From Alphaproteobacteria bacterium (lineage in GTDB: Bacteria > Pseudomonadota > Alphaproteobacteria > CAAHEQ01 > UBA3637): a DNA stretch of 64,000 nt. The stretch spans positions 852-64,851 of the forward strand of contig JAFTSJ010000009.1 in NCBI GenBank assembly GCA_017467335.1, given 5' to 3'. This document shows positions 1 through 64,000 of the stretch, piece by piece. The translations under genes were made by a program, and so were the position numbers. Every line of letters starts with the position of its first letter. Positions within the stretch are counted from its first letter, which is position 1. The notes beneath the pieces were generated by a model. The model did not search any database. It was not told the DNA's origin and saw only the letters and a list, made by a program, of their open reading frames with translations.

Positions 1-157
1 TGAGTCATATAAACCTCCTTGTCAACACATTATATCACAAAAATACAATTAGGACAATGGGGAAAAATGTATTGTTTCTCAATCATAAATAAATTGGTTT
101 CGCACCATTTGGGGCATCACACGTTGCACCACAGTTTTTTATTTTGCATTTTTCCTA

Positions 158-757
158 TCATTGTTCGTTTTGTTTTGTATTTCCTCTTAATTTTTGAACA
201 ACCAAGTCAAGAGTGGCTCTGGCTTTTAACACCACTTGTGGTTGGCGGTAATAAGGGCTGTGTGTGGTGCGTTTAGAAAGCAACACGCCTTTGGCTGTTT
301 TGGGTTGATAGGTTTGATGTTCCATCACTTGATTTTTCATAATGGTGGCTTGTGCTTCAATAGCGCTTGCCAAACAGGCTGCTTGATAGCTCGATTCATA
401 AGCTGATAATTGACGTGCCAATTGCAAATTGGGGTTTTCTTCTGCATCCATTCGAGGGGTAAAGCCATTGTTATTTTTAATAAAAGGGTTTGGGTTGAAC
501 GGTAAAATTGTTTTTAAATCAAAGTCAGTAATGACATGTTGTCCTTTATAGTAGATTGATTCTGTACGGATTTTTATTCTTGTTGGAAATTTTGCTATGT
601 AATGCAAAAGGGTGTTGCCGTATTTGTCTTGTGCGTCAACGAGGGTTGGATCTTTTTTAAGATCTGCCAAAATGTCTTCAAAAAAGAAGTTTCTTTGGCA
701 GCAAAGATTTTTTTCAATAACACTTAAAAATTTTGAAGCAAAAGTTGTTTTATCCAT
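158..757 (-). CDS. hypothetical protein with two ankyrin-like motifs
   Basis: 199-aa ORF. DKYGNTLLHYIAK and NNNGFTPRMDAEEN resemble the G-x-TPLH-x-A ankyrin core. No other domain recognised. Confidence 0.45.
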   Translation of the reverse strand: MDKTTFASKFLSVIEKNLCCQRNFFFEDILADLKKDPTLVDAQDKYGNTLLHYIAKFPTRIKIRTESIYYKGQHVITDFDLKTILPFNPNPFIKNNNGFTPRMDAEENPNLQLARQLSAYESSYQAACLASAIEAQATIMKNQVMEHQTYQPKTAKGVLLSKRTTHSPYYRQPQVVLKARATLDLVVQKLRGNTKQNEQ

Positions 758-899
758 TTTTTTATCCTTTTAATGGGGTTAATCTTTGATTTTGCTTTTA
801 TCATAAATTTATATTTTGGTCAAAAATATTTATAAAAAAGATTTTTTAATCAGATAAGCCTAAAAAGCAAAAGGAAAGAAAAATCTTAAACCAACAAAA

Positions 900-925
900 C
901 AAAAAAGCCTTGGTTTTCCAAGGCT
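900..925 (-). terminator. rho-independent terminator downstream of tRNA-Leu
   Basis: Hairpin AGCCTTGG-TTTT-CCAAGGCT, followed on the minus strand by a T-run. Confidence 0.6.
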
Positions 926-931
926 TTAAAA

Positions 932-1020
932 TGGTGCGGAAAGCCGGGGTCGAACCGGCACGGGAGCAAAGTCCCAACAGATTTTAAGTCTGTTGCGTCT
1001 ACCAATTCCGCCATATCCGC
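932..1020 (-). tRNA. tRNA-Leu (anticodon UAA), class II with long variable arm, CCA encoded
   Basis: Reverse complement reads GCGGATATGGCGGAATTGGTAGACGC-AACAGA-CTTAAAA-TCTGTT-GGGACTTTGCTCCCGT-GCCGGTTCGACCCCGGC-TTTCCGCACCA. Cloverleaf is present, anticodon loop is CT-TAA-AA, and there is one U-U mismatch in the acceptor stem. Confidence 0.85.
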
Positions 1021-1044
1021 ATAATCAGTAGCAACATGGTAAGT

Positions 1045-1073
1045 ACTTTAACTTATTTTTTTGTACACGTCAA
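1045..1073 (-). promoter_or_regulatory. sigma70-type promoter for tRNA-Leu
   Basis: Minus strand TTGACG-17 nt-TAAAGT, about 25 nt upstream of the tRNA 5' end. Confidence 0.5.
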
Positions 1074-1301
1074 GACTTTTTTTAAAAAAAAATAAAAAAA
1101 ATATATATGATGTAAAATGAAGATGATTCAATGTGGTTTAAAATAAAAAACAAAAACATCGTTTGATTGATTTTTATATACTGATATTATGAAAATCATC
1201 CTGTTTTTGATTGAAAAGTATTTGGTTCTTTGGTTTGTTTCCTCTTGACAGCGTATAATTATTTTGTTAGTCTGTTCAAGATTATAGAAAGGAGTTTTTA
1301 A

Positions 1302-3065
1302 ATGAGTAATGAAGAAAAACTAAGTATTTTGCGACATTCAACACAGCATGTAATGGCCTATGCAATCACGGAACTGTATCCTGAAACAAAAATGGCAATG
1401 GGTCCTTCTACAAAAGATGGATTTTATGGGGATTTTGAATTTCCGGAAGGTGTAACTGTTTCTGAAGAAATGTTTTCCAAAATCGAAGAAAAAATGAAAG
1501 AAATTATCAAGAAAAAAATACCTTTTGTGAAAGAAGTTGTTTCTCCGCAAAAAGCTCGGGAATTATTTCATGATAATCCGTATAAATTGGAATGGATACG
1601 TGAAATTGAAGAACGGGGTGAAGATATTTCGGTTTATTGGTTAGGTGATTTTGTTGATATTTGTTCAGGCCCTCACGTTGAAAATTCAATTGAAATTAAA
1701 GCCTTCAAGTTGATGAAGTTAGCAGGTGCATACTGGCGTGGCGATTCGAAAAATAAGATGTTAACACGTATTTACGGAACGGCATTTTTTACAAAAGATG
1801 AATTGATGTCGTATATTAAAATGCTTCAAGAAGCGGAAAAATATGACCATCGGAAATTAGGTCCTGCTTTAGATTTAATTCATTTTGACGATACGGCTCC
1901 CGGTGCTCCATATTGGTTGCCGGATGGGTTAGTCATTTACAAAGAATTGTACAATTTTTGGAGTTATTATCACGAAGAAAAAGGATATTTGGAATATCGG
2001 GCTCCGTTGCTTAATAAACGTGAATTATTTATGACATCCGGACATTGGCAACACTATCGGGAAAATATGTTTGTTATCAATCAAGATGAAAACAATGTTT
2101 TTGCTCTGAAACCAATGGGTTGTCCGAATGCAATGGTAACGTTTAATTTAAAAACACGCAGTTATCAGGATTTGCCATATCGATTGGCTGATGCCGATAT
2201 GTTGTATCGAAATGAAAGCAGTGGTGCTTTGACAGGTTTATTCCGTTCATATGAATTTAACCAAGATGACGCTCATATTTTTATTACGGAAGAACAAATT
2301 GAATCCGAATATAATCATATTTTAGATATTGTTCAGGATTTCTATAACTTGTTCGGATTAACTTGTACATTTAAGTTATCTACCCGTCCGGATGATTTCT
2401 TAGGGGAAATTGAAACATGGAATAAAGCCGAAGCTATTTTAAAAAATATTTTAATCAACCGTTTTGGTGAAGATGGTTTTTCCATTAAGGAAAAAGATGG
2501 GGCTTTCTATGGTCCTAAGTTGGATATTCAGATGAAAGATGCTTTGGGTCGGGAATGGCAGATGGGAACCATTCAATTGGACTTCCAGTTACCGAGTCGT
2601 TTCGGTTGTACATATGTTGATAAAGACGGTAATAAAAAAACACCGATTTTGTTGCATCGAGTCATTTATGGGGCTCTAGGTCGCTTTATCGGTATTTTAA
2701 TTGAACACTTTAAAGGGAAATTCCCATTGTGGATTTCTCCGTTGCATGCTGTTGTTATTCCGATTTCTGAAAAGAATGCCGAATATGCAAATAAAATTGT
2801 TCAGGCTTTACGAGATGTGGAAATCAGAACAGCAACACGGGGATTGCGTGTTAAAGCTGATCTTTCTGCCGAAAGTATGCAAAAACGGATTCGTAATGCT
2901 CAATTAAAATATGTTCCGTATATGATTGTTGTCGGTGATAAAGAAGCAGAAAATGGAACAATTTCTGTTCGCACGCGTGATAATAAGCAAATCAACAATA
3001 TACGATTAGAAGACTTTATTGCTGATTTAACGGAAAAAATTAAAACGAAGAGTTTAGAAATATAA
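1302..3065 (+). CDS. thrS: threonine--tRNA ligase lacking the N-terminal TGS domain
   Basis: 587 aa with an AAAGGAG RBS. It starts directly in the editing domain (RHSTQHVMAYAI, compare E. coli RHSCAHLLGHAI). Class II catalytic core and anticodon-binding domain are recognisable. Confidence 0.95.
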   Translation: MSNEEKLSILRHSTQHVMAYAITELYPETKMAMGPSTKDGFYGDFEFPEGVTVSEEMFSKIEEKMKEIIKKKIPFVKEVVSPQKARELFHDNPYKLEWIREIEERGEDISVYWLGDFVDICSGPHVENSIEIKAFKLMKLAGAYWRGDSKNKMLTRIYGTAFFTKDELMSYIKMLQEAEKYDHRKLGPALDLIHFDDTAPGAPYWLPDGLVIYKELYNFWSYYHEEKGYLEYRAPLLNKRELFMTSGHWQHYRENMFVINQDENNVFALKPMGCPNAMVTFNLKTRSYQDLPYRLADADMLYRNESSGALTGLFRSYEFNQDDAHIFITEEQIESEYNHILDIVQDFYNLFGLTCTFKLSTRPDDFLGEIETWNKAEAILKNILINRFGEDGFSIKEKDGAFYGPKLDIQMKDALGREWQMGTIQLDFQLPSRFGCTYVDKDGNKKTPILLHRVIYGALGRFIGILIEHFKGKFPLWISPLHAVVIPISEKNAEYANKIVQALRDVEIRTATRGLRVKADLSAESMQKRIRNAQLKYVPYMIVVGDKEAENGTISVRTRDNKQINNIRLEDFIADLTEKIKTKSLEI

Positions 3066-3140
3066 TACGGATGCAAATTTTGTAATTTTGGAAAAAGACG
3101 GTCAATAATTTTTTCAAAAAAAATTTGGAAATGATAAAGC

Positions 3141-3185
3141 TGGAGAACAAATGCTTGATAAGCATTTGTTCTCCTCTTTTATTTT
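3141..3185 (+). terminator. rho-independent terminator after thrS
   Basis: 15-bp perfect stem GGAGAACAAATGCTT/AAGCATTTGTTCTCC followed by a T-rich tail. Confidence 0.8.
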
Positions 3186-3384
3186 GTCCGGTTTGAATAT
3201 TTTACATCCGCATATCAATACGCAATTATCAACAAAAAATGCAATTGTTATGGATTATTTTTTTTGATGGCTGCCTCTTTAAAACGATAGAACAAAATAT
3301 GTTGCGGGGGTTATTTTACAAAAAAAACTTGCCAAGAATATTGATAGTATGCTATCTTATCTCACAAATGTTAAGGAGCCAAAA

Positions 3385-4509
3385 ATGGATGAATTTGATA
3401 AGATAAGAGAAATTTCAGAAGATTTAACGAATCGCCGTGAACCGACTTTTACACAATTGGGGAAAGGAGACGGGTTAAAACCGACTCCGTCCGTAACGCC
3501 AACACCTGTTCCAACGGGGCAATCCTCAATGAATGTTCATCCTCACGCAGTTGATGAAAATGCTCAACGGATGCAAACGATACATTCTTTTTTACAACAG
3601 CCTGTACAACAAACACATAATACGGAATCCGTTTTTCGATTAACAAATAATTTAAATGATCGAATTGATACCGTTCAAATTGAACCGGTGCAAGAACGGG
3701 CTTATTCACCATGGCGGACTCGGTTAATCGGGGGTTGTGTTTTTGTCGGCGTTGTTTGTGTCGTTTGTGCCGGTTTCTTTTTCTTGGGAGGTAATCCCAG
3801 CGGTGTTGATGAAGTTGTAACGATTACAACTGCTCCGACCCTTATTAAGGAATCGCCCGAACAGGCTGGTGGTATGAATATTCCCAATCAAGATAAATTA
3901 GTCTATAACAGTATTCGATCTGGTAACGTGACAACCAAAGTTGAAAGTTTGTTTGCAGAACCGGAAAAACCGGTCGTTCCTCAAATTTTAATGATTGAAG
4001 AAAATGAAGCAGAAGAAAAATTTGTCAATATTGATACTGTCAAAGCTGTTAATCCTTTAAATGAACCGGCAAAACCGGTTGTTGTTGCGACCAAGGTACA
4101 GAAAAAACAAGAGCAATCGTTGGTTGTTGATGCAGTCAAAGGTGAATCTAAAAAGGATACTTTATCGGAAAATAAAGCCTCTGTTTTACCTCTTGAAAAG
4201 AAAAAATCAACACAAGAAATTGTGCAAAACAAGCCGACAATTAAAGAAGCTAAAAAATCGGGGAATATTTGGCGTGTTCAATTATTTTCGTCCAATAACC
4301 AATCAGCGGTTGAAAAAGCATGGAGTCGTATTTTGAAAAAACATAATGCGTTGTTATCGGATATGACCTATGATATTGAACCGGCTCAAATAAAAGGGAA
4401 GGGGACATTTTATCGGTTAAAAGTCGGTCAGTTTTCAACACGGGAAATGGCAACTGCTCTTTGTGCAAAATTAAAAGCACAAAAACAAGATTGTGTGCCG
4501 GCAAAATAG
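3385..4509 (+). CDS. SPOR domain-containing membrane protein
   Basis: C-terminal WRVQLFSS...GTFYRLKVGQFSTREMATALCAKLK is a typical SPOR (peptidoglycan-binding) domain. One TM helix (LIGGCVFVGVVCVVCAGFFFLGG). AAGGAG RBS 6 nt before the ATG at 3385; the ORF is open from 3349. Confidence 0.8.
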   Translation: MDEFDKIREISEDLTNRREPTFTQLGKGDGLKPTPSVTPTPVPTGQSSMNVHPHAVDENAQRMQTIHSFLQQPVQQTHNTESVFRLTNNLNDRIDTVQIEPVQERAYSPWRTRLIGGCVFVGVVCVVCAGFFFLGGNPSGVDEVVTITTAPTLIKESPEQAGGMNIPNQDKLVYNSIRSGNVTTKVESLFAEPEKPVVPQILMIEENEAEEKFVNIDTVKAVNPLNEPAKPVVVATKVQKKQEQSLVVDAVKGESKKDTLSENKASVLPLEKKKSTQEIVQNKPTIKEAKKSGNIWRVQLFSSNNQSAVEKAWSRILKKHNALLSDMTYDIEPAQIKGKGTFYRLKVGQFSTREMATALCAKLKAQKQDCVPAK

Positions 4510-4518
4510 GACTGTTAA

Positions 4519-5184
4519 ATGGATTTTTCGCACATAATTTATGAAGCAACGACATGGGTTTTCCCATTGTTGTTTGTTATTGTTTTTCATGAAGTAGCTC
4601 ATGGATTCGTTGCTTATCAATTTGGAGATACAACGGCTCAAAGGGCTGGACGGTTGACATTGAATCCCATTCATCATATTGATATTTACGGCACTATTAT
4701 CATTCCGATTGTTTTGTTGGTTATGAATGCTCCGATTATGATTGGCTGGGCTAAACCCGTTCCGGTTAATTTTAATGCTTTAACGAATCCGAAAAGAGAT
4801 ATGGGTATTGTTGCATTGGCCGGTCCTGTTACAAATTTTATTCTTGCCATTTTGTTTGCTGTTATCGGTAAGTTTTTATTGATGATATTACCGCCGGAAT
4901 TGGCTTTGTCTCAATGGATTAGTGACACGGTTCATAATGGAATAGGATTATCTTTGGTGATTGGTATTTTTAATTTATTCCCCTTGCTACCGTTAGATGG
5001 CGGTCGGATATTAGCTGCAATTTTACCGGATAAATACAGTTTGAAATATCAAAAAACAGAACCATACGGTTTTTTGATATTGATGGGAATATTGTTTTTG
5101 CTTCCGGCTCATATTAACCCGATTTTGTGGTTTATACGGATTTTATTTCCTTATTTTGACCGTATGATTCAGATTTTTTTGTAA
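4519..5184 (+). CDS. site-2 protease family (M50) zinc metalloprotease
   Basis: HEVAHG (HExxH) lies in the first TM helix and NLFPLLPLDGGRIL is the second M50 motif. Polytopic membrane protein. Confidence 0.85.
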   Translation: MDFSHIIYEATTWVFPLLFVIVFHEVAHGFVAYQFGDTTAQRAGRLTLNPIHHIDIYGTIIIPIVLLVMNAPIMIGWAKPVPVNFNALTNPKRDMGIVALAGPVTNFILAILFAVIGKFLLMILPPELALSQWISDTVHNGIGLSLVIGIFNLFPLLPLDGGRILAAILPDKYSLKYQKTEPYGFLILMGILFLLPAHINPILWFIRILFPYFDRMIQIFL

Positions 5185-5281
5185 ATAAACCTGATTAAAT
5201 AAAAATTTGTTTATTTATCTAAATATCTTGCTAAAATCAATAAATTGTGATATACGACCCGACTCGAGAGGAGAAGGTAAT

Positions 5282-6532
5282 ATGACAAATTTTTCTTGTG
5301 GTATTGATTTTGGCACAACAAATTCGACAATTGGTGTTTTGCTAAATAATCAGCCCAAAATGGTACAATTAGAAACTAATTCGATTTCTATGCCGACAGC
5401 TCTTTTTTTTGAAGATAAAAAGAAAGTTCCTTTATATGGGAAATCGGCTATTGAATATTACACCAACGGTGCTGATGGGCGTTTTATTCGTAGTATAAAA
5501 CGTATTTTGGGTTCTGAGTTAATGGATAAATTTACGGTTATTAACGGTAAGGGAGTCCGGTTTGATGAATTGATTGGTTTGTTTTTATATCATTTAAAAG
5601 AAAAAGCTGAAAGCCAACTGGATTTGGATATAGATACAGCCGTTATTGGGCGGCCTGTCCATTTTCAGGATAATGATACGCAATCTGATAGTAAAGCCGA
5701 AGATAAATTAAAAACAATCGCACAAAAAATTGGTTTTAAACATGTTTCTTTTCAATATGAACCGATAGCGGCTGCTTTTTCACATGAACAATTTTTAACA
5801 TCCGAAAAATTAGCTTTGGTTGTTGATATAGGAGGGGGTACATCTGATTTTACAATTATTCGTATAGGTCCTGACTTGTCAAGAAAGGTAAATCGTTCTG
5901 ATGATATTTTGGCTACAACCGGTGTAAGAATTGGCGGAAATGATTTAGATAAAGCATTAAATTTTAATTTTTTTATGCCTTCATTTGGGCGGGGAACAAC
6001 GTATGGTGAAAAATCGCTTGTATGTCCGAATTATTTATTTTCTGATTTGTCGGAATGGAGTTTAATCAATTTTTGTTATACACCTCAAAATATTCAGCGT
6101 GTTGAAAATATATTGTTGACGGCTCATGAACCGATAAAAGTACAACGATTGTTGGATCTATTGGAATTTCAAGAAGCACATCGTTTGTTGAAGTTGGCAG
6201 AAGATGCCAAAATTGATTTAACAAAAACACACTTAACACGTCAACGATTTGATAATTTTAATATGGTTGTTCGATTTGAAATTGATCAAAATAGTTTTGA
6301 AACGGCTATTTGTCATGATGTGAATAAAATAGAAAAATGTATGCAAAAATGTCTTACAGATGCTCAAATAACAGCGGATAAAATTGATTTACTTATTTTG
6401 ACAGGCGGCTCTTGTGAAGTTCCTTATATTCAAAAAACGTTTCGCAGATTGTTTCCATCAGCCCAATTTTCTGACAGAGAAAAAATGTTAAGTGTCGGGT
6501 ATGGGTTGACGTATGCAACGCACAATTTATAA
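5282..6532 (+). CDS. Hsp70-family ATPase (YegD/HscC-like, short form)
   Basis: GIDFGTTNST phosphate-1 and DIGGGTSDFT phosphate-2 motifs. GAGAGGAGAAGG RBS before the ATG at 5282; the ORF is open from 5207. Confidence 0.8.
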   Translation: MTNFSCGIDFGTTNSTIGVLLNNQPKMVQLETNSISMPTALFFEDKKKVPLYGKSAIEYYTNGADGRFIRSIKRILGSELMDKFTVINGKGVRFDELIGLFLYHLKEKAESQLDLDIDTAVIGRPVHFQDNDTQSDSKAEDKLKTIAQKIGFKHVSFQYEPIAAAFSHEQFLTSEKLALVVDIGGGTSDFTIIRIGPDLSRKVNRSDDILATTGVRIGGNDLDKALNFNFFMPSFGRGTTYGEKSLVCPNYLFSDLSEWSLINFCYTPQNIQRVENILLTAHEPIKVQRLLDLLEFQEAHRLLKLAEDAKIDLTKTHLTRQRFDNFNMVVRFEIDQNSFETAICHDVNKIEKCMQKCLTDAQITADKIDLLILTGGSCEVPYIQKTFRRLFPSAQFSDREKMLSVGYGLTYATHNL

Positions 6533-6548
6533 GAAAATTCTTTTTTGC

Positions 6549-6577
6549 TTGACAAAAAATAAAATATAGCCTAATTT
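6549..6577 (+). promoter_or_regulatory. sigma70-type promoter for SRP RNA
   Basis: TTGACA-17 nt-TAATTT, about 7 nt before the predicted RNA 5' end. Confidence 0.55.
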
Positions 6578-6583
6578 AGCAAA

Positions 6584-6670
6584 CGGAAGGTCATGGACGA
6601 TTGGAAAACCAGCCGGTCAGGTTCGGAAGAAAGCAGCCGAGTTTTACTTAATCGGGTCATGTTCCTTCCG
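6584..6670 (+). ncRNA. ffs: signal recognition particle RNA (small 4.5S type)
   Basis: GGTCAGGTTCGGAAGAAAGCAGCC matches the conserved domain IV motif (E. coli GGTCAGGTCCGGAAGGAAGCAGCC). The ends CGGAAGG.../...CCTTCCG close one long hairpin, and a T8 run follows. Confidence 0.85.
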
Positions 6671-6803
6671 CTTTTTTTTGTCTTTTTTCCTCAATATCAT
6701 ACAAAAATGTTTTTGTTGTCACTTTTTCCTTGAAAAAGAAAATAAAAATGCGTATAGTAAACACAATTATTTTAATTGTCGTAAATCAGAAAAGGAAAAA
6801 ATC

Positions 6804-7367
6804 ATGAAAACACAAGCAAACAATATTCGTCCGGGTTGGATTATTGAACACAACGGAAAACAATGGACAGTTATGAAAACACAAGTAACCAAACCGGGGA
6901 AGGGTGGTGCTTTCATGCAGGTTGAAATGCGGGATTTGGCCAGTGGTAACAAAACCAATGAACGTTTCAGAACAGAAGATACAATTGAAAAATTAACATC
7001 TGAAAATATTGATTGTCAATTTTTGTACAAAGATGGCGATACATTGTTTTTCATGAATCAAGAAACATACGATCAAATTGAATTGCCGGTTGATTTTATG
7101 GGTGAATCCGTTGCCTTTTTACAAGATGGTATGACGGTTGTTGCGAATACAATTGAAGGTAAAATTGTTGGTATTGAATTGCCATTACAGGTTGTTTGTA
7201 CTGTTGTGGAAACAGAACCATATTTAAAAGGTCAAACAGTTACAACTTCATACAAACCGGCATTATTAGATAATGGGTTAAGAACAACAATTCCACCGTT
7301 TGTTACAACCGGTGAAAAAATTGTTGTTGCTACGGCTGATTGCTCTTATGTTGAAAGGGCAAAATAA
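6804..7367 (+). CDS. efp: elongation factor P
   Basis: MKTQANNIRPGWIIEHNGKQWTV...TKPGKGGAFMQVEMRDL is typical EF-P. An AAAGGAAAAAA purine run precedes the ATG at 6804; the ORF is open from 6678. Confidence 0.93.
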   Translation: MKTQANNIRPGWIIEHNGKQWTVMKTQVTKPGKGGAFMQVEMRDLASGNKTNERFRTEDTIEKLTSENIDCQFLYKDGDTLFFMNQETYDQIELPVDFMGESVAFLQDGMTVVANTIEGKIVGIELPLQVVCTVVETEPYLKGQTVTTSYKPALLDNGLRTTIPPFVTTGEKIVVATADCSYVERAK

Positions 7368-7447
7368 TGCCGATTACAGAAAAAAGAACAATCACACCAC
7401 GCCCTCAGGCTTTTCGGCGTGAAAAGTCAAAGACACGGGAGGAGTTA

Positions 7448-8248
7448 ATGATTGATGCGTTATCTCCTAATTTAACGGTTATGGTTAAGGCTGTCCGTAA
7501 AGCGGGTCGCCGGATGGTTCGTGATTTTGGGGAAATTTCAAATTTGCAAGTTTCTCGAAAAGGACCGGGAGATTTTGTTTCAAATGCTGACATGATGGCT
7601 GAACAAACGTTGATTGAACAATTAAGTCAAGACCGTCCGGACTATGGGTTTATTACGGAAGAAACGGGTGACATACCGGCTCGAAATAATTCTCCTTATA
7701 CATGGGTTATTGATCCGATTGATGGTACAACGAATTTTTTACATGCCATTCCGACATTTGCTGTTTCCGTTGCTTTGATGGAAAAAGATGATGTTATTGC
7801 CGGTGTTATATTTAATCCGGTCACGAATGAATTGTATTATGCTGAAAAAGGTAAGGGTGCCTATTTGATGACGCCGACCGGCAATGTTCGTTTGCGTGTA
7901 TCGGGTCGAAATAATATTGAATATGCTTTGATTGGCAGTAATTGTTTTAAATCAACTCAAACACGGACTTTGGTTGAAAAAATTGCTGTTGATACATCGT
8001 CCGTTCGTTTTAATGGTAGTACAACTTTGTCATTGGCTGCGGTTGCGGCTGGTCAGTATGATGCGTATGTTGCCACTCATTTTAAATTGTGGGATGTTGC
8101 TGCCGGCTATTTGTTAGTTAAAGAAGCTGGTGGATTTGTATCTGATTTTAAAGGAGAACGAACCATAAATGATATTATAAAGGCACAAACAATAATGGCA
8201 TCTAACAGTGCATTAAAAGATGTGTTTTTAGCAACAATAAAAAAATAG
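7448..8248 (+). CDS. suhB: inositol monophosphatase family protein (SuhB-like)
   Basis: WVIDPIDGTTNF and WDVAAG motifs. GGGAGGAG RBS before the ATG at 7448. An alternative longer start at 7367 overlaps the efp stop (TAATG). Confidence 0.88.
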   Translation: MIDALSPNLTVMVKAVRKAGRRMVRDFGEISNLQVSRKGPGDFVSNADMMAEQTLIEQLSQDRPDYGFITEETGDIPARNNSPYTWVIDPIDGTTNFLHAIPTFAVSVALMEKDDVIAGVIFNPVTNELYYAEKGKGAYLMTPTGNVRLRVSGRNNIEYALIGSNCFKSTQTRTLVEKIAVDTSSVRFNGSTTLSLAAVAAGQYDAYVATHFKLWDVAAGYLLVKEAGGFVSDFKGERTINDIIKAQTIMASNSALKDVFLATIKK

Positions 8249-8255
8249 TTATTAA

Positions 8256-8279
8256 AAAGGCGTTTAAACGCCTTTTTTT
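8256..8279 (+). terminator. rho-independent terminator after suhB
   Basis: AGGCGTT-TAA-AACGCCT followed by T7. Confidence 0.75.
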
Positions 8280-8453
8280 GTATCTGAAACAGTCAACTTT
8301 TTAAGTGAGATTGTGATAAAAAAGGGGTAATATTTTAGAAAAAAAAGACAAATAATTTATACTTTTAAATAGGGGTTGAATATGAAAAATAATTTGTTTT
8401 TAATTAGTTGTAAAAAGGATTGTTCTAAAATATAAAAATAGTGAAAAAAGATA

Positions 8454-8482
8454 TTGACAACGATATTTAAAAATGGTATAGT
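8454..8482 (+). promoter_or_regulatory. near-consensus extended -10 promoter
   Basis: TTGACA-17 nt-TATAGT, with TGg immediately upstream of the -10. Confidence 0.65.
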
Positions 8483-8524
8483 TAGTCTAATTAAAAATTT
8501 TTGACAAAAAGAAAGGAGTTTTTG

Positions 8525-8728
8525 ATGAGTACATTAAGTAAGAGTGCACAGCCTGTTGACGTTGCAAAGGAAACTCGTTTATCCATTATGAATGATGCGC
8601 AAACGGTTGTTTTCCGGTCAGGTTCTGTTGCCGCACGAGATGGTTTTTCACAATCTCCGATTACACAAACACCTTATTATAAATCAGAAGATGTTCGACC
8701 AATGGGTCGGGATGCATCTGGTCGTTAA
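8525..8728 (+). CDS. small hypothetical protein (67 aa)
   Basis: AAAGGAG RBS 6 nt before the ATG, with its own strong promoter and terminator. No recognisable domain. Confidence 0.6.
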   Translation: MSTLSKSAQPVDVAKETRLSIMNDAQTVVFRSGSVAARDGFSQSPITQTPYYKSEDVRPMGRDASGR

Positions 8729-8734
8729 TATTTA

Positions 8735-8761
8735 AAGCCTCATTGGTTGAGGCTTTTTTTA
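8735..8761 (+). terminator. rho-independent terminator
   Basis: AAGCCTCA-TTGG-TTGAGGCTT followed by T7. Confidence 0.8.
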
Positions 8762-8865
8762 TGAATAAAGGCCCTCTGATGATTTTGTTTGAGATAGATG
8801 TATTTGCTAGAAAACAAATAGAATCAAGTTGTTGAGATAAAAAACATCAAAATAAAAAATTTTGC

Positions 8866-8894
8866 TTGCAATTTATTTTAAAAGGGTATATAAA
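8866..8894 (+). promoter_or_regulatory. sigma70-type promoter for tRNA-Thr
   Basis: TTGCAA-17 nt-TATAAA inside the motif TTTTGCTTGCA. The tRNA starts about 13 nt downstream of the -10. Confidence 0.55.
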
Positions 8895-8906
8895 ATATCC
8901 TGCGAA

Positions 8907-8982
<76 letters not shown>

Positions 8983-8986
8983 CTTA

Positions 8987-9018
8987 TCCCTTAAAGTTTT
9001 GTCTTTAAGGGATTTTTT
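8987..9018 (+). terminator. rho-independent terminator after tRNA-Thr
   Basis: TCCCTTAAAG-TTTTGT-CTTTAAGGGA followed by T6. Confidence 0.75.
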
Positions 9019-9114
9019 ATTGTTTGTTTTTCAATAATTTTACTTTCCCGTCACAGTTATACGTCACGTTGCCCGACAAAGATGTTTTACAAAGCCTATA
9101 ACCACATCCCCATC

Positions 9115-9173
9115 CTGCATTTCACCCAATTGGATTTAATAGAAAAATATGATTTTTTCCCAAGTGGTTTTAT
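9115..9173 (+). repeat. direct repeat copy 1 (att-like), contains a copy of the tRNA-Thr 3' end
   Basis: CTGCATTTCACCCAATTGGATTT...GATTTTTTCCCAAGTGGTTTTAT. TCACCCAATTGG (9122-9133) matches the tRNA 3' segment TCACCCAATCGG (8966-8977) at 11 of 12 positions. Confidence 0.7.
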
Positions 9174-9396
9174 AAAATTTTATTACCAATATTTCTTTTG
9201 AATGACGATTATCTTTTTTCAGATATTTAAATTGAAACCGTTATTTTGTCCGATAAAGATATAAAAGTTACCTAATATATAAGACTTTTATATTATTTTG
9301 CCTATTTTAATTTTTTTGACATATTATATTTTAACTTTATTTTATTGACCTTTTATGATACACTGATCTTCCAAAAATAATAAAGGAGAAATTGGT

Positions 9397-11067
9397 ATGG
9401 CGGAAAAGAGTGTTTTTGATCAAATCAAGAAACAGAACGGTGAAAGTTTCGCAAAGGCAATTCGTACATACGATAATGGTATTTTTGATATTCCCAACAT
9501 TGTCAATATTGTAAAATATGCAGGTCGAGAAGCTGAACCGCTTATGCAGTACCTAATTTCATTGAAAAAAATCAAAATAGAAGATGTTGAAGAAGTTAAG
9601 GATCCTTTTGAATTGTTGTCCGATGCCGGTTATGATGCCTATTATGCGACTAACCTTAATGAACAAAATCGGATTTCAAAATATTTTGAACCGAATGAAA
9701 TGCTATGTACGTTTCGTGACCCAAGCAGATTCCAAAGATATCATATTATCAATGCTGTTAAAAAAAATGTTTCGGAGATTAAAAGAGAAGATTTTAGAGG
9801 TAAAGAACAAAGAGAAGATGCTTATGGAACAAGTGTTATATCTATTCAGGTTGCAATGCAAGGAGGATTTATTTCAATCAAAAATAGATACAATCACTCT
9901 ATCTCGAATCCAGATAACACATTTAACAGTAATCCGGACAACATTATCAAAGGACTATCAAATTCTTTAAAAAAATATCTTCAAGTTGATTTTTCTTCTT
10001 CTAATGTTTCTCTTCCTAACAATTTTGTCAATATCAACAATCAAATTGTTCGATATCACATAGAAGAAAATAATGTTTATTTCGCCGATAGTTATTATGC
10101 TAAAGACGGAAACATTTTCCCATTAAATAAAGATAATGAATTGATGTTGGATACATGTATATTAAACATTAAAAATCGTACACTGTATGATCCAAGTTGT
10201 TGCCTGGAACCAATATCAATAGACAATATTCAAGAAAAAAGTGGTAGTTTTGTGAGTGTGTTAGCTCATGAATTAAAAGGCAAGAGTCTACAAATTGTAA
10301 AAAGCAAAGATGGCGGACACAGTGTTTTTGCAAATGGAAAAACAATTATCAGTGTGAAAAATGGAGAAATTACAGCCTTAAATCTGCCAAATACAACAAT
10401 AGTGGGTGATGATTTCTTGCGAAACAATAAAGCCTTACAAATCCTTAATGCACAGAACTTAACAATAGTGGGGAATAATTTCTTGTATCGCAATGAAAAC
10501 TTACAAATCCTTAATACACCGAACTTAATAAAGGTGGGGGATAATTTTTTGTGGTTCAACAAAATCTTACACACCCTTAATGCACAGAACTTAACAATAG
10601 TGGGGAATGATTTCTTGCATCACAATGAAACCTTACAAATCCTTAATACGCCAAACTTAACAAAGGTGGGGGATGGTTTCTTGTGGTTCAACAAAATCTT
10701 ACACACCCTTAATGCGCAGAACTTAACAATAGTGGGGAATGATTTCTTGCGGTGCAACAAAATGTTTAAAACCCTTGATATGCATAAGTTAACAACGGTG
10801 GGTTGTTGTTTCTTACAGAGCAACAAAATCTTACAAATCCTTAATGCACAGAACTTAACAACGGTTGGAGATTATTTCTTGTGGTTCAACGAAAACTTAC
10901 AAATCCTTAATACACCGAAGTTAAAACGGATAGGCAAAATATCTTCCACACTCAAAGCTCTTTTGCAGAAAGCTCAAACTAGAAATCCATCTAACAATAA
11001 AAAATTGAATATACATAAAAAAAACACTGTAACAATATCAGTTACTCGTAGAAAAAACACTCGATAA
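9397..11067 (+). CDS. leucine-rich repeat protein with unknown N-terminal domain
   Basis: 556 aa with an AAAGGAG RBS. The C-terminal half has about 8.5 tandem 22-aa units LxxLNxxNLxxVGxxFLxxNxx. The N-terminal ~325 aa has no motif I recognise. Confidence 0.85.
   Translation: MAEKSVFDQIKKQNGESFAKAIRTYDNGIFDIPNIVNIVKYAGREAEPLMQYLISLKKIKIEDVEEVKDPFELLSDAGYDAYYATNLNEQNRISKYFEPNEMLCTFRDPSRFQRYHIINAVKKNVSEIKREDFRGKEQREDAYGTSVISIQVAMQGGFISIKNRYNHSISNPDNTFNSNPDNIIKGLSNSLKKYLQVDFSSSNVSLPNNFVNINNQIVRYHIEENNVYFADSYYAKDGNIFPLNKDNELMLDTCILNIKNRTLYDPSCCLEPISIDNIQEKSGSFVSVLAHELKGKSLQIVKSKDGGHSVFANGKTIISVKNGEITALNLPNTTIVGDDFLRNNKALQILNAQNLTIVGNNFLYRNENLQILNTPNLIKVGDNFLWFNKILHTLNAQNLTIVGNDFLHHNETLQILNTPNLTKVGDGFLWFNKILHTLNAQNLTIVGNDFLRCNKMFKTLDMHKLTTVGCCFLQSNKILQILNAQNLTTVGDYFLWFNENLQILNTPKLKRIGKISSTLKALLQKAQTRNPSNNKKLNIHKKNTVTISVTRRKNTR
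10369..10935 (+). repeat. in-frame tandem repeat, 66-bp unit (132-bp super-unit), encoding the LRRs
   Basis: Near-identical blocks recur, for example CTTAATGCACAGAACTTAACAATAGTGGGGAAT at ~10444, ~10576, ~10708 and, with two substitutions, ~10840. Confidence 0.85.
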
Positions 11068-11077
11068 ACTTAAAAAT

Positions 11078-11188
11078 CTGCATTTCCCAAATAGATTTCA
11101 AAGACAATGATGACTTTTACCCGATTAATTGGATAAGATAATTGGCTTTTTACCCGTTTGGATTTGATTTTTTCCCAAGTGGTTTTAT
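11078..11188 (+). repeat. direct repeat copy 2 (expanded)
   Basis: It starts CTGCATTTCCCAAATAGATTT and ends with the same 23-mer GATTTTTTCCCAAGTGGTTTTAT (11166-11188, identical to 9151-9173). Internally it reiterates TTTACCCG..TTGGAT three times. Confidence 0.7.
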
Positions 11189-11248
11189 TAAGGTCGTACG
11201 GATGTTTTAGTGGTTGTAAATCTTTGAAGCAAACTGTTCTATTTCTAT

Positions 11249-11282
11249 AAAAAAAAGCCTTCTGAAATGAAGGCCTTTTTTC
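11249..11282. terminator. bidirectional terminator hairpin
   Basis: A8-GCCTTC-TGAAAT-GAAGGC-CT7, between the convergent LRR gene and ORF 11299-11796. Confidence 0.65.
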
Positions 11283-11298
11283 TATACAATAAAAATAT

Positions 11299-11796
11299 TT
11301 ACTGATTAATATGTTCTAATCGAGCTATTGAAAGCCATTTACCCATATTCATTGTAGTACCGACTTTTACATCGCCAAGATTTTTTCTTTGTGTCATATT
11401 TTTAACTGAAGTTGGAGCATAACCAATATATTCAACTGTTTCAGGATTATTATCTGTATCCAATAAAAAACAATCACAATCTTTCGGCTGTTTAGCATAC
11501 TTAATATCAACACATGTCATTTGAGTATTGTCTTTTACATCATTGACAAGGTAATTTGCACATAATGTCCCAATCAAAAACAATCCGGTAACAATTCCAA
11601 ATTTTTTTGCTTTTGATAAAGCAAATGGATATTCGTATATATAACTTGTATGGCCACGCCATGTATCAGCATCTCTAATCGTCTTGTTTTTATGATGATA
11701 TGCTGCTGCACCTAACTGATAAAGTGTTGCTGTGGCTGTGGCACTCAAGCCTATCATAGATGTTGTTCTTAATAATTCAAGTGTTGAAAATTCCAT
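11299..11796 (-). CDS. hypothetical membrane-associated protein
   Basis: 165-aa ORF with an AAGGAGAAAAAAC RBS region and one clear hydrophobic helix (FGIVTGLFLIGTLCANYL). No recognisable domain. Confidence 0.55.
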   Translation of the reverse strand: MEFSTLELLRTTSMIGLSATATATLYQLGAAAYHHKNKTIRDADTWRGHTSYIYEYPFALSKAKKFGIVTGLFLIGTLCANYLVNDVKDNTQMTCVDIKYAKQPKDCDCFLLDTDNNPETVEYIGYAPTSVKNMTQRKNLGDVKVGTTMNMGKWLSIARLEHINQ

Positions 11797-12242
11797 GTTT
11801 TTTCTCCTTATCTATTATCTATGTTAGGTATGGTATCATGCCCCAGTTTTTTTGTCAAGTCTTTTTTTATTTGTCTTGATTTTTTTCTATAACGATATAA
11901 AAGGTTCCTGCTTTTTTAACCGAACGGATTTTAAATCTTTAAACTCTCTACAGTATCGGATAATATCTGACCGGCAATATAGGTTAAATTATATTTAATC
12001 TTTTACCTTGTTGTACTTTTTTGTGAGCGTAATGAAAAAAGTATGACAGGGTCGTATTTAGATAAAAAATAATACTACCTTGAAAGAATTTTTAAATATA
12101 ACATGCCATTCTTAAATGCTAAACGATAACAACTCAAAAAATTCACCCATTTGTTAACGTATTTATAAACAAAATATCCGGCGTGTGAAAAAAGATAATA
12201 TTTATGATTGTTCATTATCTTTCTGTTGAAATTTAGAGTCTG

Positions 12243-13538
12243 TTAATTTTCAGGCAGGGCTAAAATATCTTGGGCATGTTGATAAGAAACAGATTTCGGC
12301 GAAAGTGTTTTGATTGCTTTTTGAGCCATGCGTTTTGCATTTTTCATATCTCCCATTGTACGATAATATTCGGCCATAACATATGGGATTTCTTTTGTTT
12401 GTCCCGTTATTTGATAGGCAGTTGCCAATAATTTCCAAGCATAAGGTGTTTCTTTTTCTTTCAATAACACGTATTTTAAATGAGGAATGGCCTTTTGGGC
12501 GTTTTGAACAGTTTGCTGTTCCAATAAAGCTTGCCCCAAAGATAAACGCATTAACGGAGCATTTGGCATTAAATCAATGGCTTTTTGGTAATAAAAAATC
12601 GCCTTATCTAACTGACCGGTTTCCAAATAAAATTGACCTTTTAACTCATAAAAGTAAGGATAGTTGTTTTTTTCGTTAATTACGCTATCAAGTAATAAGT
12701 GAGCCTCATCAAATCGATGTAGGCGATATAAGGCAATTGTTCGGGCATAGCGTCCGACAAGAGAGTTATCTTTTTGATATAGACGTAAAGTTCGATTGGG
12801 ATCATTTAAAAAACCAATCAGTTTTGCCTTTATCAATTCGAAACGAATATCAGTATGTACCGGTAGTGAATTTTGAGTAAAGCGAGCCAATGCTTTTAGT
12901 CTGTCCCGAGAAATAGGATGTGTTCGAATATAGGAAAAATCATCTCCTGAAGAAAGCCGTTCTTGAGCCTGAATCAAATTCATGGTATTTTCAAACCCTT
13001 TCATCGAATAACGAGTTTTATTCATAATGTCAACGGCAATGCGGTCTGCTGAACTTTCTTCTGTTTGACGGTAAGCAGAAAAAATATTAACAGCAGATGA
13101 TGTTCCTCCCATCATAACAGCCAATCCGGCATCAGGACGACCGGCAATAGCAACCAAACCACCTAATATTGTTGAAATAAGGGCCGTTGTTTGTGCGTTA
13201 TCATAAATATTCATTCCCCGAACAACATGTCCGCCGACAATGTGACCTGTTTCATGCGATAAAACAAATATCAAATCATCAACGTATTTTGATTGCGTAA
13301 TCAGACCGGTATGAACAAAAATAGTTTGTCCGCCCGCAACAAAAGCGTTAACGGATTCGTCATTAACTAAAACAACTTGAGCATTATCCGGATTTAAACC
13401 GGCTGCATTAAAAATACGCCGTACATAGTTCACTAAGACAGATTCAATTTCCGTATCTCTGATAACAGATATGGCATGAGCCGAAATGTGTGTGAAAGTA
13501 ATACACAAAAAAATAAAAAAATAAAGAATACGCAACAT
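12243..13538 (-). CDS. M48 family metalloprotease with C-terminal TPR repeats (BepA/YfgC-like)
   Basis: Signal peptide, HETGHIVGGH (HExxH), and TPR-like repeats in the C-terminal half. Confidence 0.85.
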   Translation of the reverse strand: MLRILYFFIFLCITFTHISAHAISVIRDTEIESVLVNYVRRIFNAAGLNPDNAQVVLVNDESVNAFVAGGQTIFVHTGLITQSKYVDDLIFVLSHETGHIVGGHVVRGMNIYDNAQTTALISTILGGLVAIAGRPDAGLAVMMGGTSSAVNIFSAYRQTEESSADRIAVDIMNKTRYSMKGFENTMNLIQAQERLSSGDDFSYIRTHPISRDRLKALARFTQNSLPVHTDIRFELIKAKLIGFLNDPNRTLRLYQKDNSLVGRYARTIALYRLHRFDEAHLLLDSVINEKNNYPYFYELKGQFYLETGQLDKAIFYYQKAIDLMPNAPLMRLSLGQALLEQQTVQNAQKAIPHLKYVLLKEKETPYAWKLLATAYQITGQTKEIPYVMAEYYRTMGDMKNAKRMAQKAIKTLSPKSVSYQHAQDILALPEN

Positions 13539-13672
13539 ATCAACTCCTTTAATGTTAGTGTAGTTGAAAAAGATGTTAACGTCAATTTATTCCGGAAAAA
13601 AAATAAAAAAAACGAAACAACCCTTGACAAAATAATGAAAATTTAGTGAAATACAAACAAAGGAAAAAGTCT

Positions 13673-14164
13673 ATGAAGTTAACAGTTGAAAATCGTGAAG
13701 TTTTAGCCGGCAGTATTTTAGTTGTTTTGTTGGGCTTTATTTTGATGTTTGTTCATTCAAAATCGGCTATTGAAAAAAATGATGATGCCTTTTTTTTAAT
13801 GGCACCTTTTTCTAAAACGGATGGTCTTTTAAATGGGGCTGACGTACGTGTTGCCGGTATTAAAGTCGGTCGTGTTGTTGAACAAACATTAAAAGACGGA
13901 TTTCGTGTTTATGTAAAAATCAGTTTTAATCGTCCTGTCGAATTGTCAGCAGATTCATCGGCAGTTATTGAAACAGATGGTTTATTAGGTGGTAAATATT
14001 TGGAAATTGTGCCTGGGGCTGATGAAGAAATTTTAAAATCGGGCGATGAGTTAACATATACGCAAGATGCTCTTATTTTAACGGAGTTAATGGATAAGGT
14101 AAATGCGTATATGCGTGAAAAAAAGAATATTGAAGAACAAAGTGATGAAAAGGATAGTCAATGA
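13673..14164 (+). CDS. mlaD: MlaD/MCE-domain protein (copy 1)
   Basis: N-terminal TM anchor, then GLLNGADVRVAGIKVGRV and an MCE fold pattern. ATG at 13673 follows AAAGGAAAAAG; the ORF is open from GTG 13646. Confidence 0.8.
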   Translation: MKLTVENREVLAGSILVVLLGFILMFVHSKSAIEKNDDAFFLMAPFSKTDGLLNGADVRVAGIKVGRVVEQTLKDGFRVYVKISFNRPVELSADSSAVIETDGLLGGKYLEIVPGADEEILKSGDELTYTQDALILTELMDKVNAYMREKKNIEEQSDEKDSQ

Positions 14165-14604
14165 AAAAGAATCCGGTTGAAACAATTTTAGGATTTTGCG
14201 TTTTAATTTTTGCCGGCGTTTTTTTATTTTTTGCCGCTTCAAAGGTGGATACAAAAACTGTTAAAGGTTATCAAATAACGGCTAATTTTATGAAAATCGG
14301 TGGGTTGGAAGTTGGGGCAGATGTTCGTATTTCCGGTATCAAAGTCGGATCTGTTTTATCGGCTCAATTAAATCAAGACACGTATACGGCTGATGTGGTT
14401 TTAAGCATTGATAATGCTGTTCGATTGCCGATAGATACAGTTGCAGCCATTGCTGATGTAGGCGTTATGGGTGGAAAATATGTGCGTTTAAAACCCGGTA
14501 AAAGTAATGAAATATTAAAAAACAATGACTATATTTCTCAAACGGAAAATTATAAATCTTTGGAAGATAATATATCAGAATTTATTTTCTTATCGACACA
14601 ATAA
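14161..14604 (+). CDS. MlaD/MCE-domain protein (copy 2)
   Basis: ATGA overlap with copy 1. TM anchor plus GGLEVGADVRISGIKVGSV MCE motif. Confidence 0.8.
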   Translation: MKKNPVETILGFCVLIFAGVFLFFAASKVDTKTVKGYQITANFMKIGGLEVGADVRISGIKVGSVLSAQLNQDTYTADVVLSIDNAVRLPIDTVAAIADVGVMGGKYVRLKPGKSNEILKNNDYISQTENYKSLEDNISEFIFLSTQ

Positions 14605-14615
14605 AAGGATTTGAA

Positions 14616-15143
14616 ATGAAAAAAACGGTATTGGGATTGATATTATTGGTCGGATGTTTTTGGGCAACATCATCTGTCGGAGCCGATATTTCAACAACAC
14701 GCATGGTTTTGCGTGGGGTTGATAAAATAACGGGACGTGTTAGTACAATGACGGCCTCTGTCAATCAACCATTGACTTTTGGCACGTTGACTATCATTCC
14801 GGAACGGTGTTTAACAAAGCCTCAAGAAGAAATGCCGGAAAATGCTGTTTATTTACAAATTTACGAAACAGTTAAGGAATCCCCTCAAAAACAGATTTTT
14901 AAAGGATGGATGTTTTCATCTAATCCGGCATTATCCGCATTAGAACATCCGATTTATGATGTTTGGTTATTACATTGTGTTAATCAAGATATTATGGAAA
15001 ATTTAGTTCAACCTATGCCGATTACACGGGAAATGGATTTGCATTTGATTGCTGATGATGATAATCCGGCCTTTGCAATTGAAGCTGAAAAAAATGAACA
15101 GGGACATGTACCTTCATCAGAAAAATCCATGTTAGAAGAATAA
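14616..15143 (+). CDS. DUF2155-like periplasmic protein
   Basis: Signal peptide. LRGVDKITGRVSTMTASVNQPLTFGTLTIIPERCLTKPQEEMPENAVYLQI resembles the alphaproteobacterial DUF2155 family. This assignment is from memory and not verified. Confidence 0.5.
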   Translation: MKKTVLGLILLVGCFWATSSVGADISTTRMVLRGVDKITGRVSTMTASVNQPLTFGTLTIIPERCLTKPQEEMPENAVYLQIYETVKESPQKQIFKGWMFSSNPALSALEHPIYDVWLLHCVNQDIMENLVQPMPITREMDLHLIADDDNPAFAIEAEKNEQGHVPSSEKSMLEE

Positions 15144-15168
15144 TTTTTTCTTTTATTTGTTTTATAAT

Positions 15169-15210
15169 ATAAACGGTTTATTTTTAACTAAAATAAACCG
15201 TTTATTTAGG
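15169..15210 (+). terminator. rho-independent terminator after the mlaD cluster
   Basis: ATAAACGGTTTATTTT / AAAATAAACCGTTTAT long AT-rich hairpin followed by TTT. Confidence 0.55.
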
Positions 15211-15601
15211 GAATCGAAAATATATCGGCAACATCAACATTAAAATAATTAGTAGAAGCACCAAAATTTTTCTTTAACTTTTCCCTCATCACAGACAGGA
15301 GTATCACTTCCTTGTGATAGAGTGTGATATTTCTTTTATATGAGATATATTTCTTTTATCATTATAGAAGTATTAAATCTCCTTTGAGTTATTGTGGGGC
15401 AGGGATGACAGATTGTGCTAAACCCTCGAAAGTCCCTTTTTTCATTATATCATTTCCTTTCGTTATACTGAATTTATTTCAGCATCTCATCGAGTTATAG
15501 CAGGGCATTATATCGTCAAGAGACCCTAAACTGAATTTCGAGTGATGGTAAAAACCGTTTAGAGACATGGCAAGGCATTGTATTATTAAATTTATGATGA
15601 T

Positions 15602-15633
15602 AAAAAAACGGAAGAAATTTTCTTCCGTTTTTT
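15602..15633. terminator. bidirectional terminator hairpin (downstream of the RND pump gene)
   Basis: A7-CGGAAGAAA-TTT-TCTTCCG-T6. Confidence 0.75.
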
Positions 15634-15640
15634 GTAAAAA

Positions 15641-18600
15641 CTATTTTTTACGCTTACGGCGTTCCCATAGTTTTTCGGTTTTGTTTCCTTTTGATACACG
15701 TTCAACCATGATTTGGAAAACAACGTATAATGCCGGAATAAAGAAAATACCGATAAACGATGATACAGCCAATCCACCAAAGATAGACGTACCAATGGCT
15801 TGTCGAGCCATAGCACCTGGTCCTTGGGCAATATACAAAGGCCAGAAGCCAAGTAAGGCTGCGATTGCTGTCATCATAATCGCACGGAAACGCATATTGG
15901 CTCCATTGACAGCTGCTTCTTTAATAGAAACACCTCGTTCATGTTCATCTTTGGCAAATTCTACCATCAAAATAGCATTTTTAGCCGCCAAAGCAATTAA
16001 CACGATAATACCTGCTTGTGCATACAAGTCATTTGTAATACCTCGACCCCACAAGAAAATCATTGAGCCGAACAAACCGACAATGATGGATACCATAACG
16101 GAAACAGGAATAACCCAACTTTCGTATAAAGCAACCAAAAACAGGTAAGCAAATAAAAACGCCATAGCGAAAATCATTGCCGTTTGGTCACCGGCCGATT
16201 GTTCTTGTAAACTCATCCCCGTCCATTGAAATTGATAACCAGCCGGTAAGATTTTATCTGATAATTCTTCCATGGCTTGCATGGCGGAACCGGAACTTAA
16301 ACCCAATGCAGGAGAAGCCGTAATTTTGATAGAACGATAATTATTATAGCGTTGAATGTTTTGAGCCCCAATTGTACGTTTAACAGTAATTAAAGAACGT
16401 AACGGAACCATTTCACCTTTATTATTACGGATATTTATTTTGTAAATATCTTCTAATGTTCGCCGTTCCATAACATCACCTTGAACATTAACTTGCCATG
16501 TTCGACCGTATAAGTTAAAGTCGTTGATATATGTTCCACCTAACATTGTTTGCATTGTATTATAGATTTCTGAAATTTCTACCCCGAGAGCATAGGCTTT
16601 TTGACGATTAACGGAAACATCAACTCGAGGTGAGTCAACCGTATAAAGTGTCATAACCCGTCCTAAACGAGGATCTTTATTGGCAGCACTAATCAATTGA
16701 TGAGCAACTCCCAATAATTCTTCCGGAGAAGCCCCTTGCGTACTTTGTAAGATATATTCAGCATCAGATGTCATACTGATACCCATGATAGCCGGCATGT
16801 TAAAAGGAATCATACGGGCTTCTTTAATATCCATTGTCGCCATAGCTACTTTGTTAATAACATTGTCCACATCTTGCCCTTTTTGAGTACGTTCGGCATA
16901 TGGTTTTAAATGAATAACAAAGAACCCACTGGATGAAGATTGTGTCCCACTCATAATACCGTAACCGGTAATTGCCATGTAGGCATCTATTTCCGGAATT
17001 TTTTCAAAGCGTTTTGCAACTTCTGCCATAACTTTTTGTGTTCTGTTCCAAGAAGCACCGGATGGTAATTGAATTTCCATCATGAATGCCCCTTGGTCTT
17101 CGGCAGGTAAGAAACCGCTTGGTGTTATTTTTAAAAATGAAAAAGCCGCAATCCCAAATAAAATGATAGCTCCAATGGACAAAACAGCAATCGGCATTGT
17201 TTTTTGAATAATGCGTGTATAACCGTTTCTAAACCATTCAACAACATTCATACACATTTGAACCCATTTAAACGGCTTATCATTTGCCCGCATAATTACA
17301 GCAGCGATAGCCGGACTTAATGTTAATGAGTTAATCCCTGAAATAACCATGGCCGAGGCAATGGCAATCGCAAATTGTTGATACAATAAACCTGAAATAC
17401 CGGGGGTAAAAGCAACCGGAACGAATACAGCTAACAAAACAAGCGTAATAGCAATAATCGGTGCCGTAATACGTCCCATTGATTTTGAAACGGCTTCTTG
17501 TGGTGATAATTTCGGATTTTCGTGCATAACCGTTTCAACGTCTTCTACGACCACAATTGCGTCATCAACAACAATCCCAATTGCTAAAACAAGAGCCAAT
17601 AAAGAAATTGTATTTGCTGTAACACCAAAAAGAGCCATACCGACAAAAGCCCCGATTAAAGAAACGGGAATAGCCAATGTTGGAATAATTGTGGCACGAA
17701 TCGTCCCCAAGAAAAGGTATGTAACCAACACAATTAAGGCGAATGCTTCGAAAATAGTTTGGAAAATTTCCTTCATTGAATCGGTAACAAATTCGGCGTT
17801 ATCAAACATCGTATTAAATTCAATATCCTGAGGCATTTTTTTCTTTAATTCGGCAATTTTTTGACGAACGGCCCGAGATACATCAACCGCATTTGAACCG
17901 GGGGATTGGAAAATCGCAAATCCAACGGCTTGACGACCGTTGTAAGTTGAACGCATAGATTCGGATTCAGAACCTAATTCAATACGGGCAATATCCTTTA
18001 AGAATAAATATGAACCGTCAGCATTAGCTCGAATAACGATTTGTCCAAATTCTTCCGGTGTTGTTAGCCGTCCTTGCGTTGTTAAAGAAAATTGAAATTG
18101 CTGATCGGCAGTTGATGGCATAACCCCGATACGACCGATAGACCCTTGTAAGTTTTGTCCCTTAATGGCAGCTAAAACATCGTTTGTTGATAATTTCAAA
18201 CTTTTTAACTTATCATTATTCAACCAAATACGCATGGAATAATCTAATGTTGAAAATATTTGAACATCACCAACGCCATTTGTGCGGGCAATTTCATCTT
18301 TAACATTGATTAAAACGTAATTGGTTAAAAACACGTCATCATAATCCGGATTGGTTGATGAAACCGTGAATACCTGTAACATGGAAGACATCTTTGATTG
18401 AACAACAACCCCCATGTTGATTACTTCTGCCGGTAATTTGTTTTCAACTTGTTTTAATCTGTTTTGAACGTTAACTGCTGCAATATTCGGATCAGTTCCG
18501 ATATTGAATGTAACCGTTAAATTGTAAGATCCGTCATCACTACTGGTAGAATTCATATATAACATATCTTCTACGCCGTTAACAACGGATTCAATTTGTT

Positions 18601-18790
18601 GAGCTACCGTTGATTCAACAACGTCAGCACTTGCACCGGGGTATTGAGCCGTAACGGAAACCGAAGGTGGGACAATATTCGGATATTGTTCCACGGGCAT
18701 TGCCTTTAAGCACAACCAACCGGCTAATACAATGACAATCGAAATAACAGATGCCAATCGTGGCCGTTTAATAAACACATCTGAAATCAT
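15641..18790 (-). CDS. RND efflux transporter, AcrB/MexB family
   Basis: 1049 aa with a typical N-terminus ([19 protein letters not shown]) and 12-TM/large periplasmic loop architecture. AAGGAG RBS. Confidence 0.92.
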
Positions 18791-18816
18791 TTTGATACTC
18801 CTTACTGCGATATAGA

Positions 18817-19983
18817 TTATTTCGGTTGTTCATTTGTTGGTTCAAATATCGGTTTAACAGTCATTTGAGGGGCAATTTTTTGGAAGCCTTCCGTTACAAT
18901 CGTATCGCCGACATTTAATCCGTCATCGATAACAACGTTAAACCCTTCCAGTTCGGTACCCCGAATAACTTCACGGCGAACAATTTGATTGTTGTTATCA
19001 ACTAAATAGACATACGTTCCCATCATATCTTGTTGCACCGCTTTCATTGGTATAACTATTTCCGGTTTGGCTTCTAAACTTTTTATCATGATTCGTCCGT
19101 ATTGACCGGAAATAAGTTCACCGTCTTTATTCGGGAACGAGGCTTTAATTTTTAATGTATTCATGGCTTCATCTAAGGTTACGTCAACAAAATCAATTTG
19201 TCCTTCTTGCTGATAAACGGTTCCGTCTGCTTTGATGAAATCAACGGCGACTTTACCTGATTTTGGAAAGTTTTTCTGTAAATTTAACATTTCATTTTCA
19301 CTGACGGAAAAAACGGCATCAATCGGATCAACTCGAACAACTTGTGCCAATGTATTAGAAGCAGGTCCGATTAACTCTCCGACAGAATAAGTCGATTCAC
19401 CGATTTTACCATCCATCGGAGAAACAATTGTTGTATATTCTAAATCCTTTTTAGCTAAATCCAATTTGGCTTTGGCTTGTTCCAAAGAGGCTTCGGCACT
19501 GTGATAAGCAGCTTGTGTTTCATCCAATTTAGCTTCGGAAACGTCTTTTGTTTTAAACAATGTTTTTGTTCTGTCAAATTGTGATTTTGCATTTTTAACT
19601 TGTGCTTCGGCTTTGGTTACATTGGCTTGTGCTTCCCGTACACTGGCTTCAAAATTGACCGGTTCGATAATAAATAACGGTTGACCTTCTTTAACCAAAT
19701 CCCCTTCTTGAAACAAACGTTGTTGTAAAAATCCTTGAACACGAGCCCGTAAACCAACCTTGTCCTTTGATTCAATTTTGGCAACAAAACTGCTTTGCGG
19801 ATAAATATCTTGTGTGTTCACTTTGACAACTTCAACGGCCGGAATGGGCATGTTTTGTTCCTGATTTTTTGTAAAATACTTATAACCCCAATACCCGATA
19901 GAACAAATGGCGATTGCCGTTATCGAAATAATCAGAATTTTTTTGTATTTTTTATCTTTTTTAGAAACTACTTTATGCGTCAT
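18817..19983 (-). CDS. RND efflux periplasmic adaptor (AcrA/MexA family)
   Basis: TM anchor, a coiled-coil hairpin ([21 protein letters not shown]...[15 protein letters not shown]) and a beta-barrel domain. GGAGAG RBS before the ATG at 19983; the ORF is open to 20100. Confidence 0.88.
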
Positions 19984-20093
19984 TTTTCTCTCCTTCAATA
20001 GCAAAAATATGAAAAAGATGTAGCATTTTTTTTTCAAAAAGTCTATAATTATTTTTATAAAATGGGAAATTTTTTTGGATATAGGAGAACTGA

Positions 20094-21146
20094 ATGTCAA
20101 ATAAATCAGTATGTTTTAATGCGGCAAATGCTTTAAGTGTTGAACGCGGTTCAGCATTGCTTCATAAAAAAAAGAAAAGCGATTCGGTACCGACAAATGT
20201 TCAAAATGAAGTTGTCAGACAATTCATTCAGCAAAATCAAAAAGGGCAAACTCGGGTTTTTGTAGCCGGTGGTTCTCGAGCCGGTCATAATCCGATTTTT
20301 GAAGAACAAGCCTTTGAATTGGGAAAAATTATCGGACAGAAAAAATTTCGCTTAAACTTTGGTTTATCCTCCAAAGGAATCATGGGGGCTGTAGCGAAAG
20401 GAGTTCTTCAATCGTGGAGTCAATTGAAAAATCCGTTTTCAACGCCGATACATGCTGTTACGACCAAAGAATATTTAGCTTTGTATCAAAGTGATGATGT
20501 GATTGATAAAGTATCGGAAATTATCGTTGCACATACATTGGAAGAACGTAAACAACAATTGTTACGGGCTGATTTTGTGATTTTTGCACCCGGTGGTGTT
20601 GGTACATTAGACGAATTGGTTTACGATTGTGTTGCCATGCAAGACGGATTTTTGGATTTTAAACCGTTTGTATTGTTTAATGTAGATGGGTTCTTTCATC
20701 ATTTATTGGAATATTTAAAAGAAATTCAAACAAAAGGATTTTCGGATTCAGTTCCTTTTATTGTTGTTGATGACAGTTTTGAAGCCGGCGTTGCATTTGA
20801 CATGTTGGCTGAATATTATACACCTAAGATGAAAGAGATAAAAAGTAAAAAACACGCTCCCGAAATCATTGAGCATTTAGTTTATTTATTGCCCCATATG
20901 ATACATTTGAGGCGTTTACATCCGTCTAAAACGACATATGATATTTTAAAACAGTGGGAAGATATACATAAGAACGGTCTTCCTGATGAAAAGCAACAGT
21001 TGAAAACCGATATTGAAACAGCCTATCTGAATAAAGAAATTGAACGGATGTATGAACGTTTAGCAAAAGCCGGTCGGGATACGGCCCTTATCAGTGATAA
21101 GTTGCATGAATTGAAAAAACGGTATAATAAAGAAAAATTCATCTGA
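20094..21146 (+). CDS. LOG/TIGR00730-family Rossmann protein with ~130-aa C-terminal extension
   Basis: VFVAGGSRAGHNP and PGGVGTLDEL (the PGGxGTxxE LOG motif). AGGAGA RBS. Confidence 0.7.
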   Translation: MSNKSVCFNAANALSVERGSALLHKKKKSDSVPTNVQNEVVRQFIQQNQKGQTRVFVAGGSRAGHNPIFEEQAFELGKIIGQKKFRLNFGLSSKGIMGAVAKGVLQSWSQLKNPFSTPIHAVTTKEYLALYQSDDVIDKVSEIIVAHTLEERKQQLLRADFVIFAPGGVGTLDELVYDCVAMQDGFLDFKPFVLFNVDGFFHHLLEYLKEIQTKGFSDSVPFIVVDDSFEAGVAFDMLAEYYTPKMKEIKSKKHAPEIIEHLVYLLPHMIHLRRLHPSKTTYDILKQWEDIHKNGLPDEKQQLKTDIETAYLNKEIERMYERLAKAGRDTALISDKLHELKKRYNKEKFI

Positions 21147-21184
21147 AATGTTGATAACTCCGTTTTGATAAAGGCGGAGTTACT

Positions 21185-22948
21185 ATGGATTTTATTTGTT
21201 TACCGATATTATTGTTTACGGGCTTGATGTTAATAACCATTTTAACCGGTTTTTTGACCGGTCGGTTGGGCATGCCTTTAATATTGCTTTTTATCTTAAT
21301 CGGATTGGTGTTAGGTTCTCCGATGTCACCGTTTCGGGAAATCGGGTTATTAAGTGCAGAACATGTTTTTTTTATCGGTTCGGTAGCGTTGGCTTTAATT
21401 TTATTTGATAGTGGTTTTAATACACGATTTTCTCATTTTAAAATGGTTGCTAAACCGGCTGTTTTATTAGCCTCTGTTGGTGTTTTTATCAGTACATTGA
21501 TTTTAACGCCCGTGGTTATGGTTTTATTGAATTGTACTTTCATTCAAGGCTTGTTATTATCATCAATCATCGGGTCAACGGATGCGGCTGCTGTCTTTTT
21601 TTTATTACGATCTCGAGGTTTGTTTTTGAAAAATAAAGTTAAATCAACCTTGGAAGTTGAATCCGGTTCGAATGATCCGATGGCTATATTTTTAACATTA
21701 ACCTGTCTAACGGTTTTAGTATTTCCCGCTCAAACAAATGACCAAAATTTCTTGTTTTTTCTGAACATGTTGCTCAAACAATTAACAATTGGTATTTTAG
21801 GTGGGTGCATGTTATTTGTTATTTTAAAATATTCCTTGAAACGAATAGAATTAGAGCAGGCGTTATTTCCTTTATTTGTTTTATCGGTTGTGATGGGTGG
21901 ATTTGCCGTTATAACGTTATTGAACGGAAGTGGTTATCTGGCTGTTTATTTATGTGGATTGTTGATAGGAAATACGCCGATAAAATCATATACAACTTTA
22001 TTAAAATTTCAACAAACGATTACATGGTTGAGTCAAATTATTATGTTTACGGCTTTGGGATTATTTGCTTCACCGGAACAATTATCAACTTTATTTGCGG
22101 AAGCCTTATTCATCAGCATTGCGTTGATGTTGGTTGCTCGTCCGATAATGGTTTTTTGTTTGTTACATTTTTTTAAAATATATTCCCGAATGGAAAAAAT
22201 ATTTATTTCATTTGTCGGATTAAGAGGCGCTACATCTGTTTTGTTGGCATTAGCACCGATTGTTTTTAACATGCCGTTCGGTGAAACTTTTTTTAATATT
22301 ATATTTATCATGGTGTTGTTAAGTTTGAGTATTCAAGGTTTTTTTATTCCGCTTGTTGCCCGTTATTGTCAGGTTGTTGCCACGCATAAAACAATGTTGC
22401 CGGAACGAACAAGTGTTGATTTACCGGGGCTTATACAAAGTAATTTGATTGTTTATGAGTTAGGAGAAAATTCTGCCGTTTTATCCGGACAGCGATGGCC
22501 TCAATGGGCTCAACCGCTGTTATTAAAGCGAAATAATGTTGTTTATCAATCAAACAATATCCCATCATTGAAACAAAAAGATTATGTATATGTATTTGCT
22601 CCGAATGAACACCGAATAACATTACTGGATCGTCTTTATGGGAATGTTAAAGAGTCTCACAAACCGAAAGTGTTTGGTGATTTTCCGATTAAGCCGACAG
22701 CTACTTTTTTGGAATTAAAGAAAAATTACGGTATCGAAATAGATCCGTGTCTTAAAAATGTTACTCTGGGAGAGTATATTCAATCAGAATTTCCTGAGGC
22801 AGATATTGGTGACAGATTTACATTTGATACCGTTGAAATCGTTATTCGCATGAAAAAAGCAGGAAAAATCGTTGGATTTGGCATAGATATTGATCCGCAA
22901 CATCCACAGCATGAAATATCTCAAAATCCGTTAAAAAAAAACAAATAA
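21185..22948 (+). CDS. K+/H+ (cation/proton) antiporter, CPA1 NhaP2/CvrA type with C-terminal TrkA-C-like domain
   Basis: 587 aa. About 12 TM segments with GSTDAAAVF and SGSNDPMA motifs typical of NhaP2, plus a soluble C-terminus. Confidence 0.8.
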   Translation: MDFICLPILLFTGLMLITILTGFLTGRLGMPLILLFILIGLVLGSPMSPFREIGLLSAEHVFFIGSVALALILFDSGFNTRFSHFKMVAKPAVLLASVGVFISTLILTPVVMVLLNCTFIQGLLLSSIIGSTDAAAVFFLLRSRGLFLKNKVKSTLEVESGSNDPMAIFLTLTCLTVLVFPAQTNDQNFLFFLNMLLKQLTIGILGGCMLFVILKYSLKRIELEQALFPLFVLSVVMGGFAVITLLNGSGYLAVYLCGLLIGNTPIKSYTTLLKFQQTITWLSQIIMFTALGLFASPEQLSTLFAEALFISIALMLVARPIMVFCLLHFFKIYSRMEKIFISFVGLRGATSVLLALAPIVFNMPFGETFFNIIFIMVLLSLSIQGFFIPLVARYCQVVATHKTMLPERTSVDLPGLIQSNLIVYELGENSAVLSGQRWPQWAQPLLLKRNNVVYQSNNIPSLKQKDYVYVFAPNEHRITLLDRLYGNVKESHKPKVFGDFPIKPTATFLELKKNYGIEIDPCLKNVTLGEYIQSEFPEADIGDRFTFDTVEIVIRMKKAGKIVGFGIDIDPQHPQHEISQNPLKKNK

Positions 22949-22964
22949 AGGGTCATGTTTTTGC

Positions 22965-22993
22965 TTGCAATCATTTTCAAATTTTTATAAAAT
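22965..22993 (+). promoter_or_regulatory. sigma70-type promoter
   Basis: TTGCAA-17 nt-TAAAAT inside the motif TTTTGCTTGCA. Confidence 0.5.
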
Positions 22994-23088
22994 CAAGCAT
23001 ATTTCAGTTTTGGTTCACAAAAAGAAAAATATGTTTTGTTTTTTTTGAAAACAAAAGGTGTTTTTATTCTATTGTTAGGGAAAATTAA

Positions 23089-24876
23089 ATGCACTCATTA
23101 CCTGTTTTAATTACTGATTTAACACTTATTTCCATTTATGCCGGTATAGCGATTTTATTATTTAAATGGTTAAAACAACCGGTTGTTTTAGGGTATATTT
23201 TAGCAGGTATTGTTGCTGGTCCGTATTTGACGGTTTTTCCGTCCGTAACTGATAAAGCCAATATTACGATTTGGGCTGATATCGGTGTTATCTTTTTATT
23301 GTTTAGTTTAGGATTGGAATTTAGTTTTAAAAAGATTGTCAATGTTGGTAAAACGGCTATCATTACAGCCATGACAAATATTATTTTTATGCTGTTTATC
23401 GGTTATATTACGGGGCGTATGCTCGGTTGGACGACAGCGGACAGTTTGTTTTTAGGCGGTATGATTTCTATGTCTTCAACGACCATTATTATTAAAGCAT
23501 TTGAGGAATTAAATCTTAAAAAACAACGTTTTACAGACTTGGTTTTTGGTATTTTGGTTGTTGAAGATTTAGTCGGGATTTTATTGTTAGTATTATTGCC
23601 GACCGTGGCATTAAGTAACAGCGTTAACGCAACTGAAATGATGGGTAGTACACTTAAACTGCTATTCTTTTTGGTTTTATGTTTTGTGGTGGGTGTTTAT
23701 GCTGTTCCGACCTTTCTTAAAAAAGTTAAACCCTACTTAAATGAAGAAGTTTTATTGATTATTTCCATTGCGTTGTGTATGAGTATGGTTTTGTTTGCAA
23801 CGTCATCAGGATTTTCATCGGCTTTGGGAGCATTTTTAATGGGGTCAATTTTGGCAGAAACGGAATTGGCTCATAAAATGGAAAATGTTTTGAAACCGGT
23901 TAAAGATTTCTTTGGGGCCGTTTTCTTTGTTTCGGTCGGGATGATGGTTGATCCGGCAATGTTTATTACTTATGCTTGGCCGATATTGTGCATTACATTA
24001 GTTGTTGTTGTCGGCAAGGTGTTTTTTACCGGTTTGGGTATGACATTATCAGGGCAGGCTGTTCGTACATCTGTTTTGTGTGGTTTTTCGTTGGCACAGG
24101 TTGGTGAATTTGCTTTCATTATTGCTGCGTTAGGTATGAGTTTGGGCGTGTTGGGTGAATACGTTTATCCGACAATTGTGGCTGTATCTGTTATCACAAC
24201 ATTTACAACGCCGATGATGATTAAGTCTGCTGTACCGTTTTATAATAAAACAAAAGAATTGTTGCCTCCTTCATGGAAAGATTTTATTTCTAAAAATTTG
24301 GTTCGTTCTGTTCGTGATACACAGGCGGAAAACAGTTTGTGGAATAATTTGTTTAAAAATTACTTTATTCGTATTTTGATTTTTTCCGTTATTTTATTAA
24401 GCATTATCAATTTGTCCGGTGCCTTTTTATTTCCGGCGATTAAGAATTTTTTACCTGATATTAAAGGACGTGTTTTGACAACAATAATCGTTATGGGAAT
24501 AATGGCTCCATTTTTAAATGCTTTATTGTTATTTCGAGGGAAATATACAAAAATTTATATGGAATTATGGAATGAAAAGAAAACGAACCGATTGCCTTTG
24601 ATGTTATTAACGGCTTTTCGGATTGTTATGGTTGCGTTATTTGTTATGATGGCGATACACCAATTTTTGACAACTAATCTAAAAGTGACGTTATTTTGTT
24701 TGTTCGTATTGATTATTATTTTGATTAAATCAAAATGGGTTTTCACACAATATATGCGAATTGAAAAACACTTTTTGATAAATTTGAATGGTGATATGAC
24801 AGTTGTTTCGGATGATACTGCTCAAACAAAAGAAGCGGACAAAGACACATCAACAGAATCGGTACAATTGGCATAA
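23089..24876 (+). CDS. cation:proton antiporter, CPA2 family
   Basis: N-terminus LKQPVVLGYILAGIVAGPY is typical of the Kef/CPA2 family. Polytopic, with extra C-terminal TM helices and no RCK domain seen. Confidence 0.8.
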   Translation: MHSLPVLITDLTLISIYAGIAILLFKWLKQPVVLGYILAGIVAGPYLTVFPSVTDKANITIWADIGVIFLLFSLGLEFSFKKIVNVGKTAIITAMTNIIFMLFIGYITGRMLGWTTADSLFLGGMISMSSTTIIIKAFEELNLKKQRFTDLVFGILVVEDLVGILLLVLLPTVALSNSVNATEMMGSTLKLLFFLVLCFVVGVYAVPTFLKKVKPYLNEEVLLIISIALCMSMVLFATSSGFSSALGAFLMGSILAETELAHKMENVLKPVKDFFGAVFFVSVGMMVDPAMFITYAWPILCITLVVVVGKVFFTGLGMTLSGQAVRTSVLCGFSLAQVGEFAFIIAALGMSLGVLGEYVYPTIVAVSVITTFTTPMMIKSAVPFYNKTKELLPPSWKDFISKNLVRSVRDTQAENSLWNNLFKNYFIRILIFSVILLSIINLSGAFLFPAIKNFLPDIKGRVLTTIIVMGIMAPFLNALLLFRGKYTKIYMELWNEKKTNRLPLMLLTAFRIVMVALFVMMAIHQFLTTNLKVTLFCLFVLIIILIKSKWVFTQYMRIEKHFLINLNGDMTVVSDDTAQTKEADKDTSTESVQLA

Positions 24877-24879
24877 AAA

Positions 24880-25986
24880 ATGAAGAAAAATTTTACGGCT
24901 ACGGCGTCATATGTTGAATTTTTGATTGATGATTGGTTGGATACTCTTGTTGTGAAAGGTTTTCCTGAACATTGGACGGATACGGTTAAAAAATTAGCTC
25001 GTATTCATTCATCAGATAGGAAAATTGAAGTTTATCCGGAACAGGTTAACCGTTTTTTTCAATTGATTGATAATCAAGCCGTTTTATTGGGAAATGATGA
25101 ATTGTCAGATCAGTTATCAATTGAAAAATGTAAAGAACGGCATGCCAAGTATTTAGATGGAGCTCAAACAGCAACTCATATATACCTAAATAAAATTGTT
25201 ACACGGTTGTATGAAGCTAATCCTGATATTTTAGGGAAAAAACCCAATCCTTTTTATTTTCATGCACAATATCCTAACAAAAAAACAGATGGTATGGCGA
25301 TTTATACAAGCCAATGGCCTCCAATGATTATACTTCGATTGTATGATATCGGTACTCTTTATCAAACAGAAGATGTATTGGCATGGGATTTGGCACATGA
25401 ATTGATTCATTTGACGTTATTGCGTCAATTAAGTGATAAAGTAACAACAAATAAAGAAGAAAGTGTTTGTGATTTGTTAGCTACGGTTTGTGCTATGCGG
25501 GCTGGTTATTCGGGTAAAGGAGCCGTTGTCGATTGGGCTCAAAGGGTAAAGTTGAAGTCATCTGTTTTGACAGAGTGTCTTTTGTATAATAAATACAATA
25601 AAACTTTAACGGCACAAGAAATTGCTTCATTAACATCGGAAGATGCTTTTCATTTATACGATGCTTGTGAACGAGGCATAATAACCTTGCCTTCAGACGT
25701 TATTGAACAGTTAAAAGTATATCAGAACGAAGAAGTAAAACATGTTCATCCACATGTATTGACACGTATTTTATATACAAATGAAATGGTTAATTACTTA
25801 CTGAAACAACAATGCGTTCCTGATATTCGATATATAACACCAATTCCGGCATATTTAATTGATTTAATTGCTTCAAAACAAAGATTAAGGCGTCCGATAA
25901 TACCGAAAAAGGTATCTCCTTATTTGATGAATAAAATCAAAAAACGCTACTTAAAACAACAAAAATTGAAAAAACGTACGACATGA
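24880..25986 (+). CDS. hypothetical protein with HExxH motif (possible zincin)
   Basis: 368 aa, starting 4 nt after the antiporter stop. It contains one AHELIHL motif and is otherwise an orphan. Confidence 0.6.
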   Translation: MKKNFTATASYVEFLIDDWLDTLVVKGFPEHWTDTVKKLARIHSSDRKIEVYPEQVNRFFQLIDNQAVLLGNDELSDQLSIEKCKERHAKYLDGAQTATHIYLNKIVTRLYEANPDILGKKPNPFYFHAQYPNKKTDGMAIYTSQWPPMIILRLYDIGTLYQTEDVLAWDLAHELIHLTLLRQLSDKVTTNKEESVCDLLATVCAMRAGYSGKGAVVDWAQRVKLKSSVLTECLLYNKYNKTLTAQEIASLTSEDAFHLYDACERGIITLPSDVIEQLKVYQNEEVKHVHPHVLTRILYTNEMVNYLLKQQCVPDIRYITPIPAYLIDLIASKQRLRRPIIPKKVSPYLMNKIKKRYLKQQKLKKRTT

Positions 25987-26005
25987 TTTAATGGTGTATA
26001 TTATA

Positions 26006-26036
26006 AAAATGGGGGATTTTCTCCCCCATTTTTTAT
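26006..26036. terminator. bidirectional terminator hairpin
   Basis: AAAATGGGGGA-TTTT-CTCCCCCATTTT between convergent genes. Confidence 0.75.
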
Positions 26037-29000
26037 TTTTTTACACACCAAACGTTACCGTCATCATCTGTTTCAATCATTCGATTACAACCACTTGCTT
26101 CACACACAGCTTTTGCTTTGGTCGTATCAGTTATCATGATGTCAACATCTGTTGTGCAACTTTCTAATTGACCCGTACTATCGATAAAATAACCATCTTC
26201 GGCTTGTTTGGAACAATACCATATTGTTTTATCACTTGTCTGTTGACTGAATGCAACCCGATTGCACGCTTCGCATTGTTGACGATAAACCGCTTCCGTT
26301 CCGATTTCACGCACATTGTTGTCTTCACTGCATACAAGACATTTACCGTTTTGAGTTGATTGCCATCCTGAACCGGTTGTACAAGTCGGAACACAATATT
26401 GTAAACCGTTTGACCCGACTGTTAAAACTTGACGGTTACCACATTGTCCGCATGTTGCCGTATGCTCGGATTTCAGTCGATAGGTTGCATTGATATAGGA
26501 ACTTGGTTCACTATTAGGCGTGCATTTGACACAATCGGGTGTATTGTTCATAAATTCATTTGTTTGACATCCACCCAACGAACAAACACCACCACTGTAT
26601 GTGCGTTGCATTACTTTGGTATTACATAAAGCACATTGAACCTGCGATGTTGATACCGCCTTTTCCGTTGTGCATTCATGACAATTACCGGAGTCATCTC
26701 TAAATTTAAAGCCATCATAATCACCATCGAGGTAAGGTTGAATCGCATCTTTTAAATCTGAATCCATATTGGTTGGAAATGTTAAATTCTTGCTGTTACA
26801 AACACCACTCACACCAGGGTCAATCAATATACATCTTGATATGTTGTCCATAATTACACTTGTAATTCGATTATTGCACCGCCGACATTGTTCAGCCATA
26901 ATAAGAGAATTAGGCGCAATCCCATATTGAGAATCTCCAACACGATCACAGCGCATACAATCTCCCATTGTTCCCCGATACCTCACCATACCATCTGTAT
27001 CATTTGGGCAGGTTTTCAATACACATAAACCATCTCCATATGAAACTTTTTCCCGAGGATAGGCTGTATTTTGACAGACTTTCTCACAATGGTCCTCATC
27101 AACATACGTATTATAATAAGTTGAATATTTACCATTATCTTGTGAACATGGCATACACATTCCACCTGTATTTTGCCACTGATTCTCGGGACAAATTTTC
27201 AAACATTTTTGATTTCCGTTTGAATCCGTATAAATCCAACGAGTAGCAACTGCATCAGCATCTGTGCTATACTCGCCATTCTTTTTACGACAGTTTTTAA
27301 TACAACCCGAATCTTCTTCGGACACAATGTCTTTTCCATTAACGTCACAATTGTACGGTTCGCCGTCTTTTCCCCGAAATTGTCCCGTTTTTAATGCTTT
27401 TTCAATCATACAGTATCCGTTTCTAGCCGTTCGACCACACGCAACACACATTTTTTCTTCATAGGTGTCTATTTCATCCGTTCCACCTGTTGCAATAGAT
27501 CTACTTGATGTATCACTACATGCATAACATTGGCCTCCACTACGATATTGTCGTTCACAAGGCGTGCTGTCATCACCATCCGTACAAGCAGTGATAGAGG
27601 CATCTTCATCCGGTTGTTCACAAATGGGGCGACAAAGTGCATTCGAACCCAATTCACGTATCGGATTACCGTTGTCATCTTTGCAATTTTCAGTACACTG
27701 TGCGTTAATTTTTGACGAACTCCAACCAGAAGAACCTTTATACTCTCTATAACCCCCACCTTCCCAACCGGAAACACGATACTGGACATTATCTGTACAA
27801 GGATAACATGTCGGATTACCGCCAACTACTAAAAACGTACCTTTTTCACAATTCGGAAAATAATCACAAGAATTTTGCTGATAATAATTTTCCCACCAAA
27901 CAAGTCCACAGGCTTCACATAATTTACGAGCTTTATCTGTTCTTGGAATTCTATAACCTGTATCATTTGGCGAGCCATCTGGTTTACGGCACGGAATACA
28001 CCCATCATTTAACGATTCGTATGTAACACCCCGAATACACGCAACAGCACAATACGTTGTACCTGTAGATTCATCAACCGTAACCGTATGCGTATTAGCA
28101 CACGCATTACATTGTTCAATACCCGTTGTGTCATCTTCTATACTTAATGTGGTATCAGTAAATTTATCCGAACTGATTTCAATGGCGTTAATATCACTAC
28201 ATGGAATACATGCCCCGTTTTTGGCACGATATTCTTGGGGTTTTGACGAATCATAATTTTTACCTTCATTACAAACACGCATTTCCTGACAGGTATGATC
28301 TGACGTATTACAAACATAATTTTCGCCATGAGAAGAACAATCCTGATTAACCATACATTCAACGCATGCCCCTGTTTCACCGTTATCATAACAAAACGGT
28401 TTATTGGTTCCTGTACAGCTGTTTTTACACGTCATTTTATCGGTATCACAGGTAGCGTTTCCGCAAGGGCTACTACAATCCATATCTTCAACGCATGGGT
28501 CACCGCTTTGTCCGGTTCCTGCTTCATTATTTTCCGAATCTAAAAATGATGTAAAAACGATTAAATTATCTGTTTCATCTTCTCCACAAATAGAGGCATT
28601 GCCGGTATATTTGACTAAATCCCCCTCCCCTTGGGCAACTTGCACAAATTGAATCCCTTTAACAATACCGTTTAAGTTCATATTAACCACATTTTTACAC
28701 ACACGGGAAGAAACGCCTTCTACATAGGTTTTAAACGCAACGTCCGGATGAGATGTCATATAAATCGGGTATCCTGTACCTGTCATATCCGGAAATTCAT
28801 CAAAATCCGTGCCATCCTCACTGGGGTCTGGCAGGGGTTGTTCTTGATATTTATGCCAAACATCAGTCGCACGCAGATTCACTTCATACACAATATCATT
28901 GGCTCGATATTTATCCATCGCAAAGGTGTAACCGTAAATCCCACCGATTGAAAGAACGCCGATAATCGCCAAAACGCCCAATATTTCCACCATACTGCGT

Positions 29001-29059
29001 CCTGTTTCGGCTGTTTTTTGTTTAAAATATCCGTTTAAAAAAGCGTTTAAAATTTTCAT
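26033..29059 (-). CDS. cysteine-rich modular surface protein with prepilin-like N-terminal segment
   Basis: 1008 aa with a GAGGGG RBS. The N-terminus ...ETG/RSMVEILGVLAIIGVLSIGG has Gly at -1, Glu at +5 and a hydrophobic helix. By hand count there are about 78 Cys, 17 of them in CxxC motifs, arranged in about 10 divergent modules. Confidence 0.85.
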   Translation of the reverse strand: MKILNAFLNGYFKQKTAETGRSMVEILGVLAIIGVLSIGGIYGYTFAMDKYRANDIVYEVNLRATDVWHKYQEQPLPDPSEDGTDFDEFPDMTGTGYPIYMTSHPDVAFKTYVEGVSSRVCKNVVNMNLNGIVKGIQFVQVAQGEGDLVKYTGNASICGEDETDNLIVFTSFLDSENNEAGTGQSGDPCVEDMDCSSPCGNATCDTDKMTCKNSCTGTNKPFCYDNGETGACVECMVNQDCSSHGENYVCNTSDHTCQEMRVCNEGKNYDSSKPQEYRAKNGACIPCSDINAIEISSDKFTDTTLSIEDDTTGIEQCNACANTHTVTVDESTGTTYCAVACIRGVTYESLNDGCIPCRKPDGSPNDTGYRIPRTDKARKLCEACGLVWWENYYQQNSCDYFPNCEKGTFLVVGGNPTCYPCTDNVQYRVSGWEGGGYREYKGSSGWSSSKINAQCTENCKDDNGNPIRELGSNALCRPICEQPDEDASITACTDGDDSTPCERQYRSGGQCYACSDTSSRSIATGGTDEIDTYEEKMCVACGRTARNGYCMIEKALKTGQFRGKDGEPYNCDVNGKDIVSEEDSGCIKNCRKKNGEYSTDADAVATRWIYTDSNGNQKCLKICPENQWQNTGGMCMPCSQDNGKYSTYYNTYVDEDHCEKVCQNTAYPREKVSYGDGLCVLKTCPNDTDGMVRYRGTMGDCMRCDRVGDSQYGIAPNSLIMAEQCRRCNNRITSVIMDNISRCILIDPGVSGVCNSKNLTFPTNMDSDLKDAIQPYLDGDYDGFKFRDDSGNCHECTTEKAVSTSQVQCALCNTKVMQRTYSGGVCSLGGCQTNEFMNNTPDCVKCTPNSEPSSYINATYRLKSEHTATCGQCGNRQVLTVGSNGLQYCVPTCTTGSGWQSTQNGKCLVCSEDNNVREIGTEAVYRQQCEACNRVAFSQQTSDKTIWYCSKQAEDGYFIDSTGQLESCTTDVDIMITDTTKAKAVCEASGCNRMIETDDDGNVWCVKK

Positions 29060-29104
29060 AGACCCCTCACTGCAAAAGTTAACAAAATCAGACGGTTATT
29101 TTTC

Positions 29105-29136
29105 AAAAATGTGTCAAAAAAACGTCCCTTTTTTGA
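29105..29136. repeat. inverted repeat, left arm
   Basis: AAAAATGTGTCAAAAAAACGTCCCTTTTTTGA. Its reverse complement matches 29243-29275 except for one extra A. Confidence 0.9.
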
Positions 29137-29212
29137 ACGCTTTTTTTTGGCAGGGGTTACACTTTTTTAAAAACAAAAAAATCAATAAAAATCAAATAAT
29201 TATAAATTTTAG

Positions 29213-29241
29213 TTGACAAACGAAATGATATGAAATATTAT
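29213..29241 (+). promoter_or_regulatory. consensus sigma70 promoter between the inverted repeats, reading away from the Cys-rich gene
   Basis: TTGACA (29213-29218), 17-nt spacer, TATTAT (29236-29241). Confidence 0.6.
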
Positions 29242-29242
29242 G

Positions 29243-29275
29243 TCAAAAAAAGGGACGTTTTTTTGACACATTTTT
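29243..29275. repeat. inverted repeat, right arm
   Basis: TCAAAAAAAGGGACGTTTTTTTGACACATTTTT. This arm is itself an 11-bp/6-nt-loop palindrome (TGTCAAAAAAA GGGACG TTTTTTTGACA). Confidence 0.9.
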
Positions 29276-29434
29276 TCGAGTTAATACGTTGATTTAACTA
29301 TCTTTTTATTTTGGCCGTTTTAAAAAATTCCAAACAGTTTTTTGATAGGGGTTTTAAAAAATATTAACAACTGAATCATTTTGAAAAATGATTGTTTAAT
29401 AAATGTTTTTATCATACTCAACAAAAGAAAAGTA

Positions 29435-29896
29435 CTAATCTTTATGATAAGGATGACCATCTATAATCGTTTTAGCACGATATATCTGCTCAGCCAAAAC
29501 AACCCGTGCTAACATGTGAGGTAACGTCATTCGACCGAACGATAGTTTATAGTCAGCTTGCTGTTTTAAAAAATCAGCATGACCATTTGCACCACCAATT
29601 AAAAATGAAATTGCCGGTACACCCGAATCCATCCATCCTTGCAATAATGAAGCAAACTCCCGAGAAGATGGGGTTTTACCCGTTTCATCCAAAACAATTA
29701 TTTTTGATCCGGAAGGAACCGTATTTTGTAACAAATGCGATTCTGCTTCCTTTAAAGCAACACCTGTTAAGGCTTTTTTTTCTTCAACTTCCTTAACCAC
29801 AACAGACCATCTTGTTTTTTGTAAGTAAGATGAAATCAATATATCTTCCGGTGTTCCTTTTTTAAGACGTCCAATCGCTGAAATAACAATTTGCAT
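29435..29896 (-). CDS. rlmH: 23S rRNA (pseudouridine1915-N3)-methyltransferase
   Basis: MQIVISAIGRLKKG...LDETGK...FLIGGANGH...LSFGRMTLPHMLARVVLAEQIYRA is a typical SPOUT RlmH. ATG at 29896; the ORF is open to 30076. Confidence 0.9.
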   Translation of the reverse strand: MQIVISAIGRLKKGTPEDILISSYLQKTRWSVVVKEVEEKKALTGVALKEAESHLLQNTVPSGSKIIVLDETGKTPSSREFASLLQGWMDSGVPAISFLIGGANGHADFLKQQADYKLSFGRMTLPHMLARVVLAEQIYRAKTIIDGHPYHKD

Positions 29897-29897
29897 A

Positions 29898-30305
29898 TCA
29901 AATCCGTTTACAATATTTGTTCGGTAATAAATCCGCAACGGAAACAATATCATATTTGTCCGTTTGACCGACAGGAACAATGACCCGAGCTTGAGAATGG
30001 CTATAATCAGCAATATATTCCCGACATTTACCACACGGCGAAATGATATATCCCTCTTTATCTCGAACAGCAACAATCATATCTATTTCCATATCTTTTT
30101 CCGCCGTCAAAGCCATTCCAATTGTAATAATTTCAGCACATGTTGCAACAGACGGTTGCGTTGTTCCGACATGCAAACCGGCATATACATTTCCTTGTTT
30201 CGTAACCAATGCCGCCGATACAACCGTATGATGTCCTTCTTTTTGATAACGTTCTTTTAATAAAGTACGAGCCGTTTCAATCAATTCATCCGGTGTTATT
30301 GCCAT
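29898..30305 (-). CDS. cdd: cytidine deaminase family protein
   Basis: CAEIITIG (C-A-E zinc/catalytic motif) and PCGKCREY (PCxxC). 135 aa, the homotetrameric type. Confidence 0.85.
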   Translation of the reverse strand: MAITPDELIETARTLLKERYQKEGHHTVVSAALVTKQGNVYAGLHVGTTQPSVATCAEIITIGMALTAEKDMEIDMIVAVRDKEGYIISPCGKCREYIADYSHSQARVIVPVGQTDKYDIVSVADLLPNKYCKRI

Positions 30306-31069
30306 TATTCCCCCTTTTTCATCAGTTCTTCAACCATATTATCTAATGATTGGCGTTCTTCTTGATTGTACGGAACAACATTGTCTTGGGTTTCTTTTTG
30401 AATTTTTTGTTCAACTTCTTGAACAGCCTTTTGTTTGACTTTTTTTGTTACGTCTTGTTTAATTTCATTCACAAAACGGTCAATGGCCTTTTTATTTGAT
30501 TTTTCAGGCAATTTATGTTGGCGTTTTAAGTCAACACCGATTTTTTTTGTCGGTGTTGTTTTGTCTTTGTCTAACCCTAAATCCGTTTGAATATTTTCAG
30601 GTAAAAACTTTTTTAAAAACTGAACTGTTTTTTGAATATAAGGAATTGAAATATTGTCTTTATTTAAGTCTTCTATTTGCTTATCGGAAAAAATCATAGA
30701 TAACCCGATATAAAATAAAGCAATCAACAAAATTCCCCTTAACAAACCGAATAATAACCCTAAAATCCGATCAAGACCGCTTAAAGCACTTTGACGCAAC
30801 TTTTGCCCAATACGAGCATTGATAACTGTCATAATAACCAAAATGACCAATGATACCAATAATGAACCACATAAACCGGCTATTTTAGGATTTTCAATCA
30901 TTTTACCCATAATCGGTTGCATGGGAGTATAACTGCACATGGCCCCAATACCGGCTAAAATCCATGATGATATACCCAATAATTCGCTGACCAAACCTCG
31001 ATACAATGAAAATAACACGGAAAAAACAAGTGTTCCGATAACAATCATATCTATTAAACCAACAGACAT
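30305..31069 (-). CDS. cvpA: CvpA family membrane protein with charged C-terminal extension
   Basis: N-terminal IDMIVIGTLVFSVLFSLYRGLVSELL and 4 TM helices typical of CvpA. Its stop overlaps the cdd start by 1 nt. Confidence 0.8.
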   Translation of the reverse strand: MSVGLIDMIVIGTLVFSVLFSLYRGLVSELLGISSWILAGIGAMCSYTPMQPIMGKMIENPKIAGLCGSLLVSLVILVIMTVINARIGQKLRQSALSGLDRILGLLFGLLRGILLIALFYIGLSMIFSDKQIEDLNKDNISIPYIQKTVQFLKKFLPENIQTDLGLDKDKTTPTKKIGVDLKRQHKLPEKSNKKAIDRFVNEIKQDVTKKVKQKAVQEVEQKIQKETQDNVVPYNQEERQSLDNMVEELMKKGE

Positions 31070-31185
31070 TCTGACTCCTTTATTTTATTAACGTGTGCGT
31101 ATGATACCTTTTTTTATTTCGAAATGCAACGATTAAATCCGAATAACATCCGTCAAAACGTTATCAATCATTTTAATTTGTCACA

Positions 31186-32304
31186 TTACCATGCTGTTTC
31201 GGAATGAGATTCATTCGGCACGACATACGTTACATTTAAGTTAGATGGTAAAATTGGTTGCAAGCGATAAACAGCGTGTTGCACCGTTCCAATAATCCAT
31301 GAATGTGTACCAACAAATTGTAATTTAGCCGGTTGCCATCCAATTGCGAAAAAAAGATAATATATGACCAACAAAACAACCGTCACCATAAAAGAACTGA
31401 TACCACTCATTACATGGTTAATGAGCATGAGCTGAACAGATGTTTTTTCTTCATCAATATAAATATCATCATCATTTTCTTTCAACCGTTTAGCAATGAT
31501 ATAAGCTATCCAAATAATAATAAACAACGGCACTAAGGCTCCGCTGAAATCAGATAATGATCCTTCAAACATAAACGAATACGTATTATCAAAACGGGAC
31601 TTGTCCAATAACACAATCAAAATGATAACGCCGATCATAAATAAAACAAGACAAACACCGGCAATATACGCTGAACGCATTTCTGATTTTGTCAGCAAAT
31701 CATCTTTACTCAGTCCTTGTTTCTTCAAATGAGGCATAACTTTTGCTAAAGAAACTTTTTTTCCGTTCATTTTAATATTAGCAAATCGTTTGGCATTTTT
31801 GTTATCCATGATACGTTCGTATTTTTTATCCGTTATAACCGATATGGCAAACCCGTATAAAATAACATTCATAACAACACACCCGATTAAAAAAACCCCG
31901 TTGCCTGATGTTATCGAACTGATTTTGGTATAAAAATCACTTGAAAAAAAACAAATATTACCGATAAACCACAACACCATCAATAACACTGTTTTGATTC
32001 CATGCCTGATGACAATCGGTTTATCTTTGATAGATACTTTATAAGTTTGTTCCACAGATGAAGCAATAGTTGTTAACAGATAAAATACGAAAAAGCAACC
32101 CCAAGCATATGCCGATTGTCGCTCAATGCCTTGTTCCCGAATCAAATCACCAACTATCTGACCAACATTAAATGCTATAATAGCATATAGAATATACAAG
32201 ACAATATTAACAATGTTTTTAACCGTTCTATTAAAAAAGAATGAAATAATCGTTGTCCCTAACAACAAAATCCAAGCAAATGATCCCATATATGTAAAAA
32301 TCAT
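31186..32304 (-). CDS. hypothetical polytopic membrane protein
   Basis: 372 aa with about 9 hydrophobic helices. It starts directly after the radA stop. No motif recognised. Confidence 0.6.
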   Translation of the reverse strand: MIFTYMGSFAWILLLGTTIISFFFNRTVKNIVNIVLYILYAIIAFNVGQIVGDLIREQGIERQSAYAWGCFFVFYLLTTIASSVEQTYKVSIKDKPIVIRHGIKTVLLMVLWFIGNICFFSSDFYTKISSITSGNGVFLIGCVVMNVILYGFAISVITDKKYERIMDNKNAKRFANIKMNGKKVSLAKVMPHLKKQGLSKDDLLTKSEMRSAYIAGVCLVLFMIGVIILIVLLDKSRFDNTYSFMFEGSLSDFSGALVPLFIIIWIAYIIAKRLKENDDDIYIDEEKTSVQLMLINHVMSGISSFMVTVVLLVIYYLFFAIGWQPAKLQFVGTHSWIIGTVQHAVYRLQPILPSNLNVTYVVPNESHSETAW

Positions 32305-33693
32305 TTAGCCCCCTTGAAATGTATCAATCAATGTGCGTAAATTACCGATATGAGTAACCCGTATCATATCATTTTTAGGTTTTTTATCCGTTCTTGACGG
32401 CGGTGTTAAAGCTCGTTCAAAACCTAATTTTGACGCTTCCTTTAACCGTAAATCCGGTTGAGGAACAGCCCGTATTTCTCCGGACAATCCAACCTCTCCG
32501 AAAATAACCATATCGGCCGGTACGGCTTTTTGTGTCAATGAAGAAACAATGGCTGTTGCAACCGCCATGTCACAAGCCGGCTCCGTTACTTTTAATCCAC
32601 CGGCAACATTTAAATAAATATCTTTATTCGCCAAAGAAACACCACATCGAGCCTCTAAAACCGCTAAAATCATGGCTAATCGATTCGTATCCCACCCAAC
32701 AACGGCTCGGCGGGGCGTGGCACCGCTTTGTGGGGCAACCAATGCCTGTATTTCAACCAACATCGGACGAGAACCTTCTATACCGGCATAAACACAACTG
32801 CCGGCAATATTCCCTCGCCGTTCGGCTAAAAACAAAGCAGATGGATTCGGCACTTCTTGTAATCCGTTTTCCGTCATTTCAAAAACACCGATTTCATCCG
32901 TTGCACCAAATCTGTTTTTAACAGACCGCAAAATGCGAAAATGATGCCCCCTATCCCCTTCAAAATATAAAACCGTGTCAACCATATGTTCCAAAACACG
33001 AGGACCGGCCAAAGTTCCTTCTTTGGTCACATGTCCAACCAAAAAAACAGCAAACTGCCGTCTTTTTGCTAGCCGTATCAACTCGTGACCGGCTGCACGA
33101 ACCTGTCCCACCGTACCGGGAGCCGAATCCAATGTATCAATAAACATCGTCTGTATCGAATCAATAACAACAATATCAGGCGAATCGGGTGTATCTAATG
33201 TTGCAACAATATCCCGAACATTTGATACACTGGCTAAATCAACATTTGCTTCGGATAATCCTAAACGCATAGCCCGTAATCGAACCTGATCAACCGATTC
33301 TTCTCCTGAAATGTAAACACACTTTGTCGGCGAACCGATTTTATTAACCCCTTTTGATAAATTAGCAACTGCTTGTAATAACAACGTTGATTTACCGATA
33401 CCAGGGTCCCCACCAACCAAAATAACTGAACCGGGGACTAATCCGCCCCCGCAAACTCTATCCAACTCGCCAATCTGAGATTTTAACCGAAAAATAATTT
33501 CAGGAGCCCCTCTTAAATCAGAAAAATCAATTTTACGACCCCCTCGTCCCATTGTAGCCGTTGGACTTTCCTTTTGCGGTAAATCTTCTTCAATAATCGT
33601 ATTCCACTCTCCGCACGATTCACATTTTCCTGCCCACCGGGGGTATATTGTTCCACAATTTTGACAAACGAACTGAGTCATTTTCTTTGCCAT
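32305..33693 (-). CDS. radA: DNA repair protein RadA (Sms)
   Basis: N-terminal zinc ribbon CQNCGTIYPRWAGKCESCGEWNT, Walker A GDPGIGKST, KNRFG motif and a Lon-like C-terminus. Confidence 0.95.
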   Translation of the reverse strand: MAKKMTQFVCQNCGTIYPRWAGKCESCGEWNTIIEEDLPQKESPTATMGRGGRKIDFSDLRGAPEIIFRLKSQIGELDRVCGGGLVPGSVILVGGDPGIGKSTLLLQAVANLSKGVNKIGSPTKCVYISGEESVDQVRLRAMRLGLSEANVDLASVSNVRDIVATLDTPDSPDIVVIDSIQTMFIDTLDSAPGTVGQVRAAGHELIRLAKRRQFAVFLVGHVTKEGTLAGPRVLEHMVDTVLYFEGDRGHHFRILRSVKNRFGATDEIGVFEMTENGLQEVPNPSALFLAERRGNIAGSCVYAGIEGSRPMLVEIQALVAPQSGATPRRAVVGWDTNRLAMILAVLEARCGVSLANKDIYLNVAGGLKVTEPACDMAVATAIVSSLTQKAVPADMVIFGEVGLSGEIRAVPQPDLRLKEASKLGFERALTPPSRTDKKPKNDMIRVTHIGNLRTLIDTFQGG

Positions 33694-33694
33694 G

Positions 33695-34495
33695 TTAATC
33701 CGCCTTTACTTCAACGTTAATCGGTCCGTTTGCACAGCCGGTAACAAATTGACGAACATATGGATTTGTTGTTTTATCCAGTTGTTTAACCGTTCCAATC
33801 CAAATGATTTTTCCTTCATACAACATAGCAATTCTATCTGCAATTTTACGAGCCGAGTTCATATCATGTGTAATTGTTAACGCCGTTGCCCCTAACGTCT
33901 TAACCGTTGACACAATCAATTCGTTAATAACGTCTGACATAATCGGATCAAGACCGGTTGTCGGTTCATCAAAAAAAATAACATTCGGATTTGTTGCAAT
34001 CGCCCGAGCCAAACCAACCCGCTTTTTCATACCGCCGGATAAGTCAGCCGGATACGAATCGGCAATTGATTTATTCAATCCGACTTGAGCCAATTTTTCA
34101 ATAGCAATTTGTTTTGCTGTTACTTTATCAACCGTTTTATTTTGCAATAAAGAAAAAGCAACATTTTCCCAAACACTTAAACTGTCAAATAAGGCTCCGC
34201 TTTGAAAAAGCATACCGATTTGAGAACGTACCTGTTCTTGTTCTTTACGAGGTAATAACGATACTTGATGACCGTCTATTTCAACATGACCTCTATCCGG
34301 TGTCAATAATCCTAAAATACATTTGAGGGTTACGGATTTCCCCGTACCCGAACCACCGATAATGACCAAAGATTCACCTGTACGAATATCTAAATCAACA
34401 CCGTCTAAAACTTTTTTACGACCAAAGGCTTTATGAACGTTTACTAATCTGATTTTAGAGGTTTGAGGTGTTTTTTTACGCTGAAACAAAACCAT
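33695..34495 (-). CDS. mlaF: ABC transporter ATP-binding protein, MlaF type
   Basis: Walker A GGSGTGKS, signature LSGGMKKRVGLARA and Walker B IFFDEPTTGLD. It is adjacent to an MlaE-type permease. Confidence 0.88.
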   Translation of the reverse strand: MVLFQRKKTPQTSKIRLVNVHKAFGRKKVLDGVDLDIRTGESLVIIGGSGTGKSVTLKCILGLLTPDRGHVEIDGHQVSLLPRKEQEQVRSQIGMLFQSGALFDSLSVWENVAFSLLQNKTVDKVTAKQIAIEKLAQVGLNKSIADSYPADLSGGMKKRVGLARAIATNPNVIFFDEPTTGLDPIMSDVINELIVSTVKTLGATALTITHDMNSARKIADRIAMLYEGKIIWIGTVKQLDKTTNPYVRQFVTGCANGPINVEVKAD

Positions 34496-34506
34496 AATTT
34501 ATCCTC

Positions 34507-35292
34507 CTAAATTGAAAAGAAAAGTTCCGTAATGATGTAATTAAACACCAAAATCAAAATACTGGAAGAAACAACGGCATTCGTGGTTGCCTGACCGACC
34601 CCTTGGGCTCCACCTTCCGAATTAAATCCGTTATAACAACCTAACAATGTAATAATGAACCCAAAAACACCCGCTTTTGTCAAACCGGAAATAATATCCA
34701 TCGGTTTCAAATATTCCCATGTGTTCATTAAATAGGTGGACGCATTAAAATCTAATTTTGAAACACCAATCATGTATCCGCCAAAAATACCGATAACATC
34801 CCCGATTAACACCAAAACCGGCAACATAAAGACTCCGGCTACAACACGAGGGACAATTAAATATTTAAACGGATTTGTTGATAATGTATATAACGCATCA
34901 ATTTGTTCCGTTACACGCATTGTGCCGATTTCCGCTGCCATAGCCGCCCCTATTCGACCGGCAACCATTAAACCGGCCATAACCGGAGCCAATTCCCGTG
35001 TTACGGCAACCAAAACAACCATAGCAACGGCTCCTTCCGCCGATAATTGAGCAAAACCGCTGTACGTTTGTAATGCAATAACCATACCGGCGAATAACGT
35101 GGTTAATGCAACAACAGGTAATGAATAAAAACCAATATCAATAAATTGCCGAAACAATGCTTTCCCGTAAAAGGGAGGTGTTACACAATGATAAAGTGTA
35201 TCCGTTGCAAACAATCCCAATTGGCCTGCTGAACGTAAAAAACGTAAAACAACTTGACCCAATTTATTTACAAACTGTATTATTTTTGTCAC
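34507..35292 (-). CDS. mlaE: ABC transporter permease, MlaE type
   Basis: 261 aa. The ELAPVMAGLMVAGRIGAAMAAEIGTMRVTEQIDAL motif is characteristic of the MlaE/Ttg2B family. Confidence 0.88.
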   Translation of the reverse strand: MTKIIQFVNKLGQVVLRFLRSAGQLGLFATDTLYHCVTPPFYGKALFRQFIDIGFYSLPVVALTTLFAGMVIALQTYSGFAQLSAEGAVAMVVLVAVTRELAPVMAGLMVAGRIGAAMAAEIGTMRVTEQIDALYTLSTNPFKYLIVPRVVAGVFMLPVLVLIGDVIGIFGGYMIGVSKLDFNASTYLMNTWEYLKPMDIISGLTKAGVFGFIITLLGCYNGFNSEGGAQGVGQATTNAVVSSSILILVFNYIITELFFSI

Positions 35293-35384
35293 GAAATATC
35301 CTTTCTGTTTGCATCAACTATAAGCCGAAAGACAACAAATTGCAAACAAAAAGTGACATATGATTTTGATAAAAGCAAAGAAAA

Positions 35385-35686
35385 ACAGAGGTATTCTGTT
35401 GCTGGGAACCTCCAAACCCCACCATTTCGCTCATATGAAAATGGAATTGATGGTCTAGGTACCTAATTAGGCAGCCATTGCGACCGGAGCAAAATTATCA
35501 TTTGCATTTATTTATATTAGCCCGATAACGGCGGTACAATGCCGAATGCAAGAGAAAGCCTTTATTATGCGTGTCGATCCTATTTCACCCCCATAAAGTA
35601 TTGAATGGTGGAGGTGTCGGGTACCGCCCCCGAGTCCACAGACATCTATTCTACTTTTCGTTTAGCATCATAGTCAGTTACCTGAC
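35385..35686 (-). ncRNA. ssrA: tmRNA, circularly permuted two-piece type (acceptor piece ~35686-35606, coding piece ~35592-35385)
   Basis: The acceptor piece ends TCGGG-GGCGGTA-CCCGA-CACCTCC-A-CCA. After a 13-nt spacer the coding piece begins GGGGGTGAAATAGGATCGAC (compare E. coli GGGGCTGATTCTGGATTCGAC). The acceptor helix has G3:U70. The tag frame 35505-35467 encodes ANDNFAPVAMAA*. A hairpin plus T-run lies at 35400-35378. Confidence 0.88.
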
Positions 35687-35692
35687 GATTTG

Positions 35693-35720
35693 ATGCTATC
35701 ACATTTTGAAACGAAAAGCA
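35693..35720 (-). promoter_or_regulatory. sigma70-type promoter for ssrA
   Basis: Minus strand TTGCTT-16 nt-TAGCAT. Confidence 0.45.
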
Positions 35721-35742
35721 AGTCCATTTATCTGAAATACAC

Positions 35743-38199
35743 CTATTCTTTCATCGAAGATGAGAACGCATCGTTACCGGAATGAGGCGTAACGATGTGA
35801 ACACCAATGGGTTTATCTTCCGTACACAAGTGCACAACTCGTTGCGGGAACGGAATATTGATATTTTCAGAACGGAAACGTGTCAGTATTTCGGCTCGTA
35901 TTGCACTGGATAAAGAAGCACGTGATCCAATATCGTTTGTATAACAACTAACCCGAAAATTTAAACTATTATCCGCAAAATCCATAAACAAGACAAACGG
36001 TGCCGGATTAACCAAAATACCTTTTGTGTTTTTAACAACATCTAATAAAATTTCCTGCACACGAACAACATCACTGTCATAATCAACACCCACAGCAACA
36101 TCAACACGTCCCATTTTATTTTTGTATGTCATATTCGTCACCGTATTGGATAATATATCGGCATTCGGAATAATCACATTAGCACGATTAAACGTTTCAA
36201 TGACCGTTGAACGAATATTGACTTGCTTAACTGTTCCCTCTTCCCCGTTAATGATAACCCAATCACCGATTTTAATCGGACGTTCAAATAACAAAATGAT
36301 ACCCGAAACAAAATTGTTCACAACATTTTGCAAACCAAGCCCTGCTCCTAATGACAACGCCCCTGCGACCAAGGCCAATCCTTTCAGACTTCCGCCCATA
36401 ACACTGATACCGGCCAAGCAGGCAACAATAATCCCAACAAAACCAATACCGGCAGCCAATGAGTTACGAATACTCGAATCCATTTCGATATTACTTAATT
36501 TACCGTTGAGCAAGCTGTTTTTAATCCATTTACTGATAAATAAAACAACAAAAAACGCTACAATTCCCAAAAAGACGGATGTTATGGAAACGTGCATACC
36601 ACCAATATTAAATCCGATAAAAAATTTCTTTAATTTTTGCAACAAAATATCAACGGAAACGCCCCAAACAAATAACAAAACCAAGACACAACTGATAATA
36701 ACAATCGGACTGAGGAAAAAACCGAACCAAAATTCCCATTTTTCCGTTTGTTTACGATTAACCCGAAAATCACGCATCCAAAATTTGCGTGTGACAAATT
36801 GATGAAATAAGACCGTGAATAACTTGTGAATAATATAAAAAAGACCCACAATAAAAACGGATTCAATAAATTTATTGTAAATATACTCCGTTAAAATCAC
36901 ATAACCGAATAACGAAAAAGACAAAACAATCAAGGTTAATAGAGTCATCAAAATACTGATTTTTGATGACGTACTCAACTGTTGAACATCCCCGTTATTT
37001 AATTCTTCGTCCGTCAATTGTCGGTCGTTATACAAAAAGCGATTAACAACTAAAATAATACATAACGCTTTAACAATATTAGACAACGATTTTAACGCAT
37101 AAATGATATTATCGGAATGTTCTAATTGAATAGCCAATACTTGAAAATATGAAAAGACACAAATAATAATGATAGAAAAATTAAGTGCGAAATAAAGTGA
37201 TTTGGCTTTATCGTCATTGACTTCTATTAAACGCCAATTCGGCCGTTTCGGCGTAAACAAAACCCGCACAACGGCACTACAAATGAATAAATACAAACCG
37301 TAAATAATTCCGATTCTTAAAACAGTTCCAAACGAACCGGAAAACAAATCCTGATGATTTTTCAACCAAAGCCAGCACAAACCAAACATAGCTGCCGGTA
37401 TAATTCCCCGTGCCAGCAAAACGAAAAAGCCAGCCATAACTTTATGAGAATAATCCGGATTTAAAATATCTTTACGATACCCTAATTTTTTACGAATAAA
37501 ATAACTTAGCAACGCAATACCGGCAAAAGCCAACAAAAACCAAACCCCGACTTTTTCCAATTGCAATTTGACAGACATTTGCTGTCCGTCCGTCAAATTA
37601 TCATACCATTGTACCGGATACGTTCCGACATTATAAAAGAATAAAGCAAAACTTTTAATCGATTCAACAAACGTTCGCCAATGTAGAATAGAATTGTGCT
37701 TAACCAAAATCTGATCAAACAACGCTTGATTGCGAGAATTAACAATCAATTGATTTATTTCATCTATTTTGGCTAAAGCCATATCCGCAGACGCTATTTT
37801 GGATTTTATCTTATCCGATTCATCCGTTAATTCTTTACGTTGCTTGGCAATATCTTCCGGTTCGGTTTCCCCTTCGGCAACCAAAGCACTCAACGATGCT
37901 ATTTTTTTCGTTGTATTTTCAAGTTGAGCCGTAACACGTTGTTTTTCTTTCGACAAAACATCTTGAAAGGAACTTAACTGTTTGATGTGTGTTTGCGATT
38001 CTCTTAACGCAATTGTTTTTTGCAAAAAGGTCGTTTCAATTTGCTCTAATTGTGTTTTGATTCCTTCAATATCAATTGTTGGGTCAACAACGACTTCTGC
38101 CGTATCGGACGAAACAACGTCCTGAGAAACTTGCCCATAACCGATATGACCCCATGTTAAACAACACAAAACACTTAAAATAATCAATAAATAACGCAT
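35743..38199 (-). CDS. mechanosensitive ion channel, MscK/KefA-like large MscS family member
   Basis: Signal peptide, a long periplasmic coiled coil, about 11 TM segments, and the C-terminal MscS core GLGLQNVVNNFVSGIILLFERPIKIGDWV. GAGGAAG RBS before the ATG at 38199; the ORF is open from TTG 38214. Confidence 0.88.
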   Translation of the reverse strand: MRYLLIILSVLCCLTWGHIGYGQVSQDVVSSDTAEVVVDPTIDIEGIKTQLEQIETTFLQKTIALRESQTHIKQLSSFQDVLSKEKQRVTAQLENTTKKIASLSALVAEGETEPEDIAKQRKELTDESDKIKSKIASADMALAKIDEINQLIVNSRNQALFDQILVKHNSILHWRTFVESIKSFALFFYNVGTYPVQWYDNLTDGQQMSVKLQLEKVGVWFLLAFAGIALLSYFIRKKLGYRKDILNPDYSHKVMAGFFVLLARGIIPAAMFGLCWLWLKNHQDLFSGSFGTVLRIGIIYGLYLFICSAVVRVLFTPKRPNWRLIEVNDDKAKSLYFALNFSIIIICVFSYFQVLAIQLEHSDNIIYALKSLSNIVKALCIILVVNRFLYNDRQLTDEELNNGDVQQLSTSSKISILMTLLTLIVLSFSLFGYVILTEYIYNKFIESVFIVGLFYIIHKLFTVLFHQFVTRKFWMRDFRVNRKQTEKWEFWFGFFLSPIVIISCVLVLLFVWGVSVDILLQKLKKFFIGFNIGGMHVSITSVFLGIVAFFVVLFISKWIKNSLLNGKLSNIEMDSSIRNSLAAGIGFVGIIVACLAGISVMGGSLKGLALVAGALSLGAGLGLQNVVNNFVSGIILLFERPIKIGDWVIINGEEGTVKQVNIRSTVIETFNRANVIIPNADILSNTVTNMTYKNKMGRVDVAVGVDYDSDVVRVQEILLDVVKNTKGILVNPAPFVLFMDFADNSLNFRVSCYTNDIGSRASLSSAIRAEILTRFRSENINIPFPQRVVHLCTEDKPIGVHIVTPHSGNDAFSSSMKE

Positions 38200-38284
38200 T
38201 ATACTTCCTCTCAATCAAACTGATTGATGTTATATCGGATTTAATGCCGAATTGTCAAGAGCAATCCCCTTTTGGGTAAAATGT

Positions 38285-39862
38285 TTAGTTATTTCCCCGA
38301 AAATAAGAACGACCACTTCGAACGACATGACGGACATAACCGTTTCCTCGCCGAACACAATGCCCCCGTTGAACCAAAGGCATATAAAACGGTTCTTTCG
38401 GGGCTGTTCTGAGCGGTTGACCATCCGATATGATTTTGGTCGGGTGAATCGTTTTCGGAGAAGGATTTTCAACAACCCGTACAACAACATTTTCAACCAC
38501 TATTTGTGTTTCCTGCGGTGTTTGTGCGTCATCTGTGCGTGGTTGTGAAAAATGTTTTTTCCGTTCGGCTTTTAACTGTTCTTTTTTAATTTTACGTGCC
38601 TTATCTTGTTGGCGGCGTTGCAATTTTGCTTCTTCATTTTGTTGACGTTCTTGGGGTGACAACATCGCTTGTGCCTGAATATCATTCAATCGCTGTTCGG
38701 CTTGTCTTTTCTTTTTTGAAGCTTCCCGCCGTTTTGCCCGTTTCATAGCTTGACGGTCTTTTTGGGCCTGTTCCATTTCTTCTTGTTCTTTTTCCCAAAC
38801 ACGCTGTTTGGCTCGTTCACCATTTGATAAAGCCAATTTTTCCAAACGTTGAGCCGATGTCTGACATAAAGAAACCAACGCATGTGAAACACCTGTTTGC
38901 AACGACACCGCTTTTAACGTATCAATTATATTACGAATATAAACCAAAAATTTCTTTTGCAATTGGCGGTGCATTTGTTTAATTTCGTTCAAATGTTGAC
39001 TGATAATTTCAACATTGTCCCGAACCAATCGGGTTACATGAGCATCTTCCGGATGCATTAACCCTAACTTAATGGCTGTTGCACATGCTTGCACTTCTTC
39101 CAATAATTCAAACCGTTGCGTGCGTGCCGATGGTTTTACCGTCTTGACCGGCTTTGTTTCTTGTTTGGGGGTTTGTTCTTCATGAGGCGTTTTGCAAGCC
39201 GTTACATCTCCCGTTTCTGGTAATTCCGGACCTTTATCATCCAGCTTTAAATTATGACCGTCTAAACTTTTTGTCATATATTGCCCAAACATCTGAAATT
39301 CACGATACCGAGCCGGATCTGCTTTATAACGAGCATAATTCTTATAATAGTAATCAAGTGTTTTCAACCGTTCTGCATCTAAATAGTGAAACATCCACGG
39401 ATTATCATACACCTGTGATACAAGACCGGAAGCAAATCGAGCAAACCGTTTTTCCGTTTGGTAACGGAACAATAAATCTCGTCCCAATTGCGAATGCGGA
39501 TAACGTAATACAAAATTATCCGTTTCATGATCGACCAAAGCAAATATACACGACCCGATTCGGTGTTGTTTCAAAAAACGATAAAACATATCTTCCGTTA
39601 ACATGGGGTACGTATCTTGTAACGCCGGATTCTTGGAAAAATAAAGAACAATCGGATTCCATTGCGGATAAGAGGCAATAAATTTTTCGACTTCATCTCG
39701 CCGTTCATATTCTTCAGCAACGGCAACCGGCCAATTGATGGGTTCTTCCCCACGAGGATCTTGTGATAACATCGACCTTAAAAGGTGCCGATCTTCCATT
39801 CTATCAGATAATCCAAACAATAATTTACGGCGATGATACATTCTTAATTCGTAATCTGTCAT
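38285..39862 (-). CDS. hypothetical protein with K/R/E/Q-rich coiled-coil region (orphan)
   Basis: About 525 aa from the ATG at 39862, which has a GGGAGG RBS; the ORF is open to 39889. There is an N-terminal globular part, a central and C-terminal highly charged helix (KQRVWEKEQEEMEQAQKDRQAMKRAKRREASKKKRQAEQR...) and a basic tail. Confidence 0.65.
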   Translation of the reverse strand: MTDYELRMYHRRKLLFGLSDRMEDRHLLRSMLSQDPRGEEPINWPVAVAEEYERRDEVEKFIASYPQWNPIVLYFSKNPALQDTYPMLTEDMFYRFLKQHRIGSCIFALVDHETDNFVLRYPHSQLGRDLLFRYQTEKRFARFASGLVSQVYDNPWMFHYLDAERLKTLDYYYKNYARYKADPARYREFQMFGQYMTKSLDGHNLKLDDKGPELPETGDVTACKTPHEEQTPKQETKPVKTVKPSARTQRFELLEEVQACATAIKLGLMHPEDAHVTRLVRDNVEIISQHLNEIKQMHRQLQKKFLVYIRNIIDTLKAVSLQTGVSHALVSLCQTSAQRLEKLALSNGERAKQRVWEKEQEEMEQAQKDRQAMKRAKRREASKKKRQAEQRLNDIQAQAMLSPQERQQNEEAKLQRRQQDKARKIKKEQLKAERKKHFSQPRTDDAQTPQETQIVVENVVVRVVENPSPKTIHPTKIISDGQPLRTAPKEPFYMPLVQRGHCVRRGNGYVRHVVRSGRSYFRGNN

Positions 39863-39894
39863 AAAATGCCTCCCAAAGAATAATGACATGAACG

Positions 39895-39923
39895 ATTGTA
39901 CGCTTAAAATATTTTTTTGTCAA
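39895..39923 (-). promoter_or_regulatory. near-consensus sigma70 promoter for the 525-aa orphan gene
   Basis: Minus strand TTGACA-17 nt-TACAAT. Confidence 0.6.
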
Positions 39924-40094
39924 GAAAATTGTTAATATTTTCTTAAAAAACAAAAACAGCCCCTTTTCGGAGAAAATAAAAAATCATAACGCTGTATTTT
40001 TCAAAAAAAATTGCTGTTTTTATTTTTTTTTCTTGCACTTTTATACAAGAGATTGTAAAAAAAGAGCGTATTAGTTTAAATTTTAGGAAATAAT

Positions 40095-40472
40095 ATGAAA
40101 AAAATTATTCTTGCACTTATCACGGGCATTTTGATTGTTATGGGAACAACTGCCTGTTCTAAAAAAGAAAATCCAAATGCTGACATTGTTATTTTTTCTC
40201 AAAAAACATGTCCGCATTGTGTTCATGCAAAAACGTTCATTGATACAGAATTGAAAAAGACCATTCCGAATGTTTCCGTTCAAGATTATGACATTCGGGC
40301 AAGTCAAAAAAATTATGAATTGTTTATGCATGCCGTTCGCCGTTATAAAATCGATGCAAATCGTGCCGGCACACCTTTATTTATCGTTGATGACAATGTT
40401 TTAATGGGGTGGAATGATGAAATCCAATCAAAATTGGTTGAATTTGTAAAACAAAAAAAATCGGCACAATAA
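40095..40472 (+). CDS. thioredoxin-fold (glutaredoxin-like) lipoprotein
   Basis: Signal peptide ending in a lipobox-like MGTTAC. CPHC active-site motif followed by a glutaredoxin-like fold pattern (GTPLFIVDD). Confidence 0.65.
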   Translation: MKKIILALITGILIVMGTTACSKKENPNADIVIFSQKTCPHCVHAKTFIDTELKKTIPNVSVQDYDIRASQKNYELFMHAVRRYKIDANRAGTPLFIVDDNVLMGWNDEIQSKLVEFVKQKKSAQ

Positions 40473-40511
40473 TATAGGAATTTTTAACATAAATATATAA
40501 GGAGAGTAAAA

Positions 40512-41444
40512 ATGAAAAAAACAAAAACAATTCCGGAAACATTAACTGTTACTGAAACACCATCTTGTTGTTCAACACATGATTGTTGCTGTGGTTCTGA
40601 ATGCCATTGTCATTCAGAAAAAACAAGCGGTTGCGGATTAAAAACAGTTTTGATGGCTGCTTCCATGTGGGGTAGTGCTTTTGTTATTGCCGGTTCTATT
40701 TTAATGTCCGGTGGTCCAAGTATTTCACCGATTCGTCCGATTGTAACACCGAAGGCACCAACTCCGGCTGTTGCTCCGGTTGCAACTTCTGACGAAGCCA
40801 TGAAAAAATTCGTTGAACAAAATCCGAAATTGATTTTTGAAACAGTTCAAAACTACTTAACACAGTTGGAAAAAGAAGCTCGTGCCGCCGAAGAAGCTAA
40901 TCCGAAAATGGCTCCGCAAGAAATCATTGATGAAATTTTAGCTGATAAATCAAATTATTCTTTGGGTAACCCGAACGGTAAATACGTTATCATTGAATTT
41001 TTCGACCACAAATGCGGATGGTGTAAAAAAACAAATGAAGCTTTAAAAGCCGCTCTTGCAAAACCGGAAAACAAAAATATTCGTTGGATTCCGATTGACA
41101 CACCGATTTTCGGTGAACAATCCGAAAAAATTGCTCGTTTCGTTTTAGCTGCCGGTAAACAAGGTAAATATGCTCAAATGCATGATGCCGTTTCATCAGC
41201 CAAAGCTTTTGAAGATGCCAACTTTGTTGAAATGGGTAAAAAAATCGGCTTAGATACAGACAAATTACTTGCTGATGCTAACAGTGAAGAATTGAAAGCC
41301 AAATTAGTCAAAAACCAAGAATATGCCGGTAAGTTAAACATTAACGGTGTTCCGATGTTAATCGTTAACGGCCGTATCAATCCGGGTGCTTTATTGGGTG
41401 ACAGACTTGAAAAAGCTCTCAAAGAAGCACAAGAAATGAAATAA
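40512..41444 (+). CDS. membrane-anchored DsbA-family thiol:disulfide oxidoreductase with Cys/His-rich N-terminal tail
   Basis: AAGGAGAG RBS. The N-terminal tail reads TPSCCSTHDCCCGSECHCHSEKTSGCG, followed by a TM helix and then a DsbA domain with FFDHKCGWCKK (CxxC) and GVPMLIVNG. Confidence 0.78.
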   Translation: MKKTKTIPETLTVTETPSCCSTHDCCCGSECHCHSEKTSGCGLKTVLMAASMWGSAFVIAGSILMSGGPSISPIRPIVTPKAPTPAVAPVATSDEAMKKFVEQNPKLIFETVQNYLTQLEKEARAAEEANPKMAPQEIIDEILADKSNYSLGNPNGKYVIIEFFDHKCGWCKKTNEALKAALAKPENKNIRWIPIDTPIFGEQSEKIARFVLAAGKQGKYAQMHDAVSSAKAFEDANFVEMGKKIGLDTDKLLADANSEELKAKLVKNQEYAGKLNINGVPMLIVNGRINPGALLGDRLEKALKEAQEMK

Positions 41445-41465
41445 TTTTTATTTCAAAAAGACACA

Positions 41466-41494
41466 AACGGGCTTGTTTTCAAGCCCGTTTTTTG
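41466..41494 (+). terminator. rho-independent terminator
   Basis: AACGGGCTT-GTTTTC-AAGCCCGTT followed by T6. Confidence 0.8.
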
Positions 41495-41544
41495 TTGAAA
41501 AACAGAACAAAAAAAATTGTTCATATTATTTATCTGAACAGATG

Positions 41545-43275
41545 TCAGTATTGTATTTGATAAAATTGTCGATAAAGTCCGTCTTGTTGCATTAACGTTT
41601 CATGTGTTCCGTCCGCTGTTATCCGTCCGTCTTCCAAAACAATAATGCGAGTCATTTTCGTTAATGTCGATAACCGATGAGCAATAGCAATAACCGTTTT
41701 ACAAGGCATAATTTCAGCTAATGCTTTTTGAATATAAAATTCAGATTCACTGTCTAACGCCGATGTGGCTTCATCTAAAATCAAAATCGGTGCGTCTTTT
41801 AAGATGGCTCGGGCAATGGCTATGCGTTGTCTTTCTCCACCGGAAAGCATAACGCCCCGTTCTCCGACCCGAGAATTATATCCATTCGGTAAACGCAAGA
41901 TAAAATCATGGCAATACGCTTTGCGAGCAGCGTTAAAAACATCTTCATCCGTTGCCGATGGACAAGAATAGCGAATATTTTCCATTATTGTTCGATTTAA
42001 AAGAGATGGTTCCTGCATAATATAAGCAATTTGTGAATGTAACGATTCTTGTGTCACATCAACAATATTCTGTCCGTCAATTAAAATGCGTCCGTCTTGA
42101 ACATCATAATAACGATTGATTAACTTAATTAAGGACGATTTTCCCGAACCGGAAAAGCCGACTAAACCAACTTTTTCGCCGGCTTGTATATCAAGTGAAA
42201 AATGCTGAAAAATCGGTTTGTTCGGTATATATGAAAATGACACATTATCAAAGCAGATATGTCCATTTGATATGTTTAATTGAGTTGCACGGGGTTTATC
42301 TTGAACAAGAATCGGACAATAAATTAAATCTAATGCGTCCTGCATAACGGCCCATTGCCCCATAAAACGAGCTAAAAATTCTAAAACGGCTCCTGTTTGG
42401 TATGATAAGGTCATAATAACCCCTTGTATAAAAATATAATCAGCAAATGATAAACGGTCATAGTACCAATAAATTAACGGCACGCCGGCAAAAAACGTCT
42501 GAATGACGATACGCCATAATCCTTGTTTCATATAAATACGAGTCATTTTAATAAAGCGTTGTTTTTCAGCTTTTGATGACGGTTTTAAATAAGAAAACAA
42601 ATATTTTTTTTCATACCGTAATCGGGCAAAACTTTTAACGGTTTCCGCATTGGAAATGCTGTCAACCACGGCTCCGTTTGTTAAAGAATTTAATTGTGCC
42701 CATTGTCGGTTAATCGGAACGGCTTGTTTGGCTCCATACCACATACAAATATAAAAAACAACCATTGTAACCGTTAAAATCAACCCGATTGATAAATTCA
42801 CAAGCAATACACTGATAACGATCGTAACAACACTTAAAAACGGTTGTAGTAATGACCATACCCCTAAAAAATACATTTGTTCAAATTGCGATATTGTATT
42901 TTTAACTTTTGTTGCAATATTACCGGACATTTCCTGTTCAAAATATTGAGGGGATTGATGATGTATTCGATGAAATAATTGTTGTGTCATACGTCCGATA
43001 AGATAAGGAATATATCGACTGTCAACAAAAATTTGAACATTCACAATCAGTGTTCTTAAAACAGCCAAACCGGCACTCATTAAAATCAAAATAACGGCTG
43101 TTGATAAAACGGTACTTTTTTCAATACCGTTTTCAGAAATTAAATTAACTAACCGTGAACCGAAATATGTTCCCGCCCGACCGCACGTATCAGCTAAAAA
43201 CATAATCAAAATACCAAAACCCAAAGAATATTTTAAAACAAATAATTGTGATTTAAAAAACTGTAAAACGGTCAT
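41545..43275 (-). CDS. ABC exporter half-transporter (TMD-NBD, ABCB/MsbA-like)
   Basis: 6-TM domain, Walker A GFSGSGKSS, LSGGERQRIAIARA and ILILDEATSALD. GGGAGGGA RBS before the ATG at 43275; the ORF is open to 43329. Confidence 0.88.
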   Translation of the reverse strand: MTVLQFFKSQLFVLKYSLGFGILIMFLADTCGRAGTYFGSRLVNLISENGIEKSTVLSTAVILILMSAGLAVLRTLIVNVQIFVDSRYIPYLIGRMTQQLFHRIHHQSPQYFEQEMSGNIATKVKNTISQFEQMYFLGVWSLLQPFLSVVTIVISVLLVNLSIGLILTVTMVVFYICMWYGAKQAVPINRQWAQLNSLTNGAVVDSISNAETVKSFARLRYEKKYLFSYLKPSSKAEKQRFIKMTRIYMKQGLWRIVIQTFFAGVPLIYWYYDRLSFADYIFIQGVIMTLSYQTGAVLEFLARFMGQWAVMQDALDLIYCPILVQDKPRATQLNISNGHICFDNVSFSYIPNKPIFQHFSLDIQAGEKVGLVGFSGSGKSSLIKLINRYYDVQDGRILIDGQNIVDVTQESLHSQIAYIMQEPSLLNRTIMENIRYSCPSATDEDVFNAARKAYCHDFILRLPNGYNSRVGERGVMLSGGERQRIAIARAILKDAPILILDEATSALDSESEFYIQKALAEIMPCKTVIAIAHRLSTLTKMTRIIVLEDGRITADGTHETLMQQDGLYRQFYQIQY

Positions 43276-43276
43276 A

Positions 43277-45037
43277 TCATCCCTCCCGCCGGCGTGTTTG
43301 AAGATGATAAAAATCAGCATAGGCTCCACCGGCTTTCAACAATGACGTGTGTGTCCCTTGTTGAATAATTTGTCCCTGCTCCATAACAATTAAATAATCC
43401 ATTTCTCGCAACGTTGATAACCGGTGAGCAATTGCGATAACCGTTTTATGTTTCATAACATCTGTTAATGCTTTTTGAATGTAAAATTCCGATTCACTGT
43501 CTAATGCCGATGTTGCTTCATCTAAAATTAAAATCGGTGCATTTTTCAAGATGGCTCGGGCAATGGCAATACGTTGCCTTTCTCCGCCGGAAAGGGTTAC
43601 ACCCCGTTCCCCGACAACTGTTTGATACCCGTTTGGTAATTGCATAATAAAATCATGGCAAAACGCTTGTTTAGAAGCCAAAATAACCGCTTCATCCGTT
43701 GCATCCAAACACCCATACCGGATGTTATCTATAATACTTCTGTTAAATAACGCCGGATTTTGTTCAATAACAGCGATGTGTTGCCGAAGCGATTCTTGTG
43801 TTACATCGGCAATATTTTGTCCGTCAATTAAAATACATCCGTTCTGAACATCATAGTAACGACAAACTAACTTAATCAATGATGATTTTCCCGAACCGGA
43901 TGCTCCGATTAAACCAACCTTATCTCCGGCTTGAATCGTCAAATTAAACCGATTAAATAATAATCCTTTACTTGTTTGATAAGCAAAATCAACATCTTGA
44001 AAAACAATATTTCCATGGGGTACAAGCAACCGGCGGTTTGTTTTATCCGATACGTGTATCTGTTGAAAAATAAAATTGATACCATCTTGAATCCCCCCAA
44101 CCTGACGGTAAAATTGAGATACCTTATGACCAATATCCATGGCAAATGTGGTCAAATAAGCGATTAAACTTTCAGCTAAAACAAAATCAGCTACCGATAT
44201 TTTGTTTTGATACCACAAATACAACGGTAAAAATAAAAATGTTGCCTGTAAAAATCCCCTTAAAATTCCCTGAACAGAAAACATCACAAATTCAGCATAA
44301 TATATTTGTCTGTCAGCTTTTATCCACGGCTTTAAAAATGTTAAAAAGTAAATATTTTCACGTTTTATTTTACCGTCATTTTTAACAACGGCATAATTAA
44401 ATAATGTATCCGTTAACACACCATTGGCTATTGAATATCTGTTATGTGATTCTTCGGAATAAACAATCATTTTACGAGCCGTTAAAAATAGAAACACCGC
44501 ATACAAAATAACAAATATAATCAACATCAATCCCATACTGACATGAATTTGTGTTAAAAAATAAAACCCGACACTTAACCGAACAAATGTTGTAAAAGGA
44601 GCTTCAAACGTGAAATTTAAATCAACAATCTGTTGCACGGTTTGATTGATTTTAGAAGCAATACGACCCGACATTTCTTCAGCAAAAAAACGAATGGAGT
44701 GCAGATGAGCCCGTTCGAACAAATCTCGTGTCAACAACATACCCAGACGGGGTATATAACGAGCTGTCAACAATCCTCTTGAATTGACAAACAACGTGCG
44801 AGCTAACATGAAGAATCCCAGTAAAAAAATATAATATAATGCCGTTCTTAATTGCGTTTCTTTATCACCGATTTGCGTCATAACACCGGCAATACGGGAG
44901 GCGTAAAAAAAGCCGGTTTGTCGGCATACTTCCCCTAATAAATTCACGCATAAAAAGCTAAAAAAGATGTATTTTACTTTAGAAAGATAAAACCAAATAA
45001 ATGCCCATACCTGTTGTGGCGGAGATTGTTTTAACAT
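43277..45037 (-). CDS. ABC exporter half-transporter (TMD-NBD, ABCB/MsbA-like), partner of the downstream gene
   Basis: Same architecture: GASGSGKSS, LSGGERQRIAIARA and ILILDEATSALD. Its stop lies 1 nt from the next gene's start. Confidence 0.88.
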   Translation of the reverse strand: MLKQSPPQQVWAFIWFYLSKVKYIFFSFLCVNLLGEVCRQTGFFYASRIAGVMTQIGDKETQLRTALYYIFLLGFFMLARTLFVNSRGLLTARYIPRLGMLLTRDLFERAHLHSIRFFAEEMSGRIASKINQTVQQIVDLNFTFEAPFTTFVRLSVGFYFLTQIHVSMGLMLIIFVILYAVFLFLTARKMIVYSEESHNRYSIANGVLTDTLFNYAVVKNDGKIKRENIYFLTFLKPWIKADRQIYYAEFVMFSVQGILRGFLQATFLFLPLYLWYQNKISVADFVLAESLIAYLTTFAMDIGHKVSQFYRQVGGIQDGINFIFQQIHVSDKTNRRLLVPHGNIVFQDVDFAYQTSKGLLFNRFNLTIQAGDKVGLIGASGSGKSSLIKLVCRYYDVQNGCILIDGQNIADVTQESLRQHIAVIEQNPALFNRSIIDNIRYGCLDATDEAVILASKQAFCHDFIMQLPNGYQTVVGERGVTLSGGERQRIAIARAILKNAPILILDEATSALDSESEFYIQKALTDVMKHKTVIAIAHRLSTLREMDYLIVMEQGQIIQQGTHTSLLKAGGAYADFYHLQTRRREG

Positions 45038-45122
45038 ACCTGAAACTCAACTTAACTCAAACGAACCTATGCTAAATATATCAGAAGATAATCATTCTGT
45101 CAATCTGATAACAAACAGCCGA

Positions 45123-47159
45123 TTAAATCGAGTCAATGGTCATTTGTTGTTCTTCTAATTTTTTAATGGTATCTCGTATGCGAGCAGCTTCTTCAAAATT
45201 CATTTCAGCAGCCGCTTGTCGCATTTGTTTATACAAATCATCTAATAATTGCGGAATATTATCTATTAAATCTTGTGTTTTCTTTGTTTTTTTATTGTCA
45301 ATATCGCTTTTTCCGACCAAATCATTAAAATCTTTAATTAAATCGGGTATTTGTTTTTTGATGCCTTGCGGAACGATACCGTGTTTTTTATTAAATTCCA
45401 TTTGTTTTTGACGGCGTCTGTTTGTTTCGTTCAGAGCCGATTGTAATGATTGAGTCATTTTATCAGCATATAAAACAGCTCGTCCATTTACATGACGAGC
45501 TGCCCGTCCAATTGTTTGGATAAGTGATGTTGTTGACCGTAAAAACCCTTCCTTATCAGCGTCTAAAACCGCAACCAATTCTACTTCGGGAATGTCTAAT
45601 CCCTCTCGCAACAAATTGATACCGATTAACACATCAAATACACCCAATCGTAAATCACGCAAAATCTGAATGCGTTCCAATGTATCAATATCCGAATGTA
45701 AATAACGGGCTTTAACCCCTCGTTCCGTTAAATATTCCGTTAAATCTTCGGCCATACGTTTTGTTAAAGTCGTTACCATAACTCGACTATTACGTTTTGA
45801 AACAGCTAAACATTCAGCCAATAAATCTTCAACCTGACCGGTAACCGGTCGAACATCACAAATCGGATCAAGTAATCCTGTCGGACGAATAATTTGTTCG
45901 GTAACAACTCCTTTTGTTTGTTCCAATTCAAAAGGTCCCGGTGTTGCCGATACAAAAATGGTTTGCGGACGCATTTGATTCCATTCTTCAAATTTTAAAG
46001 GACGATTATCCAAGCAACTGGGTAATCGAAAACCATACTCTGACAAGGTTGTTTTACGGGCATAATCACCTCGATACATTGCCCCTAACTGTGGAACGGT
46101 TACATGACTTTCATCAACAAACACCAATGCATCATCCGGAAGATATTCAAATAAGGTCGGTGGTGCTTCTCCGGCTTTACGACCGGTTAAATGACGAGAA
46201 TAATTTTCAATACCCCGACAAGAACCTGTTGCTTCCAACATTTCTAAATCATATCTTGTTCTAGAATCCAATCGTTGTGCTTCCAATAAACGTCCTTCCG
46301 TTTGAAAAAAAGCAAGACGTTCTTTTAATTCCTGTCGAATCGTTTTCAAAGCATGAGATAGAGCCGGTCGAGGCGTAACATAGTGACTGGCCGGAAAAAC
46401 CGTAATTTCTGATAAAGCCGTTTTTTTACGACCGGTTAACGGGTCAAATTCATAAATGGCTTCTATTTCATCACCAAAAAAACTAATCCGCCATGCTAAA
46501 TCTTCATAGTGGGACGGAAATATATCCAGTATATCGCCATTCAAACGAAATGTTCCCCGTTCAAATGCCAAATCATTCCGTTTATACTGTAATTCAATCA
46601 ATCGTCTGACAACATCTCGCACATCTACTTCTTCCGATTTATGCAAAGAAAACGCCATGGACGAATACGATTCAACTGAACCCAATCCGTAAATACACGA
46701 AACAGATGAAACCACAATCACATCCCGCCGTTCTAAAAGATGACGTGTTGCCGCATGCCGTAATCTGTCAATTTGTTCATTAACGGCCGAATCTTTTTCA
46801 ATAAACGTATCTGTTTTCGGAATATAGGCTTCCGGTTGAAAATAATCGTAATATGAAACAAAATATTCAACGGCATTTTGCGGAAAAAAAGATTTCATTT
46901 CCGCATATAATTGAGCTGCCAATGTTTTATTATGTGCCAATATCAATGCCGGTCGTTGTAATTCATGGATAACATGTGCCATCGTATAGGTTTTACCCGA
47001 ACCGGTAATGCCTAACAACACTTGGCTTTTTTTATGTTGACAAATACCGTCAATCAATTCCTGTATGGCTTGCGGTTGGTCACCGGCAGGCAGAAATGGT
47101 GTTTCCAATACAAACCCTGCCCGACCGGTTAAATTCGGTTTTTCATACATTGGTATCAC
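45123..47159 (-). CDS. uvrB: excinuclease ABC subunit B
   Basis: [15 protein letters not shown], helicase motifs and a C-terminal UVR domain ([18 protein letters not shown]). Probable GTG start. Confidence 0.95.
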
Positions 47160-47182
47160 GGCAAAATTCCCCTTTCCAATGT

Positions 47183-48331
47183 TTAATCAACGGCGTCTTT
47201 GCTCACCGAAGATTTTTTTGCTTTCGGTTTACTTAATGTAACATGTTCCGTGCATTTTTTATGGAAGGAAGATGTATTTTTCATTTCACGCCATAATTCC
47301 TTCATCCCCATTGTGGCATCCTTTCCTAAACTTTTCAAGGTCACTTTCGACTGGGGTCGTGTTAATGAAATCGTTAATTGATACAAAATCAAAACAACAA
47401 AAAATGAAATAACGCCCAAATACCGAAGTGACCCAAACATGCCGAATATACCCATAACACCTGTTAAAAATAAAACATAAAATATACGTCTTAAAATAAA
47501 TTTAGGAGATATACCCGATGCCAAAGCCCGTTCACTTAAAAACATTTCACCTATCGGAAAAACACAATGCCTACGATAAATATTCAAAAAAACGGTTCGT
47601 AATACTTCCCAAACAGGATAAGCCAACATCACAAGAACACAAATACCTTGGGGCATTAACGATAACTGAATGAATAAAAAACCACTCATATACATTAAAG
47701 CAAAGATAATCGGAAAACCTAAATTTAAAAAAACATATTTGCGATAAATAAACCATAAAACCAACAACATCATCAATATCGTCACCCAAAACGAAAAAAA
47801 TGAGTCAGGTAACAAACCGAACATACTGCCCGACATCAGCAAAAACAATAAGCAAATAACGATATTGATTAAAAACCCTTTTATCGGCACACGGTCAAAT
47901 TCTGTATAAAGCATTATAAAAAATGCCCAAACAACAGCCAACCCCATTCGAACGACAAAAACACCCGCTGTATTTGAAAGACCATATAATGTATTCGGTA
48001 ATGCTAACGTACCTAAAAAACAAATAAAACTCAATACACAAAACTGCACACCGAACGGACGCAAATAGAGCATTGGCATCAATAAAATACCAATACCTGT
48101 TAAAGCCAAAATATAAATATGTTCCGGTGAAATAACCGACAATCCAAATAAATAGGCTATCCCCTGTTCCAAGACAACGAACAAAACAAACAACAGGGAT
48201 ATACCCCAAGAAATCCCCATTAAGGAAATTGATTTACATTTTTTCAAAAGAACAGGTAACAATAAAAAACGAGAACAAACAAAAAACAGCACAGCAACCG
48301 TTAACCAAATTCCAGTTTGTATCAATGCCAT
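47183..48331 (-). CDS. hypothetical polytopic membrane protein
   Basis: 382 aa with about 10 hydrophobic helices, upstream of and co-oriented with uvrB. No catalytic motif recognised. Confidence 0.55.
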
Positions 48332-48437
48332 TTTTCCCCCTTTTTAATTGATTTTATACCCTTACAATACAAAATAAATCGTTTTACAGATCACAACATA
48401 AAACGATTTATTGGTTTTCCGTACACTTAAAAAAATT

Positions 48438-48659
48438 TTAAGCTTTGTGACGGAAAGCAATACGTCCTTTGGACAAATCATAAGGCGTCATTTCAATTTC
48501 AACCTTATCACCGACCATGACACGAATGCGGAATTTACGCATTTTACCGGATGTATGTGCAATAATTTCATGCCCATTTTCCAAGGTAACCCGAAACGTT
48601 GCATTCGGCAAAGCTTCCGTTACCGTTCCCGTAAATTGCAAAACTTCTTCTTTGGCCAT
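48438..48659 (-). CDS. infA: translation initiation factor IF-1
   Basis: [53 protein letters not shown] is near-canonical IF-1. Confidence 0.95.
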
Positions 48660-48853
48660 AAAAAACTCCTTAAAAAAAATAAACTGGGCGTAGTTTATAA
48701 CATTTCAGATAAAAAAACAAGAAAAAAATGATTTATTTCTTGAAATATATTAAAAAAACACATAAAAGCCGTCAATTTGACAAAAACATCTCATCACAAC
48801 GTTATTTTATCAAAAACAATGTATTTTTTTAAGGTAAAAAATGCTTTTTTTCC

Positions 48854-48882
48854 TTGTAAAAAAAATATTTTTTTCGTACAAT
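48854..48882 (+). promoter_or_regulatory. sigma70-type promoter
   Basis: TTGTAA-17 nt-TACAAT. Confidence 0.5.
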
Positions 48883-48918
48883 GCAACATCATATGCTTTT
48901 ATTTTGAAAGGATAACGA

Positions 48919-50637
48919 ATGCTGTACCGTTCTGTTTTGTTGATTGGTCTTTGTGTTGTTTCGGCAACGGGGGCTTGGGCTCAAAAAGAAACAAATCTGT
49001 CATTGAAAGAAGGGCAAACACTTGATTTAGACATGGGGAGTGTCCTCATTTGTAAAGCAAATCAATGTGTTGCAACAAATCACAATATGAGTCGTGAATA
49101 TTTACACAATCAGGTTTTTTCTTTACTGTCGGCCAATACCGGTAAATCCATTCGCATATGCGAAGCGGATGCTGCAACGCAACAGTGTGTTCAAAACGGC
49201 ATCTCACTTCCAATTTATTCGCCAACAATTCAAACAATGGCTCATATTTCCAAAGCCCGTTTGGTTGATGCCCGTTCCGTTACGGATGTACCGGCTCATG
49301 ATTTTATCATTGACTATAAAATGAAAACAGGAGACATGTTTCCGTCTTGTCAAACAGCTTTATCTCGTGTCGGCACACGTCATGCCGGTTCGGTTGAAAT
49401 TATGTCACCGAAATTTAATTGTCGTTTAACACAAACGGGAACAACAACATTTAGTCTGGCTTATCATGTTGACTATATTGATTTTGACAAAGGGGTCATC
49501 GGAGCCGTTTATTCAATTGCCGCCGACAAACAACTTAAAGGGAACGGGTCAGGCTATGTCTTGTTGGATTTTGACAATGGTGTCAAGATGGATATCGGAG
49601 AAACATTCCCTTATCCGGAACAAATGGCAGCTCTGCAAAGCGGAGAAGTTGCTACATTTGATACACCGGGGGAAATCGAAGCCGTTTGGATGCGTCCGAC
49701 ACCGTTTTTGAACTTATTAACACCGACATTTTCACCTAACAACTGTCATACATTTGTTGGCGGATGTTCAGCACAAATGTTAAACAATCCGGAAACAGCC
49801 GTTCCGCCGGCACAAGCTAAACTGGATAAATTAACACCTCCGAATATTGCATCTACAACCGGCTTAATTATTCAAGAATTAACAACGGAACAAGTTGCTC
49901 CCGTTGAAAAACAAAAAGTAACAACAAAACGGCTTGTTCAAGAAAACGGAAAAACCGTGTATTCTGAAAAATCAACACGTCATTATGTCCGACAAACACC
50001 GGATTCTCCATTAACGGAAGAAACGGATAAAGCGGATATTCAATCAAACGGGAATGAACCTCGTCCGATTTCACAAGTTGTTCAAAATGCGGAAAAAGAA
50101 TATGCAGCAATGAAGCAATTCCAACCTTATACGCAACAACCAAATAAAGAAAAAGTTGCACCGACAAAAAAAACAATTTTACAACAATCAACGTCCAACA
50201 AACCTCGCCGTTTAGGTGAACCCATTAAACAAACAAATGTTGAAATTGTTGTTCCCCAAGGTGTTGTTTTATCTGATGCCGAACGTTCTTATATTGAACA
50301 AATTGCGTTACCTCATGTTCAACAAACACAACAGCAAGAAGAACAATCATCGGACAATCAGCAACCGTCTCAACCCTCTCAACCGTCACCGACGACAACA
50401 CAAGAACCGCAACCGACACCGATGCCAACACAAGAACCGCAACCGACACCAACCCTTGTGCAAACTGATGAACAACAATTACCGGTTGTTGCCGTCAATG
50501 GAAAAGAAGTTGTTCCCGTTACAGATGAAATACCCCAACAAACACAACAACCTTCCGTGTTTGATGAAGTTGCTCCAACTAAAGAAGAAAAATCTCTTTG
50601 GCAAAGTTTTACAGACGGAATCAGCAATTTGTTTTAG
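48919..50637 (+). CDS. secreted hypothetical protein with P/T/Q-rich C-terminal region
   Basis: Signal peptide ending SATGAWA/QK, a ~330-aa orphan domain, and then a low-complexity Q/P/T region including the duplicated TQEPQPTP(M/T)(P/L). Confidence 0.65.
   Translation: MLYRSVLLIGLCVVSATGAWAQKETNLSLKEGQTLDLDMGSVLICKANQCVATNHNMSREYLHNQVFSLLSANTGKSIRICEADAATQQCVQNGISLPIYSPTIQTMAHISKARLVDARSVTDVPAHDFIIDYKMKTGDMFPSCQTALSRVGTRHAGSVEIMSPKFNCRLTQTGTTTFSLAYHVDYIDFDKGVIGAVYSIAADKQLKGNGSGYVLLDFDNGVKMDIGETFPYPEQMAALQSGEVATFDTPGEIEAVWMRPTPFLNLLTPTFSPNNCHTFVGGCSAQMLNNPETAVPPAQAKLDKLTPPNIASTTGLIIQELTTEQVAPVEKQKVTTKRLVQENGKTVYSEKSTRHYVRQTPDSPLTEETDKADIQSNGNEPRPISQVVQNAEKEYAAMKQFQPYTQQPNKEKVAPTKKTILQQSTSNKPRRLGEPIKQTNVEIVVPQGVVLSDAERSYIEQIALPHVQQTQQQEEQSSDNQQPSQPSQPSPTTTQEPQPTPMPTQEPQPTPTLVQTDEQQLPVVAVNGKEVVPVTDEIPQQTQQPSVFDEVAPTKEEKSLWQSFTDGISNLF
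50398..50457 (+). repeat. 30-bp in-frame tandem duplication
   Basis: ACACAAGAACCGCAACCGACACC occurs at 50398 and 50428. Confidence 0.8.
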
Positions 50638-50652
50638 CACATAAGGAACGGT

Positions 50653-51960
50653 ATGATACAAACAAAAATATTACAAAACGGTGTTCGTGTTGTATTTGAA
50701 CGGGTGTCCAATCTTCAAAAAGTTTCTTTTTGTTGTCGTGTCATGGCCGGTTCTCAAAATGAAATAAGAGAACAAAACGGGATTGCACATTATTTGGAAC
50801 ACTGTTTATTTTTAGGCACATCATCTCGTACGGAAGAAGAAATTCAATTGATTGAACGACATTCAGGTACAATTTTTAATGCTGAAACAGGGCAGGAATA
50901 TATCCAATTAACAACGGATGTTTTACCGGAAGATTTTGCATTGGTTTTTGATGTTTACGCTGATATGATACAAAATCCGACTTTTCCACCGGATAAACTG
51001 GAACGGGAAAAGGGCATTGTTTTGACGGAAATATCCGAATTTTTAGATGATAATGATAATTGTGCCAATAATTTAATGTTTAATGCGGCGTACAAACGCA
51101 ATCCGTTAGGTTTACCGATTGAAGGAACACTCAAAACCGTCAAAAACATTACACGGGATGATTTAATTTCTTATTATCAAAAATGGTTTCGTCCTGAAAA
51201 TTTAATTATTTCCGTTGCCGGCAATACGGATTTTGACACGGTTGTGCGTTATTGTGAACAAGCCTACGGACAATTTACAAACAACACCCCTGTTCCGACT
51301 AAAACACCTTCTCCGTATTTAGGGGGCGATCGCCGAGAAGAACAAGACACGGAAACGAACACTGTTCGCATGGCTTTTCAAGGCGTCCCCATACATCATT
51401 TCCGAGATTATATGTGTGCTTCACTTTATGCCGGAGTTATATCTTTAATGGCTTTTGACGAATTGCGTATTAAGCAAGGATTGTTATATGGCATACAGGC
51501 TGAAAATTGTGCTTTTGAAGACAGTGCTGTCTTTTATTTAAGTTTTTCAGCTGAATTACCAAAACAAGAAACCATTATCAAAGAAACATGTCGTTTACTG
51601 CGTCAAACGGTTACGGATATACCGTCTTTTTACATTGAAGCCGCTAAAAAACAAATGAAATTGGATATGCCGTCCAATGATGGCTCATTAGACGAAAAAA
51701 TATCTTCCAATTTATTTGATATGACATATTTTAATCATGTAACCCCACCGGAAGATGTTTTATCAGAATTAGATTCAATTACACCGGCTGAAATTCAACA
51801 AATTGCCGGTCGCATACTAAATTCCCGATTAGCTTTTGCTGTTTTGGGGAACACACGCAAAACACCGACTTATGATCAAATCAACAAATGGCTTAACGGC
51901 AACGAACAAAAAACAGCAACAGGTCCTGTTCTTATGCCTCAGCCGTCAATACAGCGTTAG
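50653..51960 (+). CDS. M16 family (pitrilysin/MPP-like) zinc peptidase
   Basis: HYLEH (the inverted zincin motif HxxEH) in GIAHYLEHCLFLGT. 435 aa. Confidence 0.85.
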   Translation: MIQTKILQNGVRVVFERVSNLQKVSFCCRVMAGSQNEIREQNGIAHYLEHCLFLGTSSRTEEEIQLIERHSGTIFNAETGQEYIQLTTDVLPEDFALVFDVYADMIQNPTFPPDKLEREKGIVLTEISEFLDDNDNCANNLMFNAAYKRNPLGLPIEGTLKTVKNITRDDLISYYQKWFRPENLIISVAGNTDFDTVVRYCEQAYGQFTNNTPVPTKTPSPYLGGDRREEQDTETNTVRMAFQGVPIHHFRDYMCASLYAGVISLMAFDELRIKQGLLYGIQAENCAFEDSAVFYLSFSAELPKQETIIKETCRLLRQTVTDIPSFYIEAAKKQMKLDMPSNDGSLDEKISSNLFDMTYFNHVTPPEDVLSELDSITPAEIQQIAGRILNSRLAFAVLGNTRKTPTYDQINKWLNGNEQKTATGPVLMPQPSIQR

Positions 51961-51969
51961 GAAAGAAAA

Positions 51970-53226
51970 ATGATACAAACAACAACTTTATCAAACGGTA
52001 TTCGTGTTATCACCGATTCATCGGAGATATCTGACAGCATTTCATTAGGTGTTTGGGTATCTGTCGGAGCTCGTTATGAAACAGCCGATATTAACGGTAT
52101 TTCTCACTGTTTAGAACATATGGCATTTAAAGGAACAACAAGTCGTTCTTCTTTTGATATATCCAAAGAAGTGGAAGATGTCGGTGGTATTATCAATGCC
52201 TATACCGGCAAGGATATGACGGCGTACTATGTCCGTGTTCTCAAAGAACATGGCCAATTAGGATTAGATATTATCACAGATATTGTTCAACATTCCATTA
52301 TGGATACAACCGAACTGGAAAAAGAAAAAGGGGTTATCATTCAGGAAATTAACATGCAAAATGATACTCCTGATGATTTGGTATTTGATTATTATAGTGA
52401 AACAGCCTATCCTAACCAACCGCTTGGACGAGCTATTTTGGGAACGGCTCAAACCGTTCGAGATATCAGCAGTCAAAAATTATTAGACTATATGCACACA
52501 CAATATACGGCCAATCGCATGATTGTCAGTGCTTCCGGGGCCGTTCATCATGATACTTTTGTCGCAGAATGTGAAAAACGGTTAACACATGTTGCAACGC
52601 ATGATATGCCATCTGCTCAAACGGCCGTTTATCACGGAGGTGAAAAAAGAGTATTAAAACCACATGAACAAGTTAATTTAGTTTTTGGGTTTGAAGGATT
52701 TTCTTATAATCATCCGGATTATTATATCGGTAGTTTATTATCTTCTGTTTTAGGCGGTGGCATGTCATCTCGTCTGTTTCAGGAAATTCGTGAAAAACGA
52801 GGACTGGTTTATTCGATTTATGCCTTTAACTCCGCTGAAACAGACACCGGTTCATTTGGTGTTTATGCCGGAACAGGCGAAAAAGAAGTAACGGAATTAC
52901 TGCCTGTTTTATGTGATGAATTGATTAAATTACCCGATACCTTAACACAAGAAGAAATCAATCGAGCCAAAGCTCGATTACGTGCCGGTATCCTTATGCG
53001 ACAAGAAAACATGGCAACACACGCCGAAGCCAACGCTATTGACATGATTATCCATGGACGCATTGTTTCAAAACAAGAAGTCATTGAAAAAATAAATGCC
53101 GTTGAATTATCTGATTTACAACGGGTTGCCCGTCAACTGATAACCCAAAAACCAACATTGTCGGCACTTGGTCCGATTAAACATGTTATGGCATATGATG
53201 ATATTATTCAACGATTGAAACCATAA
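51970..53226 (+). CDS. M16 family (pitrilysin/MPP-like) zinc peptidase
   Basis: HCLEH in GISHCLEHMAFKGT, with a downstream EKGVIIQEI glutamate region. 418 aa. Confidence 0.88.
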   Translation: MIQTTTLSNGIRVITDSSEISDSISLGVWVSVGARYETADINGISHCLEHMAFKGTTSRSSFDISKEVEDVGGIINAYTGKDMTAYYVRVLKEHGQLGLDIITDIVQHSIMDTTELEKEKGVIIQEINMQNDTPDDLVFDYYSETAYPNQPLGRAILGTAQTVRDISSQKLLDYMHTQYTANRMIVSASGAVHHDTFVAECEKRLTHVATHDMPSAQTAVYHGGEKRVLKPHEQVNLVFGFEGFSYNHPDYYIGSLLSSVLGGGMSSRLFQEIREKRGLVYSIYAFNSAETDTGSFGVYAGTGEKEVTELLPVLCDELIKLPDTLTQEEINRAKARLRAGILMRQENMATHAEANAIDMIIHGRIVSKQEVIEKINAVELSDLQRVARQLITQKPTLSALGPIKHVMAYDDIIQRLKP

Positions 53227-53231
53227 TCGGG

Positions 53232-54713
53232 TTACGATTTCGTTCGATGCATACAAGTTGCCAAACGATTCCGTTTTTCAATTTGAGATAAGGCTTCAAC
53301 AACCGTTTTTGTGCTAAATCCCCGCCGAATATCTGGTCGTTGCGGATAATACGGCGAATATCCGTTTAACGCATGTTTTTGCTGAATAGGGGTTTCTTCA
53401 TTCAAGATATGATACGGTAAAGTCGCCGATGTTTGCAAGGCAACATCAAACGCATCTTGACCGGCACAGTTAATATCCGGTTGGTGACCGATACATTCTA
53501 TATTTTCCCCTTGTTTATCCCAATACGTCAACTTTGTAACACCGACACGCAACAAAAACCCACACGGCAAGTGAACATTTCCTTGTTGAAATTGTTGCAT
53601 ACCTCGTGTGTTTTCACCAATATAACAAACGTTCGGATGATGGTAAAAAGAAGTATATCCGCTTTCAGCCGCCGATCCGATTTGTCTATCTGTTAAGATG
53701 GTTATTTTACCTCGATACCCTTGTTGCGGATTAAATGTATAATACGCTTTTGTTTCATCAAACAATGTTACTGAACGACCCGAAAAACACGTTCGTTTTA
53801 AAACAGGAACGGATTTATCTAAATGACGGGTAAAAATGCCGTGCTTATGCAACGCATAATCAGATAAAAAAGTATCTCTGATTTCACAGCGTTTATAGGT
53901 GTTAATATCATTTCCATATGTTCTTCGAGCAATATGGTCAATGGGTTTGTCTTCTCCACCTTGATTTCCTCGAAAGTCTAAAATCAATCTGTCCCATTTT
54001 TGCCCGTTCCGACCATAAATTGTATCAAAACATTTAATAAATCGTTTCCAACGTTGATAATCAGCCGACAATGACAAAGAAGCACATGAAACAACTAAAA
54101 TTTTTTCTTGCCCCTGCTGTATGCTTCCGATTTCCCAAACAGGGCGAGCCTGTTCCGGCAATTGAATATCTTTGTAATTACGCCGATTTAAAGCCAACAA
54201 TTGTTTTTCTGAGCCCCGTTCATCAAGAACACAATATTCAGCACTTAAAAAACGATAACCATCCGGCCGATAAGGTGTTTGCATAATATTGGAACCGACA
54301 CCTTCCTGCGGACGTGGTTTTAATCTGCCTCCCATTCTATTTTGACCGGTTGCAATAATACAATGAGCATCTAATATATATGAACCAGCTTGTCGTAAAA
54401 CAGATTGAAAAAAATCATCGGCTCGCTTATCATGACGAATATGGGACCATATTTGTTCAATGGCACGCTTAAACATTTGTTGATTATGAACACCAAACCC
54501 GTCCCACCCGACATGTTCAACCATCCATCGGGCATATGCCGCCAAATTTTTCTTTTGCTCAGCAGGGGAAAGTATCTTTTCTGCTAAATTATTTGTTTTG
54601 CGATTTAAATAAACCATTTCAGAAAAAGAAACACCATCTGGCACCGGAGCAATCATTTCTGCAACGGTAATTGTTTTCAAAATTTCATCAAATGATAAAA
54701 ATCCGTGTGTCAT
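53232..54713 (-). CDS. S41-family serine peptidase with unknown N-terminal domain
   Basis: LILDFRGNQGG and ILTDRQIGSAAES resemble the S41 motifs (xLDLRxNxGG and the S-A-S/A-E catalytic Ser region). Confidence 0.65.
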   Translation of the reverse strand: MTHGFLSFDEILKTITVAEMIAPVPDGVSFSEMVYLNRKTNNLAEKILSPAEQKKNLAAYARWMVEHVGWDGFGVHNQQMFKRAIEQIWSHIRHDKRADDFFQSVLRQAGSYILDAHCIIATGQNRMGGRLKPRPQEGVGSNIMQTPYRPDGYRFLSAEYCVLDERGSEKQLLALNRRNYKDIQLPEQARPVWEIGSIQQGQEKILVVSCASLSLSADYQRWKRFIKCFDTIYGRNGQKWDRLILDFRGNQGGEDKPIDHIARRTYGNDINTYKRCEIRDTFLSDYALHKHGIFTRHLDKSVPVLKRTCFSGRSVTLFDETKAYYTFNPQQGYRGKITILTDRQIGSAAESGYTSFYHHPNVCYIGENTRGMQQFQQGNVHLPCGFLLRVGVTKLTYWDKQGENIECIGHQPDINCAGQDAFDVALQTSATLPYHILNEETPIQQKHALNGYSPYYPQRPDIRRGFSTKTVVEALSQIEKRNRLATCMHRTKS

Positions 54714-54794
54714 TTTCTGAAAAATCCTTTTCTCTTACTATAAGATACTCTAAAATCAAACAAATGTCAATTTGAAAAAAAATAATAAAAAAAA

Positions 54795-54823
54795 TAGACA
54801 TTATCATAAAAATGTGATATACT
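54795..54823 (+). promoter_or_regulatory. extended -10 promoter
   Basis: TAGACA-17 nt-TATACT, with TGa immediately upstream of the -10. Confidence 0.5.
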
Positions 54824-54846
54824 GTGTGCTCAACAAAGGAGATAAC

Positions 54847-55644
54847 ATGTTTTTTAAACGCTTGCTTAATCTGTTTAACAAAGAATCAAAAGCCGAAAAA
54901 GAAGCCCGTGAAGCACAAGAAGCAAAAGAAGAATACGATTCCATTATGTTCACAATGGCTGTATCGAATGAAGATTATTATCTTGCTTTAAAACTATTGG
55001 AAGAAACACCTGCTTTGGCTCACTATGGTATCGTTGAAGCCGCTCAACCACTTCACCAATTGGCAAATGTATTAGCACAAGATACATTTAATCCGGAAGC
55101 AACGCAATTATATGTCAGTTTGTGTGAAGCCGGCATGAAACCGACCCCTTCCGACATACACAAATTGATACAACAAAAACACAACTTGCCAATTATTTGT
55201 CGGTTATATGAAACACAACCTCATTTACGTAACACAATTAAAAATTTGAATCCGTTACTTATATTGGCAAAATCACTGGCAACCGAAAATCGGTCGGAAC
55301 AAGATGTAACCTTATTTGGTCGTTTTGCACAAATGGGCATACCGGCTAATAAAACAACTGTTAAATTGTTATTTCGTCAACCGGAAAATTTACCGATTAT
55401 TCGATATTTATTTATGGTTCAACCGGAATTATCTCCCGAAAATCCGGAAAATGACGGTCAAAATTATGTTCGTCATGCCAATCAATCACAAAATCACGCC
55501 GGTTTATTATTTTTATACACGTTAGGAGTTGAATTATCCAGCCGTCAAATTAAAACACTGGGTAAATCCCGACTTGATTCAAACACACGCTTAAATCGAC
55601 AATTTAACGTTAAACGAAAACAACAACAAAAAGAAAATCAATAA
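54847..55644 (+). CDS. hypothetical protein with internal ~66-aa repeats (possibly degenerate ankyrin-type)
   Basis: AAAGGAG RBS before the ATG at 54847. Repeat example: PLHQLANVL...LCEAGMKPTPSDIHKLIQQKHNLPIICRLYETQPHL versus PLLILAKSL...FAQMGIPANKTTVKLLFRQPENLPIIRYLFMVQPEL. Confidence 0.6.
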   Translation: MFFKRLLNLFNKESKAEKEAREAQEAKEEYDSIMFTMAVSNEDYYLALKLLEETPALAHYGIVEAAQPLHQLANVLAQDTFNPEATQLYVSLCEAGMKPTPSDIHKLIQQKHNLPIICRLYETQPHLRNTIKNLNPLLILAKSLATENRSEQDVTLFGRFAQMGIPANKTTVKLLFRQPENLPIIRYLFMVQPELSPENPENDGQNYVRHANQSQNHAGLLFLYTLGVELSSRQIKTLGKSRLDSNTRLNRQFNVKRKQQQKENQ

Positions 55645-55647
55645 ACA

Positions 55648-55683
55648 AAAATCCCTCACGCAATATGTTGTGAGGGATTTTTA
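55648..55683. terminator. bidirectional terminator hairpin
   Basis: AAATCCCTCAC-GCAATATGTT-GTGAGGGATTT followed by a T-run. Confidence 0.8.
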
Positions 55684-55733
55684 TTCAATAAAAATCACAC
55701 ACATAAATTTAACCGTTGATAGACATATCAACA

Positions 55734-57218
55734 TTACTTAGATTGCGGTCTGCGAGGCGGTAACGGTGGATTTTTACCAAACAAATGTTGCTTAAAATCC
55801 GGATGAACGCTTTCAGCAAATGACTGAAATTGTTCTAATTCAAAACCGCTTAATTGTTTACCGGCAATTACATTATCTTGCAACGGATTAACCGTTTTTT
55901 TACCACGCCAAACTTCATAATGCAAATGCGGTCCTGTTGTTCGACCTGTTGATCCGACATAACCAATCAATTCTTTTTGTTTGACATAGGAGCCGACTTT
56001 TAACCCCTTCTTATACGCATTTAAATGAGCATACGCCGTTTCATAACCGCCGGCATGACGAATACGAATATATTTACCATATGCTCCTTTACGACCTAAC
56101 TGAATAATTTTACCGTCACCACCGGCATAAACAGGCGTTCCCCGAGGGGCTGCCAAATCCAATCCTTTATGAAAAATACGATACATTAAAATCGGATGTG
56201 TTCGCCAACCGTATGAAGATGACAATCTGAATTTTTCAATCGGGCGTTTTTCCAAAGTTCGTTGTTCACGCTGTCCGGTCGGATTATAAAAAGCGGCCGT
56301 TCCGGAACGATCGGTGTACCAATAGCGATGTACTTCCTTTTTACCCGATTTAAATCCAAAATACAAAACCTGTTTGTTCGTATCCAATTCCAATCCCGTT
56401 GGCGTCACCTGCTGTGAATAAATAATTTCAAAAGGGTCTTCCGGTTTAAAATCGCTATAAAAATCAATTTCATTTCCCAACGCATTGATGATTTGACGAA
56501 CAATAGACTTCGGAGCCCCGTATTTTTGAGCCGACCCACTAAACGTACGAACAATTTTCCCTTCAATCCGTTTATTTTGCGTTTCAACACGACCTTCTTG
56601 TGCAAACGGAATAAGTAAACCATCTTCGTCCTTTAAAACCGCAACAAATTCGTTTTCCCGAAAAGGTAATGTCAAACCTAAAAATTCACCTTTTAAACCG
56701 GTAAAAATCATCACAACCGTTCCCCGTTTAATAGAACGTAAATTAACCAGTGTTTCCAATGTACTGGTAATATTTTTATGCTGAATTTTATCAATTTGAG
56801 CCCGAGATAACAGTTTCAGAAATGTTTCACCTTTTTCCAATGTATATGTATTCAAACGTGCTTTATCCTGACGAACGGCATTTTCTAAATCAATCAAAGA
56901 CGGCCCGGTTTCCGCTTCTTCTGCAACGACCGGTTCATCCCCTAAATCAGAATGGACAATTTCTTGTGCTTCGGGATTTAAAACAGGTTCAACCGGACAA
57001 TTCGGGGCACAGTTAATATCATCTTGACTGATAACAACCTGTGCATCCGGTTTAAACAAAACAAAGGCACCAACACCTAACAAAAGCAACATGGTTCCTT
57101 TAACAACACGGTCAATCCATTTACGATGACCAATTCCCCCCATCTTTTTGTAGGTTTTATATCGTAAAATTTTAGATTGCTGTGTTGCTTTTTGTAATTT
57201 ATTGAGTATTTTCTTCAT
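55734..57218 (-). CDS. M23 family metallopeptidase
   Basis: HKGLDLAAPRGTPVYAGGDG and GYVGSTGRTTGPHLHYEV (HxxxD and HxH motifs), with an N-terminal TM anchor. Confidence 0.9.
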   Translation of the reverse strand: MKKILNKLQKATQQSKILRYKTYKKMGGIGHRKWIDRVVKGTMLLLLGVGAFVLFKPDAQVVISQDDINCAPNCPVEPVLNPEAQEIVHSDLGDEPVVAEEAETGPSLIDLENAVRQDKARLNTYTLEKGETFLKLLSRAQIDKIQHKNITSTLETLVNLRSIKRGTVVMIFTGLKGEFLGLTLPFRENEFVAVLKDEDGLLIPFAQEGRVETQNKRIEGKIVRTFSGSAQKYGAPKSIVRQIINALGNEIDFYSDFKPEDPFEIIYSQQVTPTGLELDTNKQVLYFGFKSGKKEVHRYWYTDRSGTAAFYNPTGQREQRTLEKRPIEKFRLSSSYGWRTHPILMYRIFHKGLDLAAPRGTPVYAGGDGKIIQLGRKGAYGKYIRIRHAGGYETAYAHLNAYKKGLKVGSYVKQKELIGYVGSTGRTTGPHLHYEVWRGKKTVNPLQDNVIAGKQLSGFELEQFQSFAESVHPDFKQHLFGKNPPLPPRRPQSK

Positions 57219-57326
57219 GAATTTACTGTACTCATTTTTGAAAATAAGTCAAGTTAATTTATTTATACATACGCATATATTAACTATTTTAGCATATTCT
57301 TGTAATAATTTGAAACAATCATTGAT

Positions 57327-57355
57327 TTGTCAAATCATCAAAAAATCGTTATGCT
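57327..57355 (+). promoter_or_regulatory. sigma70-type promoter for lpxC
   Basis: TTGTCA-17 nt-TATGCT. Confidence 0.5.
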
Positions 57356-57384
57356 GACCTCAACTCATGCAAAGGAGAATTAAG

Positions 57385-58335
57385 ATGATTGCAGAAATAA
57401 AAACGTTAACCGCTTATAAAAATTGCGAAAAGACATTGCAAAATGCCATTCCTTGCGTTGGTATCGGGTTACATAGCGGTCAAAAAGTTCATATGACGTT
57501 AAAACCGGCCGGTATCGGTCATGGTATTGTCTTTAAAAGAACGGATATTACGGATAAAGATAATTTAATTCCGGTCAGTCATGATACTGTTGTTGATACA
57601 CGGATGTGTTCTTGTGTCGGAAATGCTGATGGTGTTTCTGTCGGTACAATTGAACATTTAATGGGTGCTTTAAGCGGATTTGGTATCACAAACATCTTAA
57701 TTGAATTGGATAGTGCCGAAGTTCCTGTCATGGACGGTTCTGCATTAGATTATGTTACATTGATTGAATGTGCCGGCATTATTAAACAAGATGCCCCGTT
57801 AAAAGCTGTTAAAATTTTAAAAGAAGTTACTTTTGATGATAATAAAGGAGCCAGTGTTTGTTTGTATCCGGCTCAAAAAAATCTTTCTATTGACTTTATG
57901 ATTGATTTTTCCAAGTCCAAAGTTATCGGTCGTCAAGAATATTCCATTACCTTATCGGAAAGAACATTTAAAGATGCCATTTCTTATGCGCGTACTTTTG
58001 GCTTTTTACAGGAAGTAGAAGCATTAAGAGCCATGGGATTGGCTAAAGGCGGTTCTTTTGATAATGTGATTGTTGTTGATGGGGACAAAGTTGCCAATAA
58101 AGAAGGTTTACGCAGTGAAAATGAATTTGTTGTTCATAAAACATTGGATGCCGTTGGTGATTTATATCAATTAGGTATGCCGATTATCGGTCATTTTGCC
58201 GGTGTGAAATCCGGTCATGCACACACGAATCAATTGCTTCGTAAATTGATGGCAGATAAATCCGCATACACAATTGTTAATTTAGATGATTATGAAGAAT
58301 CATTATGTCAGACGTCTATACGTCAATCCGCATAA
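57385..58335 (+). CDS. lpxC: UDP-3-O-acyl-N-acetylglucosamine deacetylase
   Basis: GIGLHSGQKVHMTLKPA, EHLMGAL, and the HKTLDAVGDL / GHAHTN motifs. AAAGGAGA RBS before the ATG at 57385. Confidence 0.93.
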   Translation: MIAEIKTLTAYKNCEKTLQNAIPCVGIGLHSGQKVHMTLKPAGIGHGIVFKRTDITDKDNLIPVSHDTVVDTRMCSCVGNADGVSVGTIEHLMGALSGFGITNILIELDSAEVPVMDGSALDYVTLIECAGIIKQDAPLKAVKILKEVTFDDNKGASVCLYPAQKNLSIDFMIDFSKSKVIGRQEYSITLSERTFKDAISYARTFGFLQEVEALRAMGLAKGGSFDNVIVVDGDKVANKEGLRSENEFVVHKTLDAVGDLYQLGMPIIGHFAGVKSGHAHTNQLLRKLMADKSAYTIVNLDDYEESLCQTSIRQSA

Positions 58336-58343
58336 AATAACAC

Positions 58344-58374
58344 AAAAGGCGTATCAATCCGATACGCCTTTTTT
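58344..58374. terminator. bidirectional terminator hairpin
   Basis: AAGGCGTATC-AATCC-GATACGCCTT followed by T6, between convergent lpxC and cspA. Confidence 0.85.
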
Positions 58375-58386
58375 ATATCCTGTTTG

Positions 58387-58593
58387 TTATAAACTTTTTT
58401 TCAAATTCGTTGCACAAATTTTACCGTTTTCTTCTTTAAGGTCATATAAAATTGTTTCATCTTCATTTAAACTGCGTAATTTGGCCGCCTGCAATGCCGT
58501 GATGTGAACAAAAATATCTTTTTCTCCTTGGTTGGGTTTAATAAAACCATACCCTTTTTTGTAATTAAACCATTTTACTTTACCGGTTTCCAT
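58387..58593 (-). CDS. cspA: cold-shock protein (CspA family)
   Basis: METGKVKWFNYKKGYGFIKP...DIFVHITAL contains the RNP1/RNP2 motifs. GGAG RBS before the ATG at 58593. Confidence 0.93.
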   Translation of the reverse strand: METGKVKWFNYKKGYGFIKPNQGEKDIFVHITALQAAKLRSLNEDETILYDLKEENGKICATNLKKSL

Positions 58594-58747
58594 TTTTAAC
58601 TCCATATTTATATCTGATAATAACAAAACGTTATGTATTTTGTTTGTCTATACGACCTGTAAGATATAAGAATGCCTTTACCAAAAATCAAGACTGTTAT
58701 TTTTGATATTTTACTGAAATTAAATGTTTTTTGAATATGATTTTATG

Positions 58748-58975
58748 TTAATGAACACTTAACCCAATCAATTCGTTTTGGTTGGCAACAGCAAAAGCAA
58801 CTTCTCGACTGGATGCATATCCCATTTTTTCCCCTTGCCCGTTGTATATCGACCAAACCGATTCGTTATTTAAAAATTCTTGTTTGATATAGGCCTTGTC
58901 CATATCAATTGATAATGTGTTTTGCATAAAGTAAGTCGGTTCATCTAAATCCGATAAAATAAATGGTTTAGTCAT
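58748..58975 (-). CDS. DUF1150-like small protein
   Basis: The C-terminus SREVAFAVANQNELIGLSVH resembles the DUF1150 family that accompanies Hsp20 genes in alphaproteobacteria (from memory). It overlaps the hsp20 stop. Confidence 0.55.
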   Translation of the reverse strand: MTKPFILSDLDEPTYFMQNTLSIDMDKAYIKQEFLNNESVWSIYNGQGEKMGYASSREVAFAVANQNELIGLSVH

Positions 58976-59420
58976 CTTCATGCTCCTGTGTTGTTAAAAT
59001 ATGTGATGTTTCTTTTTTGGTTTGAATGGCAATTTGACGTATTTTCTTTGGTTTTGTCGGACGATATAAATCAATATTTAATAAACCGTTTTCTAAAAAG
59101 GCCTCGGTTATCTTTAAACCGTCTGCCAATACAAATGATTTAATAAACGACCGGCCGGCAATACCACGATGCAAAAAATGACGATTTTCACACGGTTCTT
59201 GCCGTCCTCGAATAACCAATTGATTATCTTCAACAGATACATCTAAATCTTGTTCTTTATATCCGGCAACAGCCAATGTTATACGTAACGAATCAGATCC
59301 TGTCTGCTCTATATTATAAGGCGGAAAACTTTCTGACCCTTTGGATATGCGTAACAAAACATCTTCCAATTCATCAAAACCCAGCATAAACGGATTATTA
59401 AACGGATTGATATTTGCCAT
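58968..59420 (-). CDS. Hsp20/alpha-crystallin family small heat-shock protein (IbpA-like)
   Basis: FPPYNIEQTGSDSLRITLAVAGYKEQDLDVSVEDNQLVIRG...GLLNIDL is a typical alpha-crystallin domain. Confidence 0.9.
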   Translation of the reverse strand: MANINPFNNPFMLGFDELEDVLLRISKGSESFPPYNIEQTGSDSLRITLAVAGYKEQDLDVSVEDNQLVIRGRQEPCENRHFLHRGIAGRSFIKSFVLADGLKITEAFLENGLLNIDLYRPTKPKKIRQIAIQTKKETSHILTTQEHEDD

Positions 59421-59421
59421 A

Positions 59422-60921
59422 CTATATCCCTTCTTTTATACGCATAATGATATTGTCTTTATCTTTAACCAACTGCGAATCCCGTAACAACAAATTTTCA
59501 ATAGTTCGAACAGCATGAATAATTGTTGTATGATCTCGCCCGAATTGTGTTCCGATATCCGGTAAAGATAATGCCGTCAAGGTTTTAGATAAATACATCG
59601 CTAATTGACGAGGACGGGCAATTTTACGTTCACGCCGATTAGATTTAATATCAGATAATCTTAATCCGTAATAATCAGCCGTCACCTGCTGAATTTCAGC
59701 AACGGAAAATTGGCGTTCGTAAACTTGCAAAATATCCTTTAAGACAGAACGTGCCGTATCCATGTTAATTGGCGTTCCAATCAATTCAGCATGAGCAATC
59801 AACCGTTTAAAAGCACCTTCCAATTCACGAATACTGGCCGTAATATTTTTAGCTAAATACCGAATAACATCTTCCGGAATGTAAACACGGGTTTCTTCGG
59901 CTTTCTTTTGTAAAATACCCAATCTTAATTCGTATGTTGTCGGCTGAATTTGAACAACCAAACCCTGTGCAATACGGGTTTTAATTCTATCCTCAATCCC
60001 TTGTAAATCCATCGGATTGGTATCTGCTGACAAAATAATCTTCTTCCCTCGAGCAATTAACTGATTAAATGTATGGAAAAATTCTTCCTGAGAGGCCGGT
60101 TTACCAAAAATAAACTGAACATCATCAATCATCAGCACATCAACATCCCGAAATAATTTTCGAAACGAATCTGTATTTTTATGCTGTAAAGCTTTAATAA
60201 AGTGTTGAAAAAATTGCTCTGACGTCAAATATAAAACATTTTGTTCCGGATAAAGTTCCTTAATACGCCAAGCAATTGCGTGCATTAAGTGCGTTTTACC
60301 CAATCCAACGGACGCATGTAAATACAACGGATTAAAAACAACCGTGTTATCTTCGGCAACACGTCTGGCCGCCGCATAAGCAAATTCATTGGACGGACCG
60401 ACAACAAAAGAATCAAATGTATGACTTTTATCCAAAAAACACGGAATTGTTTCACCATCAACATCAATACGCATTTCAACTTTTCCGGCCGCATGCATTT
60501 TAATACTTTCAACAAAAGAAACAACATTGGGTGATGTTCCCTTGGCACTTAACGGTTGTATCGTCTGGGTTGAAAGAGCCGTATCCCCTTGTTGATTTAA
60601 CTGAAACGTTAATCCGCCAATCATCGGATTTTCTTTTTGCCATAAAGCCAATATCTGATCAGCATAATTTCGTTTAATCAATTCATGAATACACGGTGAC
60701 GGAACACACAAATTAACTTGATTATCCACCAATTTATCCGGCGTCACTCGCTTTAACCAACGCAAGGCTAATTTATCCCCCATTTGCGTTTCTAATGCTT
60801 GACAAACACTTTGCCATTCTTGTCGCAATGCGTTCTTTTCTGACTGAACGGCATTGGCAACCGTTTCAGGAGCATTGGTTTGTAAAAAAAGCAGTTGTTC
60901 TTGTTTCATGTCCGTTAACAT
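59422..60921 (-). CDS. dnaA: chromosomal replication initiator protein DnaA
   Basis: Walker A GLGKTHL, box VII/sensor motifs, and the C-terminal DNA-binding helix (FGRDHTTIIHAVR). Confidence 0.95.
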   Translation of the reverse strand: MLTDMKQEQLLFLQTNAPETVANAVQSEKNALRQEWQSVCQALETQMGDKLALRWLKRVTPDKLVDNQVNLCVPSPCIHELIKRNYADQILALWQKENPMIGGLTFQLNQQGDTALSTQTIQPLSAKGTSPNVVSFVESIKMHAAGKVEMRIDVDGETIPCFLDKSHTFDSFVVGPSNEFAYAAARRVAEDNTVVFNPLYLHASVGLGKTHLMHAIAWRIKELYPEQNVLYLTSEQFFQHFIKALQHKNTDSFRKLFRDVDVLMIDDVQFIFGKPASQEEFFHTFNQLIARGKKIILSADTNPMDLQGIEDRIKTRIAQGLVVQIQPTTYELRLGILQKKAEETRVYIPEDVIRYLAKNITASIRELEGAFKRLIAHAELIGTPINMDTARSVLKDILQVYERQFSVAEIQQVTADYYGLRLSDIKSNRRERKIARPRQLAMYLSKTLTALSLPDIGTQFGRDHTTIIHAVRTIENLLLRDSQLVKDKDNIIMRIKEGI

Positions 60922-61340
60922 GTTTGTTCCTTTATTCGTCTTCTAGTCAATTTGCTTGATATACATATAATAAAAGTTTCCACAAAAAAATCAATTAACT
61001 TTTTGTTAATTTTTAAAAACAATTTCCTTGACACAATATGTTGTACACTTAAAACTATATATTGTGTTTTAAAGATATTTTTACATCTTTTTCTTTTTTT
61101 CAGATATACAAAAGGACAAATAAAAGTCATTAAAAGTTAACAAATGGTCATGAATATCATGATATATTCGACTCGCACTGAAAACATAACCTGTTCAAAA
61201 TTCACTGATAAGTCAATTTGTTTTTCAGATAAAAACGACTCGAAAAAGCAAATTATTTATATGAAGACATCTTGACAAATATAAGATATATGATAACATG
61301 GTAAACGTTTTAATAAATTGAGAGGTTTTATTTTTAGTCT

Positions 61341-62693
61341 ATGACACCGTTATATGTATATGTCCTCAATATTGGACTTGTCCTGTTTTTAGTTTTTGCA
61401 AATGCTTTTTTTGTTGTTTCAGAATTTTCGATTGTTAAGATTAGACGAACACGTTTAGAAGAACTGGTTCGCACAACGAACAGTCGGCGTGCCAAAATTG
61501 CTTTAAAAATTAACGATCATCTAAACACGTATTTAAGTGCTATTCAATTGGGGATTACATTAGCCTCCTTAGGCTTAGGGTGGATTGGGGAACCGGCTGT
61601 TTCAAAATTACTGGAAGCGTTATTCGGTCATTGGTTTGCCGAAGATTCTGTTTTATTGCACTCTATCAGTTTCGGGATTGCTTTTTCTTTTATTACATTG
61701 CTCCACGTTGTTTTGGGCGAACTTGTACCAAAATCATTAGCCATCCAATCAACGGAACGATACGTTTTGGCCGTTGCACCGGCATTATATACATTTAATC
61801 GCATTTTTGCTCCATTCATCTGGATTTTCGACCATGTTTCCATGTGGATTTTAGGTTTGATGGGAACAAAATTAGCTGATGAAACGGAAGAAACACATTC
61901 CGGCGAGGAAATTAAGATTATTATTGACGCCTCACAAAAAAGCGGTATGATTAGCGAAACGGAAGGGGAAATCATTCAAAATGCGATTGTTTTTTCTGAA
62001 ATCTGTGCACACGAAATTATGATACCTCGTCAAGATATGAAATGTTTATATCAAGACGACAGCAATGAAGAAGTGTTAAAATTCATCAGAAAACATCATC
62101 ACACCCGTTTTCCGCTTTGTGATAAAGACCGAGATCACGTTATCGGCATGATACACATTCGAGATATTATTGAACGAGGTTCAGAAAAAAATGATGAAAA
62201 GTTTCTGACCAATATTTCTCGTGAAATTTTATTTGTTCCTGAAAATAAATCCATTTCAGACATTTTACATGAAATGATGTTGAAACATATTCACATGGCT
62301 GTTGTTGTCGATGAATATGGCGGTACAGCCGGTTTATTATCAATGGAAGATATTTTAGAAGAATTAGTTGGCGATATTTTAGATGAACATGATCCGCAAA
62401 TCAACGAACCGATAACTAAAATTGACGATATGGTTTATGAAGTTGACGGAACGGTTTTAGTTGAAGATGTTTTTGAATGTGCCGGTCTGCCTTATACGGA
62501 ACATGAAGAAACGACAATGGGTGGATATGTTTTCGGATTACTGGGCGAAGTTCCGAAACAAGGAAATCATGTTGAAGATGAATTTTGTCGGTATGAAGTA
62601 ATAACCGTTGATAACATGCGTATTTTACGTGTTCGCATACAAGTTAAGCAAATATCAATTGATGAAACAACCGCATCCGAAGAATCATTTTAA
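61341..62693 (+). CDS. hemolysin-family membrane protein (DUF21-CBS pair-CorC/HlyC; TlyC/CNNM type)
   Basis: N-terminal DUF21 TM domain (FFVVSEFSIVKIRRTRLEEL), a CBS pair, and a C-terminal transporter-associated domain. Confidence 0.88.
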   Translation: MTPLYVYVLNIGLVLFLVFANAFFVVSEFSIVKIRRTRLEELVRTTNSRRAKIALKINDHLNTYLSAIQLGITLASLGLGWIGEPAVSKLLEALFGHWFAEDSVLLHSISFGIAFSFITLLHVVLGELVPKSLAIQSTERYVLAVAPALYTFNRIFAPFIWIFDHVSMWILGLMGTKLADETEETHSGEEIKIIIDASQKSGMISETEGEIIQNAIVFSEICAHEIMIPRQDMKCLYQDDSNEEVLKFIRKHHHTRFPLCDKDRDHVIGMIHIRDIIERGSEKNDEKFLTNISREILFVPENKSISDILHEMMLKHIHMAVVVDEYGGTAGLLSMEDILEELVGDILDEHDPQINEPITKIDDMVYEVDGTVLVEDVFECAGLPYTEHEETTMGGYVFGLLGEVPKQGNHVEDEFCRYEVITVDNMRILRVRIQVKQISIDETTASEESF

Positions 62694-62698
62694 CACTT

Positions 62699-62727
62699 AA
62701 AGCCACCACAATTCGGTGGCTTTTTTT
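62699..62727 (+). terminator. rho-independent terminator
   Basis: AGCCACC-ACAATTC-GGTGGCT followed by T7. Confidence 0.85.
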
Positions 62728-62933
62728 ATAAAAAGCAAAAAATCCTCTTGTTCTTTTGTTGAAGACACTCTAATTAAACCATATCACCGCATGTTTAACA
62801 AAGGAAATACCAATGGACAAGATTCACAACTTACCGTCTAAATCCGTGCGTCAATAAATTAGGACATAAATTAGGATATGGTGCGACAGTTGGCTATAAC
62901 GAAGGCTCTATTAAGGCTGCGGCAGAAGGATTT

Positions 62934-63278
62934 TTGGAACCCTCTGCACAAAAAGCACTTGACGAGAAAAACCGAATTACTCCTCTGCGAATTCCCGATA
63001 CAAACAAACATCAATATATCAGCTGTGTTGGTTCTTCCGATGGAGAATTTGCAGCTACCGAAATGTTTTTGGGTGGAATTGGCAAAGAAGCGTTAGATAT
63101 ATATGATAAAGTATCTGATTCCAAACAACGGAAGGCTTATGGGGGAATAGGCAGAATATTACAAGACTCTACAAAAGATATAAAAAACAATATATTGGGT
63201 ATTTCACATGGTTTATCATCTAACACCCCAAAATCCTGCAATATATTATTACAGAACCCAATTTCTTGGTCGAAATAA
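62934..63278 (+). CDS. hypothetical protein or 5'-truncated gene remnant
   Basis: The frame is open from 62799 to 63278 but has no in-frame ATG before ~63062; the first plausible start is TTG at 62934. A strong terminator follows. No domain recognised. Confidence 0.3.
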   Translation: MEPSAQKALDEKNRITPLRIPDTNKHQYISCVGSSDGEFAATEMFLGGIGKEALDIYDKVSDSKQRKAYGGIGRILQDSTKDIKNNILGISHGLSSNTPKSCNILLQNPISWSK

Positions 63279-63290
63279 CATCTTCTTCAA

Positions 63291-63329
63291 AACGGATAAA
63301 TAATATCGACTATTTATCCGTTTTCTTTT
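63291..63329 (+). terminator. rho-independent terminator
   Basis: 12-bp perfect stem AACGGATAAATA/TATTTATCCGTT with an 8-nt loop and a T-rich tail. Confidence 0.75.
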
Positions 63330-63404
63330 ACCATGTTCTTGTATTGTTTCAATCGAAAGGTGTGTTAATAACTTTGAAAAAAGCAGTACTATCAATTATT
63401 TTGC

Positions 63405-63433
63405 TTGCAGAACATCGCCAAATATGATACAAT
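63405..63433 (+). promoter_or_regulatory. extended -10 promoter
   Basis: TTGCAG-17 nt-TACAAT, with TGa upstream of the -10, inside the motif TTTTGCTTGCA. Confidence 0.5.
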
Positions 63434-63471
63434 ATAAAAACGCTGTATAAATACAAGAGGAATAAATATCA

Positions 63472-63747
63472 ATGTACACATCAGAAACACAAGAAGATGA
63501 TATCAACAATCGGGAACATCATCGTCCTGAACGGGGTGAAGAAAGTCGTTCAGAACGGGAAGAACGATTAAGTCGTTCAAAACGGGAAGAACCGGAAAGC
63601 CGTATGGAACGGGAAGAACGTGAACATAGACAACGTCGGAAACAGTTAGAAGAAAACAGAAACCGATATCGGGAAGAACGTATTCGTGAAGAAAATCGAC
63701 GCTCTGCTGAAATCATTCGCAATCGAAATAGTGGTATGGGTATGTGA
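63472..63747 (+). CDS. small Arg/Glu-rich low-complexity protein
   Basis: 91 aa with a GAGGAA RBS. It contains repetitive ER(G/E)EE..SRSEREER-type segments and has its own promoter and terminator. Confidence 0.55.
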   Translation: MYTSETQEDDINNREHHRPERGEESRSEREERLSRSKREEPESRMEREEREHRQRRKQLEENRNRYREERIREENRRSAEIIRNRNSGMGM

Positions 63748-63762
63748 TAAAAAACCATCTGG

Positions 63763-63771
63763 TTATCCACA
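63763..63771 (+). promoter_or_regulatory. perfect DnaA box
   Basis: TTATCCACA, an exact match to the E. coli-type consensus. Confidence 0.4.
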
Positions 63772-63808
63772 TAACAACTATATTAACGTGTTGCTTTATT
63801 ATCAAAAT

Positions 63809-63843
63809 ACCCTGAACCAAGTTCAGGGTAACGTATTTTTTTT
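63809..63843 (+). terminator. rho-independent terminator
   Basis: ACCCTGAAC-CAA-GTTCAGGGT, 6 nt, then T8. Confidence 0.65.
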
Positions 63844-64000
63844 CATAGATAAATTCACAAAAACGAATCGCTTATAATATGTTATAAAGCTAAAAAATCT
63901 ACCCCGAAATATAACAAAATTACGTATAAAAAAACGTTTGAAATTTTTTACAAAAATAAAAATTAAAATATAATTAAATCAATATGTTATTTTTAAAAAA

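Follow-up and report, generated by a model that had tools for sequence, protein, structure and literature searches.

A probable giant modular type IV pilin-like protein with a cysteine-rich stalk, from a multigene family of uncultured gut Alphaproteobacteria

Introduction

What is a bacterial protein of about a thousand residues that carries 78 cysteines behind an N-terminus resembling that of a prepilin, and what might display it at the cell surface? Modular pilins are thought to explain many functions of simple type IV filaments, and surveys of them rely on a canonical N-terminal signature. The gene at 26033-29059 of the window (the whole 64-kb stretch of DNA that was analysed) bears on both points, as its product is probably a type IV pilin-like protein, giant and modular. 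On the best reading it belongs to a multigene family that probably decorates a type IVb pilus, and serves there as either a giant modular pilin or a tip adhesin.

The gene and its conserved cysteines

The gene and its immediate signals are as follows.

26033..29059, minus strand: whole gene for the 1008-aa modular pilin-like protein (ORF listing, composition, about 100 full-length homologues), stop codon at 26033-26035
29063..29068, minus strand: Shine-Dalgarno-like GAGGGG, separated from the ATG by 3 nt (seen in the sequence itself)
26005..26033, no strand assigned: terminator-like GC-rich hairpin with A and T runs at its sides, on both strands, between convergent genes (terminator scan)

The ORF starts with ATG and encodes 1008 aa, of which cysteine makes up 7.7%. 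C121 and C158 alone precede residue 186, the other 76 following residue 185, and 17 CxxC motifs together account for 34 of the total. The hand count of the initial annotation (78 cysteines, 76 of them after a Cys-poor domain, 17 CxxC motifs, 1008 aa) is thus borne out by the ORF listing and composition. This is the sole ORF of the window with either more than 3.5% cysteine or the N-terminal motif. The roughly 100 full-length homologues that were found are bacterial; those relatives that carry a name are all called 'hypothetical', and the family has neither a Pfam nor an NCBIfam model. Given that 44 of the 78 cysteines are invariant, and 69 present in at least 94%, among 89 aligned homologues whose identity to the window protein is only 29-69%, the cysteine pattern is not a product of chance.

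A pilin-like N-terminal module

As modelled, the first ~185 residues fit the architecture of a type IV pilin: the leader ends in Gly, Glu stands at +5, and a helix of about 50 residues is followed by a small beta-sheet head. The sequence begins M1...E18-T-G20/R21-S-M-V-E25-ILGVLAIIGVLSIGGIYGY, the slash marking the predicted cleavage site, and the layout reads as first described: Gly at -1, Glu at +5, a hydrophobic helix, a leader of about 20 aa and Arg at +1.

29000..29059, minus strand: leader peptide, residues 1-20, ending E18-x-G20 with Gly at -1 (conservation in 89 homologues)
28850..28999, minus strand: pilin-like alpha-1 helix, residues 21-70, with R+1, E+5 (E25), a hydrophobic AIIGVL core, Y44 at +24 and a conserved DKYRAND (in-register PDB pilin matches, AF2 helix)
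28505..28849, minus strand: globular head of the pilin-like module, residues 71-185, with four beta-strands, two short helices and the invariant C121 and C158 (AF2 domain model, conservation)

Conservation follows this layout closely. G20 is invariant and E18 present in at least 90% of the 89 homologues, and both G20 and E25 are invariant in 43 diverse anchors as well. The leader is hydrophilic and ends in Gly-1; across carriers of the anchor it ranges from ~6 to more than 80 aa and is usually 6-10 aa. In the AF2 models the helix spans residues 25-70 (full-length model) or 3-54 (domain model), that is 46-52 residues, with its N-terminal half hydrophobic; the domain model (pLDDT 87.6, pTM 0.77) places it beside a four-stranded sheet with the conserved Cys pair. 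All 11 PDB sequences matched by the anchor profile are type IV pilins or pseudopilins (PilA-N/geopilin, PAK pilin, PilE and PpdD), in exact register over ~25 residues (G-1 to G-1, E5 to E5, AIIG(I/V)L, Tyr24), and 9 of the 11 PDB matches of the whole N-module profile are pilins, among them the type IVb pilin TcpA.

Several features are less classical. The residue at +1 is Phe in IVa pilins and Met, Leu, Trp, Ser or Val in IVb pilins; here it is Arg in 119 of 120 anchor carriers rather than hydrophobic, which to our knowledge is unprecedented in pilins and raises the question of prepilin peptidase specificity. Type IVb pilins normally have long leaders and a +1 residue other than Phe; the annotated PilV of Bosea, for instance, has an 18-aa leader and Leu+1. 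The conservation of the anchor helix well past its hydrophobic part (DKYRAN[DE]I...) is likewise atypical of classical pilins. Pfam N_methyl gave no match to the protein even at E<=10. The top NCBIfam rows for the N-terminus and the pilin-sized paralogues were 'prepilin peptidase-dependent pilin/protein' and TIGR02532, at 10.7-12.6 bits, below the 16.3 cut-off of TIGR02532; the controls also fail at that cut-off (Bosea PilV 11.8 bits, E. coli T4b major pilin 11.6). A Foldseek search with the head domain returned no significant pilin neighbour, the best match being Amuc_1100 at E=0.12.

A stalk of homologous cysteine-rich repeats

The remaining ~820 residues comprise a connector and a run of repeats.

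28223..28504, minus strand: Cys-dense connector, residues 186-279, 15 Cys, not homologous to the repeats (hhalign of M0/M1 against the other modules)
26036..28222, minus strand: eleven homologous Cys-rich repeats of ~45-95 aa, M2-M12, residues 280-1008 (hhalign all-against-all)
40512..41444, plus strand: context gene, membrane-anchored DsbA-family thiol:disulfide oxidoreductase, active site CGWC (Pfam DSBA E=1e-19; sequence)

Profile-profile comparison of module segments cut from the 89-sequence family alignment gave hhalign probabilities of 90-98% and E-values of 1e-12 to 1e-6 for most pairs among M2-M12. The repeats average ~65 aa, with a typical unit G-x-CxxC ... CxxC-(G/N)-x-R ... Y-C-x3-5-C, and are mostly modelled at AF2 pLDDT 85-96, against 60-78 for the connector. 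The earlier estimate of about ten modules therefore holds, with eleven mutually homologous segments and a stretch, residues 186-279, that differs from them and is denser in Cys. Searches of Pfam, NCBIfam and PDB with the Cys-rich repeats yielded no relative; the repeats are of a previously undescribed kind, present in no family library searched, and contribute a new disulfide-rich repeat fold.

The cysteines vanish in pairs, and this argues for disulfides over Zn4 sites. In 39-40 of the 89 homologues both C910 and C932 are missing while C907 and C929 are kept, so the four do not behave as one set of ligands; their substitutes are non-ligand residues (S, G, K, E, A, D or Y, A, S, M, V, I), and C492 and C501 are also lost jointly in the family alignment. 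The pairwise loss indicates, at the level of sequence, a disulfide-bonded stalk as the initial annotation proposed, and DsbA-like genes lend it further indirect support. The DsbA-family product of the window is a plausible oxidant for the 78 cysteines, and another DsbA-family gene, with active site CPHC, adjoins an array of small pilin-like genes in related DNA.

Pilus machinery in related genomes

The window was said to hold no pilus or type II secretion genes and no prepilin peptidase, which is correct for ORFs of at least 150 aa: Pfam scans and tblastn found no type IV filament machinery in the 64 kb. A wider search for such genes succeeded in part. Four related, family-carrying MAGs (L018, L022, L054 and L080) contain a chromosomal type IVb pilus cluster, flanked by housekeeping genes, and the machinery is accordingly known from these relatives rather than from the window's own genome. 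The cluster encodes a TcpQ-domain protein, a secretin, PilO2, an ATPase and a platform protein (domains PAP_PilO, E=5e-26; Secretin; TcpQ; T2SSE, E=8e-68; T2SSF, E=8e-27), and corresponds protein for protein, in identical order, to an annotated type 4b operon of Bosea with PilV at its end (ATPase 38% identity, E=2e-115; platform protein 36%, E=9e-86; secretin 28%, E=4e-62; PilO2 26%, E=9e-33). It has no pilin or peptidase genes in cis. In two of the MAGs (L018 and L022) an anchor gene lies ~5 kb from the machinery, an arrangement that could be due to chance given tens of carriers per genome, and no conserved neighbourhood with pilus machinery was seen for the family of the window gene. The part of the search that failed concerns the peptidase: neither a regular expression nor tblastn with an annotated A24 peptidase detected one, whether in the window itself or across 1.31 Mb of related DNA, a sample that is a small fraction of ~20 genomes. 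Cleavage of the leader is predicted and, because this enzyme was not found, unproven.

A large unannotated anchor superfamily

Judged by its sequence, the protein is a member of a very large unannotated bacterial family. At 50% identity, the proteins headed by this anchor fall into 6,032 clusters (E<=1e-10 for 4,768) and measure 66 to 1,117 aa; the size of the superfamily, at least 6,000 such clusters, is a lower bound. Gly-1 and Glu+5 are invariant among the carriers, whose motif is G/RSMVE(I/M)LG. Some are pilin-sized (~120-150 aa) and lie in tandem arrays, L078 and L098 having four each. Paralogues, suggested earlier as something to look for, were found in abundance: in the DNA examined, SIG53 has at least 16 carriers and RGIG7750 at least 12, several full-length paralogues of ~900-1,100 aa per genome among them, and all carriers in the genome scan belong to uncultured animal-gut Alphaproteobacteria MAGs. 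The family genes are scattered among housekeeping genes. A non-canonical G/RSMVE anchor has thus escaped annotation though it heads at least 6,000 clusters in widespread, never-cultured human and animal gut bacteria.

Proposed mechanism and rival explanations

If the protein is a modular pilin, it would enter the inner membrane with its N-terminus cytoplasmic and its C-terminus periplasmic, and the stalk would be oxidised in the periplasm by DsbA-type enzymes, each CxxC...CxxC unit forming two inter-motif disulfides. A prepilin peptidase would cut the leader after Gly20, and the type IVb machine would build the pilin module into a filament of small paralogues, most likely at the tip, from which the ~820-residue rod would project as an adhesin or variable surface antigen. 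The rod, of ~100 kDa, would have to pass the secretin, a demand that weighs against the model. Several divergent paralogues per genome could provide binding or antigenic diversity, the role played by shufflon-generated PilV variants on R64-type thin pili. Such features would bear on attachment to, or evasion of, hosts, phages or protists.

The initial annotation's prepilin-like N-terminus is strengthened by the in-register PDB matches, the AF2 helix and sheet, the pilin-sized paralogues and the type IVb machine of related genomes. The same N-terminus might nonetheless be an uncleaved signal-anchor, with the protein and its superfamily bitopic in the inner membrane, the Cys-rich domain periplasmic, and the pilin likeness reflecting distant ancestry or a convergence of hydrophobic helices. 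The missing peptidase in 1.31 Mb, the non-canonical Arg+1, the pilin HMMs that are not passed, the head domain without significant structural neighbours among pilins and the dispersal of the genes among housekeeping genes all lean this way. However, bona fide IVb pilins fail the same HMMs, and the exact pilin register over ~25 residues stands against a plain anchor, as does E-x-G-R-S-M-V-E, which is near-invariant over thousands of clusters behind very variable leaders and has the look of a processing site, exceeding what such an anchor needs. Pilin-sized tandem paralogues, together with a type IVb machine that has no pilin genes in cis, likewise fit subunits and their machine, and the signal-anchor is considered unlikely. 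A different doubt concerns the stalk, whose CxxC...CxxC units could be metal-binding modules, Zn(Cys)4 knuckles suited to an anaerobic gut organism. In spacing, CxxC-(13-30)-CxxC, and in placement (AF2 puts the first motif in a beta-hairpin and the second where a helix begins) the units recall zinc ribbons or treble clefs; apart from pilins, the family profile matched a single PDB sequence, a CXXC zinc finger (E=0.53); and the habitat is anoxic. The joint loss of C910/C932 with retention of C907/C929 fits two independent disulfides but would break a four-ligand site, and DsbA-family oxidoreductases occur in the window and beside the pilin arrays, all of which leaves zinc binding quite improbable.

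It is more improbable still that the stalk was acquired from a eukaryote or giant virus and serves mimicry of a host or protist. Its weak best PDB fold neighbours are Pvs25/Pfs25, the Entamoeba Gal/GalNAc lectin and follistatin, its weak BFVD neighbours are Pyramimonas orientalis virus proteins, one annotated as ephrin-receptor-like, and two other anchor carriers bear Mucin2_WxxW repeats. Yet Pfam VSP, furin-like, EGF and ephrin-receptor-like models gave no match at E<=1, and the Foldseek search of PDB reached E=0.17 at best, with none at E<=1e-3 and TM-scores of ~0.06-0.08; one BFVD match has E=9.5e-6 but a TM-score of 0.08. The stalk accordingly shows neither a Pfam nor a significant fold match to eukaryote-type Cys-rich repeats, and the fold and domain searches once suggested for it produced no Pfam, NCBIfam or PDB relative. 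The gene's GC content of 40%, against ~34-36% in its flanks, might suggest foreign origin, but would be expected from its excess of Cys and Gly codons. Further, the repeats are conserved in ~100 bacterial homologues within a strictly bacterial superfamily, and the size of that superfamily, at least 6,000 clusters with one shared anchor, points to expansion within the lineage. The suggestion of host mimicry or eukaryotic acquisition finds no sequence similarity to lean on, and nothing found points to a protist-symbiont host.

Relation to known systems

A giant modular pilin would have established company. Modular pilins with bulky C-terminal modules are a recognised class (Raynaud et al. 2021, PMC8179133), for which Streptococcus sanguinis PilB and PilC serve as examples; the survey required the IPR012902 signature, its largest example has 860 aa, and the concept explicitly leaves room for modules absent from domain databases (PMC8179133). 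Like the modular pilins, the window protein joins an N-terminal pilin-like module (residues 21-185) to a bulky, functionally independent C-terminal module that is not pilus-specific (820 residues of Cys-rich repeats) and is proposed to be displayed by a filament. Unlike the surveyed proteins, its anchor lacks the IPR012902 signature, carries Arg+1 and has expanded to tens of genes per genome, and at 1008 aa it exceeds the largest of them and adds a Cys-rich repeat of a new kind, present eleven times.

The pairing of a single pilin-type N-terminus with differing C-terminal parts also recalls R64-type PilV and its shufflon, and the MAG machinery matches the Bosea type 4b operon whose last gene is annotated 'shufflon system ... 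pilus tip adhesin PilV'. Identity with a PilV shufflon adhesin was rejected, since tblastn with Bosea PilV found no match in the MAG DNA and the window gene contains no shufflon-like repeats. Here, distinct paralogous genes would supply the diversity that a shufflon draws from rearranging a single gene, and the machinery, in contrast to that of R64-type PilV, is chromosomal with no pilin or peptidase genes in cis. Lineage-specific expansions of prepilin-type N-termini, with many paralogues per genome, are known, for instance, from Planctomycete DUF1559 proteins and Elusimicrobia; in these a pilin-like helix is fused to varied C-terminal parts, with a canonical GFTLIE-type motif that N_methyl and TIGR02532 recognise. 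The present family differs in its G/RSMVE(I/M)LG motif, its cysteine richness and its confinement, as sampled, to gut Alphaproteobacteria MAGs. With Giardia VSPs, the Entamoeba Gal/GalNAc lectin and ephrin-receptor-like or furin-like repeats it shares long rods of short disulfide-rich beta-hairpin modules, many CxxC motifs and multigene families, whereas detectable sequence homology is absent, the context is bacterial and a pilin-like N-terminal helix replaces the C-terminal TM or GPI anchor.

A candidate phase-variation cassette

Upstream of the gene lies an inverted-repeat cassette.

29105..29134, no strand assigned: perfect 30-nt inverted repeat, proximal arm, its palindromic half-sites flanking the asymmetric core CGTCCC (repeat search; related arms upstream of other family genes)
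29135..29245, no strand assigned: enclosed 111-nt segment, candidate invertible element (homologous segments in L025, L005, L008 and L011)
29213..29241, plus strand: sigma-70-like promoter TTGACA-17-TATTAT (11/12), inside the segment and directed away from the gene (promoter scan)
29246..29275, no strand assigned: distal arm, core GGGACG, the reverse complement of the proximal core (repeat search)

The proximal arm lies 46 nt upstream of the ATG, and the region 29105-29275 has the inverton arrangement of inverted repeats flanking a promoter beside a gene. In the five homologous cassettes the promoter hexamers are conserved and the spacer varies, and similar cassettes precede 15 of 100 family genes versus 2 of 714 controls (p=9e-13). 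The cassette is a candidate phase-variation switch by its sequence features, and the family may be switched on and off, the protein's expression possibly being phase-variable through this promoter. A candidate phase-variation or recombination system would then control a large surface-protein repertoire.

Invertible-promoter switches include E. coli fimS with FimB/FimE and the Bacteroides capsule invertons, and site-specific inversions occur at Mycoplasma pulmonis vsa. As in these systems, inverted repeats flank a short promoter segment just upstream of a surface-structure gene, the palindromic half-sites surround an asymmetric core that is inverted between the arms, and the cassette recurs upstream of many paralogues; unlike them, it is observed in one orientation only, its 111-nt spacing is short, and no dedicated recombinase could be linked to it, a single FimB-sized protein being the candidate. 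No flipped copy was found among the homologous segments, 23 of 23 pairs having the same orientation. Among ten independent contigs of one locus, nine share the upstream region, eight of them base for base; what sets the tenth apart is a rearrangement rather than a flip.

More broadly, the locus could belong to a bacterial counterpart of protozoan variant-surface-protein systems in uncultured gut Alphaproteobacteria, a tentative and rather doubtful picture in which each genome would hold tens of genes for pilin-anchored disulfide-rich rods, a single chromosomal type IVb machine displaying them and a prepilin peptidase of unusual, Arg+1 specificity, while lox-like invertible promoter cassettes would switch the genes and recombination at these sites would reshuffle them between genomic contexts. 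Tyrosine-recombinase searches gave five matches: four are XerC/XerD-like pairs, and the fifth is a FimB-sized protein of 198 aa in L043, encoded 1.6 kb from a carrier gene.

The gene, its protein and its surroundings

The initial annotation described a 1008-residue protein with about 78 cysteines, and both the ORF listing and the composition agree: the ORF at 26033..29059 (-) encodes 1008 aa with 78 Cys (7.7%) and 17 CxxC motifs. Before residue 186 the only cysteines are C121 and C158. Neither Cys-richness nor the N-terminal motif recurs in any other ORF of the window. The following features of the window accompany the gene.

5' of the gene's ATG: Shine-Dalgarno-like GAGGGG
3' of the gene's stop codon: GC-rich hairpin, terminator-like on both strands (terminator scan)
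35384-35725: alpha-type permuted tmRNA, which marks the host as an alphaproteobacterium
40512-41444, +: membrane-anchored DsbA-family protein with CGWC

Exact-sequence look-up returned no identical record. Against Pfam and NCBIfam nothing passed threshold, either with the complete protein or with its N-terminus or stalk taken separately. Likewise, no conserved gene neighbourhood was found around genes of the family. Convergent with the gene is a 368-aa ORF (24880-25986, +) that has no family match and contains a HELIH (HExxH) motif, on the strength of which it may be a candidate metalloprotease. GC skew and gene orientation change sign at ~26 kb, at this convergent pair, the skew possibly as a mere consequence of coding strand; the DnaA gene (59422-60921, -) lies ~34 kb from the Cys-rich gene. 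A 556-aa ORF (9397-11067, +) without Pfam match has a C-terminal half built of ~22-residue leucine-rich-type repeats (LQILNAQNLTIVGNNFL...).

Family and distribution

The homology search yielded 148 proteins, among them about 100 full-length ones of 870-1150 aa with 70-96 Cys; all lack Pfam domains, and their sole names are "hypothetical protein [Alphaproteobacteria bacterium]". In an alignment of 89 sequences, 29-69% identical to the window protein, 44 of the 78 cysteines show no variation, and 69 occur in at least 94% of the sequences. A scan covering a single genome of each species turned up at least 568 related stretches, and all those kept belong to uncultured Alphaproteobacteria MAGs from the guts of buffalo, sheep, roe deer, rabbit and human. 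In the DNA sampled, the gene is present many times over in individual MAGs, with SIG53 having at least 16 copies and RGIG7750 at least 12, several full-length paralogues among them.

A pilin-like anchor in wide use

The N-terminus carries a near-invariant motif, E-x-G/R-S-M-V-E-(I/M)-L-G-(V/T)-L-A-(I/V)-I-G-V-L-S...G-Y-x-Y-x-M-D-K-Y-R-A-N (the slash follows Gly-1), preceded in different carriers by leaders of ~6 to >80 aa; a literature search for the motif found no paper. When a 61-column profile of this anchor was compared with all PDB sequences, all 11 matches were type IV pilins or pseudopilins, in register at Gly-1, Glu+5 and AIIG(I/V)L. Individually these matches are weak (E=0.026-2.3); together they point one way, to pilins. 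The profile of the whole pilin-like module (residues 17-185) similarly gave pilins, TcpA included, in nine of 11 matches, and the family profile, run against PDB sequences, gave weak pilin N-termini only.

Pfam N_methyl does not match the window protein's N-terminus, and pilin-sized paralogues score 10.7-12.6 bits against TIGR02532, below the cut-off of 16.3. Given that a pair of annotated type IVb pilins, taken as controls, reach 11.6 and 11.8 bits in the same test, failure with N_methyl or TIGR02532 does not exclude a type IVb pilin. Nor is the 20-aa leader of the window protein remarkable, because that of Bosea PilV has 18 aa; residue +1 is Leu in PilV and Arg here. Arg at +1 occurs in 119 of 120 carriers and is the anchor's real departure from pilins. 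Classical mutagenesis of a Pseudomonas pilin reportedly found Gly-1 essential and substitutions tolerated at +1.

The anchor recurs widely as a module. An exhaustive profile search returned carriers of 66 to 1,117 aa in 6,032 clusters (50% identity), of which 4,768 reach E<=1e-10. Pfam domains are present in almost none of 91 other carriers scanned; two have Mucin2_WxxW repeats (best E=1.6e-19) and one a weak extracellular-link (Xlink) match, so that modules like those of host glycoproteins occur on the same pilin-like anchor. Some carriers are of the size expected of structural pilins (~120-150 aa, 0-4 Cys, leaders of 6-7 aa) and are frequently tandem, as on two stretches of related MAG DNA.

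L078, 16022-18200: tandem array of four pilin-sized carriers (120-149 aa)
L098, 10001-11774: tandem array of four pilin-sized carriers (120-149 aa)

Elsewhere on L098, an alphaproteobacterial contig, a 358-aa protein (19165-20241, -) has on record an mTERF domain (mitochondrial transcription termination factor family).

Stalk repeats and cysteine pairing

Profile-profile comparison resolves residues 280-1008 into eleven mutually homologous repeats of ~45-95 aa each, with a separate Cys-dense connector at residues 186-279. Whether their cysteines form disulfides or hold metal was approached through co-variation in the homologue alignment. C492 and C501 are lost jointly. C910 and C932 are the second cysteines of consecutive CxxC motifs; in 39-40 homologues non-ligand residues stand in place of both, although C907 and C929 stay. 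The cysteines of a CxxC...CxxC unit thus act as two separate pairs, so that the unit probably forms two inter-motif disulfides, not Zn(Cys)4; the zinc-finger reading of the CxxC pairs is rejected because of this pattern of co-loss.

With regard to thiol chemistry, directly 3' of its four-gene small-pilin array L098 encodes a secreted protein of the thioredoxin fold whose CPHC motif is the canonical DsbA active site. The DsbA-family protein of the window has an unusual Cys/His-rich N-terminal tail (PSCCSTHDCCCGSECHCH) ahead of its membrane helix, a composition that suggests metal binding on the cytoplasmic side.

Predicted structure

The full-chain AlphaFold2 model, built on the family alignment (mean pLDDT 84.6, pTM 0.67), has a helix at 25-70 and strands at 98-104, 108-116, 136-143 and 165-172, beyond which the chain continues as a long run of short beta-hairpins and short helices. 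Modelled alone, residues 17-185 (pLDDT 87.6, pTM 0.77) are predicted to form a 52-residue helix packed on four strands, which is how pilins are generally built. A Foldseek search of this module against the PDB returned no significant neighbour, none at E<=1e-3; the best was Amuc_1100 (E=0.12), a pilin-like protein of Akkermansia.

The initial annotation had also raised host mimicry or acquisition from a eukaryote, and this proposal is not supported. The whole model has no PDB neighbour at E<=1e-3, and the top rows, namely Pvs25/Pfs25, the Entamoeba Gal/GalNAc lectin and follistatin, all stand at E>=0.17. Among viral models one unnamed protein matches at E=9.5e-6 (TM 0.08), followed by Cys-rich proteins of Pyramimonas orientalis virus, one annotated as ephrin-receptor-like.

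Pilus machinery and the overall reading

As initially noted, the 64-kb window lacks pilus machinery genes. In related MAGs they are present. L018 and L022 are two MAG loci, each with a family member, and some 5 kb from it both encode a PilO-like protein, a product of 352 aa, a T2SSE ATPase of 704 aa (E=8e-68) and a T2SSF platform protein (E=8e-27), with housekeeping genes next. L080 and L054 supply the upstream part, with genes for a protein of 355 aa, a protein with a TcpQ domain, a secretin whose N-terminus is lipoprotein-like, and PAP_PilO at full length. On plasmids, the PilO of the MAGs has matches annotated as "type 4b pilus protein PilO2", and the machinery proteins correspond one for one with those of the annotated Bosea pBSY19_1 operon, which has the same gene order and then continues to the PilV tip adhesin. 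It follows that the clade possesses a type IVb pilus machine encoded on the chromosome, without pilin or peptidase genes in cis. A further secretion-type ATPase gene stands isolated among housekeeping genes (NusA, IF2) on L073 (16446-18329); its 627-aa product joins an N-terminal half of proline-rich tandem repeats to a C-terminal PilT/VirB11-like ATPase domain that shares 34-39% identity with the second ATPase found in type IVb operons.

On the most parsimonious view the protein is a giant pilin of the modular kind defined by Raynaud et al. (PMC8179133), which a type IVb filament would display as a long disulfide-braced rod. Resemblance to pilins in sequence and architecture, the structure of the family and the machine in related genomes are established, and the prepilin-like interpretation originally proposed is upheld and extended by in-register pilin matches, a pilin-like model and a type IVb machine in related MAGs. 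We infer that the protein is cleaved and then incorporated into the filament, where it would sit at the tip and serve an adhesive function, the many paralogues diversifying binding or antigenicity. The main rival is that the N-terminus is an uncleaved inner-membrane anchor. It would fit Arg at +1 and the main gap in the pilin model, namely that 1.31 Mb of sampled DNA yielded no A24 prepilin peptidase, either by G.GD.K regex with TM count or by tblastn with an annotated A24 peptidase; the register of the pilin matches, the pilin-sized tandem carriers and the type IVb machine argue for the modular pilin. As such, the protein would belong with the known modular type IV pilins, bringing a non-canonical anchor, a new repeat, a large superfamily and a candidate switch. 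The gene itself contains no shufflon-like repeats.

A candidate switch upstream

A 30-nt perfect inverted repeat (29105-29134 and 29246-29275) encloses 111 nt (29135-29245) and ends 46 nt 5' of the ATG. Each arm consists of palindromic half-sites around a 6-nt asymmetric core (CGTCCC / GGGACG) that is inverted between arms, a lox-like arrangement. The region's best sigma-70-like site lies within the 111-nt segment (TTGACA-17-TATTAT, 11/12) and faces away from the gene; four homologous cassettes from other MAGs keep both hexamers, with a variable spacer between them, and their promoters likewise face away. Perfect inverted repeats (at least 16 nt, spacer 40-350 nt) occur upstream of 15 of 100 anchor genes versus 2 of 714 control ORFs (Fisher p=9e-13); with mismatches permitted, 23 of 101 anchor genes have one, and the arms share core motifs. 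In its make-up the element corresponds to an invertible promoter switched OFF.

Inversion of the 111 nt would create the junction ...ATATTATGTCA + proximal arm + GAAAAATAAC.... No flipped segment was found among paralogues and orthologues, every homologous segment pair having the same orientation, nor among ten independent contigs of one locus, nine of which share the upstream region, eight base for base; two JGI metagenome scans gave zero matches to the repeat arm. That the element is a real inversion or recombination switch is a tentative proposal, rather below an even chance, the alternative being a fixed operator or insulator pair. Indirect hints of recombination come from three sources. 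L085 (1-3200) holds a 98%-identical copy of the gene (window 26043-29138), and its contig stops at the inverted repeat; the copy departs completely from the window sequence from ~10 nt before the stop codon, with Acyl_transf_3 and DUF2157 downstream where the window has the HExxH ORF, so that the gene seems to occupy different contexts. Similarly, one and the same 897-aa family protein (P0083), with its upstream cassette, adjoins GreA in a single sample and UvrA in the other nine (L093 1-720 versus L086 1-720), and the alternative junction on L093 coincides exactly with the distal repeat element's outer edge. Contigs also break repeatedly at small-pilin arrays (L078, L100, L101). The array of L078 includes two divergently oriented genes, and the 269 nt between them are bounded by an inverted repeat of 31 nt. 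The recombinase search of the sampled DNA returned mostly XerC/XerD-like proteins and one of FimB/FimE size.

L043, 12723-13319, -: 198-aa FimB/FimE-sized tyrosine recombinase, in MAG SIG53, 1.6 kb from an anchor-carrying gene

Follow-up and report, generated by a model that had tools for sequence, protein, structure and literature searches.

A candidate invertible promoter upstream of a Cys-rich, prepilin-like gene in uncultured gut Alphaproteobacteria

Invertible promoters are the main known route by which gut bacteria vary their surfaces, and the well-studied ones belong to Bacteroidota, Bacillota and Enterobacteria. The E. coli element fimS is 314 bp long, has 9-bp repeats and adjacent recombinase genes, and controls a chaperone-usher fimbria. 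The C. difficile recombinase RecV is unlinked and acts at multiple sites. Moraxella Piv, a DEDD-type enzyme with a nearby gene, inverts a coding segment of ~2 kb in a type IV pilin and swaps the C-termini. The segments turned by Hin and Gin measure 1-3 kb, with a gene inside (Hin) or adjacent (Gin), and a Fis-bound enhancer is needed. Among tyrosine-recombinase core sites, dif (XerC/D) has an 11-6-11 layout and loxP a 13-8-13 layout, and an inverted pair of such sites leads to inversion. The hix and gix sites of Hin and Gin are palindromic, with A-tract-rich half-sites of the TTATCAAAAACC type around an asymmetric centre.

Inversion of the 154-bp flagellar switch upstream of flgB in C. difficile requires the tyrosine recombinase RecV (PMC7446863), and fimS and related UPEC elements are also flipped by tyrosine recombinases (PMC6083910). 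One broadly conserved serine recombinase of Bacteroides inverts 7-13 capsule (CPS) promoters, and an unlinked recombinase is normal for multi-locus systems, of which Mpi is an example (PMC10403206).

We compared with these systems a locus in a 64,000-nucleotide stretch of alphaproteobacterial DNA ("the window", meaning the whole stretch analysed). Like the C. difficile RecV switches (flg, cwpV, cmrRST), the candidate element has a short segment and imperfect inverted repeats and is present several times per genome; the C. difficile segments, at ~150 bp, are close in size to the 123-129 bp found here and also lie upstream of surface or motility genes. Differences are the phylum, the greater length of the repeats here, the 11-6-11 palindrome in each of them, and a consensus promoter within the segment; the flg switch, by contrast, works post-initiation via Rho (PMC7446863). 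As in the Bacteroides Mpi system, also from a gut commensal, promoters before alternative surface loci share one repeat type (PMC10403206). Mpi, however, is a serine recombinase acting on polysaccharide operons, whereas the candidate targets here are pilin-like proteins of Alphaproteobacteria, and here the switch, the 5'UTR and the N-terminal codons have been duplicated together as one cassette. The position of an invertible promoter directly before a pilus gene recalls fimS (FimB/FimE) and the UPEC elements (PMC6083910), but no recombinase is adjacent here and phmmer found no FimB/FimE homologue in the window. The asymmetric centre, TC within GTCC, resembles that of hix and gix; a segment of 123 bp that contains no gene is a poor fit to the Hin and Gin systems, however, and phmmer found no Gin homologue in the window or the loci. 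Unlike the Piv system, it is a promoter that is inverted, and Pfam scans revealed no Piv-type gene nearby. The likeness to dif (11-bp inverted half-sites and a 6-bp asymmetric overlap that sets polarity) is one of anatomy only, as the sequences are unrelated and dif serves chromosome resolution rather than gene switching.

The features of the locus are as follows.

26033-29059, minus strand: Cys-rich gene, 1008 aa, with a prepilin-like N-terminus (leader, G|RSMVE, hydrophobic helix)
29060-29111, minus strand: 5' leader of the Cys-rich gene, conserved in the cassette alignment
29063-29068, minus strand: Shine-Dalgarno sequence GAGGGG, within the 5' leader
29105-29136, no strand: gene-proximal (left) arm, AAAAATGTGTCAAAAAAACGTCCCTTTTTTGA, read from the sequence
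29112-29139, no strand: proximal core-type site, made up of outer half TGTCAAAAAAA (29112-29122), core CGTCCC (29123-29128) and degenerate inner half TTTTTTGAACG (29129-29139)
29129-29251, no strand: putative invertible segment, OFF here, 123 bp between the cores, matching the interior of locus L084 as its reverse complement
29213-29241, plus strand: sigma-70-type promoter TTGACA-17-TATTAT, 11/12 match, pointing away from the Cys-rich gene
29241-29268, no strand: distal core-type site, TGTCAAAAAAA-GGGACG-TTTTTTTGACA, core 29252-29257, conserved in the cassette alignment
29243-29275, no strand: distal (right) arm, TCAAAAAAAGGGACGTTTTTTTGACACATTTTT, read from the sequence
29276-29346, no strand: conserved distal module, common to copies with different neighbour genes
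29435-29896, minus strand: rlmH, co-directional with the Cys-rich gene
OFF junction sequence: ...CTCGAAAAAATGTGTCAAAAAAACGTCCCTTTTTTTGACATAATATT
ON junction sequence: ...CTCGAAAAAATGTGTCAAAAAAACGTCCCTTTTTTGAACGCTTTTTTTTGG

The two arms (32 and 33 nt) are mutual reverse complements whose only difference is a T6 versus a T7 homopolymer run. They lie 106 bp apart in the 375-bp gap between the start of the Cys-rich gene (29059) and the stop of rlmH (29435), all of which agrees with the original prediction, made from the sequence alone. A 27-nt arm sequence occurs twice in the 64 kb, both times at the switch, where 100 shuffles gave an expectation of 0, and the 17-mer TGTCAAAAAAACGTCCC is found at the same two places only, with the same shuffle outcome; chance is excluded as the source of the repeat. 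Each arm has the architecture of an 11-6-11 recombinase-type site, and the cores, CGTCCC and GGGACG, are inverted relative to each other. The arms had also been described as internally palindromic, which is true of the distal site, where perfect 11-bp inverted half-sites surround an asymmetric 6-bp core, but not fully of the proximal site, whose inner half is degenerate. All three parts of the proximal site are nonetheless kept in the alignment of five cassette copies. Inverted half-sites of about 11-13 bp and an asymmetric overlap of 6-8 bp that is identical in the partner site are the marks of a tyrosine-recombinase core-type site, and the pair here shows them; the 11-6-11 architecture, with its central TC, is also compatible with a serine-recombinase site. 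The core [CG]GTCC[CG] is preserved across three subfamilies despite differing half-sites; in pairs of the L078 and L085 types the first base of the core is not the same in both partners, which leaves GTCC[CG]T as the overlap they share.

The promoter between the arms, expected to be of the sigma70 type and directed away from the gene, was recovered on the plus strand with a score of 11/12, reading towards the 3' end of rlmH. Its -10 hexamer ends 1 nt before the right arm, a correction of the 2 nt given earlier, and shares 1 nt with the full palindromic site, whose first position is 29241. A site scoring at least as well was present in 5.7% of shuffles of the gap, so that the promoter is mildly unusual when taken alone. 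Five cassette copies, however, agree fully in the -35 and -10 hexamers and differ in the sequence of the 17-nt spacer. The minus strand, as anticipated, has no comparably good promoter directed at the gene: a weak site, TTCATA-17-TAAAAT from 29234 to 29206, matches at 9/12 and is at chance level (3 found versus 3.4 expected).

Cassettes of the same type were found before paralogous genes in uncultured gut Alphaproteobacteria, in the order distal module (~70 nt), site, 123-bp segment, site, 5'UTR, conserved N-terminal codons. Five of six window-type copies are OFF, four besides the window sharing its orientation. The window and loci L013, L045 and L082 are OFF; L084 is ON. The flanks of L084 match the window directly (132/168 and 56/66), whereas its interior matches as the reverse complement (114/125, versus 34/49 direct), and blastn of L084 against the window placed the central 171 bp on the plus strand and both flanks on the minus strand. 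The segment between the 6-bp cores is precisely inverted in L084, and TTGACA-17-TATTAT there adjoins the gene-proximal site and faces the gene. The flipped state that had been predicted, with the -10 next to the gene-side arm, thus exists in public data; a leader of similar length to the ~70 nt proposed is expected after the flip, the figure being about 75 nt. The T6/T7 lengths and the inner half-sites move with the interior between L084 and the window, which places the exchange outside the inner T-run. When the segment was flipped in silico, all five window-type copies became collinear, with the hexamers and all half-sites invariant. L084 comes from sample ERZ28019339, which is also the source of contig L001, and L001 is identical to the window over the switch region compared. 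The ON copy L084 sits before an 85-codon deletion remnant.

A second, diverged subfamily presents both states as well, with L078 ON and L079, L080, L170 and L171 OFF. The interior of L078 matches that of L079 as the reverse complement at 139 of 146 positions. Against L170, the distal flank (230/243) and the proximal flank (33/35) align directly and the interior (128/146) aligns as the reverse complement. The promoter of L078, TTGATT-16-TATAAT, faces the gene, and in both L084 and L078 the promoter inside the segment, judged from sequence, is placed to transcribe the adjacent gene in just one of the two orientations. Exchange in the L078 subfamily is confined to the 6 bp GTCCGT, and the shared inverted repeat consists of GTCCGT and a few further bases, which is not long enough for inversion driven by homology.

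Could the assembler have mis-oriented the interior in L084 and L078? The cassette exists in multiple copies, and many contigs break off inside or close to it, which are circumstances that invite such an error. The arms, however, with 30 nt of identity, fall far below the k of 141 inferred from the 'k141_' names of L001 and L084, so that junction k-mers would span flank, arm and interior. Both states are also found in independent assemblies: L079, L080, L170 and L171 are OFF, and L078, which is present at NCBI as well, is ON. We regard an assembly artefact as highly improbable.

Comparison of cassette copies in two subfamilies thus shows the element in both orientations in nature, the breakpoints falling within the repeats. 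The repeat anatomy, the conserved promoter and the two orientations among copies, with breakpoints at the cores, are direct observations. Because near-identical copies before sister genes carry the segment flipped exactly between the repeats, a real DNA-inversion switch is very probable, and the flips in L084 and in L078 relative to L079, L080, L170 and L171 lend support to the original proposal of an invertible promoter. We conclude, with good confidence, that the element upstream of the Cys-rich gene is a promoter inverton that serves as a phase-variation switch and is OFF in the window. At 123-129 bp, the segments are at the short end of the range for inversion.

The distribution of the arms bears on whether they belong to a mobile or generic repeat. 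A search of 185,579 species genomes (596 Gb) recovered them from a single related MAG, where the two loci that carry them both precede paralogous genes; the other matches were single, scattered over unrelated taxa, and close in number to the chance expectation for a 17-mer. The concern raised earlier that the arm might be a generic intergenic repeat is thus not upheld, as only family-gene loci were recovered beyond chance-level single matches. A 24-mer of the arm had no matches in JGI metagenomes. An element of the MITE or REP type, whose outward promoter would be incidental, would account for a length of 171 bp with 32-bp terminal inverted repeats and for the multiple copies around which assemblies break. 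It would not account for the longer collinear block that every copy forms with the distal module, the 5'UTR and the conserved N-terminal codons of a single gene family, for inversion breakpoints at cores inside the arms rather than at the element ends, or for the fact that, scattered single matches aside, the 596 Gb searched yielded the arms from one MAG, and there solely before family genes; nor is a target-site duplication seen at the element ends. We find this explanation scarcely credible. Within the gene family, a scan of 78 loci showed most to be without GTCC-type site pairs, and a generic survey turned up only a few homologous-looking switches (L098, L148, L085/86), so the switch is a trait of a subclade and not of the whole family. 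Inverted-repeat arms of at least 14 nt were present upstream of 13 of 87 family genes, versus 6 of 117 random 450-nt windows.

Besides the window, a single contig spans the switch at the rlmH locus itself: L001, which is identical to the window and thus OFF. The flipped state was not found there, eight of nine rlmH contigs ending before the switch or inside the distal arm, and contigs that enter from the side of the 368-aa gene all end in or before the Cys-rich gene. The multiple copies of the cassette are the best explanation for these breaks, which are therefore not counted as evidence for inversion. Both orientations have been observed between paralogous or orthologous copies, never both at one locus. 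This pattern, together with the degenerate inner half of the proximal site and the failure to find a recombinase nearby, would also be expected of a fossil switch, in which ancestral or rare inversions have left fixed differences in orientation and the locus no longer flips. Against it, sites, cores, hexamers and even the degenerate half-site are invariant among copies that differ by ~5-12% elsewhere, and both states are retained in each of two diverged subfamilies. Three good half-sites and one weak one are common in active recombinase sites. A fossil is accordingly an unlikely explanation. We infer that inversion at the rlmH locus is enzyme-driven, ongoing and reversible and that the segment promoter is the main promoter of the Cys-rich gene, and any class given to the recombinase is likewise inferred. 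OFF may not mean silent, given the 9/12 site directed at the gene and an rlmH that is co-directional with it.

Beyond the distal arm, positions 9714-9814 of L084 align with window positions 29346-29246 at 94%. The distal module contains a hairpin of the CCGTTT...AAACGG type, which in other copies is followed outward by a T-run; its fold is weak in the window, and a terminator scan of the window and L084 did not flag it. From its sequence, the module may be an insulator or terminator for outward transcription in the OFF state. Rfam searches returned no family, the best being sub-threshold plant miRNA-hairpin matches (30 bits versus a gathering score of 140), and the fold of the outward transcript is not significant (z = +0.63). 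With neither an Rfam match nor a significant fold, the sRNA entertained earlier is disfavoured. The same null results weigh against a pair of palindromic operators at which a dimeric factor would loop 140 bp next to a fixed outward promoter for an sRNA or an rlmH antisense transcript. Palindromic arms with TTGACA/TGTCAA motifs, an outward promoter in five of six copies and the conservation of ~70 nt past the distal arm speak for such a pair; yet the outward neighbours vary between copies (rlmH, a tRNA-like region, an HTH gene), and the precise core flips in L084 and L078 would be left unexplained. We consider an operator pair quite improbable.

The Cys-rich protein is one of a large family of proteins from uncultured gut Alphaproteobacteria. 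The class III signal peptide of type IV pilins has a short leader, Gly at -1, Glu at +5 and about 20 hydrophobic residues, and a long helix forms the N-terminus. Thirty family members share, without change or nearly so, the motif G|RSMVE[IM]LGVLA[IV]IGVLS, and PF07963 (N_methyl) matches members below threshold (at most 16.8 bits; cut-off 21.2). A structure model has a 49-residue N-terminal helix (residues 22-70) followed by strands, and there was no significant match in the PDB by sequence or by fold (Foldseek). Exact-protein look-ups for the full 1008-aa protein and for P0009 gave no match. By its prepilin-like N-terminus, the protein is a candidate type IV pilin-like protein.

Searches with Pfam and NCBIfam found no recombinase among credible ORFs of at least 110 aa in the 64-kb window, which for these ORFs bears out what had been noted. 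Neither phmmer with FimB, FimE and Gin nor the gene tables revealed a recombinase in the fetched flanks of switch-bearing loci, which covered 10 kb on each side of L084, L170 and L171, 10 kb upstream of L085, ~3 kb for L078/L079, and the whole short contigs of the remaining switch-bearing loci. Run against every ORF of the window and of the family loci, the phmmer queries matched only in L120 and L123, which are distant and have no switch; these matches were rejected as the cognate enzymes.

We propose that a recombinase encoded elsewhere in the genome would bind both 28-bp core-type sites, in which 11-bp A-tract half-sites flank asymmetric 6-bp cores in inverted orientation. Strand exchange within the cores at 29123-29128 and 29252-29257 would then flip the 123-bp segment and with it a strong sigma-70 promoter. 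In the OFF state the promoter would abut the distal site and direct transcription not into the gene but towards the rlmH 3' end; in the ON state the -10 would abut the gene-proximal site, and the prepilin-like gene would be transcribed through a leader of ~75 nt. As the cassette lies before several paralogues, one recombinase would determine which members of a surface-protein family are ON and which are OFF.

A broader reading, which we put forward tentatively, joins portable cassette copies, one unlinked recombinase and gene-body recombination into a global switch like that of Mpi; we know of no such system described in this phylum. Insulator module, 11-6-11 site, 123-bp promoter segment, second site, 5'UTR and prepilin-like codons would have been copied together, and the targets would be many variable Cys-rich pilin-like genes of uncultured gut Alphaproteobacteria. 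A possibly unusual recombinase, recognizing A-tract half-sites around a GTCC core, would select the expressed family members. Gene-body recombination is suggested by the deletion remnant at L084 and by contig breaks at the 3' end of the gene, and would superimpose further antigenic variation on the switching.

No new principle is revealed by this locus, a further case of the familiar multi-locus promoter inverton whose recombinase is unlinked. Its recombination sites are well defined, the crossover having been mapped to 6 bp by comparison alone, and the defined site is a target sequence for finding the recombinase. The switch is also a marker for read-based ON/OFF profiling in metagenomes, and a multi-copy switch cassette helps explain why assemblies fragment at such loci. 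The finding would add a clear, sequence-defined inverton to the uncultured, low-GC gut Alphaproteobacteria, its target being a large family of prepilin-like, Cys-rich proteins that otherwise lack annotation.

The 375-bp gap that separates the Cys-rich ORF start from the rlmH stop contains both arms of the candidate switch. The features are:

26033-29059, minus strand: Cys-rich ORF, 1008 codons
29105-29136: left arm (proximal, on the gene side), AAAAATGTGTCAAAAAAACGTCCCTTTTTTGA, from reading the sequence
29112-29139: proximal site, TGTCAAAAAAA-CGTCCC-TTTTTTGAACG, core polarity opposite to the distal site, inner half-site degenerate
29213-29241, plus strand: promoter, TTGACA-17-TATTAT, 11/12 match
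29241-29268: distal site, TGTCAAAAAAA-GGGACG-TTTTTTTGACA, an asymmetric 6-bp core between 11-bp half-sites that are perfect inverted repeats
29243-29275: right arm (distal, on the rlmH side), reverse complement of the left arm with one extra T in a run
29435-29896, minus strand: rlmH (SPOUT_MTase, E = 4e-41)

As originally predicted, the arms form an inverted repeat that differs by one base in a homopolymer run, with 106 bp between them. They have no copies elsewhere in the 64-kb window (none expected by chance; 0/100 shuffles). The sigma70-type promoter expected between them is present on the plus strand, pointing outward from the Cys-rich gene; judged by itself it stands out only mildly in so AT-rich a gap, as 5.7% of gap shuffles contain a site scoring at least as high. 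Its -10 hexamer shares 1 nt with the distal site. The internal palindromes attributed to both arms are perfect in the distal site but not in the proximal one. The arm layout is that of a site-specific recombinase core site, and a pair of such sites in inverted polarity is a substrate for inversion.

The original prediction had allowed for a MITE or REP-type element instead. We scanned the arm 17-mer TGTCAAAAAAACGTCCC against 185,579 species genomes (596 Gb). Matches were scattered singles in unrelated taxa, at about the number that a 17-mer would give by chance in so much sequence. The one related genome with matches was a sheep-rectum Alphaproteobacteria MAG, RGIG6380, where the cassette stands at two loci (L013 and L045), each time ahead of a different paralogue from the gene family. 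Look-ups of family proteins yielded further copies on contigs L082, L083 and L084. Because the copies are gene-linked and precede genes of one family, we rejected both a generic intergenic repeat and a MITE; the element is, as judged from sequence, a promoter cassette of that family. Its order is a distal module of ~70 nt, distal site, interior, proximal site, 5'UTR and conserved N-terminal codons. No copy of the window-type arm was found in the JGI metagenomes. The distal module (window 29276-29346; L084:9714-9790; L013; L082) is kept among copies with unrelated neighbours. It contains CCGTTT...AAACGG, in which one variant position pairs only as G-U on the gene-direction strand, and T6 follows in several copies when it is read outward. 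Positions 1-13 of L082, GCTCTTCCGATCT, are an Illumina adapter remnant in the public assembly.

Both orientations occur among the cassette copies. The promoter points away from the gene (OFF) in the window, L001, L013, L045, L082 and the partial copy L083; L001 equals the window across the switch region compared. It faces the gene (ON) in L084, which shares ENA sample ERZ28019339 with L001. The L084 flanks match the window directly (distal 132/168, proximal 56/66), whereas its 123-bp inter-core segment matches only as the reverse complement (114/125, versus 34/49 direct). Likewise, blastn placed L084 9785-9955 on the plus strand of window 29105-29275 and the flanking pieces on the minus strand. 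The order in L084, TTGACA-17-TATTAT, GTCAAAAAAA-GGGACG-TTTTTTTGACACATTTTTGAAAAATAAC, ATG, is exactly that of the window sequence flipped in silico; the flipped state foreseen in the original prediction, with collinear flanks, therefore exists in L084. Once the OFF copies are flipped in silico, all five copies compared are collinear; they agree fully in the half-sites, the cores and the two promoter hexamers but differ in the sequence of the 17-nt spacer, a pattern that would be expected of a working promoter and sites. Since the T6/T7 run lengths and inner half-sites move with the interior between L084 and the window, the exchange point lies in the core or the outer half-site.

The gene behind the ON cassette is an 85-codon deletion remnant (L084:10001-10440). 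Its N-terminal part, about codons 1-75 (compared with window 28836-29059), is fused to a segment that matches window 26466-26628 (about codons 811-865) at 94% identity, a structure that suggests recombination or deletion among family members. A strong terminator follows the remnant. An outward promoter-like site (11/12) lies on the minus strand at L084:9770-9797; its TTGACA comes from the distal arm's outer half-site, and its -10, TATATT after 16 nt, is not kept in the window (TACGTT). Besides the window, L001 is the only contig to span the switch next to rlmH; those arriving from either side end short, and because the cassette is multi-copy these ends are uninformative about heterogeneity.

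As an independent replicate, both orientations also occur in a diverged subfamily (P0004, P0005 and P0020), aligned at 63-69% identity to the N-terminal 141 residues of the window's Cys-rich protein, with sites CTCTACAAAAA-GGTCCG-TTTATGTAGAG and ...TCTAGA-CGGACG-TTTATGAAGAA. The 145-bp interior of L078 carries TTGATT-16-TATAAT facing the gene, and L079, L080, L170 and L171 carry this interior type reverse-complemented. L078 matches L079 as the reverse complement at 139/146; against L170 the interior matches as the reverse complement (128/146) and the flanks directly (distal 230/243, proximal 33/35). The junctions limit exchange to 6 bp, GTCCGT. The perfect inverted repeat is too short for inversion by homology, and this favours a site-specific enzyme. 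A third site type, TGCAATAAAA-GGGACG-TATAATTGCA and GGGAAAAAAA-GGTCCC-TTTTATTACAC, occurs at L085/L086; over the three types the core [CG]GTCC[CG] is constant and the half-sites differ. Similar repeat pairs 115-135 bp apart are found in a few more distant members (L098, L148), and in most of 78 loci from JGI metagenomes there are none. In L098 (1150-1420), two copies of ACAAAAACGATCGTTTTTGT lie 115 bp apart upstream of a distant family gene; their core, CGATCG, is a palindrome and would therefore give the sites no polarity.

We propose that a recombinase encoded elsewhere would bind both sites, and that strand exchange in the cores would invert the 123-bp promoter segment (29129-29251). A tyrosine recombinase would suit this layout (11-6-11, as in dif), and so would a serine recombinase with a central TC. 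A Hin/Gin-type invertasome is argued against by the short segment, which has no internal gene or enhancer. In the OFF state of the window the promoter would fire outward, antisense to the end of rlmH, and the conserved distal module may stop these transcripts. Read outward, the module is a hairpin and then a T-run in other copies; in the window the hairpin is weak, and a terminator scan did not flag it. As rlmH is co-directional with the Cys-rich gene, OFF-state read-through into the gene is possible. In the ON state the leader would be ~75 nt, from within the proximal site to the Shine-Dalgarno sequence GAGGGG.

In agreement with the original prediction, no recombinase of any class turned up in the window when every credible ORF of at least 110 aa was scanned against Pfam and NCBIfam; the genes found there are housekeeping (ThrRS, EF-P, AcrB, RadA, CvpA, MlaDEF, UvrB, LpxC and DnaA among them), and no cognate recombinase was found in the window or the flanks fetched. 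Among all fetched loci FimB/E-like ORFs occur only in L120 and L123, distant family loci without the switch, and were rejected as the cognate enzyme. GC skew turns from positive values to negative ones at ~26 kb, a point of convergent gene orientation; the change point is exactly at the Cys-rich gene, 33 kb from dnaA (59422-60921, minus strand), and is either a landmark of replication or the result of a strand bias that follows gene orientation.

Neither Pfam nor NCBIfam has a match for the 1008-aa protein, and the PDB yielded nothing significant by sequence or fold. The protein starts with a prepilin-like signal, MKILNAFLNGYFKQKTAETG|RSMVEILGVLAIIGVLSIGG, whose motif is invariant or nearly so in 30 members compared; the N_methyl match is below threshold, and the structural model shows strands after an N-terminal helix of 49 residues. 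The pilin assignment is tentative. A search with the first 141 residues returned 1334 relatives, unlabelled or called "hypothetical protein" except for one called PilE by JGI; every named source organism is an uncultured Alphaproteobacteria bacterium. In the diverged subfamily (L078:3001-3213, L079, L170; P0003-P0005, P0020, P0021) an extension of ~80 residues, MNIKQI..NSF..LKNNQK.., is called before G|RSMVE; such a length is unusual among prepilin leaders, and the extension is either a mis-called start or a genuine long leader. More distant relatives (JGI loci L151, L116, L118, L111, L138 and others) carry tandem arrays of GRSMVEMLG-motif genes, up to five motif copies in 2.3 kb in L151, without GTCC-type sites. 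The neighbouring 368-aa gene is present without change in ten contigs from other samples (loci L165-L169; window 25987-26200 region, where the Cys-rich gene has its 3' end). Among the five listed, four stop at most ~135 nt past the 368-aa gene, at the Cys-rich gene's 3' end or just within it, and one stops inside the Cys-rich gene; the gene body seems strain-variable or repeated among paralogues.

The switch has a promoter between inverted repeats and occurs in both orientations (between cassette copies) with breakpoints in the repeats; it is very probably a promoter inverton of the same functional kind as fimS, Mpi and RecV. Segment size and an unlinked enzyme have precedent in a 154-bp RecV-dependent switch of C. 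difficile (PMC7446863) and in a Bacteroides serine recombinase that alone inverts 7-13 promoters (PMC10403206). Large computational surveys report invertons across Proteobacteria (PMC11602134), so the principle is not new. In the literature searched, papers naming both invertons and Alphaproteobacteria were general surveys; none combined invertible promoters, Alphaproteobacteria and pilin, and none treated this lineage and gene family. The interest lies chiefly in the cleanly defined sites and crossover, and in a cassette common to a family of unannotated surface-protein candidates.
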